Source: a virus (Duplodnaviria > Caudoviricetes). Taken from it: DNA of 29,890 nt. The stretch's first letter is position 1, and each line of letters begins with the position of its first letter. This document shows, in pieces, positions 1 through 29,890 of this stretch. The stretch is taken from positions 1-29,890 of the IMG/VR virus record IMGVR_UViG_3300031259_000038; one strand, written 5' to 3'. The position numbers were made by a program, and so were the translations under genes. Under the pieces are notes generated by a model. That model did not search any database and had not been told where the DNA came from. It worked only from the letters and a program-made list of their open reading frames with translations.

Positions 1-1338
1 CAGATGAAAGCGGCGGTTGCGCGTGACCCCACCATCCTTCGAGGGTTTGACCCTGAGTATCAGAAAACGGCAGATGCCAACCTCAAGGACTATACGCTGG
101 CACCCGGCGCGCAACGCTACTCGGGCGGTGTGAACCCAACGCTGGTCGCAGCAGCGCCCGCAGAACGGAAGGCCGTGGCAGTTCCGGCAGGGGGCATGGC
201 CGCGTCCTTTGACCCGAATACGGGTGGCTTCGCCACGACCGCCGCAGCACCGCAGGTCGGCCAGCCCGCAGGCGGCGCGCTTCCGAAGGTTCCGGCTGCG
301 CAGCTTTTGCCTGTCATAAAGCAGAAGGAGTCTGGTGGCGATTATACGGCTGTCAGTCCGCAGGGCGCCCTCGGAGCCTACGGAATCATGCCGGACACCG
401 GTCGTGTGCTTGCCGCACGCGCGGGCGTGGCGTGGCGTCCTGATCTGATGACCAGCAACGACCCGGCTGCTCAGAAGTATCAAGACGCCATTGGCGGCGC
501 CGCCGCACAGGAAGCTGTCGACAAGACTGGCAACGTGGCGGATGCTCTGCGCTATTATCATGGTGGAAGCAACCGCGCCGTCTGGGGGCCGAAGACGCAG
601 GCATACGCCGCCGACGGACTGTCCCGTCTGGGTATTCAGGGCGGGGCCCAGCCCGCCGCGCCCGCCGCGCCCGGAGTCCTCATGGGGCCGCCGAAAGTGC
701 CCGCCGCTGGCAAGGGTGGCTGGGAAACTTTGCCGCCTGATCAGGTTAAGACGCTTGGCTTGCCCGATGGCACGGTGGCGCAGCGTAACGCCTCCGGACA
801 GATCAAGGTCATCAGCAAGCCCACCGCACAGCAGCAGAGCGCCACCGCTGGCGACGCGGCCAGTCGGCAGAGCACTCTGTCCATGTTTGATGACATGGAT
901 CATACGCTTGATCAATTGGATAAAGACCCCAACCTCAACTCGCACCTTGGCGCGATGGGTGCGGTCACAAACCTTCTGCCCGGAAGTCATGGTCGCTATA
1001 TCAAGGGCCAGATCGATAAGATCAACTCTGAGAAGCTGACTTCGTTGCTGTCCAACCTGAAGGCCAACGGCAACCCGCTGGGGAACCGCATTCTGAAGGT
1101 CGAGGTCGAGCAGCTTCCCAAGACGCTGGCCAATCTGGACATGGATCAGAACCCCACCGACTTCCACGCCAACATCGCGACGGCGCGCCAGCAGATTGCG
1201 CGTATGCGCTCTGCGACGCAGGGCTATTATCAAACGCAGAGCGGACCGCAGGCCGCGCCGAAGCCCGGCACGGTCATGGACGGCCATGTATTTCTGGGCG
1301 GTGATCCAAGCCAAGCCCGTAACTGGAGGCCGCAGTAA
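1..1338 (+). CDS. Internal virion/DNA ejection protein with soluble lytic transglycosylase domain (probably 5'-truncated by window edge)
   Basis: Frame is open from base 1. SLT motifs: KQKESGG (catalytic ES), GALGAYGIMPDT, ALRYYHGG. Ala/Pro/Gly-rich linkers. C-terminal GTVMDGHVFLGGDP..RNW resembles endings of phage injection proteins. Confidence 0.75.
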   Translation, partial: QMKAAVARDPTILRGFDPEYQKTADANLKDYTLAPGAQRYSGGVNPTLVAAAPAERKAVAVPAGGMAASFDPNTGGFATTAAAPQVGQPAGGALPKVPAAQLLPVIKQKESGGDYTAVSPQGALGAYGIMPDTGRVLAARAGVAWRPDLMTSNDPAAQKYQDAIGGAAAQEAVDKTGNVADALRYYHGGSNRAVWGPKTQAYAADGLSRLGIQGGAQPAAPAAPGVLMGPPKVPAAGKGGWETLPPDQVKTLGLPDGTVAQRNASGQIKVISKPTAQQQSATAGDAASRQSTLSMFDDMDHTLDQLDKDPNLNSHLGAMGAVTNLLPGSHGRYIKGQIDKINSEKLTSLLSNLKANGNPLGNRILKVEVEQLPKTLANLDMDQNPTDFHANIATARQQIARMRSATQGYYQTQSGPQAAPKPGTVMDGHVFLGGDPSQARNWRPQ

Positions 1339-3836
1339 TGGCAAATCCTTGGGAGAAGTTCGCGCCGCCGCCTGACGCAGCGCCAACGGACGCGCCCCCA
1401 GCGCAGGACGGACCCTGGAACCACTATCAGCCCACGCCTGGAGCCGCGCCGGATGCTCAGAATGAGCCGCCGCCGAGCCAAGCGCCCGACCGGCCCATGA
1501 TTGGTCAGGACAAGCTGGTTGCCAAGCTGCGCGAGATGACGGATGCGAATAATCCGCAACCTGCTGCTGACGTCATCAAGTTTGCGCAGGACAACGGCTA
1601 CCCCATGCCGCAGGAAACCATCGATCGACTCAACAACGTGTACGAGCCGACGCGGTTGAAGTACGGTAAGATTCCACAGGGCGTGGTCATCGCGCAACCG
1701 GCGCCTCCACCGCCCGACCCCAACGGTCGACATTCTACTGCCGAAGACGCGTGGTTCGGACTTCGTCACGGAGCGCTGGCGCACTTCGACGATCGTCTGG
1801 ACGCGCTTGGCGGCGCGGCGGGCGATTACCTTGGCGGCAAGATCGAGGATGCTCTGGGCTACCACCGGCCCCACCCGTCGTTCAGCGATAGTTACGATAT
1901 CAACCTTGATCGTGCGCGTAGCGAAGTCTACGACCACCAGAACGGCGGCTCTGGGCTGGCGTTTGGGCTTGGCGAAGTCGGCGGATCACTGCTTGCGCCC
2001 ACGCGCGGAGTCGGTCTGGCTCGCGACGCTAGCCTTGGTATGCGCGCGGTTGACGCTGGCGTGCGCGGTGCGCAAATCGGTGGCGAGACTGCGCTTGGCG
2101 ATACCGGTGATTTGACGAACGTGCCCGACGCCGTCGGTAACGTAGTCAAGGGCGTAGGAGAGGGCGGAGTCACCGGAGCAGCCGTTGCGCCAGTGATTCA
2201 CGGCATCGGCTCTGCGGCTGGCGCAGCCTACCGCATGATTCCGCGCGCTGGCGAAGATACTAGTGGTCTAGCCGTGCTGCACGCGGGCGCGCCCCAAGAC
2301 GCTGACGCGATGGAAGCGAAGCTGGCTCAATACAAGGCGGCTGGCGTTCCTGCACGGCTGGTAGACTTGGTTGACGCCAAGGGCCAGCGCCTCATCGGTA
2401 TCGCGGCCAACAAGACTGACGCAGCCAATATCGTTTCTCAGCACGCCGATCAGGTGTACGATAACTTCCCGGAGCGCGTGGTTAATCAGGCGGGCAAGAT
2501 TGCCCCACCTGAAATGCAGGGTGCCACCGCGCGCCAAGCAAGCCGGGCGCTGAGCGGTGATATCACGGACCTCGGACCTCGCTACGATGCCGTGCGGAAT
2601 AACCCGGTTGCGGTTGACGGGGCCATGGCTGACGTCTTCCGCACGGCTGAAGGGCGTTCCGCGCTCCGCGTGGTTGCGCGCCAGCTTGGCCCGGAGGATA
2701 GCGCCAAGCTGGGCGACCTGATCAAGGGCTTGCAAAGCACCGGCACCAAGGCATCGGACAGCGAGCCGCCCGCAGACCTGATGGTCATGGGCAAGCGGTT
2801 TGATGAACTTCCGCCCAAGCTGCAAGACATCATTCGCGCCGACTTCAGCGCCAAGGCCGGGGCCGCAGGGGGCGGCGCGCCGACCATGACCGTGGACATT
2901 GCTGACAAAACCGCGCGTGCTCTCAACAAGGCCGCGCAGAAGTCTGGCAACCCCGGCGCTCTTACGGACATGGCCAGCACGATCCGCAACGCCGCCCGCG
3001 TGCAGCACCCAGAGTACGATGCCGCGCTCAACGATCACGCGACGCTTGCCGGGCTGCGCGACGCGGCCGATGGTACGGGGCGGTATCAGGGCACGGACTT
3101 CTTGAAGACCCCGTCTGACGACTTCCAGCATAACTTCGGCGCGGCGCCCAATACGAACGCCAGCGTGGTCGACGCCAATGGCGAGCCACTGACCATGCCG
3201 TCTGCACAAGACCTGATGCGCGTGCGCGCTCAACAGCGCGTGCAAGACATTGCGGGGAACGGCAATCGAGAGGCGCTCGCAGTGGCGGACCGCCTTGGTC
3301 GCGACGGCACCAATCAGGCGACTCGCACGGATTCTCTGCTTGGTCCGGATGCAGGCGCTGATCTGCGCGCTGGCATGAGTACCGAAGCGGAGCGCTACCG
3401 CAATACTCAGAACATCGACCCGCGCCTCGGCAGCAAGACCAGTCGTATGCAGCAGGGTAGCGATGATCTAGATGATCTGGCCACTCTGCTGAGCGGCGGC
3501 GCGGCGGCGGCGCACGCTGCCACCGGAAGTCCTTACGGAGTCGCTAACTTGGCGCGCAAAGTGTCCACGTGGTTTGGCAAGGTCGGCATCTCAGGCGTGG
3601 ACGCCAATCGTTTGGTGCGCGATGCGCTGAGCGAAGACCCGCAGAAAATTCAATCTTCGATTGAATTCATGCGCCAGCGTGGCATGGACCCCGCCATCGG
3701 ACAGCGCATTGTTCGCACGATCATCAACTCGAAGAATGCTGGCAACGCCGCTGCTCAGGCAGCAGGTTCCGGAGTGGCGAACTCGGCCCCGCCACCGGCA
3801 CCTAACTCTGTTCGGGCCGTTATGGGGGCACAGTGA
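1338..3836 (+). CDS. Large DNA ejection/injection protein (832 aa)
   Basis: TAATG coupling to the upstream gene. N-terminal NPWEKF/GPWNHY repeats and Gly/Ala-rich hydrophobic segments. Lies between the SLT protein and the lysis genes, as in podoviruses. Confidence 0.6.
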   Translation: MANPWEKFAPPPDAAPTDAPPAQDGPWNHYQPTPGAAPDAQNEPPPSQAPDRPMIGQDKLVAKLREMTDANNPQPAADVIKFAQDNGYPMPQETIDRLNNVYEPTRLKYGKIPQGVVIAQPAPPPPDPNGRHSTAEDAWFGLRHGALAHFDDRLDALGGAAGDYLGGKIEDALGYHRPHPSFSDSYDINLDRARSEVYDHQNGGSGLAFGLGEVGGSLLAPTRGVGLARDASLGMRAVDAGVRGAQIGGETALGDTGDLTNVPDAVGNVVKGVGEGGVTGAAVAPVIHGIGSAAGAAYRMIPRAGEDTSGLAVLHAGAPQDADAMEAKLAQYKAAGVPARLVDLVDAKGQRLIGIAANKTDAANIVSQHADQVYDNFPERVVNQAGKIAPPEMQGATARQASRALSGDITDLGPRYDAVRNNPVAVDGAMADVFRTAEGRSALRVVARQLGPEDSAKLGDLIKGLQSTGTKASDSEPPADLMVMGKRFDELPPKLQDIIRADFSAKAGAAGGGAPTMTVDIADKTARALNKAAQKSGNPGALTDMASTIRNAARVQHPEYDAALNDHATLAGLRDAADGTGRYQGTDFLKTPSDDFQHNFGAAPNTNASVVDANGEPLTMPSAQDLMRVRAQQRVQDIAGNGNREALAVADRLGRDGTNQATRTDSLLGPDAGADLRAGMSTEAERYRNTQNIDPRLGSKTSRMQQGSDDLDDLATLLSGGAAAAHAATGSPYGVANLARKVSTWFGKVGISGVDANRLVRDALSEDPQKIQSSIEFMRQRGMDPAIGQRIVRTIINSKNAGNAAAQAAGSGVANSAPPPAPNSVRAVMGAQ

Positions 3837-4165
3837 TGGAGGCTCTTCTGCGCAAATGGTTCGCCCAGCTTATGACTGGGAAAGATAATCAGACGCTGGC
3901 CATCGGCCGCGTCATGGGCGCTATTATCTTCGCGATGGTAGTGACCACGAACTGCGTCATCATCTGGTCTCTATGGAGATCCGTTGATCAGACGCAGGAC
4001 CCCAAAATCTGGGGCATGTATCTCGACAAGGCTGGGAACTATCTTCTGCTCGTACTCGGTGCCGTGGCCGCGCTTATCGCGGGCACCGCATTCAGTGAGC
4101 CGCCCCCGGCCTCCTTCCAGTCTATCGAAAGCCGCAAGGTCACAGTCAACAAAGAGGAGAATTAA
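3836..4165 (+). CDS. Holin candidate, two TM segments
   Basis: TGATG overlap (alternative GTG at 3833). Hydrophobic runs VMGAIIFAMVVTTNCVIIWSLW and YLLLVLGAVAALIAGTAF, charged C-terminus, directly upstream of the endolysin. Confidence 0.6.
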   Translation: MEALLRKWFAQLMTGKDNQTLAIGRVMGAIIFAMVVTTNCVIIWSLWRSVDQTQDPKIWGMYLDKAGNYLLLVLGAVAALIAGTAFSEPPPASFQSIESRKVTVNKEEN

Positions 4166-4166
4166 C

Positions 4167-4610
4167 ATGGGCGGAACTTTCCCAACTGACGTCATCGACG
4201 GCGCCGTCACATCGCACAAGGCGTATCCCACCTGTCTGGCCAGCCTGTCGCTTGCACAGTGGGCCGTGGAGAGCGGATGGGGTGCCAAAAGCCCCGGCAA
4301 CAATCCATTTGGCATCAAGCACATGGTTGGATACCCCGATCAGACCTTCCACACGCATGAGCAAGTGCATGGCGCGCTGATTCCGGAGGACTTGGTGTTC
4401 GCCAAGTTCCCCACGATCGCCGACGCGTTCACGGCCCACGCGGCGCTCATTGCCACGCGCCCGCAGTACGCGCCAGCCATTGCGCTGCTCCCGGACGTGG
4501 AAGCTTATGTGACGGCGCTGGCCCGAGTCTACGCCACGGCGTCCAACTACGCCGACACGCTGCTCAGCATTATCCACGCGCACAATCTGACGCAGTACGA
4601 CGGGGAGTAA
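4167..4610 (+). CDS. Endolysin, GH73 glucosaminidase/FlgJ-like
   Basis: GAGGAG RBS before ATG 4167. Motifs LAQWAVESGWG, NNPFGIK and YATASNY are typical of GH73. Confidence 0.85.
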   Translation: MGGTFPTDVIDGAVTSHKAYPTCLASLSLAQWAVESGWGAKSPGNNPFGIKHMVGYPDQTFHTHEQVHGALIPEDLVFAKFPTIADAFTAHAALIATRPQYAPAIALLPDVEAYVTALARVYATASNYADTLLSIIHAHNLTQYDGE

Positions 4611-4615
4611 TCGCT

Positions 4616-5080
4616 ATGTTCGGACTCCCTTTGAAGACGGTCGGCATCGTGCTGGGCGCTTTGGCGCTCCTTGCCGCGCTGGTCTATGGCGTGGGCCACT
4701 TGCTCAGCGAAGAGCGCAAGGCCGGGGCGGCGGTTGTGGCGGCTCAGTGGCAGGCCGCAAACGCCCAACAGCAGGCAACACTGGCCAAGGTCCAGGGTAG
4801 CCTTAGCGACGGTCTGGCCTCCGTAGATACGCACTTGCAAAGCCGGTTGGCCGGGCTTACGCAGGCCGGGACCAGCACCAACACCACTCTAGTGAAGGAG
4901 ATACACGATGCTCCGCAGATTTCCAGTTCTGATTGTGCTTTGTCTGACGGCGTGTGGCGCCCCCTTGCCGCCGCCCGCCAGCTTTCCGCACCTTCCGGAC
5001 CTCAAACCGTCGGAAGCGGACCCGTGCCCACCGGCACCGCCGCTCCTGGACAAGCTGGAGGCGACGCTGGCCCTCACTGA
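4616..5080 (+). CDS. Rz: Inner-membrane spanin (Rz-like)
   Basis: N-terminal TM helix followed by an Ala/Gln-rich coiled segment. Follows the endolysin and overlaps a lipoprotein gene. Confidence 0.7.
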   Translation: MFGLPLKTVGIVLGALALLAALVYGVGHLLSEERKAGAAVVAAQWQAANAQQQATLAKVQGSLSDGLASVDTHLQSRLAGLTQAGTSTNTTLVKEIHDAPQISSSDCALSDGVWRPLAAARQLSAPSGPQTVGSGPVPTGTAAPGQAGGDAGPH

Positions 5081-5201
5081 CGGTCAGCTTTCCGTCCTCT
5101 ACGCCCAATGTCAAGCCAAGCATCAGGCGGTAGTCAAGGCATACCGCGATGCTCAATCAATACTGGACAATGCCAATGGCCCCCAATCCGCTCACCGCTG
5201 A
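4908..5201 (+). CDS. Rz1: Outer-membrane lipoprotein spanin (Rz1-like)
   Basis: AAGGAG RBS. Signal peptide MLRRFPVLIVLCLTA-C with lipobox, Pro-rich mature part, overlaps Rz in the +1 frame. Confidence 0.75.
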   Translation: MLRRFPVLIVLCLTACGAPLPPPASFPHLPDLKPSEADPCPPAPPLLDKLEATLALTDGQLSVLYAQCQAKHQAVVKAYRDAQSILDNANGPQSAHR

Positions 5202-5520
5202 CCCTACGGTCGATACCCTCGCACAAATGGCCCTGATGCGAATCGAAGCACAACTCACCGATATGGCTAAGTCCGTGGCTGATGTTCGTGAGCGCGTTGC
5301 ACGCATGGAAACCAATGCGGTCTCGGTCGAACTTCAGCACTTGAAGGATGACAACGCGCGCCTATGGGAGCGTGTCAATCAATTGGAGGCAGATCGCCAT
5401 GCGCGCGATGGCTCCGACCGCACGGCGCAGAAATGGGGCGAGTGGATTCACCGCCTCGCCCCATGGGCTTTCGCCGTTGCGCTGGCCGTGTGGAATTACA
5501 CGACCAATATCAAGAAGTAG
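5170..5520 (+). CDS. Coiled-coil protein with C-terminal membrane anchor (XhlA-like/second holin or antiholin candidate)
   Basis: Heptad-like region followed by LAPWAFAVALAVWNY. Last gene of the + strand operon. Start uncertain (5149/5170/5176). Confidence 0.45.
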   Translation: MPMAPNPLTADPTVDTLAQMALMRIEAQLTDMAKSVADVRERVARMETNAVSVELQHLKDDNARLWERVNQLEADRHARDGSDRTAQKWGEWIHRLAPWAFAVALAVWNYTTNIKK

Positions 5521-5935
5521 TATCGGCAATCAAAGTCTGAATGATGAGGGTCGCTACCACGTAGCGGCCCTCAAGTATTGCCAGCAGGGCATCGCGGTCA
5601 GGTCGGTCGAACTGCTTGATGAAGTTATGAATGTTTTCGTGCCCTCGATGCTGCTTAGGATCGGGGCGCACGTTGCGCTCATCAGCTTTGCGAATGTAGT
5701 GCAGAGCCTTCTGCAAATCCTGCACGCCATTCTTGCTGCGCCACCGGCTGACATATTTCGTGGCGTTGCCAATCAGATAGTGCAGATACTCATCACATAC
5801 GAAGTCCCAGTGCTGGTACTCCGCTTCCTTGTAGTGCTTGCCGCCGATCTGGAAATCATTGGCCCCCGACGGCGTGCCAGTCGGCCTTGAAGTATTCGTA
5901 GAACTTGTGGGCTCTGCGTGCGATTTGGTTTCCAT
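5510..5935 (-). CDS. DUF3310 protein (T7 gp1.7-related putative nucleotide kinase)
   Basis: ANDFQIGGKHY, QHWD, GNATKYVSRWRSKNGVQDLQKALHYI match the DUF3310 pattern. Start uncertain; it overlaps the HD gene by 80 nt. Confidence 0.8.
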   Translation of the reverse strand: METKSHAEPTSSTNTSRPTGTPSGANDFQIGGKHYKEAEYQHWDFVCDEYLHYLIGNATKYVSRWRSKNGVQDLQKALHYIRKADERNVRPDPKQHRGHENIHNFIKQFDRPDRDALLAILEGRYVVATLIIQTLIADTTS

Positions 5936-6389
5936 CAGCGGGTATCCCTTCCAGCAATTGCTCAACGTAAGATTGAAAGTTGAAGTACGGCTCCCAGATC
6001 AACTGGTTGCCCATGGCACGCTCCTGCACGCAGAAGCGCATTCCGTCGAGTGCGTCCGATACCTTCAGCACCCACTCTTCTGCCTTGGTCAGTATCTCCG
6101 GGCTGATGCCCGCGTCTTTCATGTGCGCCTCCTCATGCTCCTGGAACAGTTCGCGTATCCGCATGGCCCGCTTGGCCGGAGCAGGCATGTCTCCCAGCTT
6201 GTGTTCAGCAATGTCATGCTGAAGCCCGGCGCGCAATAGCGCGGCGCTGGCAAGCGGGTCCAGCGCCATGATCATCATGCACACGTTGAAGCTGTGGTGG
6301 GCCACCGTGTCCGGCATGATGGTCGGAATAGTGTGGTACCGCTTGACGTTACCGCCCTTGATGGCGAAAGTGTAAGCTGGCTGAGTCAT
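5856..6389 (-). CDS. HD-domain deoxynucleotide hydrolase (YfbR/DatZ-like)
   Basis: VKRYHT, TVAHHS, LQHDIAE..LGDMPAPAK, KVSDALD. ATGA coupling to the upstream gene with AGGAGG RBS. Confidence 0.85.
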   Translation of the reverse strand: MTQPAYTFAIKGGNVKRYHTIPTIMPDTVAHHSFNVCMMIMALDPLASAALLRAGLQHDIAEHKLGDMPAPAKRAMRIRELFQEHEEAHMKDAGISPEILTKAEEWVLKVSDALDGMRFCVQERAMGNQLIWEPYFNFQSYVEQLLEGIPADGNQIARRAHKFYEYFKADWHAVGGQ

Positions 6390-7405
6390 GCTGCCTCCTT
6401 CTTGGCAAGGCGCCGCTCCAGCCATTGCTGGCAGGCCAGCCGCCAGTCGCACAGGTGCGGCATGGGCTCCAGGCTGGCCAGCGCCGACATATAGTCGCCG
6501 CGCTTGTGGTGACGCCACGCGGCCAACATACGATCCGCCAGATGTAGCGCCAAGTGCGTCGGCCGGTAGCGGTGCCCGCCCGGCGCAGCCGCTTGGAGCC
6601 AGTGCGGGAGTTCCTCGTCAAACAACTCCATGTCGTCGGGGCTGAACAGGTAGACGGGCGCGACCACGCCGCTCTCGTACGCATCGGTCTCGAAAAGATC
6701 CATGATGACGTCCCGCATCGAGTGCTTGAGAATACCATCGTAGATATGGTAGTTCCAGCTGAACTGAGTAAGCGTGCCCATGAGTACGCCGATCCGCGCC
6801 GCGATGTATTCCTGCAGAATACTGAAGTGGACTGCGTTGGCGCCGTGCGCGCCCCAGAGCGCATCGTTGCTCCGGCACGTGACCGCCATGTTCAGCAGGC
6901 CGTTACGGATGGTGAAGAAGCACTGAGTATTGCACGGAACATCGGCGCTGCCAAGACGCACGCGCCCCATGTCTTTGAAGCCGTCCCACATGGCCAGCAC
7001 GGCACGGCGGCTCTCCGGGTGCAAGCGTAGTTCTTCGACCACCGCATCAATCTGGTCGTAGCCGAAGTAGTCGCGCCACCGGAAGCCATACGCGGCGGGC
7101 TGAGTACGCCCGCCGTCATCGCTGTAGGACCGCATCTGCTTGTTGAATTGCGCCAGCCACTCCAGATCGTTACGCCCGCCCAGCATCCAGAGCGCCTCGA
7201 AGTAATGAAAGAAAGGATTGGCGTCCCGCTTGGGGCTGAACAGCACGCGGCGCACCGGCGACTGATATGTTGTGATCATGGGGCCGTTAAGCACCGTGAC
7301 GCCGCCGTTGCGGCTGGCCTCGTTGGAGGTTGACATGGGGCTGGACAAAATGTCAAGCCCAAGGGCCAGCGCCTCTCCGACGCTGCCCGCTGAAATTGTG
7401 TGCAT
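6386..7405 (-). CDS. dUMP hydroxymethylase (thymidylate synthase superfamily)
   Basis: RDANPFFH..EALWML, AYGFRWR, DQI, SRRAVLAMWD, catalytic DVPCN, RSND..WGAHGANAVHFS (Asn at the dUMP-specificity position), NYHIY. Resembles YuA/M6-type enzymes. Alternative GTG start at 7408. Confidence 0.85.
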   Translation of the reverse strand: MHTISAGSVGEALALGLDILSSPMSTSNEASRNGGVTVLNGPMITTYQSPVRRVLFSPKRDANPFFHYFEALWMLGGRNDLEWLAQFNKQMRSYSDDGGRTQPAAYGFRWRDYFGYDQIDAVVEELRLHPESRRAVLAMWDGFKDMGRVRLGSADVPCNTQCFFTIRNGLLNMAVTCRSNDALWGAHGANAVHFSILQEYIAARIGVLMGTLTQFSWNYHIYDGILKHSMRDVIMDLFETDAYESGVVAPVYLFSPDDMELFDEELPHWLQAAAPGGHRYRPTHLALHLADRMLAAWRHHKRGDYMSALASLEPMPHLCDWRLACQQWLERRLAKKEAA

Positions 7406-8256
7406 CACTTCTTCTCCTGTGGTTTATACATCTGCTTCGGCCTGCCCTGATCCAGCCGTGCCCGCTCATGCTTGTCAAACTCGCAAAGGCAGTTCTGGAT
7501 ATCGTGCGCTGTCAACGGCTCTTCCCACTTTAGGCGCAGGTTAACCGCATCCCTTAGCTTACTCAGAGTTTGCCGGAAGACAAGTTCTTTCCAAGGTGCG
7601 TTGACATTTTGAGCCATAATGCGGTTGAGGCCGCGCCGACTGCCCGGCCCTGAGCAAGCGAAGGTGCTGAAGTCCTCCCACGTCCACGGCATGGGCGCGT
7701 ACTTCAGGTCAGCCAATACCTGCCCGGCCATGAAGCTGCCAAGACCTTGAAGGCTGCTCAGGGCTATGTGGGCGTTGGCAAGCTGCCCAACCCATATCAG
7801 GCGGTGCATTTCTTTGCGCTTGTCCCACGCGGGCTGGAGTACCACATCAACGACATAATCGACCTTGTCCATGGCGCGGCCATTGGTCGACACGATGTAG
7901 GCTGCGTTGAAGTTCTTGCTGCCTGCCCATGCGCGCTCGTGCAGTACCTTCTTCATCTTGTTGGGCTTGAATGGCAGAATGCACTTCGCATCAAGCAGCG
8001 CCTGAAGAGTTTCCTCGTTGTTAAAGAGGCGCGCCACTACGAGTGGGAACCAAAGCTGGAAGTCGTAGCCCCATTCTTTGAAGAAGTGAGTGTGAATCCA
8101 CTTCGTTACGCGGTCATCGTTGCGCCGCACGTTACAGAAGCGGAACTGCTCGATGATCGGATCCGGCTTGGATCGGCTGACCCAGCGCCCGGCCTCTTTG
8201 GCTAGGCGGTGAGCCTCGCGAGCGCGGATAAACCGCACAAGATCTTCGCTACGCAT
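7405..8256 (-). CDS. aGPT-Pplase1 family / 5-hmdU DNA kinase helical-domain protein
   Basis: FIRAREAHR, DPIIEQFRFCNVRRNDDRVT, HhH-like GLGSFMAGQVLADL, GPGSRRGL, DIQNCLCEFDK. Adjacent to the dUMP hydroxymethylase. Confidence 0.85.
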   Translation of the reverse strand: MRSEDLVRFIRAREAHRLAKEAGRWVSRSKPDPIIEQFRFCNVRRNDDRVTKWIHTHFFKEWGYDFQLWFPLVVARLFNNEETLQALLDAKCILPFKPNKMKKVLHERAWAGSKNFNAAYIVSTNGRAMDKVDYVVDVVLQPAWDKRKEMHRLIWVGQLANAHIALSSLQGLGSFMAGQVLADLKYAPMPWTWEDFSTFACSGPGSRRGLNRIMAQNVNAPWKELVFRQTLSKLRDAVNLRLKWEEPLTAHDIQNCLCEFDKHERARLDQGRPKQMYKPQEKK

Positions 8257-8881
8257 TGCGAAGCTTCTCCGCTGCCTTGAGAAGCCGAATGGCCTCAGCC
8301 TTGGGGCTCTTGTCGTGCTTCACAAGATGGGTGGGGTGCGGAAACGGCTGCTCGCCGATCTTGGCTTTCTGGACACCCTGTATTTTCCTGAGGAGCGACG
8401 TGCAACTATCGAAGGTCGGCCGCATGGTGCGCTCGGGGTCGAAGTCCTCCATGCCTTTGCCAGCCGCCGCGCGACGAAGGCCGACACGCTCAACGCAAGT
8501 CTCAAACGGCGTATCCATGAAAGCATAAATCCACTTGCCTCTCTTGGCGCTTAGATGAAGTTCGCTGATGGCTCCGATGGCTCCGTACGTCTTGCCGGTA
8601 ATCAGCCCCTCGAAGAATACAATGCGGTCGCCCTTGCAGGCCCACTGGATCAGAGCCATGCGCTGAAGCTTGTCGCTGATGCTGTCCATGCCGCCGCAGG
8701 TGGTCACGTAGGGGCCAAGCACCAGAACCTCCGTCAAGCCCCACCGGCCGATATAGTAGTCGGGGTTCTTTTTGGTCTTACGACTGCAGCGAGGTACGCC
8801 ATTGATCTCCGCGAGCAGCGCGCGGGCCACCGTGGTCTTGCCGGAGCCATTGCAGCCCCCAAGTTTGATTACGCTGAACAT
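8249..8881 (-). CDS. P-loop nucleotide kinase of thymidine-hypermodification clusters
   Basis: N-terminal Walker A GGCNGSGKTT, LGPY...CGGMD, FFEGL, DTPFETCVERV..RR lid motif. AAGGAGG RBS. Confidence 0.8.
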   Translation of the reverse strand: MFSVIKLGGCNGSGKTTVARALLAEINGVPRCSRKTKKNPDYYIGRWGLTEVLVLGPYVTTCGGMDSISDKLQRMALIQWACKGDRIVFFEGLITGKTYGAIGAISELHLSAKRGKWIYAFMDTPFETCVERVGLRRAAAGKGMEDFDPERTMRPTFDSCTSLLRKIQGVQKAKIGEQPFPHPTHLVKHDKSPKAEAIRLLKAAEKLRNA

Positions 8882-8898
8882 TGAGTACCTCCTTCAAA

Positions 8899-8929
8899 TC
8901 TTACCCCGCCGGATCAGGGCGGGGTAAGA
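8899..8929 (-). terminator. 12-bp hairpin between the basic-protein gene and the kinase gene (weak terminator or processing/stability hairpin)
   Basis: TCTTACCCCGCC-N7-GGCGGGGTAAGA. On the minus strand it is followed by only TTT and then the kinase RBS. Confidence 0.55.
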
Positions 8930-8952
8930 CGTTGATGCCGGCGTCTGGGGTA

Positions 8953-9606
8953 TTAGGTCAGTTCGATGTGACCCGACTCGACCAGCTTCGAAAGATACTT
9001 GGTCTTACCGCCCGCTTCCTTGTAGTCGCCGACGGTCTTGGCGCCCTTGAGCGCGTCGAACGAAGCAGCGCGGTTGGAGCCCTCCCGGAAGGGGTTCTCC
9101 TTGTTGACGATCTTGATCTTGCGCTTGTCGCTTTCCGCGCTGTCGGCGGAGCGGGCTTCGCGCGCCTTGGCGAGCGCCTCGGGGTTGCCCTTGCCCTTGG
9201 CAGGGGTCTTGGCGGGTGCGGCTTCCGCGCCCTTGGTCTTCAGCTTGGTGGCCATGATACTCAGCTCCTCTTCAGTAAACGGGGACCATTCCCCAATCCA
9301 TTGGACCGCAAGCGACGTGGCTCCGTGTGCCAACATGGATTCTTTTATACCCGAGATTAGAGAATGTAAAGAGGTTTCTTCCTCTATACGCGGGTAATTC
9401 CTCAAGTGCCAATCCAGCACCACACAATCTGTTACTCCCACTTGCACGCCGGGCACGTAGGCCGGATTGAGCGCCACGCCGAACACGCCTTGGAAGGTCC
9501 GGCCCAGCACAAGAATGCGCCTGCCCATTAGGCTATACGGATCGCGGAGCCTGTAGGGCTCAAAGGCGGAAGGCGCGGGTGCCGGGGCGGTTGCCTTGCG
9601 GGCCAT
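8953..9606 (-). CDS. Basic putative DNA-binding protein; long form 217 aa, probable nested 100-aa form from ATG 9255
   Basis: TAATG coupling to the helicase stop. Internal GAGGAG RBS before ATG 9255. Lys/Ala-rich tail plus a C-terminal domain paralogous to 24864..25409. Confidence 0.6.
   Translation of the reverse strand: MARKATAPAPAPSAFEPYRLRDPYSLMGRRILVLGRTFQGVFGVALNPAYVPGVQVGVTDCVVLDWHLRNYPRIEEETSLHSLISGIKESMLAHGATSLAVQWIGEWSPFTEEELSIMATKLKTKGAEAAPAKTPAKGKGNPEALAKAREARSADSAESDKRKIKIVNKENPFREGSNRAASFDALKGAKTVGDYKEAGGKTKYLSKLVESGHIELT
9340..9370 (-). promoter_or_regulatory. Putative internal promoter
   Basis: AT-rich island inside a GC-rich ORF: TTTACA...GGGTATAAAAGAA, about 85 nt upstream of ATG 9255. 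Confidence 0.4.
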
Positions 9607-11075
9607 TAGCGCCTCCGCGCCTTGAGCGCCTCTAGCAGCGCGTTCTGCGTCTTGGCCTTGGCGCGCTGGACGTGGTAGATGGTCTCGTCTATGGTATCGC
9701 GAGCCATAAAGTGATGCACGAAGACGCGCAGCGCCTTGTTTCCTTGACGGCGCACGCGCTTGATAAACTGCTCATACAGTTCCAAGTCCCAGAACATGCC
9801 GAACCACGCGACATGCTGAGCGTTGCTCTTCTGAAAGTTGAGGCCGTGGCCCATGCTGGCCGGGTGGCCGAACAGAAGCGGGAGAAGCCCGAGGTTCCAG
9901 TCCGACTCGATCTTCTTGGCTTGCTTCTCGTTTACGCCGGAACCGATGTAGGGCACGCCGGGGAAGGCTTGGCGCAGCCGCTCCAGATCGTGGTTGAACT
10001 CGTAGGCTACCAGAAGCGGCTCACCTTGCAAGTCTTCAACTAGTTCCTTGAGCGCCTCGATCTTGGCGTCGTGAACCACAAGCGCCTCGCGGTTTTTGCC
10101 CGCCACCTTGGCCGCAAGGTCATCGTCGATATAGACGGCCCCATTTGCGATCTGTCGACACTTGGTGCTGGCGGCGGCGGCATTGGCCGCGCTGATGACG
10201 TCCTCGTCAATCTTGGCCAGCAGATCATCCTCAACCTGCTCATACATCTTGCGCGCACGCGGCGGCATATCCACCATGACCTTGAGCGGTATGATCTCCG
10301 GCAGTTCAAGGTGGTCCTCGGCGCTGGCGCGCAGAGCCAGAGGCCGCAGCTTGGCGTAGATCTCTTTGTCCGCCCCGGTGCGCAGTACCCACTTCCATCC
10401 CTGAGGATCCACAGGCAGAAAGTATTTCATGCGGTAGTGCGTGATATACTGGCCCAGAGCGTTCCCCATGTCGAGCACATACATCTGACCGAACAGATCC
10501 ATGAGGCCGTTGGGGGCGGGCGTGCCGGTCAGTCCCCATCGACGGCTGAACGTCCCCAGCACTTTCTTGAGCAGTTTGAAGCGCAGGCCCTTGGTTGATT
10601 TGAACTTGGTGAGCTCATCGATAACTAGAGTGTCGAAGCCGAAAGACTTCCACCGCTTCATATCTACGCTGGCGCCCTTGCCGCATATCAGCCACTCCAG
10701 CCCTTCTGGGTTGATAACCAGAATATCGTAGTTATCGCGGTTGTCCAGAACGTCTTGCTTGTGGGACCCGTGCAGCACGCCGATGCGCAGGTGCGCAAGG
10801 TCATCCCACTCCGATGGCTCAGACGGCCAGACAAGCTGGCACACGCGCAGCGGGGCGATGACCAGCGTGCGCTTGGATACTCCGGCCTTCACCAGCGATG
10901 CAATGGCTTTTAGCGTGATAGCCGTCTTGCCCATGCCGGGGTCCAGCAGCAGCGCCGCCGCCCCATGCTCCAGCAGGAACTTGATAGCCTTCTTCTGATA
11001 CCTATGCGCGCTGGCGCTGAACACGCGCTTCAATGGCTTCGAGGGCGGCTTCTTCGTTATCAGTCCAGGCGACAT
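9606..11075 (-). CDS. SNF2-family (SF2) DNA helicase
   Basis: YQKKA Q-motif, LDPGMGKT, VIAP, IDEL, LTGTP, GHGLNFQ, QFIKRVRRQG. Confidence 0.92.
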   Translation of the reverse strand: MSPGLITKKPPSKPLKRVFSASAHRYQKKAIKFLLEHGAAALLLDPGMGKTAITLKAIASLVKAGVSKRTLVIAPLRVCQLVWPSEPSEWDDLAHLRIGVLHGSHKQDVLDNRDNYDILVINPEGLEWLICGKGASVDMKRWKSFGFDTLVIDELTKFKSTKGLRFKLLKKVLGTFSRRWGLTGTPAPNGLMDLFGQMYVLDMGNALGQYITHYRMKYFLPVDPQGWKWVLRTGADKEIYAKLRPLALRASAEDHLELPEIIPLKVMVDMPPRARKMYEQVEDDLLAKIDEDVISAANAAAASTKCRQIANGAVYIDDDLAAKVAGKNREALVVHDAKIEALKELVEDLQGEPLLVAYEFNHDLERLRQAFPGVPYIGSGVNEKQAKKIESDWNLGLLPLLFGHPASMGHGLNFQKSNAQHVAWFGMFWDLELYEQFIKRVRRQGNKALRVFVHHFMARDTIDETIYHVQRAKAKTQNALLEALKARRR

Positions 11076-11304
11076 CGTACCCCAATCCTTCTAGCATGTC
11101 GTGAATGCGCTCTTGCTTCGGCTCCGGCTCGTAGCCCACTTCCTTGAACTCAAGCAGAAACGGCTTACCGCCCGGTATAAAGAATAGAGTATCCGGCCAG
11201 CCAGTTTCAGACCCGAGCGGGGGCTCCATCTTGATGGATGGAACCCGGTAGCGGTTAAGCGCCTTCTTGCGCACTCGCCGCTCCATCTCCCGCTCGCGCC
11301 GCAC
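11002..11304 (-). CDS. VRR-NUC domain nuclease
   Basis: E..ME, GWPD, LEFK, Q...H..L...G pattern. Next to the SNF2 helicase. Confidence 0.85.
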   Translation of the reverse strand: MRREREMERRVRKKALNRYRVPSIKMEPPLGSETGWPDTLFFIPGGKPFLLEFKEVGYEPEPKQERIHDMLEGLGYDVAWTDNEEAALEAIEARVQRQRA

Positions 11305-11604
11305 TTACAGTTGTTCCACGCGATACAGGTTTTCCTGTATGGCATCGACTATCGTGTCCATGCGGCGCACGGCCTCCAGGATTTCGCCCATGGAACCGCT
11401 TACATAGTGGTCACAGTAGTCCTTCTGCGGGCGCGGGTATTCAGGCGTTTGGCCCACCAGCCGGTCCGCCAAGTTTTGAAGGCGAGTAGCTGTATCCGAC
11501 ATGCGCTCCAATGTCTGAATAGCCTCCTTGTTGATGCGCTCCGTGACGGTGGCGTCACGCGCGCTAAGATTCACTGTCTGCACGTTGTTCGCCCCACCCT
11601 TCAC
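11305..11604 (-). CDS. Hypothetical protein
   Basis: GTGA coupling with GAGGAG RBS; fills the operon gap. Confidence 0.6.
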   Translation of the reverse strand: MKGGANNVQTVNLSARDATVTERINKEAIQTLERMSDTATRLQNLADRLVGQTPEYPRPQKDYCDHYVSGSMGEILEAVRRMDTIVDAIQENLYRVEQL

Positions 11605-11870
11605 GAGGTCGGCTCTTCGGTTGCCGCAGGGGCGGGGCCGGGCACTTCCGTGGTGTTGGCCACGTGGATTCCGAGCCAGTATATCGCCTCACGCAGCTTC
11701 GTGCGCGCCTGACTGGCCTCGTGGCTGACGAAGTCCTCCACTTCATTGGCGGCGGCATTGAGGCGGTCGAGCAGCGAGGTCGGAGTATCCACGACCGTCT
11801 GGCCCGCTTCCTTGGCAAGAGCTGCCGCGTCGTCGGCCAGCTTCTGCGCGTCTTCCGTGATACCGTTCAT
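11601..11870 (-). CDS. Hypothetical acidic protein
   Basis: TAAGGA RBS; in-operon position. Confidence 0.65.
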   Translation of the reverse strand: MNGITEDAQKLADDAAALAKEAGQTVVDTPTSLLDRLNAAANEVEDFVSHEASQARTKLREAIYWLGIHVANTTEVPGPAPAATEEPTS

Positions 11871-11880
11871 CGTACGTTCC

Positions 11881-12492
11881 TTATGCGTGGCTGGCGAGAA
11901 GAGCCTTGATGCGGGCCACGTTCTGCATCAAGTGCTTTGCTTGACTGATCGCATCGTCAAGCGCGTTGTGGTGCGTGCCAGTGCGCTGAGCGGAGCTCAA
12001 CTTGTGGAACGCAAAGTCCGGCCCCAACAGTTCGTCCAAGTTCTTGAGCGTTCTGTAGCACCGGCCCCCGAATGCGCCGGGGTAAGGTTTCACCTTAGCA
12101 CAGTCGAAGGCGACCCGCAATATCGGATTGTCAAAGTCTGCGCCGTTACCATACAGGCGAATCTTGCTTGTTTGGCCCTGACGCTGGAGCCACGAGTTAA
12201 ATTGATTGAGCGCCACCGGCAAAGGGTCGCCGCCGGTATTCGCTTCAAGAAACAGCTTCTGTGCGGCGGCGCTTTGCCTGCCCCACCATGCGATTGCGTC
12301 CTCTTGTTCAAAGAGCATGTGTTCGCGGCACGACGGGCGGCTGACGACGCAGTAGAAGTTATCGCCGAGGCGCTCTTCTTCTGGAAAGAACACCACGGCC
12401 CCAATGGACAGGATCGAGCAGCCGGGCACCGTGCCCAAAGTCTCCAGGTCCACCATCACGCGTGTAAGATCAGTCCTCATGCTTGCCCCCAT
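11881..12492 (-). CDS. DEDDh 3'-5' exonuclease (Rv2179c/ExoVIII-N-like)
   Basis: MVDLETLG, ILSIGAV, GNGADFD, CYRT, HNALDDA..QA. Start may be 12480. Confidence 0.85.
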   Translation of the reverse strand: MGASMRTDLTRVMVDLETLGTVPGCSILSIGAVVFFPEEERLGDNFYCVVSRPSCREHMLFEQEDAIAWWGRQSAAAQKLFLEANTGGDPLPVALNQFNSWLQRQGQTSKIRLYGNGADFDNPILRVAFDCAKVKPYPGAFGGRCYRTLKNLDELLGPDFAFHKLSSAQRTGTHHNALDDAISQAKHLMQNVARIKALLASHA

Positions 12493-12637
12493 TGATAAGA
12501 TTGAGTAGACGCTTGAACTCCGCCACTACGGCGGGGTCGCGCGTTGATAGGTAGTGAAAGCCCCTCCGGCGCTCCGGCGCTTTGATGAAGAGTTCATCCT
12601 TGGCCAGTTCAAGCGTCACGTTTTTCAATAGTTGCAT
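12470..12637 (-). CDS. Small hypothetical protein
   Basis: AAGGAGG RBS before MQLLKN; bridges two operon genes. Confidence 0.5.
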   Translation of the reverse strand: MQLLKNVTLELAKDELFIKAPERRRGFHYLSTRDPAVVAEFKRLLNLINGGKHED

Positions 12638-13293
12638 GGCCCGCCCGCCTCCTTTCTGAAAGAACACCAACGACATTTCTGATTGGGCGTTGGAGCGAAC
12701 CGCTTGTCCTTGAACATCGGCTTCACCTTTTCCGTCCAGTCCTTCTTGATGCGATCGAAGTCGCTGCGAGTGTAGACGCGGAGCACTTCGTTATCACCCG
12801 GCTGGTCCAGATACCACAGACGGGTCTGGACCTGCTCCACTTCCGGCCACTTGATGAAGGGCGCCGCGCTGAACAGCTCGACCTGCTCTTCGTTGGTATC
12901 GTACTTGCGGCCGGTCTTGAAGTCGATAAGGTCGACCTCGCCGTCATCGTACTTCACCACCACGTCACAGATGATGCGGAGCCACGTATCACCAGCAAAC
13001 CAGCCGGTCGGCGTCCATTGCTGCGTGAAGCCCCACTGTTGCTCAACCATGGGGTTAAGCCCGCGCAGGTCCTGCATCATATCCGCGAAGTGAACGTAGG
13101 CCGTGGGCACCGCCTTTGGCTTCTTCTTGGCGATTAGATAGTTTTCCCCTTCTTTGTGGATATCCCCGCCGCGCTGCATGGCAGGCGAGCCGGGCTCCTT
13201 CAGCTTGTCGATATACTTCAGCTTGAACCGAAGCGGGCATTGCTTGTAATCCGCGTAGCGCGAATAAGACCAAGCGGTGATTCCATTACTCAA
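12625..13293 (-). CDS. Cas4/RecB-like PD-(D/E)xK exonuclease with probable Fe-S cluster
   Basis: WSYS, CP, G..IH, D..., IDFKTG, Q..L, and C-terminal CRWC-x8-C (four Cys in total). Confidence 0.85.
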   Translation of the reverse strand: MSNGITAWSYSRYADYKQCPLRFKLKYIDKLKEPGSPAMQRGGDIHKEGENYLIAKKKPKAVPTAYVHFADMMQDLRGLNPMVEQQWGFTQQWTPTGWFAGDTWLRIICDVVVKYDDGEVDLIDFKTGRKYDTNEEQVELFSAAPFIKWPEVEQVQTRLWYLDQPGDNEVLRVYTRSDFDRIKKDWTEKVKPMFKDKRFAPTPNQKCRWCSFRKEAGGPCNY

Positions 13294-13565
13294 TTGCGGC
13301 CTCCCATTTGTGCGATCATCTCGTTGATGGCCGACTTGTTGCCCTCTTCGATATTCATGGCCACCACGGTCAGTACCTCATCAGTGGTGTGCTTCGTAGC
13401 GTCCTGACTTGCAATCAGGTTGCCCACAAGCTGCGCCATGGCTGCGAGCATCTCCATGGGCTCCATCTCGTTTTCGGGCGTGACGTTGTCCACCATGGCC
13501 AGAACGATGGCATCGCGAAACTCCAGCGCGCGGGGCGTGGGTTCCTTGACTTTCATCTTACGCAT
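13290..13565 (-). CDS. Hypothetical protein
   Basis: Overlaps both neighbours; GAGG RBS. Confidence 0.6.
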   Translation of the reverse strand: MRKMKVKEPTPRALEFRDAIVLAMVDNVTPENEMEPMEMLAAMAQLVGNLIASQDATKHTTDEVLTVVAMNIEEGNKSAINEMIAQMGGRN

Positions 13566-15489
13566 ATTCGCTTGCTACCTCTGTGAACTTTTCCTGGTCA
13601 GCCCATGTCAGGCCCCACTTGCCCTCGCTGAGCATGGGCACGTCAAGGGCTTTGCTGACTGCCTCCATGCTGTCACGAAGCACCTGCATCTCTGCGATAG
13701 CTGCGTCGCGCCGCGCCTTTGCCGCTTTGGCCGAAGGTGATGAGGAGTTCATCTCGTCATACACCTGCACGAGAAAGCGACCACGCCGCTTAGGGTGTTC
13801 GTTATAGTTGATCATGGCTTGCTTGGTCACATCGGCCGCGCTGCCTTGGCACTCGTAGTTGAGCATCTTGTACTCATACGTCATGTGCCGATTATACTTC
13901 TTGCTGAAGCTTGGCGGCTCAACGTAGTAGGCGCGGTTGCCCCACGTATAGATCGCGCCACCGTCCTTGGCAATCTTCTTGATACGCTCCGACAGCCCGC
14001 CGCGCCCGTTGACGGATGGGAGCGCCGCCCCGTGCGCTGCCAGCAGGCTCTTAGCCTCTTCGATAGAACAACCTATCCCGCTTGCCGTGGCCGGTGCGCC
14101 GCCTCCGTAGATGATCCGGAAGTTTGCGATTTTGACTTGCTTGCGCGCAAACATCTTGCCGGTCTTGGTCTCGATAAGGTCGGCTACGTGCTGGTGGACA
14201 TCCATCCATGGATTTTCGCGATACGCCTGCATAAGAGGACCGTCCTCAAAGTGGGCAAGCAACCGCAACTCTTGACCATTATAGTCTCGGTGCAGCCACG
14301 CGGCGTCCACATCAGGCAGCAGGTAGCGCCGCACAAGCGGCAGCGCATCAACTTCAAGATGCGACGGATGCTTGTAGCCATCGTCGTTGTTATCCCATGT
14401 CTTGCTGATGTTCAGAAAGTTAGGATTGGTTGTTGATGGGCGCCCGGTGCGCGTGCCGCCCTTTTCGCCCCGCACCTGATTCCAGTTTGTTGAGATATGC
14501 CCGTCGCCCCGCGCCTCCGCCTGTATCAGCCAAGGCAGCATGAACATTTTGAGGCAGGTGGTCAGCCGGTTGCGGTACCCGAACGCCGAGGCCACCTTGG
14601 GGTCCGCATACATATCCGGCGTGAGGCTGGCCTTGCTAATGCTGAACCGGCCCGTCTTGGTCAGCGCAAGCTGGTTCTCGCGCACCACGCCAGCGCGCAG
14701 CAGCGCCTCCAGCACTTGACCGTCATTGTCAAGAGACATGGATGCCGACTTCAGACGCTTGCGCAGCCACGCGTCTACAGCTTCCAGCATGGCCGAGTAG
14801 GACTCGATGTCTTTGCGCAGCCGCTCTACGTCAATGCGTATGCCGACGCGCTCGTTATCCAAGAATATGGGCATGACCTTCTGCTCGCGCTCGTAAGCCT
14901 CAAGCATCTCATGCTCGTTGATAACCCAATCCCAGCTATCAATGAACAACGCCTCGGTGCGGTCAACGTCGCCGACGGCATACTTGCCCACAAGCGCGCC
15001 CGGCGCTTTGCTGATCATAGCGCCCCACTCGGAAGGCTTGAAAACTCCGTACTTGGCCTCCAGGTCTTTCTTGTGGGACATGATCCACGCCTTGAGCTCA
15101 TCCTGCTCATCGGGCGGCGTATTCAGAAAGCGCTCGGCCAGCGGCTTGAGGCCCAACTCGCGCGCATGGGGGTCGCGCAAGAACATTATGAACATGGCGT
15201 CGTGAATGTCGGTGTCGGTAAGCCGGGGCATCCCAAGGTGCGTCTCGGCTACGTCGACATCGAACTTGCCGTTGAAGAACAGGACCGGCCCCTTGCCCCA
15301 GACCGCCTTGAGCGCTGCGACAGCTTCGGCCTTCGTGCAGTTATTGCCCGTCGGGTGCCCCCATGCGAAATACCTGCCCTTCTTGCGCCACGGCTTGATC
15401 GCTACTCCGACCGGCTTCGGCGGGTAGTTCGGACGACCCTCAATGGATTGAGTTTCAAAGTCAATAGTGGTTACGTGTGGCACGCGCAT
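13558..15489 (-). CDS. polA: DNA polymerase family A with 3'-5' exonuclease, no 5'-3' nuclease
   Basis: ExoI DFET, ExoII FNGKFD, ExoIII YAVGD, TRTGRPS..PNF.N, motif A DYNGQELR, motif B RKQVKIANF.IIYG, QGSAAD, motif C VYDE. Confidence 0.95.
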   Translation of the reverse strand: MRVPHVTTIDFETQSIEGRPNYPPKPVGVAIKPWRKKGRYFAWGHPTGNNCTKAEAVAALKAVWGKGPVLFFNGKFDVDVAETHLGMPRLTDTDIHDAMFIMFLRDPHARELGLKPLAERFLNTPPDEQDELKAWIMSHKKDLEAKYGVFKPSEWGAMISKAPGALVGKYAVGDVDRTEALFIDSWDWVINEHEMLEAYEREQKVMPIFLDNERVGIRIDVERLRKDIESYSAMLEAVDAWLRKRLKSASMSLDNDGQVLEALLRAGVVRENQLALTKTGRFSISKASLTPDMYADPKVASAFGYRNRLTTCLKMFMLPWLIQAEARGDGHISTNWNQVRGEKGGTRTGRPSTTNPNFLNISKTWDNNDDGYKHPSHLEVDALPLVRRYLLPDVDAAWLHRDYNGQELRLLAHFEDGPLMQAYRENPWMDVHQHVADLIETKTGKMFARKQVKIANFRIIYGGGAPATASGIGCSIEEAKSLLAAHGAALPSVNGRGGLSERIKKIAKDGGAIYTWGNRAYYVEPPSFSKKYNRHMTYEYKMLNYECQGSAADVTKQAMINYNEHPKRRGRFLVQVYDEMNSSSPSAKAAKARRDAAIAEMQVLRDSMEAVSKALDVPMLSEGKWGLTWADQEKFTEVASEYA

Positions 15490-15502
15490 GAACTAACTCC
15501 TG

Positions 15503-15533
15503 ACAAGAAGGGGCTGGGAATCAACCCAGCCCC
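15503..15533 (-). terminator. Intrinsic terminator-like hairpin between the SSB-like gene and polA
   Basis: GGGGCTGGG-N6-CCCAGCCCC (15510-15533), followed by TTCTTGT on the minus strand. Confidence 0.6.
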
Positions 15534-15556
15534 AGAGCGAACCGTTGAGTAGCTTT

Positions 15557-16444
15557 CTACTTGTTGCGGCCCTGACGCCGTGGCGGAGCCTTGGCAGGTG
15601 CCGACGCGCGGCCTTTCAGCTTGGTATTGGACGCGGTCGTCTTGACCGCTTCCTCCTCGTCGGCTACGAACGGGCGGTACGGGAAGTCGATGGTTTCGTA
15701 CTCGGTCTTGTACCGGCCCAGCAGCGTGGGAATAAGTTCACGCTCCACCGGCTCGATCAGTTCAAAGTTGACCTTGAACTGGGACTTGGGGTCCGGCGTC
15801 AGATAGACGCGAGTGTAGACTGCGAACAGCGGCTTGCGAAGCTGCTCCGCCACATCGCGCACGTAGGCATCAAAGCCCTTGCCGCTCATCACCGGAATTT
15901 TCAAGAACGCCGCCTCGGCCGTGCGGAAGTGGTCCGGGTCGTTGATCAGCTCCAGTTCAAAGCCCCCATGCCGCCCCGCGCTCTTATACGTGCCCGCCGG
16001 AATGCACGCCAGTCGGCGCCGGTTGGCGCAGGCTTTGCCCCGGCCCTTGGCAGCCGAGCCGAACTCGTTCTGCGGGCACCCCTTGCAGGTATCGTTCTGC
16101 GCGGTGAAGGTGTCGGGGTGCTCCTCCATGCTGGGGTGCGGCGCCATCTCGTCCTTCTCGTCCGGGTCCTTGCAGAACGCGAAACAGGTGGGCGGCGTGC
16201 GGTTGTCGGCGTCGAAGGACTCCTCGTAGTAGAGGTTTTCGAGACACCATGCCGCGATGATAACGCACATCTGATTGCCCGGCATCGGCGTGTCGTCATA
16301 TTGCAGCACGCCCGCGCGAGTGCTGAAGAAGCGGCCTCCGCCGCCGTCGCTGGTCAGTGCCGTGGTGGCCCCGGCAAGGCGCGCCAGTTCCTCGTCGTAG
16401 TTGGCGATATCGGTGCCAGTCGTTGCGGTGGGTTTACGTGCCAT
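15557..16444 (-). CDS. Conserved replication-module protein, probable ssDNA-binding protein with Cys (Zn) insert
   Basis: PTCFA, CKGCPQNEFGSA..GRGKAC.N.RRLA. Strong AAGGAG RBS; directly upstream of polA. The SSB role is an inference from position. Confidence 0.55.
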   Translation of the reverse strand: MARKPTATTGTDIANYDEELARLAGATTALTSDGGGGRFFSTRAGVLQYDDTPMPGNQMCVIIAAWCLENLYYEESFDADNRTPPTCFAFCKDPDEKDEMAPHPSMEEHPDTFTAQNDTCKGCPQNEFGSAAKGRGKACANRRRLACIPAGTYKSAGRHGGFELELINDPDHFRTAEAAFLKIPVMSGKGFDAYVRDVAEQLRKPLFAVYTRVYLTPDPKSQFKVNFELIEPVERELIPTLLGRYKTEYETIDFPYRPFVADEEEAVKTTASNTKLKGRASAPAKAPPRRQGRNK

Positions 16445-16462
16445 GGTATATGTGCTCCTTTG

Positions 16463-16885
16463 TTACTTCTTGGTGACCGACAGCTTCGTAATGGGGAAGC
16501 GGCCGACGCCGGGTGGCAGCTTGGGCTTCCAGTTCAGCCCCTTCTTACCAGCAGGCTTCTCCTGCGAGTCGACGAACTCCTGCACCGCCGCCTGATTGAT
16601 GGCGCGGTTGAGGTACTGGAAATCGCCGGTTTTGCGAATGTGCGCGTAGAAGGCATCCCAGTCCTCCACGCGGTAGCTGTCCGTGGTTTTCACCACGGCG
16701 GTATGGGTCTTGCCCACGGCGCCCCCTTCGTCGCGCTTGTCGATTTGTGCGATGAGATGTTCCGAGACCTCGGTCTCTTGCGCTTTGATGTCCTTGGCCA
16801 CCTTGTCCTGCGCCAACCGCTCGGCGCGCAGCTTGAGGTAGAGGTCGACGCAGGCGCCCAGCGTCTTGGGGAGTTTCAGTGCCAT
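16463..16885 (-). CDS. Conserved phage protein (coiled coil plus V.DWD.FY..I motif)
   Basis: TAAGGA RBS; first gene after a promoter. Confidence 0.7.
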   Translation of the reverse strand: MALKLPKTLGACVDLYLKLRAERLAQDKVAKDIKAQETEVSEHLIAQIDKRDEGGAVGKTHTAVVKTTDSYRVEDWDAFYAHIRKTGDFQYLNRAINQAAVQEFVDSQEKPAGKKGLNWKPKLPPGVGRFPITKLSVTKK

Positions 16886-16974
16886 GGTTCTCAGTTCCTT
16901 AGGTTCTCAGTTGCTCAGGGGTTGCGGCCCGGCCTTGGGGTGGGCCGGAGGGCAGGCTAGGCCGCAACGGTTCT

Positions 16975-17003
16975 ATTATGCCCGGCCCCGCGTAGACGCA
17001 CAA
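16975..17003 (-). promoter_or_regulatory. Sigma70-like promoter
   Basis: TTGTGC-N17-CATAAT in the only sizeable intergenic gap of the replication cluster. Confidence 0.6.
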
Positions 17004-17006
17004 GCG

Positions 17007-17888
17007 TTAAATGTCTTGACGCAGCCCCATAAACACAGGAAACCTTGGGCGGTCCTTCACGCCCTGAGGAAAGCTTTTATACTTGACAATACGCGAGAGC
17101 CAGTCAACGCGACCTGCCCAGATGGCGTCGCGCTCTGCGTCAGTGAAGCCGGTCCCAATGTCGAACTCAACGCCAGTCCGGACGTCACGCACAGCAAGCG
17201 CGCCGAGCGTATTCTTGCCCGCCTTGCCCGCCTTGTGGCTGGATCGCTTGGTTCGACCAAGTTCATCTTCTGTTGCTTCGTTGCCGTTGTGCATCTGCTC
17301 CGCGAAGCCTGTGATGATTGCCTCGCCGTCTGTGAACCGCTTCAACTTCCACAGCCAGCCTTCTTTCATGGTTGCGCGGCCAAACTTGTACGGCCCCTCG
17401 GGGTCGCGGCCCATGACGCCCTCAAAGCCTTCGCGCAGAAACTGCTGTTCGTGGCGTATGAGAGTGTCCTCGTTTTCGACCATCACGTGCGGCACGATCT
17501 TGATACGCTTGTGGCGGGCGTCTTGCACGGCTTTCTTCGCCATGCGAATGCGCTCTTTGAACGGACGTCCGGTGCCAGTCAGCACATCAAAGACGTAGAA
17601 GCACCAGTCGGGCTCCCCGTCTCGGCTCATGACCCCCGAATTTGTCGTGCGGTAGCAATCAGGCGAAGTAGCAGAGCCGACCACAAGCTCACCGTCAAGA
17701 GCAGGTAGGCCAAGATCAGAAAGAGTCTGGCGAATTGACGCATTCGGAATCTCCTTGAAGTTACGACTTAGAGGCCTGCCTCCTGCATCAATGATGCACC
17801 GAATGCCATCCAGCTTGGGGCTGATAAGCACCGGAAAGCGAACTTGATGCACGCCCGGAGTGAACGTGGCTGACAGCATGGGTTTCAA
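17007..17888 (-). CDS. lig: Minimal ATP-dependent DNA ligase
   Basis: SPKLDGIR (KxDG), SRNFK, LDGEL, FYVFD, EGVM, WKLK, C-terminal OB fold ending in PRFP. Confidence 0.93.
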   Translation of the reverse strand: MKPMLSATFTPGVHQVRFPVLISPKLDGIRCIIDAGGRPLSRNFKEIPNASIRQTLSDLGLPALDGELVVGSATSPDCYRTTNSGVMSRDGEPDWCFYVFDVLTGTGRPFKERIRMAKKAVQDARHKRIKIVPHVMVENEDTLIRHEQQFLREGFEGVMGRDPEGPYKFGRATMKEGWLWKLKRFTDGEAIITGFAEQMHNGNEATEDELGRTKRSSHKAGKAGKNTLGALAVRDVRTGVEFDIGTGFTDAERDAIWAGRVDWLSRIVKYKSFPQGVKDRPRFPVFMGLRQDI

Positions 17889-18247
17889 TGTTGGTCTCCT
17901 TTCTCTTGTTCAACATCCATTTCGCCAGTGCCGCGACAGCCGGGGCACATGACGCGCATACTGCGAATTCCGCGCATCTGCATCAGATACCCTTTGCCAG
18001 CGCAAGTATCGCACTTCTGCTTGTGTCCGGCGGGCGGCGCAGGCGGGCTCTGCCGCCGAAGCCACTCCAGCAGCAGGTGCTTCGCGCGGTCCACTTGCGC
18101 AAAGGCCTCTAGCGAGCCGCCCATGTCCGGATGGGTCTGCCGTGCCCGCGCCTTGTATGCGGCGGCCACAGTCTGCTCCGTGACTTCGGGCAAGGGCAGG
18201 CGCAGCAGATCGGCGGCTTCTTGAGCCGTGCGCGTATTGACAATCAC
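17885..18247 (-). CDS. J-domain protein with DnaJ-type zinc finger
   Basis: AYKARARQTHPDMGGS..F (HPD motif); CDTCAGKG and CPGCRGTG (2x CxxCxGxG). GTGA and ATGA couplings on both sides. Confidence 0.85.
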   Translation of the reverse strand: MIVNTRTAQEAADLLRLPLPEVTEQTVAAAYKARARQTHPDMGGSLEAFAQVDRAKHLLLEWLRRQSPPAPPAGHKQKCDTCAGKGYLMQMRGIRSMRVMCPGCRGTGEMDVEQEKGDQH

Positions 18248-20274
18248 TTCTTCACCGCCTGTTTCTTGATGTTTTCTTCCAGCGCCTTGCGCGTTGCTTT
18301 CTTCCATGTCGTTAGGTTCCTGACGCAGAAATACCGTTGCATCGTACCCTCCGGCGTTTTGAGCGGCTGGCCACCAGATACCTGATAGAATCCGGCTGCG
18401 GTCAGTTGGCGCCCTAGCCCAACCGCTGTGACCTTGGTAGAGTTAGGATGCCTGTTCATAAACATGCCCAGCAGTTCGCTAGTCGTAAACAAGTCCCGCG
18501 TGTGGCGCATATCGCCAAAGAGCAATACCTGCTCAGGATACTGCGCCAGTTCGGCAATCCAACTACCGAGTTCGCCCTTGGTCGACAAGATCATGCGCTC
18601 CTTGGCGGCGGTGCGCGGAGCCGGGGCGGCGGGGTTGAAGTTTTTGTTGATCTTGCGGTCCAGCAGCCATTGCATCAGATGGCCAGCTCCGTCGCCCTTA
18701 TACCACTTGTCGTACTCTTTGTAGAAGGCCTCCGGCATGGGGTCGCCCTCAACTTCCGCCACCAGAAAGCGGCGGTCCTTATCCTCAAGAAAGAAGCTGT
18801 CGCCGTGCTGGGACGTGAACAGAAAGTTCATGCGGTTGGGCAGTTCAAACTGCGGCACGAACTTGATGTTGACTGTTACGGTGTCCTTGGTGATCAGCCG
18901 CTTCAGCGTATTCATATATTGCCGGTTGTCTTTGCCCGATACTTCATCACCGAGTACGAACTGGCGGTTTTCGGCCCAGAAGGTTTCCTCCAGATCGTCG
19001 TCGGTAATTTCCTTGAAGTTCTCTCCGTATATGCGGCCCAGCGTATAGCCAATGAGCGTCTTGCCGGTCCCTTGCGTTACGCCGTGAATAACGACGCCCA
19101 CGAACAGCTTCGCGCCGGGGTTCTGTATCGGGTACGCGCACCAGTCATAAAAGTAGTCAAGCTGCTCCTGCGTCCACTCGCTAAATATGAACCGCGTGAG
19201 TTTGATCCAGGGGTCCACGGTGCCCTTCTTGGGTTTGACGCCCCAGCCCCGCCACATATTCAAATCGCCCTCTGGCGTCATGAGCTCTTCGCCCGGCGCG
19301 TAGGTCAGCTTACGAGCCGTTCTACGAAATGGCCACTTGATCCAAACCGGCGCGGCTGGCACGACCATGTTCTGTGTCGTACCGTTGGGGCGCAGGCGGG
19401 CCTCAAAGGTGGACTCGGTGGCCCACTTGCTATGCTCCTTGAAGGCACCGACCGCTATCTTCTGCATGTCGTCTACGCTTATCACGAGGCCGGGGTTGTC
19501 GATGTAGACGACCTCCTTGTTGATGCGCCATAGGGCTGAGGTCATGCCAAGGTTCTGCGCTTGCTTGACTAGGTCGCCAAAGGCTTCCTCGCCGTTGGCC
19601 AGCAGGAAGTCGTCCAGCCCTACCTTCTCATCGTTAGCGCCGGGCAGCGTTATGAACTTGACCAGCGCGCCAAGGTTCTGCATCGCCTCGCCCAGCGCCG
19701 ACATGGCAAGGCAGACATTCGCGTTGGTTACGAAGTCACTATCAAAGCACAGATAGACGATGCGCTTGGGCCACACGATTTTGTGCATCTCCGGCAGCAT
19801 GACCATATCGTCTTTTGCTGACCGGAAGGACCACACGCCTCCGAGGCCGACGCACGGCCACCCGGCCTGACAACCAGCGGCGGCTTTCAACTCACCTTCC
19901 GTGATGATGATAGGCTGGTCGGTATCAGCGCCTACGCTCTTCCATTCAATGGACTTTGGGAAGTAGGCGCAAGCGCGAGTGTTCGGCTCTTGCTTATACT
20001 TGGGGCCTTTCTCGCCAGCGGCCTCCTTGAAGCCGAAGGGCTTGTCTAGGTACCTTATGCGATAGAACTGACCCCAACCGGGGCGGCTCTCCAGCGGCTT
20101 CTTGTCAACATCAAAGTACGGTATGACCAGCGCGGGCCGCGCCTCAAAGGATTTATGCAAGAGCGCCGCGCTGACCACTTCATACATACCGAGCGCGGTG
20201 CCGTCTGAACTTGTGATACCACTTGAGAGCAGCTTGTCTTTTCCCAGCTTGCTCCATTCGCCCTTCTTAGACAT
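18244..20274 (-). CDS. Primase-helicase (DUF3854 Toprim-like plus DUF5906/NrS-1-type SF3 helicase)
   Basis: ITEGELKA, GLGGVW, CFDSD, KVGLDDFL; YAPG, LNMW; Walker A QGTGKT, Walker B VLGDE, INIKF-like VNIKF, DRRF. Confidence 0.9.
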   Translation of the reverse strand: MSKKGEWSKLGKDKLLSSGITSSDGTALGMYEVVSAALLHKSFEARPALVIPYFDVDKKPLESRPGWGQFYRIRYLDKPFGFKEAAGEKGPKYKQEPNTRACAYFPKSIEWKSVGADTDQPIIITEGELKAAAGCQAGWPCVGLGGVWSFRSAKDDMVMLPEMHKIVWPKRIVYLCFDSDFVTNANVCLAMSALGEAMQNLGALVKFITLPGANDEKVGLDDFLLANGEEAFGDLVKQAQNLGMTSALWRINKEVVYIDNPGLVISVDDMQKIAVGAFKEHSKWATESTFEARLRPNGTTQNMVVPAAPVWIKWPFRRTARKLTYAPGEELMTPEGDLNMWRGWGVKPKKGTVDPWIKLTRFIFSEWTQEQLDYFYDWCAYPIQNPGAKLFVGVVIHGVTQGTGKTLIGYTLGRIYGENFKEITDDDLEETFWAENRQFVLGDEVSGKDNRQYMNTLKRLITKDTVTVNIKFVPQFELPNRMNFLFTSQHGDSFFLEDKDRRFLVAEVEGDPMPEAFYKEYDKWYKGDGAGHLMQWLLDRKINKNFNPAAPAPRTAAKERMILSTKGELGSWIAELAQYPEQVLLFGDMRHTRDLFTTSELLGMFMNRHPNSTKVTAVGLGRQLTAAGFYQVSGGQPLKTPEGTMQRYFCVRNLTTWKKATRKALEENIKKQAVKK

Positions 20275-20291
20275 CGTGACCCCACTGACCC

Positions 20292-20328
20292 AAAGCAAAA
20301 CCGACTGCCTGATTAACAGGCAAGCCGG
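20292..20328 (-). terminator. Intrinsic terminator at the early/replication boundary
   Basis: Minus strand CCGGC-T-TGCCTG-TTAAT-CAGGCA-GTCGG followed by TTTTGCTTT. Confidence 0.65.
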
Positions 20329-20358
20329 GTAAGAGTAAGCAACCTAGCACGCCGGGCG

Positions 20359-20670
20359 CTAGGGCACAAGGGGCAGACCCAGCGCGTCTCTATGCCAGTG
20401 GGTTGCCTGTGGGGGCAGCATCCCACCGGCTTCAATCCGCATCACGATCCAGCGACCGCCTGCGGGGCTGGCCCACGCGGCATAGTAGGCGTCTTCAAGC
20501 GGGGGCATATCTCCCACATCGCGCCAGCCCAGCCGCCGAGCGTCTTCCAGATAACGGTAGTACGCGGGCGCGGGCTGAACCTGCCGAGCGGGCTTCACCA
20601 CGGTCCGGCAGTTCATGCAGCGGGCTTCACCGTTATCGGCTACGCTGACGTTCGTGTGTTTGCAGTCCAT
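20359..20670 (-). CDS. Hypothetical protein with N-terminal CxH...CxxC zinc-ribbon-like motif
   Basis: MDCKH...RCMNC; W..VGDMPP...ATHW pattern. Confidence 0.6.
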   Translation of the reverse strand: MDCKHTNVSVADNGEARCMNCRTVVKPARQVQPAPAYYRYLEDARRLGWRDVGDMPPLEDAYYAAWASPAGGRWIVMRIEAGGMLPPQATHWHRDALGLPLVP

Positions 20671-20673
20671 TTA

Positions 20674-21279
20674 TCAATACCCCTTGAATGTTTTGACCAG
20701 CTTCTCTTGCAGCTTGCCGAGTACCACCGCCGCCTGACCTCCAGTCAAGCCGCACTCGTTTTTGATTTTCATGGTGAAGTCTTGCGCCAGCGCCGCAAGG
20801 TAGGCGTCACGCTCTTGGCCCCGGTACGTCCGTATGGACATCTGCGCTTGCTGGTCAAGCCGAAAGACTCCGAGCATGTGCTGGCCCAACCCAAGGAAGC
20901 CCTTGAGCGCAACGCCGACCTCAACGCATTGCGTATCAAAGCGCTCGTCGACTGTCACCAGAATACGGGACCTGCCCTCGTCGGGAGCCCAGTCCACAGG
21001 TATCTGTTTCATTCTCTGCGCTTTTTCAACTCTCTCTGTGAACTTCTTTATGGCGTCGAATTCGCGCGCCTTGTCTTCTCCGTACTTATCAGAGAAGTCC
21101 TTGGCCCGCTGCTCGTTGCTTTGACTCTGCTCCGGGCTGTCCTCAAGTTCTTCCAGCTTATCGGTCAGCTCCTCCACCATCGCGACCAACTCATTTATGC
21201 GCTCAGCTTGAGCCTGTATGATATTTTGCGCGTTTGCGAGCGCAGCCTCGTAGTATTCGGGATTCATTGCCTTAGCCAT
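20674..21279 (-). CDS. Hypothetical protein with N-terminal coiled coil
   Basis: AGGAG RBS; heptad-rich N-terminus. Confidence 0.7.
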   Translation of the reverse strand: MAKAMNPEYYEAALANAQNIIQAQAERINELVAMVEELTDKLEELEDSPEQSQSNEQRAKDFSDKYGEDKAREFDAIKKFTERVEKAQRMKQIPVDWAPDEGRSRILVTVDERFDTQCVEVGVALKGFLGLGQHMLGVFRLDQQAQMSIRTYRGQERDAYLAALAQDFTMKIKNECGLTGGQAAVVLGKLQEKLVKTFKGY

Positions 21280-21421
21280 CGAATTCTCCTGTTTCCATCA
21301 TGCGCAGTTTCTTGCGCCATTGCAGTTCAATCTCTTGTGGGCTCCGTCGCTTGCCCACATCAGCTAAGAGCTCCACGGCTTTGACAGCGGCGCGCGTCGG
21401 TTGCTTCTTCACAGCGCCCAT
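21272..21421 (-). CDS. Small hypothetical protein (49 aa; not in ORF track)
   Basis: MGAVKKQPTRAAVKAVELLADVGKRRSPQEIELQWRKKLRMMETGEFDG fills the gap and overlaps both neighbours. Alternative GTG at 21412. Confidence 0.5.
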   Translation of the reverse strand: MGAVKKQPTRAAVKAVELLADVGKRRSPQEIELQWRKKLRMMETGEFDG

Positions 21422-21882
21422 CCCGGAACTGGCCGACCAGTCCAGATCGGCTCTCGCTTGTCGGTGGGCCAGCGTGCCAGCAGATACGCGCGATAGGCGT
21501 TGGTGATCGGCAGGTGGCTGAAGTCAAACCCATGGCCGCGCGCGCTGTTCTGGAACTCCAGCGGCTCCAGCGGTGAGCGGAAGTGGCGGCGCATGGCGCG
21601 CAGCACCGGCTGGCACGCGTGGGTTCGGCCAGTCCAGGACGTGTAGACGTCGCACAGCGCCAGCCCATAGCGCAAGGTCCACCGGGCATGGCTGGCACGG
21701 CGTCCGGCCCACAGAGTAACCGGGTGTCGCCTATGCGTGACGCGGTAAAACCCCGTCACACCGCGCTCGTCAAGCACGGCGGACAGAATCTGCGTGGCCT
21801 CCAGCGCAATCTTGATGACACGCTTATCGTCAAGATCACGTGCCGCAATCAGCGGATCTGTGTGAGTTACGAACAAGTTCAT
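21409..21882 (-). CDS. Pyrimidine-dimer DNA glycosylase/endonuclease V-like protein
   Basis: MNLF...DP..AA..LDDKRVIK.ALE..Q.LS, Y..TH..HP...W, AYR.Y, W..R..P.W family signature. Confidence 0.75.
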   Translation of the reverse strand: MNLFVTHTDPLIAARDLDDKRVIKIALEATQILSAVLDERGVTGFYRVTHRRHPVTLWAGRRASHARWTLRYGLALCDVYTSWTGRTHACQPVLRAMRRHFRSPLEPLEFQNSARGHGFDFSHLPITNAYRAYLLARWPTDKREPIWTGRPVPGWAL

Positions 21883-22055
21883 GCTGGTCCCTTTATCCTT
21901 GCGGCCTCGCGCTTGGCGCGGTCGCTTGCTTCGCGCTTGCTGGGAAGCGCAGACATAACCCAAGGCTCCTCCCCAATCAGCACGACGGGGAGCCAGCCTT
22001 CGGCGCAGCGCCTGACTCTATAAGTCACGCGCCGCGCCTTGTGCGGCTTAGACAT
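21879..22055 (-). CDS. Small basic hypothetical protein (58 aa; not in ORF track)
   Basis: GGAGGAG RBS; MSKPHKARRVTYRVRR...RIKGPA; ATGA coupling to the next gene. Confidence 0.55.
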   Translation of the reverse strand: MSKPHKARRVTYRVRRCAEGWLPVVLIGEEPWVMSALPSKREASDRAKREAARIKGPA

Positions 22056-22905
22056 ACTCCTCCTCCAGTTCCGCCAGCCGTTCGCCGCCAGCCTTGACCG
22101 AAGCCTCGTTGATTTGCTTCATGGCAAGATCAAGCGCGGCGGCCATCGTGGTGCATTTTGTGAACTGCTGACCTACGCCCTGAATATAGAGCGCGGTGCG
22201 GTCCGGCACAAGGCTGAACCCGGCTTCGGTGGTTCCCGGATAACCGTATCCGCCGTGAACCATGTCCCGCTCGGTGCGCTCGATGACAGCGAAGAGCAGG
22301 CGGCGGAACATCGCCGGGTGCGCGAGGCTGAAAGCAATCGCGGCCATGTCCAGCGGCTGGTCGGCTTGCTTGATGCTCCACGTGAATGTGAACTTGCGCT
22401 TGAGGCCATCGATCGTGATGGCCCCGTAAAGTTCAACGCGGATGCCGCGTGACTCCAGCCGATCGACCAGCACGGCCATCGCCGAGCCGTAGTTCGCCAT
22501 CTCGTTGGCGCTTACGCCAGCGGATGCTACGACGTTGACGACCAGCGTCACGGCGGGCTTCACGACACGCTCCTTGACGCGGCGGACCATGTTGAAAGGA
22601 TCACCCGTAACATAGCGACCGATGTCGGCGTGGTCTCCCATGACTCCGTACGCCTTGACCGGCTTCAGGTAGGTCGGGTCGTTGCTTTGCAGCGCCTCCA
22701 GCTTGCGAACACCCTCGTCCCAACCATCGCGAGCGTACTGCATCGCCTTAGCGTAGTCGGTGTTCAAGTCCCACGACTGATTGGCAGGGTTGCTGACGGA
22801 CGCCTTGGTCGGCCAAGTCGGCCGCGTGTCGGCCAGCCATTGCACGATGTCGCGCAGGTTGTCGGCGTGGCCAAGCCACGACTTGTCTGTGATTTCTATG
22901 ATCAC
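22048..22905 (-). CDS. vWA-like partner of the AAA+ ATPase
   Basis: GTGA coupling to the ATPase gene; beta strand VTLVVNVVASAG (degenerate MIDAS position), LESRGIRVEL, HPAMFRR, GYGYP. Confidence 0.6.
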   Translation of the reverse strand: MIIEITDKSWLGHADNLRDIVQWLADTRPTWPTKASVSNPANQSWDLNTDYAKAMQYARDGWDEGVRKLEALQSNDPTYLKPVKAYGVMGDHADIGRYVTGDPFNMVRRVKERVVKPAVTLVVNVVASAGVSANEMANYGSAMAVLVDRLESRGIRVELYGAITIDGLKRKFTFTWSIKQADQPLDMAAIAFSLAHPAMFRRLLFAVIERTERDMVHGGYGYPGTTEAGFSLVPDRTALYIQGVGQQFTKCTTMAAALDLAMKQINEASVKAGGERLAELEEEYV

Positions 22906-23942
22906 CGCACCTTCTCCATCACCAGCTTGGCCTGAACACGCGACCGGTTCTGGTCATCCAGACCTTTCCAGACCACCGCCTCCTCAACCTCGGCCTGAGC
23001 CCAACCGGCGGCGAGAAGCTTCGCGCCATTTATACTTGCGCGTGGCGAAACGATGTGGCGGACGCCAGTGCTGACTATCGCTTTGCGCACCGACTGAACA
23101 TGCCGCGTCCAGTCAGCGTTGCCAGCGAGGGCCAGTTCCAGCGACTCATCGTAATCGATGTCGATCATGGTGAACCTGTCCAGCGTCGCAGCGTCAAGCT
23201 GATTGCGGCCGACGTACTGGCGGTCAGCGCCGCGCCCATAGGTGTTCCCAGCCGCAATGGCATGGAAGTCCTTGTGCGCGACCACGACAGCGTCAGGGAA
23301 GTCACAGCGTCCGTTGGCCAGCGCCGCGTTAAAAGCGGTGAGTGCGTCGGGGTCGCTTGCGTCAACCTCGTCAAAGAGGAAGATGCCGCCCTTTTCGTAA
23401 GCCTCGCGGAACGGCGTCCGCACGATGGCCCCATTGGCAGTGACGAAGCCGAGAAGCTTGAAGTCGCTGGTCACGCGGCTGGCCATATAGAAGTTCAGGT
23501 GCATCACCTTGGCGACCTGCTCGGCCAGCGTGGTCTTGCCCGAGCCCGCCGGACCTACGAGCATGGGGCTCACTCCAGCGACAACCGCCTGCACGACAGC
23601 CTCCAGCTTGTGATGGCCGACGTCCACCTTGATTTCCGGCATGGTGCCGACCTTGACAGCGGCGACGCGGCTGGCCAGCGCAAGGTTCTCCTCCACCAGC
23701 GCGGGGACCAGCGTCATGAACTGGCGGGCAATCAGGCCAATGGCCCGGTCAACCGCCTTGTCAGCGGCGCCATCGTCGATGCCGGGCTTGGTCGGCACTC
23801 TGGCCTCCGGGCATTCTCCGGGCAGGTGATAGGTGATCCAGCGTCCGGTGTTCTCGTCCTTGACGATGCGACCCGCACCCTCTTCCACGCGGGCGCCGCA
23901 ATCGCGGCAGACGCCCGGATATGTGTTTGCACGAATTCCCAT
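22902..23942 (-). CDS. MoxR/CobS/CbbQ-type AAA+ ATPase with N-terminal Zn-ribbon
   Basis: GPAGSGKT, FLFDEVD, AAGNT.G.G...YVGRN.LD.ATLDRF, SPRA. N-terminal CRDC...H...C. Confidence 0.9.
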   Translation of the reverse strand: MGIRANTYPGVCRDCGARVEEGAGRIVKDENTGRWITYHLPGECPEARVPTKPGIDDGAADKAVDRAIGLIARQFMTLVPALVEENLALASRVAAVKVGTMPEIKVDVGHHKLEAVVQAVVAGVSPMLVGPAGSGKTTLAEQVAKVMHLNFYMASRVTSDFKLLGFVTANGAIVRTPFREAYEKGGIFLFDEVDASDPDALTAFNAALANGRCDFPDAVVVAHKDFHAIAAGNTYGRGADRQYVGRNQLDAATLDRFTMIDIDYDESLELALAGNADWTRHVQSVRKAIVSTGVRHIVSPRASINGAKLLAAGWAQAEVEEAVVWKGLDDQNRSRVQAKLVMEKVR

Positions 23943-23953
23943 GTCATTTCTCC

Positions 23954-24352
23954 TTAGCTAAAAATGATGTATTCACGTTCGGCCAGGAATGGCCATTCAA
24001 TTCGCCTTTCGGCGAAATCCGGAAAGTCCTTTTCCAGAACGCGTTGCGCTTCGCTGCAAGCGGCGTCAGTGGTGTCGCTACTGGCCAGCGCTCGCTTGCA
24101 CGCGGTGATCATGGCGTAGCGCCACGTCCCCGGTCGGTGCCGATTGCTGAGCTGAGGACCGCCCCGGAAGCGGCCAGTGTTCGCGCGCGGCGCCTTGACT
24201 TTCAGCTTGCGCATGGTCTCGGCCATGGCGGGTTCACGCGTGGAGACAGGCGCACGGGGCGCAAGGGCCAGAATGATCTGGCGTAGGACGGCCTCGGGCA
24301 GGTCGGCGGCAATCTCTGCAACCGAGTCCGCTAGGCCAGTGGGAATCAACAT
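23954..24352 (-). CDS. Hypothetical basic protein, possible distant paralog of the 8953/24864 domain
   Basis: AAGGAG RBS before MLIPTG; NRHRPGTWR...W..LAEREYI.F. Confidence 0.6.
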   Translation of the reverse strand: MLIPTGLADSVAEIAADLPEAVLRQIILALAPRAPVSTREPAMAETMRKLKVKAPRANTGRFRGGPQLSNRHRPGTWRYAMITACKRALASSDTTDAACSEAQRVLEKDFPDFAERRIEWPFLAEREYIIFS

Positions 24353-24416
24353 AGTGGGCTCCTTGTTGTGGCTGGCCAGTATGCCGCGCAATGGGCCGAC
24401 TGACCAGCGTCGTTTG

Positions 24417-24644
24417 TCACCGCTTGTGCAAGGTGCGGACGTTGTCCACGGCGAGTACGATCAGCGACGTATAGCCGATGATGCCCTCCCACGTGAGAAA
24501 CAGGTCCAGCGCCTCGTACTGACTCAGCGACGCGGCTGTCATGGCGCTCTGGCCCTGCTCGGCCAGCGCGGTCGCCATTGGGGCACAATATCCGGCTTCC
24601 AGCAGATCCTTCCGCCGTGCTGCGATGTCTTCGGACTCGGTCAT
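24417..24644 (-). CDS. Hypothetical protein
   Basis: GGAG RBS; 75 aa. Confidence 0.65.
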   Translation of the reverse strand: MTESEDIAARRKDLLEAGYCAPMATALAEQGQSAMTAASLSQYEALDLFLTWEGIIGYTSLIVLAVDNVRTLHKR

Positions 24645-24657
24645 GGTAGTCTCCAGG

Positions 24658-24801
24658 TTATGCGCAAGGGCGCAGAGGCAGAGCGCGGCCTAACTGGACG
24701 CGCCGAACGTGGTCGTTGTATGCGCGAGCCGTCTCGCGAATGTGATACTGGCGCATAGCCTCCAGGCGCGCGGCAATCTCCTCGTCGGTTGGCAGGTTCA
24801 T
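24658..24801 (-). CDS. Small hypothetical protein (47 aa; not in ORF track)
   Basis: GGAG RBS; MNLPTDEEIAARLEAMRQYHIRETARAYNDHVRRVQLGRALPLRPCA. Confidence 0.5.
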   Translation of the reverse strand: MNLPTDEEIAARLEAMRQYHIRETARAYNDHVRRVQLGRALPLRPCA

Positions 24802-24824
24802 ATTCGTTGCTCCATAGTTCAATG

Positions 24825-24848
24825 CGCCCCTAGCTTCGGCTAGGGGCG
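24825..24848. terminator. Perfect 10-bp hairpin with TTCG/CGAA loop
   Basis: CGCCCCTAGC-TTCG-GCTAGGGGCG, 15 nt after the stop of 24864..25409. No strong U tract. Confidence 0.6.
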
Positions 24849-24863
24849 GTAAGAAGCATGGAC

Positions 24864-25409
24864 TTAGGCCAGCGTGATCACCTTGGCGGCGACCCAGCGC
24901 GGCAGATACTTTGCCTTGCCGCCCTTGGCGAGGTACTCGGTGACCGTCTTGCTGGTCGTGCAGGCGGTCCAGCTATCGTGGCGCGCCGAACCTTCCCGGC
25001 CGAACGTGAACTTCTTGTCCACGATGGTGATCTTCCGGGTGTCTCCGGCCTTCGGTGCAGCGCGCTCGGCGCGGGCGGTGACTTTCGCCGCCTTGGTCGC
25101 TTGCGCCTTGTCGGTCTTCGTGGTCGCCTTGGCAGGCGAAGCGGCCGACTTGGCGTCCTTGACAGCCTTCTGCGAATGCGGGGCGTCGGTGGACTTCAGG
25201 CCGCGCGCCAGTCCAGGCGTCGCCGCCTGCGTCGGATGCTTCTTGGCCTTCGCGGCTTCCAGTTCAGCAACCGACTTGGCGCCAGTTTCCTTGCCGATGT
25301 CGGCCAGTTCGCGCTTGATCTTGGCCATGCGCTGCGCCTTCGGCGTTTCCAGGTACGTGGACTTCGCTTCGGTAGCGGCGACTGCAGTGTTTGCGTTTGA
25401 CTTTGCCAT
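24864..25409 (-). CDS. Lys/Ala-rich (histone H1-like) protein with C-terminal domain paralogous to 8953..9255
   Basis: GGAG RBS; low-complexity K/A/T region; RKITIVDK...REGSAR...KTVTEY...GGKAKYL. Confidence 0.75.
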   Translation of the reverse strand: MAKSNANTAVAATEAKSTYLETPKAQRMAKIKRELADIGKETGAKSVAELEAAKAKKHPTQAATPGLARGLKSTDAPHSQKAVKDAKSAASPAKATTKTDKAQATKAAKVTARAERAAPKAGDTRKITIVDKKFTFGREGSARHDSWTACTTSKTVTEYLAKGGKAKYLPRWVAAKVITLA

Positions 25410-25419
25410 TTTGTATTAC

Positions 25420-25635
25420 TCCGTATGCAACAGAATCGTTGCGGTCGCCCATGGGTTAGTGCCCATAAGCGACCGCAAGGGTCCTGTATCCGCCCACCTG
25501 ATGTCAGTGGGCCTTAGGTCCCGGGCTTGCACGGAACTAACGCCTAGCGCGTTTTGCGCGGCGCCCTTGGCCGGGCTGGCGGCGGGACGTTGCCCCGTTG
25601 AAACCTGTCTAAGCCGTGAACCGGTAACAAACAAT
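25420..25635 (-). ncRNA. Candidate structured RNA/5' leader
   Basis: Successive hairpins: 25439-25478 (10-bp plus 5-bp stems), 25492-25512, 25518-25537 (T-loop-like UGCAA), about 25548-25560. No convincing gene. Confidence 0.4.
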
Positions 25636-25689
25636 TAAAATCTTTCTCCGTGCGGATTATTTCTTTCACTCCGTTTGGCATGGGTCTTG

Positions 25690-25881
25690 CTACGTGTGCG
25701 CGGGTGCGCCGCGCCGCCGGTGCAGTTGGCTGGCGCGGCTGGCGCATGGGCGGGCGGTAATCCAGGCTGGTTGCCGGGCATTCTCTAAAACGAATTCTAA
25801 GTCGGCTTGTAGAGAAAAGCGGAGTCCCAAGCTACCCTTATCAGGACGGATCTCGTAAACTCCGCCATTCGCGTTTGGCAT
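25690..25881 (-). CDS. Small hypothetical protein
   Basis: ATG 25881 (MPNANGG) with AAGG upstream, just after the stop of the previous gene. Confidence 0.4.
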   Translation of the reverse strand: MPNANGGVYEIRPDKGSLGLRFSLQADLEFVLENARQPAWITARPCASRASQLHRRRGAPAHT

Positions 25882-25894
25882 GAACCTTGCTAAG

Positions 25895-26392
25895 TCATTG
25901 TGGCCGCGAGCGCGCGCCGCGCGTAGCAATAAGCGTGCCAGTTTTCGTCTCCTCTGCCTGTTTTTCTTTGGCTGGTCTGCCGCGCTTAACGTACTGGTCC
26001 GCACCCAGTGCCTCTCGTTGCACGGTTATGATCACCTCGTTGCCATTGCTGTCGGTCAATCGCTTTGTCCACTGCCCGCCACCTTGGCTTAGCTGGACAG
26101 TGAACGACTTGTATTGCAAGGCGCGCCCATTGGCAGGGTTCTGGTCATACAGTTCTACGACTTCCGTATAGGCGGCGAGCGCGCCGACCACTTCCCACGA
26201 GCCTTGTCCGCCTATGCTGATTGTAAATCGCCGACTAGGCGCTGGTCCGGGCTTGGCGGTTGCACCTGCCTGGAGGGCCGTGATTTCCGCCACGAAATAG
26301 GCGCAAGTGGCCTGATCTTTAGGGTAATCGCCCTCAAAGAATGCCTTGAGTTCACGGAACAATCTGGCGGTTTCTGCTGGACTCTTAATCAT
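25895..26392 (-). CDS. Hypothetical protein, first gene of the leftward (early) arm
   Basis: AAAGGA RBS; 165 aa; downstream of the AT-rich promoter region. Confidence 0.65.
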   Translation of the reverse strand: MIKSPAETARLFRELKAFFEGDYPKDQATCAYFVAEITALQAGATAKPGPAPSRRFTISIGGQGSWEVVGALAAYTEVVELYDQNPANGRALQYKSFTVQLSQGGGQWTKRLTDSNGNEVIITVQREALGADQYVKRGRPAKEKQAEETKTGTLIATRGARSRPQ

Positions 26393-27142
26393 TTCACTAT
26401 CCTTTACGTAAGGTGTCTAGGCATCTGTTACTCCAAAACCCCGAGTATTTGAGCCGGATTACAGTTTAACAGCCAATTGCCATTATACCCCCCCTTTAAC
26501 TACAATAATACCTATTATATTTACCTTTTAATTGACCTCAACCCTAAGAAAGGTAAATAAGTGTTAAGTGTTAATTAATCACTCAAATGCTCCGGTTTTC
26601 CGGATTGAATAGAGTTAACACTTCCCATGAGTTGAAACGTAACCGTAAATTGCTAGGGTTCTCCGGTACTTAGCCCATCTCACGCGGCCCATTTTGCGCC
26701 TCATCTGGTCAAGTCTTAACTATCTTGTTATAGGTGCGCCATGAGAACAGCGGAGAAGCCTAGACTCAAATGACACGACGCACTGAGCCACGGAGAAGCC
26801 GAGCAGAGTAAACGCCTGAGCATCTCAGCGACTCAGGCAATACGATTTCCGTATTAGTTTGAATGAGTTAGTTGATTACTGAGTTTGGTTAATCATCATG
26901 GTTAACAGAGATGATTAAGAGTCGTATTCGCACCATGGCGGGCTCTCTTCATGGCTCAGGGGCTCAGGTACTGGTGGGCGGGGGTAGGGTTGCGGCGCGC
27001 GGCTGCGCTTTATGATAGGGGTACCTACGATTAGCGCTCGAGGTGAATTTCTATGTAGGACTTTCTAGCCGGAGCACCGGAGAAGGCTAGGCTTAGGGGA
27101 GCACCGGAGAGTCTTCGTAATCTTACAGGGCGGAGAAGCATA
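26393..27142. promoter_or_regulatory. AT-rich divergent control region (promoters, possible origin/packaging site)
   Basis: 750 nt non-coding between divergent arms. Minus-strand TTGAGG-N16-TATAAT (26541-26514) and GGGTATAAT (26490-26482); inverted repeats 26518-26559 and 26889-26918. Confidence 0.75.
26653..27110. repeat. Dispersed 13-nt repeat CGGAGAASSC(T/G)AG and GGAGCACCGGAGA direct repeat
   Basis: Copies at 26653-26665 (-), 26751, 26791 and 27078 (+); GGAGCACCGGAGA at 27071 and 27098. Confidence 0.7.
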
Positions 27143-27697
27143 GTGGCACGCGCAGTAAAGAACTTCATTACCAAGGCAGAGCGGGAAGCCGACGAGGCGA
27201 GGCGACTAGCCCGCAAAGAGTCGCGCGCACGCCGCCGCCACGAAAAGCGCACGCTCGCCATGGCCAGTCAGGCCGCCGAAGGTACCACGGACTTCGAGAA
27301 GCTGGTAGAAGTCGAAAAAGAGCGCCTCGGCATCGAGGAATCCAAGAAGGCAGCAGGGGGCCGCGCGAGCCCGAGAGTCACGGTCACTGCTCGTGACAAT
27401 CTCGCCAAAGCATTCGACCTTATGGGCGGCGTGCCCGCGCTGGTGGTCTGGGGCCGCGCGAACCCCACGGAGTTCTATCGACTGTGGGCGCGGCTGGTTC
27501 CCAAGGAAAGCGTGGAGGCTTCGGTCTCGCTTCCTCTGGAGACTCTTCTGCAGAAGCTTTCGGAAGAAGGGAGCGCCGGGCACTCGGTTATGGATGCCGC
27601 CGCACAGGTCGGGCATGATCTGCTTGAGTATGGGCGCCACGAGGCGATGTTGATTGACCTGGATGCCCGCGTGGTTACTGACGAAGGAGACGAGTGA
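27143..27697 (+). CDS. terS: Terminase small subunit (probable)
   Basis: GTG start with GGAG RBS; basic N-terminus; AFDLMGGV.AL..WG..NP.EFY.LW..L.P; first gene of the arm containing terL. Confidence 0.6.
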   Translation: MARAVKNFITKAEREADEARRLARKESRARRRHEKRTLAMASQAAEGTTDFEKLVEVEKERLGIEESKKAAGGRASPRVTVTARDNLAKAFDLMGGVPALVVWGRANPTEFYRLWARLVPKESVEASVSLPLETLLQKLSEEGSAGHSVMDAAAQVGHDLLEYGRHEAMLIDLDARVVTDEGDE

Positions 27698-27852
27698 TGG
27701 GCAAGTACGCAAACTCAATGAATGACCCGCAGTCGGGTGTCAGCCCGCTGATGCGGAAGAAGAAGCCCATGAAGGGCGTTAACCCCGCCGCGCCGCCCAC
27801 CAACTCGTCAGCCAAGGGCGCAGCCATGGCGCAGTCACCGGAGTACCAGTAA
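27697..27852 (+). CDS. Small hypothetical protein (51 aa; not in ORF track)
   Basis: TGATG and TAATG couplings on both sides; AAGGAG RBS; MGKYANSMNDPQ...QSPEYQ. Confidence 0.6.
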   Translation: MGKYANSMNDPQSGVSPLMRKKKPMKGVNPAAPPTNSSAKGAAMAQSPEYQ

Positions 27853-28130
27853 TGGGGGACTTCATGAATACACTCAACCAGATAGGGTCCACGGTCAACG
27901 GCTGGCGGCAGGACGTGCGCTCCGGTATTCAGAATGCTCTGGGTCCGAAGCCGATGAATCCTCTGGCGTCCGGGTCTCAGCTCCAGGGACAGCAGGGCGG
28001 CGCGCCGGGCCTTCAGCAAATGATTCCCACCACGGTCGGGCCGGATACAGGGTCGTATCTTGTGAGCAAATACTTCGGGGGCGGTGGGCAGCAGGGCCAA
28101 GGCTCTGGGCAGCCGAGTTACGGACCGTGA
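27852..28130 (+). CDS. Gly/Gln-rich hypothetical protein
   Basis: GGAG RBS; coupled to terL by GTGA. Confidence 0.6.
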   Translation: MGDFMNTLNQIGSTVNGWRQDVRSGIQNALGPKPMNPLASGSQLQGQQGGAPGLQQMIPTTVGPDTGSYLVSKYFGGGGQQGQGSGQPSYGP

Positions 28131-29707
28131 CTGAGGCGGAGCAGCTGAGATTTCTGGCGGAACTTCGCGGAGACCTATCGAAGTACGCGCCCGCGTGCCT
28201 GAAGATCAAGGGCAAGGATGGGAAGCTGCTCCCATTCGCCTTTAACCACGCGCAGATCCAGCTTCACGCGGCCTTGGAGAAGCAAAAGCGCGAGACGGGC
28301 AAGGTGCGTGCGCTCATACTAAAGGCGCGCCAGCAGGGCTTCTCCACTTACGTCGGTGGTCGGTTCTATCATAGGTCGAGTTTGAACCACGGCGTCGGCG
28401 TCTTTATTCTGACGCACGAGCAGTCTGCCACCGACAACCTCTTTGGCATGGTTGTTCGCTACCACGACCACACGCCATTGAAGCCCCATACCGGCGCGGC
28501 CAACGCGAAGGAACTCCTCTTTGACAAACTCGACTCAGGGTACGTCGTTGCCACCGCTGGTCAGAAAGCTGTGGGCCGGTCGCGCACTATTCAGCTTTTT
28601 CACGGGTCTGAGGTCGCTTTCTGGCCTAATGCGGCAGACCACTTTGCGTCATCGATCCAGGCGATCCCAGATCTGCCCGGCACCGAAATCATCCTCGAGT
28701 CTACCGCCAACGGAATAACCGGAGAGTTCTATGAGCGGTGGCAGCAGGCTGAAGCTGGCATCGGTGACTTCATTGCTTTCTTTTCGCCTTGGTTCTGGGA
28801 AAAGGGCTATCGGCGGCGCGTGCCGGAGAAGTTTGTCCTTCGCCATGAGAAAATGGCCGGTGAGGATATCAGCGAGTGGGAGTATGCGCAGCTTCATGGT
28901 CTCGACATGGAGCAGATGGCGTGGCGCCGCGCAAAGATGGCTGAGCTCAAGGACCCCATGCTCTTCAAGCAGGAGTACCCTGCTACTGCGGACGAAGCTT
29001 TTCAGGCCACAGGACACGATAGCTTCATTAAGAGTTACCTCGTTCTGCGTGCGCGCAAGTTCGATATCCCTGAGCCTATCGGTCCGCTGGTCATTGGTGT
29101 TGACCCCGCTCGCTTTGGTGATGACCTGTTCGCCATCGTCTGGCGGCGAGGCCGCGCAGTTCTCAAGAAGGAAACCATCGATAAAATCGATACTGTTCAG
29201 GCTGCGAATAGGCTGAAGCAGATTATCGATCAGGACGACCCAGCGCGCATGTTCATCGACACCGGCGGCCTTGGCGCTGGCGTGTATGACTTGGTCAAGT
29301 CGTTTGGCGCCAAGTATGATGACTGCGTGGTCGGCGTCAACTTCGGCGGGGAGCCACAGGAACCTGACATTCGGCTCGAAAATGGCGAACTGGCGCCCGG
29401 CCCCAAGAACCGCCGCGCTGAAATGTGGATGCGCTCACGTGATTGGCTTCAAGATCCTGTGGGCGTGTCGCTGCCGGATGACTCGATGTTCCAGTCCGAC
29501 GCGGTCGGCCCGTCTTACCGCTATGACAGTGCGCAGCGTATCGTACTTGAGTCGAAAGAGTCAATGCGCAAGCGAGGCGTGCGGTCTCCAGACGTCTGGG
29601 ACGCCGTGGCACTCACGTTTGCTGAGCCGGTTTATGAGAAGCAGGAGCGCCGCGCCAAGCAGAAACCACGGTCCTCGGGCCGCGCAACAGGATGGATGGG
29701 ATCATGA
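28127..29707 (+). CDS. terL: Terminase large subunit
   Basis: N.AQ, LKARQQGFST (Walker A), FHGSE (Walker B), ILESTA (coupling motif), FKQEYP, RNase H-like GVDPA..G.D, IDTGG.G.G, SPD.WDA. Confidence 0.93.
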   Translation: MTEAEQLRFLAELRGDLSKYAPACLKIKGKDGKLLPFAFNHAQIQLHAALEKQKRETGKVRALILKARQQGFSTYVGGRFYHRSSLNHGVGVFILTHEQSATDNLFGMVVRYHDHTPLKPHTGAANAKELLFDKLDSGYVVATAGQKAVGRSRTIQLFHGSEVAFWPNAADHFASSIQAIPDLPGTEIILESTANGITGEFYERWQQAEAGIGDFIAFFSPWFWEKGYRRRVPEKFVLRHEKMAGEDISEWEYAQLHGLDMEQMAWRRAKMAELKDPMLFKQEYPATADEAFQATGHDSFIKSYLVLRARKFDIPEPIGPLVIGVDPARFGDDLFAIVWRRGRAVLKKETIDKIDTVQAANRLKQIIDQDDPARMFIDTGGLGAGVYDLVKSFGAKYDDCVVGVNFGGEPQEPDIRLENGELAPGPKNRRAEMWMRSRDWLQDPVGVSLPDDSMFQSDAVGPSYRYDSAQRIVLESKESMRKRGVRSPDVWDAVALTFAEPVYEKQERRAKQKPRSSGRATGWMGS

Positions 29708-29880
29708 CCGCGCCAACACGTAGAATTGACAAGCTGATTCAGCGACTGCAGTCGCGAACCAAGGCCGATGGGACGCCACTGCCCGGCTATACCCAGAATG
29801 TTGCGCAAATTCGCGCGGAAATCGAACAACTGACTCGCGCTGACGAGATCGTGGAGAAGAGCAATGGCAAGAAAGCCTAA
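29704..29880 (+). CDS. Small hypothetical protein
   Basis: ATGA coupling to terL; 58 aa. Confidence 0.55.
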   Translation: MTAPTRRIDKLIQRLQSRTKADGTPLPGYTQNVAQIRAEIEQLTRADEIVEKSNGKKA

Positions 29881-29890
29881 TTCAACCAAG
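29864..29890 (+). CDS. Start of next gene (possibly portal), truncated
   Basis: GGAG RBS followed by ATG-MARKPNSTK running off the window. Identity is positional only. Confidence 0.3.

Follow-up and report, generated by a model that had tools for sequence, protein, structure and literature searches.

A thymidine-modification cassette with a DNA kinase and no detectable transferase in an uncultured peat podovirus, and 5-phosphomethyl-dU as its possible final base

An uncultured phage from peat carries a compact cassette that pairs a homolog of the 5-hmdU DNA kinases with a clade-1 aGPT-PPlase and, across the complete genome, has no detectable clade-2 transferase. As a tentative reading, to which we give slightly less than an even chance, we propose that 5-phosphomethyl-dU persists at TC in the virion DNA and that clade 1 likely converts the remaining hmU to T. 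The phage DNA would probably be replicated with hydroxymethyluracil replacing thymine: the thymidylate-synthase homolog would make hmdUMP, an HD protein would drain competing nucleotides, and the phage PolA would incorporate hmdU. The P-loop kinase, by analogy with its family, would then phosphorylate hmdU in the DNA, likely at TC sites, and 5-phosphomethyl-dU would be left as the final anti-restriction base, because no transferase is detectable in the complete genome. At the weakest step of this scheme, uncapped hmU would most likely be turned into ordinary thymine by clade 1, via Cys258 and some hydride donor.

The cassette and its complete genome

The window, that is, the whole stretch of DNA analysed, is a 29.9-kb fragment. 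The missing 13.5 kb was supplied by record G001 (44,073 bp, CheckV 100%), whose ends overlap by ~690 bp to give a complete 43.4-kb genome; it is 99.6-99.8% identical to the window, with 0 differences in the five cassette genes. The recognisable genes of the missing part encode P22-like portal, scaffold, coat, head-closure and ejection proteins, and several of the 23 ORFs searched there have no family match. No RNA holder of this DNA was among those listed. Gene positions, overlaps and Pfam families all bear out the preliminary description of five tightly coupled genes, which lie on the minus strand and overlap or abut their neighbours. The features are:

8953..9606 (-): basic Ala/Lys/Pro-rich protein; conserved upstream neighbour marking the swappable gene slot
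8899..8929 (-): 12-bp perfect hairpin, then TTT and the kinase Shine-Dalgarno; 5' edge of the slot, from sequence
8249..8881 (-): kinase, 210 aa
8834..8857 (-): Walker A motif GCNGSGKT, kinase residues 9-16
7405..8256 (-): clade-1 aGPT-PPlase, 283 aa
7483..7485 (-): Cys258 in QNCLC258E, aligned with the clade-2 catalytic Cys247 (ETVLC)
6386..7408 (-): thymidylate-synthase homolog, 340 aa
5856..6389 (-): HD protein, 177 aa
5510..5935 (-): DUF3310 protein, 141 aa

The product of 6386..7408 belongs to the thymidylate-synthase family (Pfam), is 42% identical to M6 gp58 and, like the dUMP hydroxymethylases of SPO1 and SP8 (34% identity), has the catalytic PC and the RSND..GAN motif as in SP8; it scores below every NCBIfam thymidylate synthase cut-off. 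Asn versus Asp at the specificity position tells dUMP from dCMP hydroxymethylases. With its catalytic Cys, an Asn at the dUMP-specificity position and closest similarity to phage hydroxymethylases, the protein appears to be a dUMP hydroxymethylase-type homolog with hmdUMP as its predicted product. The HD protein (Pfam YfbR-like, E 2e-9; 34% identity to M6 gp59) resembles 5'-deoxynucleotidases and is predicted to deplete dTMP or dUMP; its true start is likely 6389, with a Shine-Dalgarno sequence and an ATGA overlap. That of the DUF3310 protein (Pfam E 5e-10; 46% identity to M6 gp61 over 63 aa) is likely 5935.

The kinase, clade-1, dUMP hydroxymethylase, HD and DUF3310-like genes follow the same order in M6 (gp54, 55, 58, 59, 61), one of the Pseudomonas phages, with YuA and PaMx11, whose thymidine hypermodification clusters have been described (Lee 2018, PMC5889632; Lee 2021, PMC8989533). 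Unlike those phages, the present one is a P22-like podovirus with a footprint at TC rather than TG, and it has no recognised clade-2 transferase, PLP, radical SAM, flavin, acetyltransferase or gp56-like gene and no dCMP deaminase. Rhodoferax phage P26218, likewise a podovirus without a dCMP deaminase, shares PolA, SNF2 helicase, kinase, TS, HD and DUF3310-like genes in the same layout but is the mirror case, with clade 2 and without clade 1; on the reading proposed here its virions would be expected to retain hmU.

The kinase and the clade-1 protein

Which of the two proteins is the DNA kinase had been left in doubt by mixed database naming. The P-loop protein matches HMUDK_HMUD1 (PF18748; 29.5 bits, cut-off 27), is 29% identical to M6 gp54 (E 2e-9), and has the Walker A, GxY..GGxD and EG motifs in common with M6 gp54 and SP10 gp186N, both of which have been shown to phosphorylate hmdU in DNA. 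Residues G9 and N11-K15 are invariant in 32 homologs, and the AF2 model (pLDDT 90 for clade 1, 94 here) has an NMP-kinase-like fold. By profile, motifs and fold, the P-loop gene is a 5-hmdU DNA kinase (5-HMUDK) homolog, with predicted activity on hmU in DNA. The clade-1 protein was ruled out as the kinase by its HhH fold and its lack of a P-loop, and the Pfam name 'helical domain' is consistent with the fusion of kinase and clade 1 in SP10 gp186. No relative of the kinase alignment was found in GTDB genomes, which therefore gave no clue to the host.

The protein encoded by 7405..8256 is assigned to aGPT-PPlase clade 1 by its profile (Pfam HMUDK_hel, = aGPT-Pplase1, PF18723; E 2e-36), an HhH-superfamily fold and a conserved Cys-Glu; it is 29% identical to M6 gp55. 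Its model matches the transferase PUGT (8z2m: VIA Z 9.9, rmsd 4.6, 227 aligned), although PUGT, OGG and EndoIII folds are tied (Z 9.4-10.5). A sequence search for solved structures matching clade 1 found none, and Foldseek returned nothing at E<=0.001. None of 25 homologs collected without filtering for the motif departs from C258 or E259; we rely on these, as the invariance of QNCLCE in a second, pattern-searched set of loci is partly built in. The match of Cys258 to Cys247 comes from a weak profile alignment (hhalign probability 1%). The protein has no ADDT (clade-2, PF18724) match and reads Q-N-C-L-C in place of E-T-x-x-C, so that Gln-Asn occupy the positions of the Glu-Thr that two studies describe as essential metal ligands of clade-2 transferases (PMC11472151, PMC13458397). 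No report of a clade-1 activity was found in the literature searched, a scope that excluded most subscription journals and bioRxiv supplements.

The missing transferase and a swappable gene slot

Of the components of an M6/ViI/PhiW-14-type pathway, the dUMP hydroxymethylase and the DNA kinase are present, whereas an encoded clade-2 transferase was not found in three sequence searches of the complete G001, which very divergent forms could escape. A Pfam ADDT search gave no match; tblastn with four clade-2 proteins gave only 30-aa scraps (best E 0.05-0.08); and our own 10-sequence clade-2 profile, run against 643 six-frame segments, gave at best a 42-aa off-frame scrap (E 0.048). Pfam can miss divergent transferases, since that of 15599 scores below the cut-off and that of Montesquieu was missed. 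Among 46 window ORFs and the 23 from the missing part, no match was found to radical SAM, PLP, flavin, GNAT, glycosyltransferase, TET or dCMP deaminase families. The absence of a transferase, tailoring enzyme and dCMP deaminase first noted for the window thus extends, by the full-genome profile search that had been proposed (aGPT-Pplase2, rSAM, PLP, GNAT, glycosyltransferase), to the whole of G001, and a kinase without a transferase recurs in divergent relatives: no clade-2 transferase was found in G009 (99% complete) or G031 (92%). The missing deaminase does not set this phage apart, because none of 15 near-complete relatives has one, those bearing a transferase included.

Relatives were surveyed by PolA rather than by cassette genes, and 36 groups carry the hydroxymethylase. 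Of these, 30 have a glycosyltransferase, 4 the kinase alone, 1 kinase plus transferase and 1 neither. Clade 1 is present in 34 of the 36 (29 with glycosyltransferase, 4 with kinase alone, 1 with kinase and transferase). The kinase and the glycosyltransferase never occur together (0/36 groups; Fisher p 1.6e-5, kinship ignored), and the kinase occupies the slot filled by the DNA glycosyltransferase in relatives, including the closest ones (PolA 70-74%). In relatives, the gene just before the kinase, glycosyltransferase or transferase encodes a homolog of the 8953..9606 protein, which has no match in a Pfam search. On a quick clade-1 tree, in which 4 of the 17 kinase-only rows (L051, L060, L103, L107) have an incomplete upstream region, the kinase-only proteins are scattered: their 17 rows need 14 changes, a number as low in 122 of 500 shuffles, and some kinase and glycosyltransferase types pair as sisters with strong support. 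No residue separates the clade-1 proteins of the two types (best p 5e-4 over 2132 tests). By gene content, clade 1 is a nearly constant, kinase-independent core gene. The same core without clade 2 is known from genomes of HTVC023P-type pelagiphages, as a module of TS, aGPT-PPlase1 and 5'-deoxynucleotidase (+ glucosyltransferase; Wittmers 2022, PMC9599517), although there it is joined by a glycosyltransferase and here by the kinase. Phage phiRSL1 also carries clade 1, and no kinase was seen close to it.

Since the kinase is never beside a glycosyltransferase and uses the same slot, it likely caps the hydroxymethyl group as the last step; the swap is observed, and its equivalence to a sugar cap would follow by analogy. 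A broader proposition is possible but doubtful: that a widespread group of 42-48 kb podoviruses packages 5-phosphomethyl-dU at TC, swappable with a sugar cap, and that clade 1 is an hmU-to-thymine enzyme acting in DNA. If true, 5-phosphomethyl-dU as a final virion base would be a negatively charged, one-enzyme anti-restriction mark; in the literature found it occurs only as an intermediate or in vitro product, with no report of it in virions within the search scope given above for clade 1.

Restriction footprint and competing readings

G001 avoids 6-bp palindromes, those containing TC/GA excepted (p 0.0004, best of 10 classes), a test blind to whether the T in TC or the A in GA is involved. 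At p<0.05, 4/5 kinase-only genomes tolerate TC, G013 being the exception, against 1/10 cassette-less relatives. The tolerance extends to 5/7 glycosyltransferase relatives and, as these are the closest by PolA, common descent or a common host may account for the footprint, which was not seen in hypermodified SP10. The clade-1 carriers M6, Pam3, G045 and G053 avoid TC sites (O/E 0.04-0.39), so that carrying clade 1 is not by itself enough to protect TC. Among controls, M6, PhiW-14 and SH-Ab 15599 tolerate TG, and SP8, with unmodified hmU, shows no site tolerance. TG sites are tolerated in none of the 5 kinase-only genomes, though the M6 kinase prefers TG; according to PMC7653180, kinase treatment alone protects hmU DNA from many enzymes with TG or TC sites. 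TC tolerance was not reproduced at 5-bp sites (GANTC 0.66 and TCNGA 0.70, both depleted), a test dropped as uninformative because the positive controls failed too, and kinase-only and glycosyltransferase genomes could not be told apart by dinucleotide odds ratios (TG p 0.79). For M6 and SH-Ab 15599, whose preference for TG is known, the palindrome footprint does recover it; in uncultured phages, such footprints may predict the sequence context of a modification.

Of the outcomes first suggested, phosphorylated hmdU kept as the end product remains the best reading in view of a kinase without a transferase genome-wide, recurring in relatives; the suggestion needed correction on naming, on the deaminase and on precedent. 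In its favour, the virions of M6, ViI, PhiW-14 and SP10, all of them clade-1 phages, contain T and no hmU, whereas SP8, without clade 1 or clade 2, keeps 100% hmU. Against it, P26218-like phages and G062 manage without clade 1, extra negative charge should impede packaging, and no source in the literature searched shows clade 1 making thymine. SP10 also counts against it: this Bacillus phage has kinase and clade 1 with no detectable clade 2, which gives the combination a precedent, and makes alpha-glutamylthymidine. It differs in fusing the two genes, in having the clade-1 motif EGWCCE rather than QNCLCE, and in having a second kinase and, adjacent to the fused gene, the 896-aa gp185, of which Pfam detects no counterpart here.

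The SP10 product favours the main, though unlikely, alternative, in which clade 1 is itself the transferase, displacing the phosphate via Cys258 and attaching a host amine, amino acid or thiol. The result would be a hypermodified thymine of a new kind, and SP10 may use clade 1 in this way. Its fold family and Cys position match a proven transferase, its gene overlaps that of the kinase by 8 bases (the two are fused in SP10), and a bulky base would also account for the TC footprint. This role as installer, raised in the preliminary description, loses weight because the kinase-less glycosyltransferase phages (29 groups) carry an unaltered clade 1; the Glu-Thr metal ligands are replaced, and SP10 has another candidate in gp185, whose N-terminus is weakly TS-like (E 0.009, small search). 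Moreover, M6 gp55 was dispensable for glycyl-T, and the Fig. S20 legend names only gp46, and not the clade-1 gp50, as yielding product together with the kinase.

We consider it improbable that the phosphate is transient, with clade 1 reducing phosphorylated hmU to thymine, so that virions would hold plain T or T + hmU and only replicating DNA would be protected. A clade-2 enzyme with borohydride yields thymidine from the phosphorylated base, according to PMC8989533, every characterised clade-1 phage packages T, and many sites continue to be avoided in G001, among them TG sites protected by the M6 kinase. Its DNA was moreover assembled from ordinary metagenomes. The independence of clade 1 from the kinase in most relatives argues against this, as does the TC tolerance of divergent kinase-only genomes.

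Completion by an unrecognised phage gene or host enzyme seems quite improbable: the ORFs without a family and the divergent clade-2 proteins that escape Pfam leave room for one, but relatives with a transferase have its gene in or beside the cassette, and among the unassigned early ORFs just one, 15557-16444, is as large as a transferase gene; it resembles Pam3_Gp34-like clusters, belongs to the core genes of glycosyltransferase relatives as well, and gave no alignment with clade 2. It is very improbable that the P-loop protein acts on free nucleotides, as an hmdUMP kinase, and that virions simply hold hmU or T. Its fold search returns NMP and small-molecule kinases, its identity to M6 gp54 is low and a Pfam search of window ORFs found no other dNMP kinase, but its HMUDK match and motifs tell against this, as do the 30 glycosyltransferase groups that need hmdUTP yet lack this kinase.

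The kinase-only cassette is the simplest setting in which to study the role of clade-1 aGPT-PPlases, and how hypermodifying phages get ordinary thymine from hmU DNA. At the edge of its slot, the hairpin at 8899..8929 lies in a 72-nt intergenic stretch with an RNAfold energy of -31.8 kcal/mol, a value without a shuffle control, and is a possible attenuator or processing site.

A modification cassette in a complete phage genome

The window is part of the genome of a P22-like podovirus that encodes a family A polymerase. Peat metagenomes account for all three sequencing runs that contain at least half of its sampled words, and one of these runs may be its source. Five minus-strand genes run from 8881 to 5510, each abutting or overlapping the next. 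The tight coupling reported in the preliminary description was confirmed, with each product assigned to a Pfam family and matched to a phage M6 protein.

Cassette genes and their matches to phage M6
8249-8881, minus strand, 5-hydroxymethyldeoxyuridine (hmdU) DNA kinase homolog, 29% to M6 gp54
7405-8256, minus strand, clade-1 aGPT-PPlase (Pfam HMUDK_hel), 29% to M6 gp55
6386-7408, minus strand, thymidylate-synthase homolog (hydroxymethylase), 42% to M6 gp58
5856-6389, minus strand, HD nucleotidase, 34% to M6 gp59
5510-5935, minus strand, DUF3310, 46% to M6 gp61

The same description recognized no clade-2 amino acid:DNA transferase, a claim that the window alone was insufficient to support. The window was completed with G001, a 44,073 bp IMG/VR record (CheckV 100%, end overlap of ~690 bp) that is 99.6-99.8% identical to it, with 0 differences in the cassette genes. 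The additional 13.5 kb encodes portal, scaffold, coat, head-closure and ejection genes together with family-less ORFs. Across G001, Pfam ADDT gave no match, tblastn with four clade-2 proteins returned only scraps, and a 10-sequence profile searched against 643 six-frame segments gave a best E of 0.048, to a 42-aa off-frame piece. The claim thus held across the complete genome, within a sensitivity that very divergent forms may escape: Pfam scored the 15599 transferase below cut-off and missed that of Montesquieu. A dCMP deaminase is likewise absent, but this does not distinguish the phage and is ordinary, since 15/15 near-complete relatives and phage P26218 also lack one. No DNA methyltransferase gene was recognized in G001.

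Several other features of the window were observed. A perfect 12-bp hairpin (8899-8929) lies between the gene for a basic protein and the ribosome-binding site of the kinase. Two basic Ala/Lys-rich proteins (8953-9606 and 24864-25409), possibly paralogous DNA-binding proteins, appear by eye to have an alike C-terminal segment. Further genes include a pyrimidine-dimer glycosylase-like gene (21409-21963, Pfam Pyr_excise), a possible anti-defence protein with a weak, below-cut-off Acb2/Tad1 hairpin match (11601-11870), and a CobS-like AAA ATPase adjoining DUF7192 (22048-23942).

A variable gene beside clade 1

A cut-off of E<=0.001 gave 2067 homologs of the clade-1 protein, and many of these lie on contigs of 42-48 kb. 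Among the best 80 of 393 loci, fetched with the clade-1 alignment, its neighbour varied between glycosyltransferase types, kinase alone, and transferase plus kinase; the closest relatives carried a TAGT glycosyltransferase. Some loci contained other GT-B-like genes (one group by motif only), and L012:7008-7991 holds an AGT-like gene resembling T4-type alpha-glucosyltransferase clusters; with L024:8730-10001 and L071:383-1345 it represents three further glycosyltransferase-like families. The glycosyltransferase often comes with a radical SAM-SPASM gene (L014:11062-12030, L015:10846-11829, L029, L030, L055, L066), a pairing that suggests tailored sugars on hydroxymethyluracil (hmU).

A second survey, selected by PolA against selection bias, found 72 loci, of which 70 new ones were scored. 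Hydroxymethylase occurred in 41 loci (36 groups), with clade 1 in 34/36; these 34 comprised 29 groups with glycosyltransferase, 4 with kinase alone and 1 with kinase plus transferase. The two groups without clade 1 had, respectively, a glycosyltransferase and neither gene. Kinase and glycosyltransferase co-occurred in 0 groups (p 1.6e-5, kinship ignored). When 64 clade-1 proteins were placed on a quick tree, the 17 kinase-only rows called for 14 changes of that label, and no residue distinguished them from 36 glycosyltransferase-linked rows. Clade 1 therefore tracks the hydroxymethylase, not the kinase. ADDT was absent genome-wide from kinase-only G009 (99% complete) and G031 (92%), and the fetched stretches of L105, L106, L108 and L113, with kinase and clade 1, contained no transferase. 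The kinase-only cassette is real and recurrent in relatives.

Other arrangements were also seen. In L033, L035 and L065, clade 1 occurs with a methyltransferase (Pfam-recognized in L033 and L065) and a distant kinase homolog, the set lying ~3 kb away from the thymidylate-synthase gene. Two related loci of the kinase-only type (L026:8755-9417, L107:172-618) have an Nmad2-like gene ahead of the kinase. L002:9773-13265 (P26218) and L094:8067-11903 (Manatee Spring podovirus) carry transferase and kinase without clade 1, as shown for P26218; both phages are predicted to keep hmU. The cultured Microbacterium phage Golden (L091:1353-2823 and 4944-5750; gp55, gp54, gp47) has Ploopntkinase3 beside clade 1, no ADDT, and tolerates both TC and TG palindromes; because its divergent thymidylate-synthase homolog reads RSMDAVWGYRAD, it may use a different system with a dCMP-type enzyme.

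Palindrome footprints

Restriction sites are lost from phages unless modification protects them. Observed and expected counts were compared for the 64 six-base palindromes, using 60 kb from each large phage, 34-47 kb for most genomes and 20 kb for G010. Among controls, M6 tolerated TG sites (O/E 0.99) and avoided TC (0.04), PhiW-14 tolerated both, and SH-Ab 15599 tolerated TG, in agreement with contexts in the available text of PMC6449724 and PMC13458397. SP8 gave no footprint; nor did SP10, although hypermodified, and the test thus missed it.

G001 strongly avoids palindromes except those containing TC/GA (O/E 0.87 versus 0.46-0.47; p 0.0004, best of 10 classes). TC tolerance (p<0.05) was found in 4/5 kinase-only, 5/7 glycosyltransferase, 2/6 kinase-plus-transferase and 1/10 cassette-less genomes; the corresponding TG counts were 0/5, 4/7, 5/6 and 0/10. 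The kinase-only genome of locus L026 lacked the TC footprint, and M6, Pam3, G045 and G053 avoid TC despite having clade 1. Five-bp sites did not repeat the signal (GANTC 0.66, TCNGA 0.70), and controls failed likewise. Descent from a glycosyltransferase ancestor or a shared host may account for the signal, which fits T in TC and the opposite A equally.

A possible phosphorylated end product

The reading we favour, tentatively and at somewhat below even chances, is that hmdU would enter DNA during replication, the kinase would cap it at TC, and nothing would displace the phosphate, leaving 5-phosphomethyl-dU in virions. Such a cap could be beneficial, since many restriction enzymes with TG and TC sites are already blocked when DNA is treated with the kinase only (PMC7653180, available text). 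Clade 1 would most likely act as a putative enzyme converting remaining hmU to T, because M6, ViI, PhiW-14 and SP10 have clade 1 and package T without hmU, and 15599, also with clade 1, packages dT plus its own modified base, whereas SP8 lacks clade 1 and keeps hmU. This correlation is small, and one paper, in its accessible part, allows residual hmU.

The pathway resembles the first half of that of M6 and differs in that no clade-2 transferase is detectable in the phage. As far as the accessible portions go, pelagiphages have been described with a core that lacks clade 2 and comes with a glucosyltransferase (PMC9599517), and RP13 as having clade 1 but no kinase (PMC13697223). The literature searched, which did not cover Iyer 2013, yielded no report of virion 5-phosphomethyl-dU or clade-1 activity.

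Alternatively, clade 1 could itself be the transferase, which we consider unlikely. In its favour, SP10, whose kinase and clade 1 are fused into one protein and in which clade 2 is undetected, produces glutamyl-T (PMC5889632, in part), but most clade-1 relatives are kinase-less, and a Fig. S20 legend, from a partly available source, credits product with kinase to gp46 only, not clade-1 gp50. The 7405-8256 model has an HhH-superfamily fold that matches OGG and EndoIII as well as it does the PaMx11 transferase (Z 9.9, rmsd 4.6, 227 aligned). In a weak profile alignment, its QNCLC258E lies opposite clade-2 ETVLC247K, keeping the Cys and placing Gln-Asn at the Glu-Thr metal ligands, reported essential in the available text of PMC13458397 and PMC11472151. 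Adjoining the SP10 fusion, gp185 (L117:6711-9401, 896 aa) weakly resembles thymidylate synthase in its N-terminal part, PC motif included (E 0.009, small search), and is, from sequence, a candidate glutamate transferase of SP10.

That the phosphate is transient, ending as T, seems rather improbable, and completion of the pathway by an unrecognized finisher more so. It is very improbable that the P-loop protein is instead a nucleotide kinase. In characterised phages, P-loop proteins phosphorylate hmU in DNA, the SP10 kinase domain suffices alone, clade 2 is the transferase and M6 gp55 is dispensable (PMC8989533, available text). Earlier doubt over which protein is the DNA kinase was settled for 8249-8881 by motifs common to M6 gp54 and SP10 gp186N and by its predicted NMP-kinase-like fold.
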